The position numbers and the translations under genes were made by a program. From assembly GCF_006345805.1 (NCBI RefSeq), contig NW_021826697.1, forward strand, positions 1 through 12,085: a stretch of 12,085 bases of DNA. The letters run 5' to 3'. Of the stretch, positions 1 to 12,085 are shown piece after piece. The notes under the pieces are model-generated. The model worked only from the letters and a program-made list of their open reading frames with translations. It ran no database searches and had not been told where the DNA came from. Within the stretch, counting starts at the first letter, position 1. Each line of letters starts with the position of its first letter. This DNA comes from Octopus sinensis. Its lineage: Eukaryota.

Positions 1-283
1 TTTCCTCCTCTTCCTCTCCTTCTTCCTCTTCTTCTTCTTCTTCTTCGTCGTCGGCGCCGTCGCCATCTTGTAGTTTCTGCCGCTGCCGCTGCTGCTGCTG
101 CTGCTGCCTCTGCTGCCGCGGCCGCTGCTGCTGCTGCTGCTGTTTCTGTTGTTGTTCTTCTTCTTGTTCTTGTTCTCCTCTGTATTCTTCGACTAACGGT
201 TGCTGTTGCTCCTGCTGATTATCAAGATGGCGGTGTCGGCGATGCCGGCGGCCATGATGTTGATGATGATGATGTTGATGATG

Positions 284-314
<31 letters not shown>

Positions 315-2258
315 CTCCGCTTATTATTATTATTATTGCTCTTATTATCATTATTATTATTAGTTTTATTATTGTTATTATTTCCATGATGTTGTGGACT
401 GCGATTACGATGATGATGATGATGGTGATGATGATGTTTATGAGAACAGCATCGTTGTTCTTGCAGTTGCTGTCTTTCGTCGTCATCGTCGTCGTCTTCG
501 TCGTCGTCGTCGAAGTCTTCACCGCCGCCGCCCCCGCCGCCGCCTTCACCAAAGCGTTCCCGTACGTGGTGGTGGTCGCGGCGTCGTTGCTTGTCATAAT
601 CCTTAGACTGTTGCTGCTGCCCGTGGCCATTGCGACGGCAGCGCCACCACCGCCACTTGGAATGGTCAGAGCCACAACAACACGGCGACGACGACGATGG
701 TGATGTCGATAATGATGATGACGATGATGATGATGATGGTGATGATAATGATAATGATGGTGGTGGTGGTAGTGGCGGCGGCGAAATGCGAGGAGGATTT
801 GAAGTGGAAGAGGGGGGAGACGAGGGGGAAGAGGGTGTACCATAACAACAATACAAACAACCACCACCACAACGTCCTCGACGATGCACCTGCGGCTCGT
901 GCGGCCCCTGATGCTGCTCTTGATCTTGATGATGATGATGATCGTGATGATCATGATGTTGGTCTTCTTGTAGCCGTCCCGGTTTCAACCGCGCTCTGCA
1001 GTCACCAATTACTGCCTCACCGCCGCCACCACCACCACACCCCACCACCACCACCACCACCACCACCGCCGCCCCCTCCACAACCGCCCCCGCCGCCGCC
1101 GTCACCACCGATTCTATCTTCACGTCTTTCTTGAGTCTCGCCGACGCCGGCGACGTTGGCTCCAGCGGCGATGTTCGGCGCCGTCGTCGACGTCGACATC
1201 GACGACGACGTCGGCGACAACAGCGACGTCGACGTCGACGCTGACGCCGACGCTGACGTGGTGAGGTCGCGCATACAAATGCTTACCACAGCACCGCCGC
1301 TTTTGATTCTTCTCCCACTACAACCACCGCCATCACCTCTGTTTTTCCTTTTTCTTCCCCACCGTTCACGCTTTCCTTTAACACTAAGACCACCGTCACC
1401 ACCACCACCACCGTCACCACCACCACCACCACCGCCACCACCACCACCACCACCACCATCGTCGCCAGCACTGGCAGTTGCAGAATCACCACCACCACCA
1501 CCACTACCACCAGTAATACTAACTACAGCTCCACCGCTACCACCAAAACCAGTGCCAACACTACAACATACACCACCACCGCCGCCGCCACCACCACCGC
1601 CACCACCACTAACAACTTCACCGCCGTTACCACCACCACTATAGACAAAGCCACCGCCTACACCAACGCTACTACTACTAATATCACTATTAGGAAAACG
1701 GCCGCCACCATCACCACCACCGACGGCGCCACCGTCGCCACCACCACCACCACTACCACCGCCGCCGCCAGCGTCAGTACCATTCCATCTCGTTTGCAGG
1801 CGGTCACGTGCCGCTAAGTTCCAACTGCTGTTGTTACTACTACTACTATTGCCGATTCTGCTACCGCTCCTGATATTGCTGCTGTTGGTGTTGGTGTTAT
1901 GCTCATGATGTTGATGCTGATGCTGCTGTTGATGATGATGATGATGATGATTGGGGGGAGGCAGGGATGGAAGGAGATGCGAAGGATGCTGCAGATTCCG
2001 TTGTTGTTGCGTTTGTTGTTGCTGCTGCTGTTCTTGTTCTTGTTGCTGTTGCAGATGATGAGTGAAGGTTCTGTTCTTACTGCTGCTGCCACGGCTGCTG
2101 CTGCTGCTGCTGGAGGCGGCGGCGGCGACGGGGAGGTTTTCTTCGTGCTCTGGTAGGTTCTCGTCGTCGTCGTCGTCGTTTCGGCTTCGACTTCCACTTC
2201 GGTAAAGATCGGCAGAACTCGGTTGGTGTGTCTGTGGAACACCAGAACTGTCTGCCAT
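1..2258 (-). CDS. Large low-complexity coding exon (~750 codons, runs off window start), interrupted by an apparent frameshift at ~1037-1043; product unidentified, probably an intrinsically disordered N-terminal region
   Basis: ATG at 2258 in context cagaATGG (A at -3, G at +4) opens MADSSGVPQTHQP... to the TGA at 1017. The frame with codon starts at 1036, 1033... has no stop down to base 1 and reads GGGEAVIGDCRARLKPGRLQEDQHH...KWRWWRCRRNGHGQQQQSKDYDKQ...LVEEYRGEQEQEEE...KLQDGDGADDEEEE. All repeats here are trinucleotide with synonymous codon mixing, unlike the dinucleotide repeats beyond 2339. No recognisable folded domain. Confidence 0.7.
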
Positions 2259-2295
2259 TCTGTGCCGATTGTTGTTCTTGAACCACAAATGTACC

Positions 2296-2316
2296 CTGCA
2301 AGTAGAGCGAAACAAC
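2296..2316 (-). other. Putative 3' splice acceptor of the large exon
   Basis: Minus strand reads tgttgtttcgctctacttgcAG|GGTACATTTG: pyrimidine-rich tract plus CAG, at the compositional switch from GC-rich triplet repeats to (TA)n. The exon would start at 2295. Confidence 0.65.
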
Positions 2317-2338
2317 ATTATAGGAAGAGTTCTAATGG

Positions 2339-2362
2339 ATATATATATATATTATATAATAT

Positions 2363-2394
<32 letters not shown>

Positions 2395-2414
2395 ATGTAT
2401 GTTATCTATATATA
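2339..2414. repeat. Imperfect (TA)n microsatellite
   Basis: Directly visible. Confidence 0.9.
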
Positions 2415-2488
2415 GTAAATACAAGGGTAAAATTAATTAATTAACTAGTAATCGATAATTTCACCAAGTAGAATTCGGCATGAATTCC

Positions 2489-2662
2489 GGGAGTTTCTTT
2501 TTACAGTAGAGGAAATAGCTAAGGTTATATATATAAAATTAATATATAATATATATACTTTATAATTAGGGTTCAGCAAAGATTTGCTTTACCACATACC
2601 GAAGTTTAGAAATAGCAGCCAAAAAACGTTAGCTATTTCTTCTACTTCAAAAAGGGACTCCC
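2489..2662. repeat. Inverted repeat, 34-bp arms (2489-2522 and 2629-2662), 106-bp spacer, inside an AT-rich probable interspersed repeat (~2415-2750)
   Basis: gggagtttctttttacagtagaggaaatagctaa versus the reverse complement of the right arm gggagtccctttttgaagtagaagaaatagctaa: 29/34 identical, ungapped. Confidence 0.8.
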
Positions 2663-2779
2663 AGAAAAACCAAAATACTTGAAAACAATCCACACAGGCA
2701 GAGAGGAAAAGCAACGAAAATCAATCAATATCTGGTCACCTATGGACGCGCATATATATATTTATATATTTTTTTTAAA

Positions 2780-3100
2780 GTTTCAGCTGAGAGCTGCGGC
2801 TATGCTGATGCACCGCCGTTTTGTGCTACACTGTTATTACTAAGAACCTCCTCTAATATGTGGAACTTGGTGAAGAATGGAGTTTGATATAGCTACCCTC
2901 ATTTGCACCTCTTACCGTGAGGTAGGTTCATCTGGGACTCTCGACAGGAAGAAGTCCAGCTTTGATTTAAAAACCGCTACATCTACTTTGTGCAAGTTCC
3001 TCAGACTCTTTGGGAGAATATTAAAAAGCTGTGGGCCCTTGAAACCCGGGCTGTTGCAGTAGCTGGTCTTGAAGCGTGATGGCATTGCTGGGGTGTTTGG
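2780..3100 (-). mobile_element. 5'-truncated CR1/L2-group LINE: ORF2 C-terminus plus 3' UTR
   Basis: Minus translation PAMPSRFKTSYCNSPGFKGPQLFNILPKSLRNLHKVDVAVFKSKLDFFLSRVPDEPTSR*EVQMRVAISNSILHQVPHIRGGS* matches the 'GPxLFNxLP...FKxxLDxFL..VPDEP...SNS' tail of CR1/L2-like ORF2. Premature stop at 2912-2914, terminal stop at 2840-2842, short 3' UTR ending in an A-rich run. Confidence 0.8.
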
Positions 3101-3208
3101 CAGAAACCGACAGTTTGATTATCCAGAATCCAGGTTGAGTGCTTCTCTGGAAATACCCACCTTTATATACTACCCGGACCGAAGATTATATATATATATG
3201 TGTATATA

Positions 3209-3398
3209 GGGAGAGTCTACGACAAAAACAAAAGACGAAGACAGGTGGTGTACAAAACAAACAGATGTATTAGTATAACGCTCAGGAATAGAAAAAGTCT
3301 CTTATGTTTCGAGCCTACGCTCTTCTACAGAAAGGGACACAGAAAAAAAAAACAAGGTGAGAAACAAGGAAAGAAAAAAATGTGTGTAGTGGCTAACA
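3209..3398 (-). mobile_element. Short Penelope-type non-autonomous repeat (family P2) with hammerhead-like motif at 3299-3334
   Basis: Minus strand cttt-CTGTAGA-A-GAGC-gtag-GCTC-GAAA-ca-TA-agag followed by ttcctgagcgttatactaatacatctgtttgttttgtacacc; homologous to 11898-11945 and 11996-12085; abuts (TA)n. Confidence 0.6.
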
Positions 3399-4257
3399 CA
3401 GGGTGCGGTGAATAAACTGTCTTCTAAATTATGCAAAAATGAAAATAATATTGACATCTTATTTTAACAGATATATTTACCTAAATTATATAAAAATATC
3501 TTGAAATACTTAAGAGAAAATTTATTCAAGAAAATCGCCATTGGCTTCAATCACGGCCTCCAGACAACTTCGGAATCTGGAAAGCCCCCTTGTTTAAGTT
3601 GGTGAATGCTGCCATACTCCTTGGTGTTACAAGGAGTTTTGTTGGTCTCTCACACAAGTGAACTATGCGGTTGGTAAGCAAGCTACTAACCACACAGCCA
3701 CGCCTGGGGGTTGCGGTATGGGAAGTTAGGTGGCCAGATGTTAGGGATGGTGTGGTCGCAGAAACTGTGTGACAGTAATGACTAGGTTTCCCTGCTTTTG
3801 TGGCATGGTGCAGAGTGCTGTTGCCAGACATAGGGTCTTCCAGCAGCCACCTCCTTGACCCAGGGTAGCACTAACTCCTCCAGGCACTTGATGTAGGCCT
3901 CTGTGTTGAGTCTGAGGCAGTGTGAGAAGATGAATGGAGGCAGTACGTTGCCATCACTCGAAACACCACGATGTTTGATTTTCATCACTCTCTCACCCTC
4001 ACTACATATTTTGAGGACTCAGATTGACACCCAAACACTCTGAAATGTTCGTATTGGAGCTTCCGGCGTGAATGCCAAGCAGTACAGTATATCGTTTCCA
4101 AATTTCTGGCAGAGTGAATCGCGTCATGGTGCTTTTTTTCTCACAGATGGTGCCCAACTGACCCTACTATACTGTGTAGTCGACAAATCAAAAACAAACA
4201 ATGCGCATGTGCAAAATTAAAAGTATGATATGGCAACAATTTACCCATCGCACTCTC
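3399..4257 (-). mobile_element. Internally deleted Tc1/mariner DNA transposon, DD37D (maT)-like, transposase pseudogene
   Basis: Imperfect TIRs CAGGGTGCGGTGAATAAACTGT (3399-3420) and reverse complement GAGAGTGCGATGGGTAAATTGT (4236-4257), 16/22 match. Fragments: MTRFTLPEIWKRYTVLLGIHAGSSNTNISECLGVNL from ATG 4127; GVSSDGNVLPPFIF..LNTEAYIKCLEELVLPW..GRPYVWQQHSAPCH..*..IWPPNFPYRNP; C-terminus RFRSCLEAVIEANGDFLE* (stop 3522-3524). Spacing from the Q(D>H)SAPCH position to NP fits a 37-residue D-D interval. Confidence 0.88.
3660..3706 (-). mobile_element. SINE family A 5' head fragment inside the mariner relic
   Basis: Minus strand caggcgtggctgtgtggttagtagcttgcttaccaaccgcatagttc matches the heads of the SINEs at 5062(-) and 5246(+). 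Confidence 0.75.
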
Positions 4258-4293
4258 TCTTTCTCTCTCTCTACACACACATATATATATATA

Positions 4294-4462
4294 TCACCTT
4301 GACCGACCAGTCTGTCGGGCGTCCATTTGACACCGCTGGTCACAGCACGCTGCCCACTCCTCTCTGGATCGCGCCTTTCTCATCCACGTGATCACGACCA
4401 CCCGGAAGGCCTCCACGACGGGAGAGTTACAATTTCAGGAGAACGATTGGGATCACGTGGAT
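4294..4462 (-). mobile_element. RTE-clade LINE 3' end with 5' inversion
   Basis: 4393-4294 (-) encodes ITWMRKARSREEWAACCDQRCQMDARQTGRSR*; 4395-4462 (+) encodes RPPGRPPRRESYNFRRTIGITW. Joined, they give the RTE ORF terminal pattern RPxGRPxxR(W)...WxxxAxxRxxW. Confidence 0.7.
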
Positions 4463-4466
4463 ATAC

Positions 4467-4691
4467 TCTCTCTTTTACTCTTTTACTTGTTTCAGTCATT
4501 TGACTGCGGCTATGCTGGAGCACCGCCTTTAATCGAGTAACTCGACACCGGGACTTATCCATTTGTAAGCCCAGTACTTATTCTATCGGTCTCTTTTGCC
4601 GAACCGCTAAGTAACGGAGACATAAACACACCAGCATCGGTTGTCAAGCAATGCTTGGGGGACAAACACAGACACACAAACACACACCGCA

Positions 4692-4741
<50 letters not shown>

Positions 4742-4759
4742 TGTATAATATTAATATAT

Positions 4760-4806
<47 letters not shown>

Positions 4807-5062
4807 GATGTATAATATTATTCTATAATATATATATATATATATATTATATATATAATATATATAGATATTATATTATTACATATATATATACTATATA
4901 CGAACGGCTTCTTTTCAGTTTTCCGTCTCCAAAACCACTCACAAGGTTTAAGTCGGGCCCGGCTATAGTAGAAGACACTTACCCAAGGTGCCACGCAGTT
5001 GGACTGAACCCGGAACCATTTGGTTGGTAACAAGTACTTACCTCACAGCCCTCCTGGGCGCC
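4467..5062 (-). mobile_element. tRNA-derived SINE family A, full-length copy 1, with expanded internal (TA)n (~4695-4900)
   Basis: Head with A/B-box-like sequence (ggctgtgagg...gggttcagtcc), body ccttgggtaagtgtcttctactatagcc, internal microsatellite, 3' part ending ggcggtgctccagcatagccgcagtcaaatgactgaaac plus (AAGAGTAA)-like tail; colinear with 5246-5718. Confidence 0.88.
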
Positions 5063-5104
5063 TATATATATAACATATATATTTTTTGTTATGCTCTTTC
5101 TGCT

Positions 5105-5781
5105 AAAAGCACAGGCTTAAACTTCTGAAGGTTCAAATTGGTGGAGTCCATCATATCCTTCTCAGGTGGCCCACTTATTGACCTCGAAAGAACCGAAAGC
5201 GGCTTTACCCCCTAATAGCTTGTAAATTCAAAATGTAAGATCATAGGCTTAGGAGTGGCGCTGTGTGTAAATAGCTTGCTTACCAACCCATATTCCGGTT
5301 CAACCCACTGGTGGCGCCTTGGGCAAATGTCTTCTACTGTAGCCTCGGGCCGACCAAAGCCTTGTGAGTGGATTTAGTAGACGGAATTGAAGAGCCCTCG
5401 TCGGATATATATAGAGAATATAGATATATAATATAAATATAATAATATATACATATGTGTGTGTGCGTGGTGGGGGGGTGTATATATATTTGTGTGTCTG
5501 TGTTTGCCCCCCTTCACACACACAACATCGCTTGACAACCGATGCTGGTGTGTTTACGTCCCCTTAACTTACCGGTTCGGCAAAAGAGACCGATAGAATA
5601 AGTACTAGGCTTACAAAGAATAAGTCTTGGGGTCGATTTGCTCGACTAAAGGCGGTGCTCCAGCAAGGCCACAGTCAAATGACTGAAAAAGTAAGAAGAG
5701 TAATAAAAATAAAAGAGTATCCGAATGAAATGATACTAAGCACTTTAACCGGCGTGCTAATGATTCTGCCACTTGGCCGCC
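5105..5781 (-). mobile_element. Older tRNA-derived SINE family B, split in two (5105-5240 and 5719-5781) by the family A insertion
   Basis: 5719-5781 (-) reads ggcggccaagtggcagaatcattagcacgccggttaaagtgcttag, a tRNA-like head homologous to 7198-7239. 5240-5105 (-) continues with tcttacattttgaatttac...ctttcggttctttcgaggtcaataag, a degenerate B-box/body. The join relies on my recollection of this family's consensus. Confidence 0.6.
5246..5718 (+). mobile_element. tRNA-derived SINE family A, full-length copy 2
   Basis: ggcttaggagtggcgctgtgtgtaaatagcttgcttaccaacc...ccttgggcaaatgtcttctac...internal TA/TG tract...ggcggtgctccagcaaggccacagtcaaatgactgaaa plus A-rich tail; reverse-complement homolog of 4467-5062. 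Confidence 0.9.
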
Positions 5782-6653
5782 TAGAAAAGACAATATTATT
5801 GTCCGGCAAATGAAGTCACAATTTTAATTAGTTAAGATGTTAAACAGGTTATTCCAAAGGACGACTCTTAGTTCCAGCGGAAATGATTGCCTACCAGAAT
5901 CAAGTTATTTACTTTCATTTTGTCCCTTAGATTTTCTATGACAGCCGTGGTAACGTGGAAAATCGTTAGTTGGTTTCCTGCTCGACGTTACCCTAATAGT
6001 TTTGGTTACTTACGTATGCTATTATGTCTTGTAAAACGCTTAGGAGATGTAGGCTATGTAGAAATTCCACAATAAGTTGAGGGTTATGTCTAGTTGAAAA
6101 AAATCCAAATGATTTACAACTTCAATAAATCTGCAAACTATCTAAATGTCAGATAAGAGGTTTTCTCCAAGTGTTAACACTTTGACAAGCATCTACGGAG
6201 ACACTGATATCTACTGAGACACGTTGGTATTTTTATCAACTGAAAATTATCTAACTGGGTTGGATATGAACCTTTGGGCGTCGATAAATATCATTAGGTT
6301 CTTTAGGGCTACATATAGTCCTTTGACTGTATATAGTCTTTTGGGAGATGATGGGGAGCAGAGCAAAACTTCGCAGTCACTACTATTCTTTTCTGTGTAA
6401 AATTTGATAAACATGAACTTAATGTTAAATGATTTTTTATAACTAACTTAGCATAAAAACAAACATAAAAACAGATATATATGCGTACAAACACAGACAT
6501 ATGCATTAGCAGACACTCCAACTATTATGTATGTATTTATGTATGTATCTATGTGAGTGCGTGTGTGTGTGGTATGCGTGTGCATATACATACATACATA
6601 CATATATATATATTTGTGTGTGTGTGTGTGTGTGTGTTTGTGTGGGTGTGTGT

Positions 6654-7023
6654 GGAGGTGCAATGACCTAGTGGTTAGGGCAGCGGATCCGCGGTCATAG
6701 CATCGCAGTTTCGATTCTCAGACCGGGCGTTGTGAGTGTTTATTGAGCGAAAACACCCAAAGCTCCACGAGGCTCAGGCTGTAGGGTGGTGGTGGTGAAC
6801 CCTGCTGTACTCTTTCGCCACAACTTTTCTCTCACCCTGTATTTCAAAGGGGCCCAGCCTTGTCACACTCTGTGTGTCACATTGAGTCTCCTCGAGAACT
6901 ACATTAAGGGTACACGTGTGACTGTGGAGTGCTCAGCCACTTGCAGGTTAACTTCACGAGCAAGCTGTTCCGTTGATCGGATTAACTGGTACAACCCTCG
7001 TCGTCGAAACCGACGGAGTGCCA
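6654..7023 (+). mobile_element. tRNA(Arg)-like-headed SINE family C (resembles octopus OR-type SINEs)
   Basis: A box TGACCTAGTGG (6664-6674) and B box GTTTCGATTCT (6708-6718) at tRNA spacing, followed by a ~300-bp body; flanked on both sides by (TG)n/(TA)n. Family name is from memory. Confidence 0.8.
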
Positions 7024-7197
7024 CGGGTATATGTGTGTGTGTGTGTGTGTATTTGTGCGTGCACAAACACACACACACACACACATACACACATATATAT
7101 ATATATAAAGATGCATATATTTATATATACATAAATATATGTTGATATTGGAATACATATGTATACAAAAGTACACACATATTCCCACAGATATCCT

Positions 7198-7239
7198 CAT
7201 TTCGCCCGGCGTGCTAACGATTCTGCCAGCTCGCTCGCC
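7198..7239 (-). mobile_element. SINE family B head fragment
   Basis: Minus strand ggcgagcgagctggcagaatcgttagcacgccgggcgaaatg, homologous to 5740-5781. Confidence 0.7.
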
Positions 7240-7244
7240 TAATA

Positions 7245-7692
7245 CCATCATCATTCCACCACCATCATCACCATCATTACCCTCATCATCATTATCATCA
7301 TCATCATCACCCCCACCCCACCTTCCTCCTGCTCTTCATCATTATATTACCACCGCCATTAAGAATACCACTTATACCATCATCACAGCCACCATCATTC
7401 CAACACTACCACCACTATCATCATCATCGTCATCATCATCATCATCATCACCACCACCACTATCATCATAATCATCATCGTCAATCATCATCATCATGAT
7501 CATTATCATCACCCTCCCCCATCATCACCATCACTGCCCGCCCCCCATCATCGACATTCCCACCACCACCACCACCACTATCATCATAATCATCATCATC
7601 ATCATCATCATCATTATCATCACCCCTGCACCATCACCATCATTATCATCATTACCCCCCACCCACTCATCATCATCATTATACCATCATCG
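7245..7692. repeat. Imperfect (CAT/CAC)n trinucleotide tract
   Basis: Directly visible; frequent phase shifts. Confidence 0.85.
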
Positions 7693-8039
7693 AATTCTTT
7701 CTCAATCCACACACCTGTTCATTAACAGCAGCATTGGGTTGGGTGCACGTCAGATGCCTGCAGTTCTAAAAATAGAACGCTTCCATTGTGAAACCGTTGC
7801 ACTCGCTATATGCACTTTTATTCACATTATAAATACACAAACCTGCAATACTTACATCATTGCTAGTAGCAGAAGTGTTAATTCAAATGTGCACGTCCTT
7901 TTATCAATTTATATACATGCGCACAACCAGATGCATACGGCGCATGCGCGTGTTAGATAAATACACATGTGTATACGCACACAGGTGTATGTATATATAT
8001 ATACCGTTTATACATAATGCGTTATGTTCTACGTTAATA

Positions 8040-8498
8040 ATATGTATGTGTAAACGTATATACGTATGTATGTATGTGTATATATGTATGCATGTATCTA
8101 TGTATGTATGTATGTGTATATATGTATACCTGTATGTATGTATGTGTATATATGTATGTATGTATGTATGTCATGTTCGTGTATAATATATATGCATGTC
8201 TGCATAATTATATATATATGTATATATATCTATATATATATATATATATATATTAATATATATATTGTATATAATATATATATACATATATACATGTACA
8301 TATATACATGTACATATATACATGTGCATACATACATGTACATATATATATATATGTATATGTATGTATATGTATATATATGTATATGTATGTATATATG
8401 CATATACATACATATACATATATATACATATATATACATATACTTATATATAGATATGTTTTTGTATATATATATACATACTTATATACACACACACA

Positions 8499-8530
<32 letters not shown>

Positions 8531-8625
8531 CACGTACACACACACACACATACATATATGTACATATATGCGTACATACATACACGTACACACACACATA
8601 TATATATGCACATACGTATACACAC
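8040..8625. repeat. Compound (TATG/TA/CA)n microsatellite
   Basis: Directly visible; source of the many YI/YV/HT ORFs. Confidence 0.92.
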
Positions 8626-9015
8626 ACGGCGTATGCCCTTATAGAATTGCACAATATAAACACAGAAATTAATGCATAAATGAAGACCAACTTCTCCAAA
8701 CACACAAAACAACATTCGCACTCCCCCACCCCCCCAGCACCGCCAGCTCGCGCAGCACACGGCCATACACACCTTGGCATATAACTGTTTAATGTCACGT
8801 TATGCATAATGTAGTAACAGCAATGTCTAACACCCACACACGTGATTCCCACGCACATTACACCCACGTCAACCGCCGCACACCCACACATGTTACAGAC
8901 ACGTTGCGCATGCGTGCCAACGAGGAGGTATCTGCGCGGTGGCACGGACTGCTGGAAATTACAGCCAAATCTCCCTCAGATCAGGCTCTACTATCTTATG
9001 TATGAACACGTGCGC

Positions 9016-9032
9016 GTTTGTGTGTGTGTGTG

Positions 9033-9081
<49 letters not shown>

Positions 9082-9397
9082 TGTATATATACATACACAC
9101 ACACACATATAAACATACACACACATATATACATACACACACACACACATATATACATACACACATACACACACATATAAATATATACATATATATATGT
9201 GAATATATATGTGTATATATATGTGTGTGTATATATGAGTATATATATTGTGTATATATATGTGTGTGTGTGTGTGTGTGCGTGTGTGTATATATATATG
9301 TGTGAATATATGTGTGTATATAAATATATGTGTGTGTCTATGTACATGTATATATATATAGATGTATATACATATAAGTGTGTGTGTATATATATAT

Positions 9398-9434
<37 letters not shown>

Positions 9435-9485
9435 GTATATATATATATACATATGAATGCGTTTGTATGTATGTGTGTGTGTGTG
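9016..9485. repeat. Compound (TG/TA/CA)n microsatellite, CA-rich half followed by TG-rich half
   Basis: Directly visible. Confidence 0.92.
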
Positions 9486-9691
9486 AATGACAATAAAATA
9501 CCTCAAATCACATTATACTAACTTACATATATGTGAAGACGGTTGTCAGACCTGACAGAAAATGCACCCAAATCTCCCTCAAATCGCTCTCAGCTGTCTT
9601 TTGTGCGTGTGCGCACGCGTGCATGTGTATACACTCTGATATCAAATAGTAAGAATGAGATATTAACACTGCATTGGTTGATAAGGGTTCC

Positions 9692-9861
9692 TTATTCGTG
9701 GTTTAACCAGGCTACCGTTAGTTTCATGTTAAGAGAGGTGTATTTCCTAAAAAGTTTCAAGCGTTTTGCTTGGGACGTCCCACGCAACAGACCTGATCAT
9801 TTTTGAGAGATATACTTCTCTTAACATGAAACCAATGGTAGCCTGGTTAACCCACGAATAA
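9692..9861. mobile_element. 170-bp loopless palindrome, probable MITE/foldback element
   Basis: Arms 9692-9776 and 9777-9861 align ungapped at 69/85 identity (47/52 in the outer part), centred on TGGGAC|GTCCCA; TA at both termini could be a target-site duplication. Confidence 0.75.
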
Positions 9862-9944
9862 AGTATGTATACATACATGATCGCACACATGCATTTACGT
9901 AAATCTATACACATGTAAGTGGGTATATATATATATATATGTTG

Positions 9945-10011
<67 letters not shown>

Positions 10012-10030
10012 CATACATACATTCTCCTAA

Positions 10031-10161
10031 GTTTCCGACGAAGAGCTCCGCTCGAAACGTTAAACCCTCCTTCTTCCCTTCTTTCCTGAGCGTCCAATAA
10101 TACTATACTTGTTCCACGTCCTCGCGTTGTTGTGTTTTCTCTTTGTGTTTTCATGTTTGGA
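10031..10161 (+). mobile_element. Short Penelope-type repeat (family P1) with hammerhead-like motif at 10031-10065
   Basis: GTTT-CCGACGA-A-GAGC-tcc-GCTC-GAAA-cg-TT-AAAC then ttcctgagcgtccaataatac...; inverted homolog at 11647-11766; flanked by TA/TG microsatellites. Confidence 0.65.
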
Positions 10162-10166
10162 TTTAC

Positions 10167-10212
<46 letters not shown>

Positions 10213-10213
<1 letters not shown>

Positions 10214-10269
10214 TGAACTCGTGATTGTATAGTTTTAAGTGACTTTCTTAACCACACAGCCACGCCTAC
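10213..10269 (-). mobile_element. Diverged SINE head fragment (family A-like)
   Basis: Minus strand gcgtaggcgtggctgtgtggttaagaaagtcactt...cgagttcac shares ggcgtggctgtgtggtta with 3660-3706. Confidence 0.6.
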
Positions 10270-10349
10270 GCTTGTTAATAACATTCCTATTTGATGTGAT
10301 GGTGATGAAGCTGCGTTTTTGTCAGCAGCAGATTATTTAGGTGGAGTTT

Positions 10350-10720
10350 ATAGCGATGACGGAAACGAAAGGGACAAAGTTTCACGTTCAAACTCGGAAA
10401 ACCATTTAACAAACTGGTTTATATGAACGATTTTCCGTCTCTCACGCTTCCTCTTAAGCCACTGTTTGCATTCTTTTCCTTCAGCTCACCTCTCAAGTCA
10501 ACTTACCCTCCTCTTCAGCCTCGCCCACCTCTTTAATATATTTTTATATGCATTTCCTTCTCCCACTCTGACACAGTTTTTCAAATATTGAGTAAGCAAA
10601 ACCTCTGAAGCCATCCTTTAATTTTCTCTCTTTTCTTCTTCATCTTCAAGAAGGATTCTGCCTGAAACGTTGGATATTTTGTTCTCTATGAAAAATTCAC
10701 TGTACTGTTCCTGTTTTCAC
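10350..10720 (+). mobile_element. Possible decayed Penelope-like element 3' end (GIY-YIG C-terminal remnant, pyrimidine-rich tail, degenerate hammerhead at 10642-10675)
   Basis: 10354-10398 reads R*RKRKGQSFTFKLG and, after a frameshift, 10413-10439 reads TGLYERFSV, resembling the 'RKxxExxxIFxLGT..PxGLNERFS' end of Penelope ORFs. Downstream: atcttcAAGA-AGG-attctg-CCT-GAAA-CGTT-ggat. Confidence 0.4.
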
Positions 10721-10724
10721 GCTT

Positions 10725-10802
10725 ATATATTTATATTGTATATATGAATGCATGTATGTATATGCATAATATATATGTATATGTGAGTGTGTGAGCGCAT
10801 AA

Positions 10803-10849
<47 letters not shown>

Positions 10850-10952
10850 TATATATATAAATACACATATATATATATACTTACATATATCTATATGTAT
10901 ATACGTATGTATATATATATAATGCATGTGTGTGCAGTGGTGTGTGTGTGTG
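10725..10952. repeat. (TA/TG)n microsatellite
   Basis: Directly visible. Confidence 0.9.
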
Positions 10953-11100
10953 TTCACGTGCGCGTAGTATACTGATATGCAAGTATACCCAACATTGCGT
11001 GAAACACGAGTAGAAAAAAAGTCTCAGTTTCTATCCTCCGCAGCATGTCTTGGAATCATATGTCTCATTTGTCTCACATAAATTAACCTATATGTATAGA

Positions 11101-11180
11101 ACACACACACACACACACCACACACACAACACACACACACACACACACACACAACACACATGTACGCACACGCGCACGCA
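11101..11180. repeat. (CA)n microsatellite
   Basis: Directly visible. Confidence 0.9.
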
Positions 11181-11646
11181 TATGGTAGAAGTTAACTTGA
11201 GGCGAATAAGACCCATTTTCTAAACGCAGTACTTTCATACAAATATTGCAAGTCCTATAAATTCCTGCGCGCGAATTTGTTTGGAGCTGATGATGTGCTG
11301 TGCAACACTGAATCCTACTTTCCGTTGCAATCAGTTCTAATCCCAGTGGCGCAACAGACGCTGGGACAACCAGAAACCGATCGCACTTCAGGTTTTCTTT
11401 AATATGAGTTTTCCTTCTCCTAAAAGGAAGTTCCGATGAGAACTAGAGCTTCTCCACTCCCAGTAGTTCAGATGCTAATTAAACCATTGCTGGGACCCTA
11501 ACAGGTGCTGCTACACGGGGTTCGAACAGACCTAGGAATATTAGTGGCTAAGAAGTGGATCCACTCCCCTCAAACCCTGGAACTCACGTACTACGTGATA
11601 CTGTTTAAAGTCATACTCAAAACAAGTATATATATATATATATATA

Positions 11647-11836
11647 TCCAAACAAGAAAGCACAAAAAAACACAACAACGCGAGGACGTGGAACAAATAT
11701 AGTATTATTGGACGCTCAGGAAAGAAGGAGGGTTTAACGTTTCGAGCGGAGCTCTTCGTCGGAAACATAAGACAAGGAAAGATCCAGAGAAGGGAAAACA
11801 GCAGGAAAAAAATCGCCAACGGCACACACGAGGTCA
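11647..11836 (-). mobile_element. Penelope-type repeat family P1, second copy, hammerhead-like motif at 11732-11766
   Basis: The 35-nt motif is identical to 10031-10065 on the opposite strand; the downstream ~85 nt is also homologous; sits between (TA)n and (CA)n. Confidence 0.65.
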
Positions 11837-11881
11837 CACACACACACACACACACACACACACCACATATATATATATATA

Positions 11882-12085
11882 GTTAGAATTTACAAGACGG
11901 GTGTGTACACAACAAACAGGTGTATTAGTTTAACGCCCGGGAAGTGTTAAACGGCGACCTTTGGGCTGCCTTTGTTTGGGGTTATTTCTGTGTTCCATTC
12001 TGTCGAAGAGCGTTGGCTCGAAACATAAACGACTTTCCCCCTTCCCGACCGTTAAACTAATACATTTGTCTGTTGTTTACACCCC
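11882..12085 (+). mobile_element. Penelope-type repeat family P2: partial minus copy (11898-11945) joined to a plus copy (~11971-12085, cut by window end) with hammerhead-like motif at ~11998-12029
   Basis: CTGTCGA-A-GAGC-gttg-GCTC-GAAA-ca-TA; 11898-11944 and 12041-12085 are inverted homologs and both match 3241-3290. Confidence 0.6.

Follow-up and report, generated by a model that had tools for sequence, protein, structure and literature searches.

Short repeats in the genome of Octopus sinensis carry hammerhead-like motifs whose cores are non-canonical. Are these motifs ribozymes that still cut, a fold kept for another use, or remnants, and to what kind of mobile element do they belong? We addressed these questions in one window of 12,085 nucleotides, which is the whole of a 12-kb contig in a 2.72-Gb genome; the genome-wide counts below refer to that genome. 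Our analysis shows that the motifs belong to the minimal type I hammerheads and lie in the pLTR at the 3' end of Penelope-like elements (PLEs) from two Neptune-type lineages, here called P1 and P2.

Results

Four hammerhead-like motifs lie in the window, at 10031-10065 (+), 11732-11766 (-), 3299-3334 (-), and 11996-12031 (+). The initial annotation had listed the same four, placing the last at about 11998-12029, which is corrected here. A relaxed descriptor (CNGNNGA, an optional A, a stem-loop, and GAAA), composed after the motif had been seen, returned exactly these four sites, compared with a chance expectation of 0.01 per window from 100 first-order Markov sequences. A fifth, decayed motif at 10641-10675 had been overlooked. 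The elements, with the anatomy of the motif at 10031, are as follows:

10022-10165, + strand: 3' end (pLTR) of a Neptune-type P1 PLE, truncated at its 5' side and flanked by TA-rich microsatellites
10031-10065, + strand: P1 minimal hammerhead with U4C core, recognized from the sequence and from 6,273 exact genomic copies (core to ACG)
10031-10034, + strand: 5' arm of stem I
10035-10041, + strand: core, followed by the extra A at 10042
10043-10053, + strand: stem II with loop UCC
10054-10057, + strand: GAAA
10057-10060, + strand: palindromic ACGU, followed by H17, a U, at 10061
10062-10065, + strand: 3' arm of stem I
11646-11838, - strand: second P1 copy, C4 subfamily, starting 5' at the common ATGTG truncation hot spot; hammerhead at 11732-11766
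3208-3396, - strand: P2 copy with A6U core, N7 = A subfamily; hammerhead at 3299-3334
11982-12085, + strand: older, decayed P2 copy with A6U core and N7 = C, cut by the contig end; hammerhead at 11996-12031
11881-11944, - strand: short fragment of a P2 tail, inverted and facing the 11982 copy head-to-head (self-BLAST, 11900-11944 against 12085-12041)
10560-10723, + strand: decayed end of an older PLE-like family, P4; hammerhead-like motif at 10641-10675

All 40 scored genomic matches to the copy at 10022-10165 had 90 to 100% identity, and its relatives continue 5' into a frame encoding RT and GIY-YIG. Its H17 coincides with the base at which cleavage had been proposed. The second P1 copy is 87.6% identical to it and groups with C4 copies in trees built from the flanks. 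The hammerhead at 3299-3334 bears two decay changes (G16.2>A and one stem I base), and the older P2 copy is 82% identical to 3247-3348 of the other. The head-to-head inverted arrangement beside it is typical for PLE insertions (PMC8557442). P4 had seven other genomic matches at 71 to 82%, four of them with motifs; in these relatives the core is canonical, CUGAAGA, and stem I is of the AUCC:GGAU type.

Some differences among the window copies are traits of a family, and others belong to single copies. P1 and P2 truly differ in their loop (UCC in P1, GUAG in P2) and in the outer pair of stem I (G-C in P1, C-G in P2). Loop variation had been noted before and is real to that extent, but the GUUG of the 11996 copy is copy-specific decay: among the first 100 P2 matches listed, the loop was GUAG in 98 and GUUG in none. 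The AGAG wobble in stem I of the 3299 copy, previously taken for a stem that differs and still pairs, is likewise decay of that copy, as P2 subfamily consensuses show CUUU:AAAG. The palindromic ACGU credited to P1 is present there but is not peculiar to it, since the P2 family has it too. Both P2 copies in the window read ACAU through CpG-type G>A decay, and ACG follows GAA in 28 of 30 pattern-picked P2 loci.

The window holds other repeats besides. A GC-rich run of mixed trinucleotide repeats occupies positions 1-2300, and two inverted pairs of a common interspersed repeat lie at 4475-5049 (80% over 305 bases) and 5260-5703 (75% over 207 bases). The repeat at 6655-7020 has a tRNA-like head, with A- and B-box-like words recognized by eye, and is likely a SINE; ARAGORN found no tRNA gene in the window, this interval included. 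Between microsatellites at 9692-9861 is a 170-base near-palindrome, 81% self-complementary, possibly a two-armed mobile element.

The link to Penelope pLTRs that had been suggested is borne out by what lies upstream of the motifs. When the upstream flanks of 120 loci were aligned, a few long copies emerged. Six of these, when extended, proved in both families to encode RT, a CX4CxxC linker, and a GIY-YIG domain 5' of the motif. Of the 14 long P2 stretches, six carry a pair of same-strand motifs spaced about 4.4 to 4.5 kb apart, and in five of these six the pair encloses a stop-free frame of 820 to 1009 codons. Similarly, 2 of 14 P1 regions have 1008-codon frames with a C4 motif at each end, 6.1 to 6.3 kb apart. 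Thus, both P1 and P2 have the partial-tandem pLTR-ORF-pLTR structure of EN+ PLEs, with a hammerhead in each pLTR. The motif is non-coding and sits about 110 to 130 bases before the 3' end. In Pfam searches of one P2 locus (L187), whose frame lacks an in-frame N-terminus, RVT_1 was detected at E = 1.3e-7 and GIY-YIG at E = 0.008, the latter weaker than the curated cut-off. The P1 and P2 proteins are 67% identical over 710 amino acids, and the P2 protein shares 42 to 59% identity (at most 59%) with the 120 outside homologs listed, which are unnamed proteins. The elements carry a CX2-5CxxC linker and CCHH-type cysteines within GIY-YIG, as do Neptune and Nematis. They probably belong to Neptune (or Nematis), an assignment made from linker and cysteine motifs and (TA)n targeting. 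The Hydra clade was rejected on cysteine motifs.

The 3' UTR of P1 is very long (about 2.7 to 3 kb) and rich in microsatellites. At L124 (5440-8170), L322, and L323, about 2.7 kb of AC/TACA-rich sequence belongs to the element and is copied along with it, and P1-type elements may seed microsatellites in the host.

Targeting of (TA)n, proposed from the window, is supported by 87 of 90 genomic copies that lie at such sites against a background of 40%. Copies share one fixed 3' end, which abuts (TA)n, and differ at their 5' ends; all 30 young P2 ends run into a TA-type repeat. At two loci (L318, 1770-2500, and L082), P1 U4-type ends sit inside P1-type coding sequence, nested in relatives and not in (TA)n.

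P2 has been active recently enough to leave identical copies. In a search with its endonuclease, 60 of 150 scored matches were 100% identical over 129 amino acids, the query included. All 30 such loci that were read have the motif 1.1 to 1.4 kb downstream of the match start; none has A6, and the exact CUGUUGA core is present in 27, the other 3 having small indels. Furthermore, in contigs from runs under three other organism labels, the young P2 end shows no difference over 106 to 116 bases across the core. The variant tables of those contigs were left out of per-site conservation because known N7 variation is missing from them.

The initial annotation suggested that each family has its own fixed core change, and for P2 this was confirmed. 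A6U is fixed in P2, as U6 occurs in 14,893 exact genomic copies and A6 in 172. The right half of the P2 motif had 17,523 exact genomic matches, and reversed-pattern controls for the P1 and P2 exact counts gave 0. When 50 P2 loci were picked by the tail motif only, a sample free of right-half selection bias whose cores were read by eye, 36 reached the core, all with U6, and 14 ended short. An A6 subfamily of P2 was rejected, because the 30 A6 loci read are spread over all subfamilies and the whole tree. Among the matches listed, the N7 = G subfamily seems enriched for A6, since it accounts for about 3 in 10 A6 copies and about 1 in 8 U6 copies, an excess that may be more than age alone explains. 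G17 occurs in only 100 of the 14,893 copies, a background level.

For P1 the claim was too broad. U4C is the trait of a subfamily, since C4 occurs in 6,273 exact genomic copies and a sister subfamily with canonical U4 in 2,484. CpG decay as the sole source of the U4 class was rejected, as U4 copies keep their own flank bases and clades; individual C4>U4 decays do exist (locus L088). In the order of P1 subfamilies, U4C arises once and H17 changes from U to C. C4 marks the younger subfamilies, with copy divergence falling from 0.064 in U4 groups to 0.024-0.028 in C4 groups, and the direction from U4 to C4 rests on this divergence, the root of the tree being uncertain. In the youngest P1 group stem I is weaker, with a U-U mismatch. 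A generic canonical motif of similar size had 6,291 genomic matches (control, 7), and most of the 100 matches listed belong to the U4 class of P1 or to P3, a sister family.

To place changes along the lineages, trees were built from the flanks only (104 P1 and 85 P2 rows). These gave ladder-like lineages, although the alignments are short and leave many open forks, and subfamilies were drawn by hand along the ladder. Across nine P2 groups, divergence from the group consensus falls from 0.16 to 0.014. Against an expectation of 25 changes, none was seen in the 30 core and stem columns; there were 6 changes at N7 and 3 at H17. Because many of these copies had been picked by motif patterns, we repeated the count on the 49 of 62 copies that the hammerhead pattern had not picked, using seven subfamily consensuses. 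Again there were 0 changes in the 30 columns. All flank columns together predicted 20.2 (P = 1.7e-9), the 3' flank predicted 17.4, and the most conservative set, 3' columns that are never T, predicted 6.5 (P = 0.0015). N7 again had 6 changes and H17 had 3, none of which produced a G. A residual bias favors conservation in the right half of the motif, where the collected copies had at most four mismatches. G8, G12, C3, G5, A9, A13, A14, and the ACGU palindrome never changed along the P2 lineage, and ACGU, the extra A, and G10.1-C11.1 are in all subfamily consensuses. Loop II of P2, expected to be free, also changed 0 times, which fits protein recognition. In P1, mostly with pattern-picked copies, there were 4 changes in the 30 columns versus 20 expected. 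Hammerheads accept any base at N7 and any except G at H17, and their stems stay paired (PMC7151607). Variation in P1 and P2 follows this map except at U6 and C4.

Covariation of stems I and II, suggested earlier as a check, was found: six of eight pairs have double changes across five to six families. The pairs were 87.5% paired, a level reached in 0 of 500 shuffles, for which we give no probability because the 17 rows, from related families, were picked by hand. The companion check against Rfam came out otherwise. Its hammerhead covariance models had no hit to the motifs at E <= 10, and there was no hammerhead among 150 of the 242 rows from a scan of the window. The CUGANGA core of the min-HHR is found in neither the P2 (U6) nor the P1 C4 copies. 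A pattern scan of metagenomes gave three matches, none with stem I, that we judged to be chance. In folding predictions, the hammerhead is not the minimum-energy fold as monomer or dimer, in variant or canonical copies. The predicted probability of stem I is raised by C4 (0.08 to 0.27) and by U6 (0.09 to 0.33) because both weaken a competing hairpin. For the youngest P1 it is 0.00, so we base no mechanism on folding.

Discussion

Our results suggest that the short copies in the window are most plausibly autonomous elements truncated from the 5' side, because the same pLTRs flank coding frames and because the copies have fixed 3' and variable 5' ends. The initial annotation had proposed instead non-autonomous elements of Penelope origin, which would form a SINE-like or retrozyme-like family built from pLTRs. 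Such derivatives of PLEs are described (bioRxiv 10.64898/2026.07.22.740005; PMC8557442), and in a crude motif tally 33 of 60 P1 copies start in the same short ATGTG region, some 85 bases 5' of the core. Yet 15 of the same 60 copies reach further 5', in both U4 and C4 subfamilies (12 are shorter than the ATGTG start), and the 5' ends of P2 are scattered from -1 to beyond -1,499. The same ends flank long RT and GIY-YIG frames in both lineages, and at one locus (L318) a U4 pLTR is fused to a P1-type 5' UTR and ORF start. A retrozyme-like organization also fits poorly. The copies in the window are solitary, with no tandem monomer arrays there, and their ends belong to coding elements, so the non-coding unit of tandem monomers that characterizes retrozymes was not found. 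The loci read include one close same-strand pair of P1 (L349) and one of P2 (L275). We consider a non-autonomous family very unlikely. Close one-subfamily pairs, inverted or on the same strand and 0.3 to 1.2 kb apart, occur at L070/L071, L235/L236, L275, and L349; those on the same strand could supply two motifs in one transcript.

What, then, do the motifs do? We think it reasonably likely that these are the minimal hammerheads of two autonomous, (TA)n-targeting Neptune-type lineages that kept spreading with one fixed non-canonical base each (A6U in P2, U4C in the younger P1 subfamilies), and that they act as slow ribozymes, which would depend on a partner copy or on the element's protein. 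Target-primed reverse transcription starting at the fixed 3' end would generate the copies, and their 5' truncation would often fall at TA or TG microhomology. Two motifs would pair through ACGU into a double hammerhead, or a motif would fold on the RT-EN protein, and the RNA would be cut after H17 at a low rate. Selection would act on the RNA of the master element; the window itself holds solitary, truncated copies that are probably inert and carried along. We favor a slow, assisted ribozyme because positions 4 and 6 have natural low-activity precedents. Specifically, the U4C hammerhead of a viroid that is still infectious and the A6C hammerhead of phage Bcep176 have low but detectable activity (PMC3088659, PMC7151607), and the phage hammerhead favors Mn2+ (PMC7151607).

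An argument can be made that nothing is cut. The fold may have been kept as a scaffold recognized by the RT-EN protein or a host factor, with A6U and U4C tolerated or even favored and cleavage dispensable or harmful to the template; we regard this as possible, though on balance unlikely. Two independent lineages fixed core changes that are predicted to lower activity and then made the youngest copies, and loop II of P2 is invariant. By analogy, A6U or U4C may leave next to no activity: in a pairwise mutant scan activity was low for each single change within the CUGA turn (PMC9901934), and even the canonical min-HHRs of PLEs cleave very slowly (PMC4209133). Two further points weigh against a slow ribozyme, namely that the active fold is not the predicted minimum and that stem I of the youngest P1 has a mismatch. 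In PAc, the Poseidon element of Anolis, catalytic mutants insert normally in vitro and no RNA-seq reads end at the cut site (Frangieh et al. 2024, PMC11167929), and Naiads proliferate without canonical hammerheads (PMC8557442). Against a scaffold, the sites that stayed unchanged in P2, together with an H17 that never became G, fit the pattern that catalysis would leave, and both fixed changes fall on positions with known low-activity variants in nature (PMC3088659). Nevertheless, an RNA that has this three-dimensional fold but does not cut would likewise vary most freely at N7 and H17. In its boldest form, which we put forward tentatively and with more doubt than belief, the hammerhead is a non-cutting fold selected for RT-endonuclease binding, and two sister lineages, each having independently disabled the CUGA turn, came to be the youngest and most abundant families as their sisters with canonical cores grew old. 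That the motif is a dead relic, carried neutrally and altered by ordinary decay, is hardly credible. Individual window copies do bear decay changes, but the variants are in the masters and not only in the copies, and along the lineage the flanks have changed far more than the motif. The 49-copy recount already largely refutes this reading.

The role of PLE hammerheads has been described as unclear (PMC8557442), and one biochemical study found cleavage to be protein-dependent and dispensable for insertion in vitro (PMC11167929). Octopus offers matched natural pairs within one genome, the U4 and C4 sister subfamilies of one element, along with a U6 lineage of seven to nine datable steps. These pairs provide a test of whether a PLE needs RNA cutting. 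In addition, descriptor searches that fix CUGANGA miss P2 and the C4 copies of P1, which amount to at least 21,000 exact variant motifs, whereas canonical motifs of comparable size number 6,291.

Lunse et al. 2017 (RNA Biol 14:1499) reportedly catalogued many PLE hammerhead variants, and such cores may be among them. That article lay outside the coverage of our literature search, which returned no account of P1 or P2 or of a PLE hammerhead with A6U. That PLEs carry abundant hammerheads and target (TA)n was known before; what appears to be new, within that coverage and on sequence grounds, is the presence of U6 and C4 cores in PLE lineages.

PLE hammerheads have been known since 2014 (Cervera and De la Pena 2014, PMC4209133), and the octopus motifs share much with those metazoan min-HHRs, including a place in both pLTRs, a short stem I, an extra nucleotide between A9 and G10.1, the G10.1-C11.1 pair, a palindromic 15.2-16.2, and thousands of solitary motifs from truncated copies. 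The extra A, once likened to that of the CChMVd viroid, is thus normal for this class (PMC4209133). In contrast, all 56 representatives in Fig. S3 of that paper, collected with a descriptor that fixed the core, have CUGA or UUGA, and none has U6 or C4. Stem II is only 4 bp here, and cephalopods are absent from that set. Metazoan min-HHRs cleave weakly as dimers (PMC4209133; review, PMC6765202). Relative to the Neptune and Nematis EN+ PLEs of Craig et al. 2021 (PMC8557442), the octopus elements differ in their non-canonical hammerhead cores and in the very long, microsatellite-rich 3' UTR of P1.

PAc, which also has its hammerhead in a PLE pLTR, cuts only with the element's protein and serves as a model for protein-assisted cleavage; it belongs to the Poseidon clade and has a canonical core in a motif that overlaps the ORF start, whereas here the motif is non-coding and near the 3' end (PMC11167929). 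Metazoan non-LTR retrozymes share a type I hammerhead and a connection to PLEs (bioRxiv 10.64898/2026.07.22.740005, PMC7229834), yet they are non-coding tandem monomers (bioRxiv 10.64898/2026.07.22.740005), while the octopus motifs are mostly solitary ends of coding elements. The closest parallels in the core itself are the viroid U4C and phage A6C hammerheads, which alter the same two positions (PMC3088659). Position 6 is U in P2, a base absent from the natural variants in the accessible parts of PMC3088659 and PMC7151607. The viroid and phage cases are single isolates with full stems, whereas in octopus the changes are fixed in thousands of minimal motifs without stem III.
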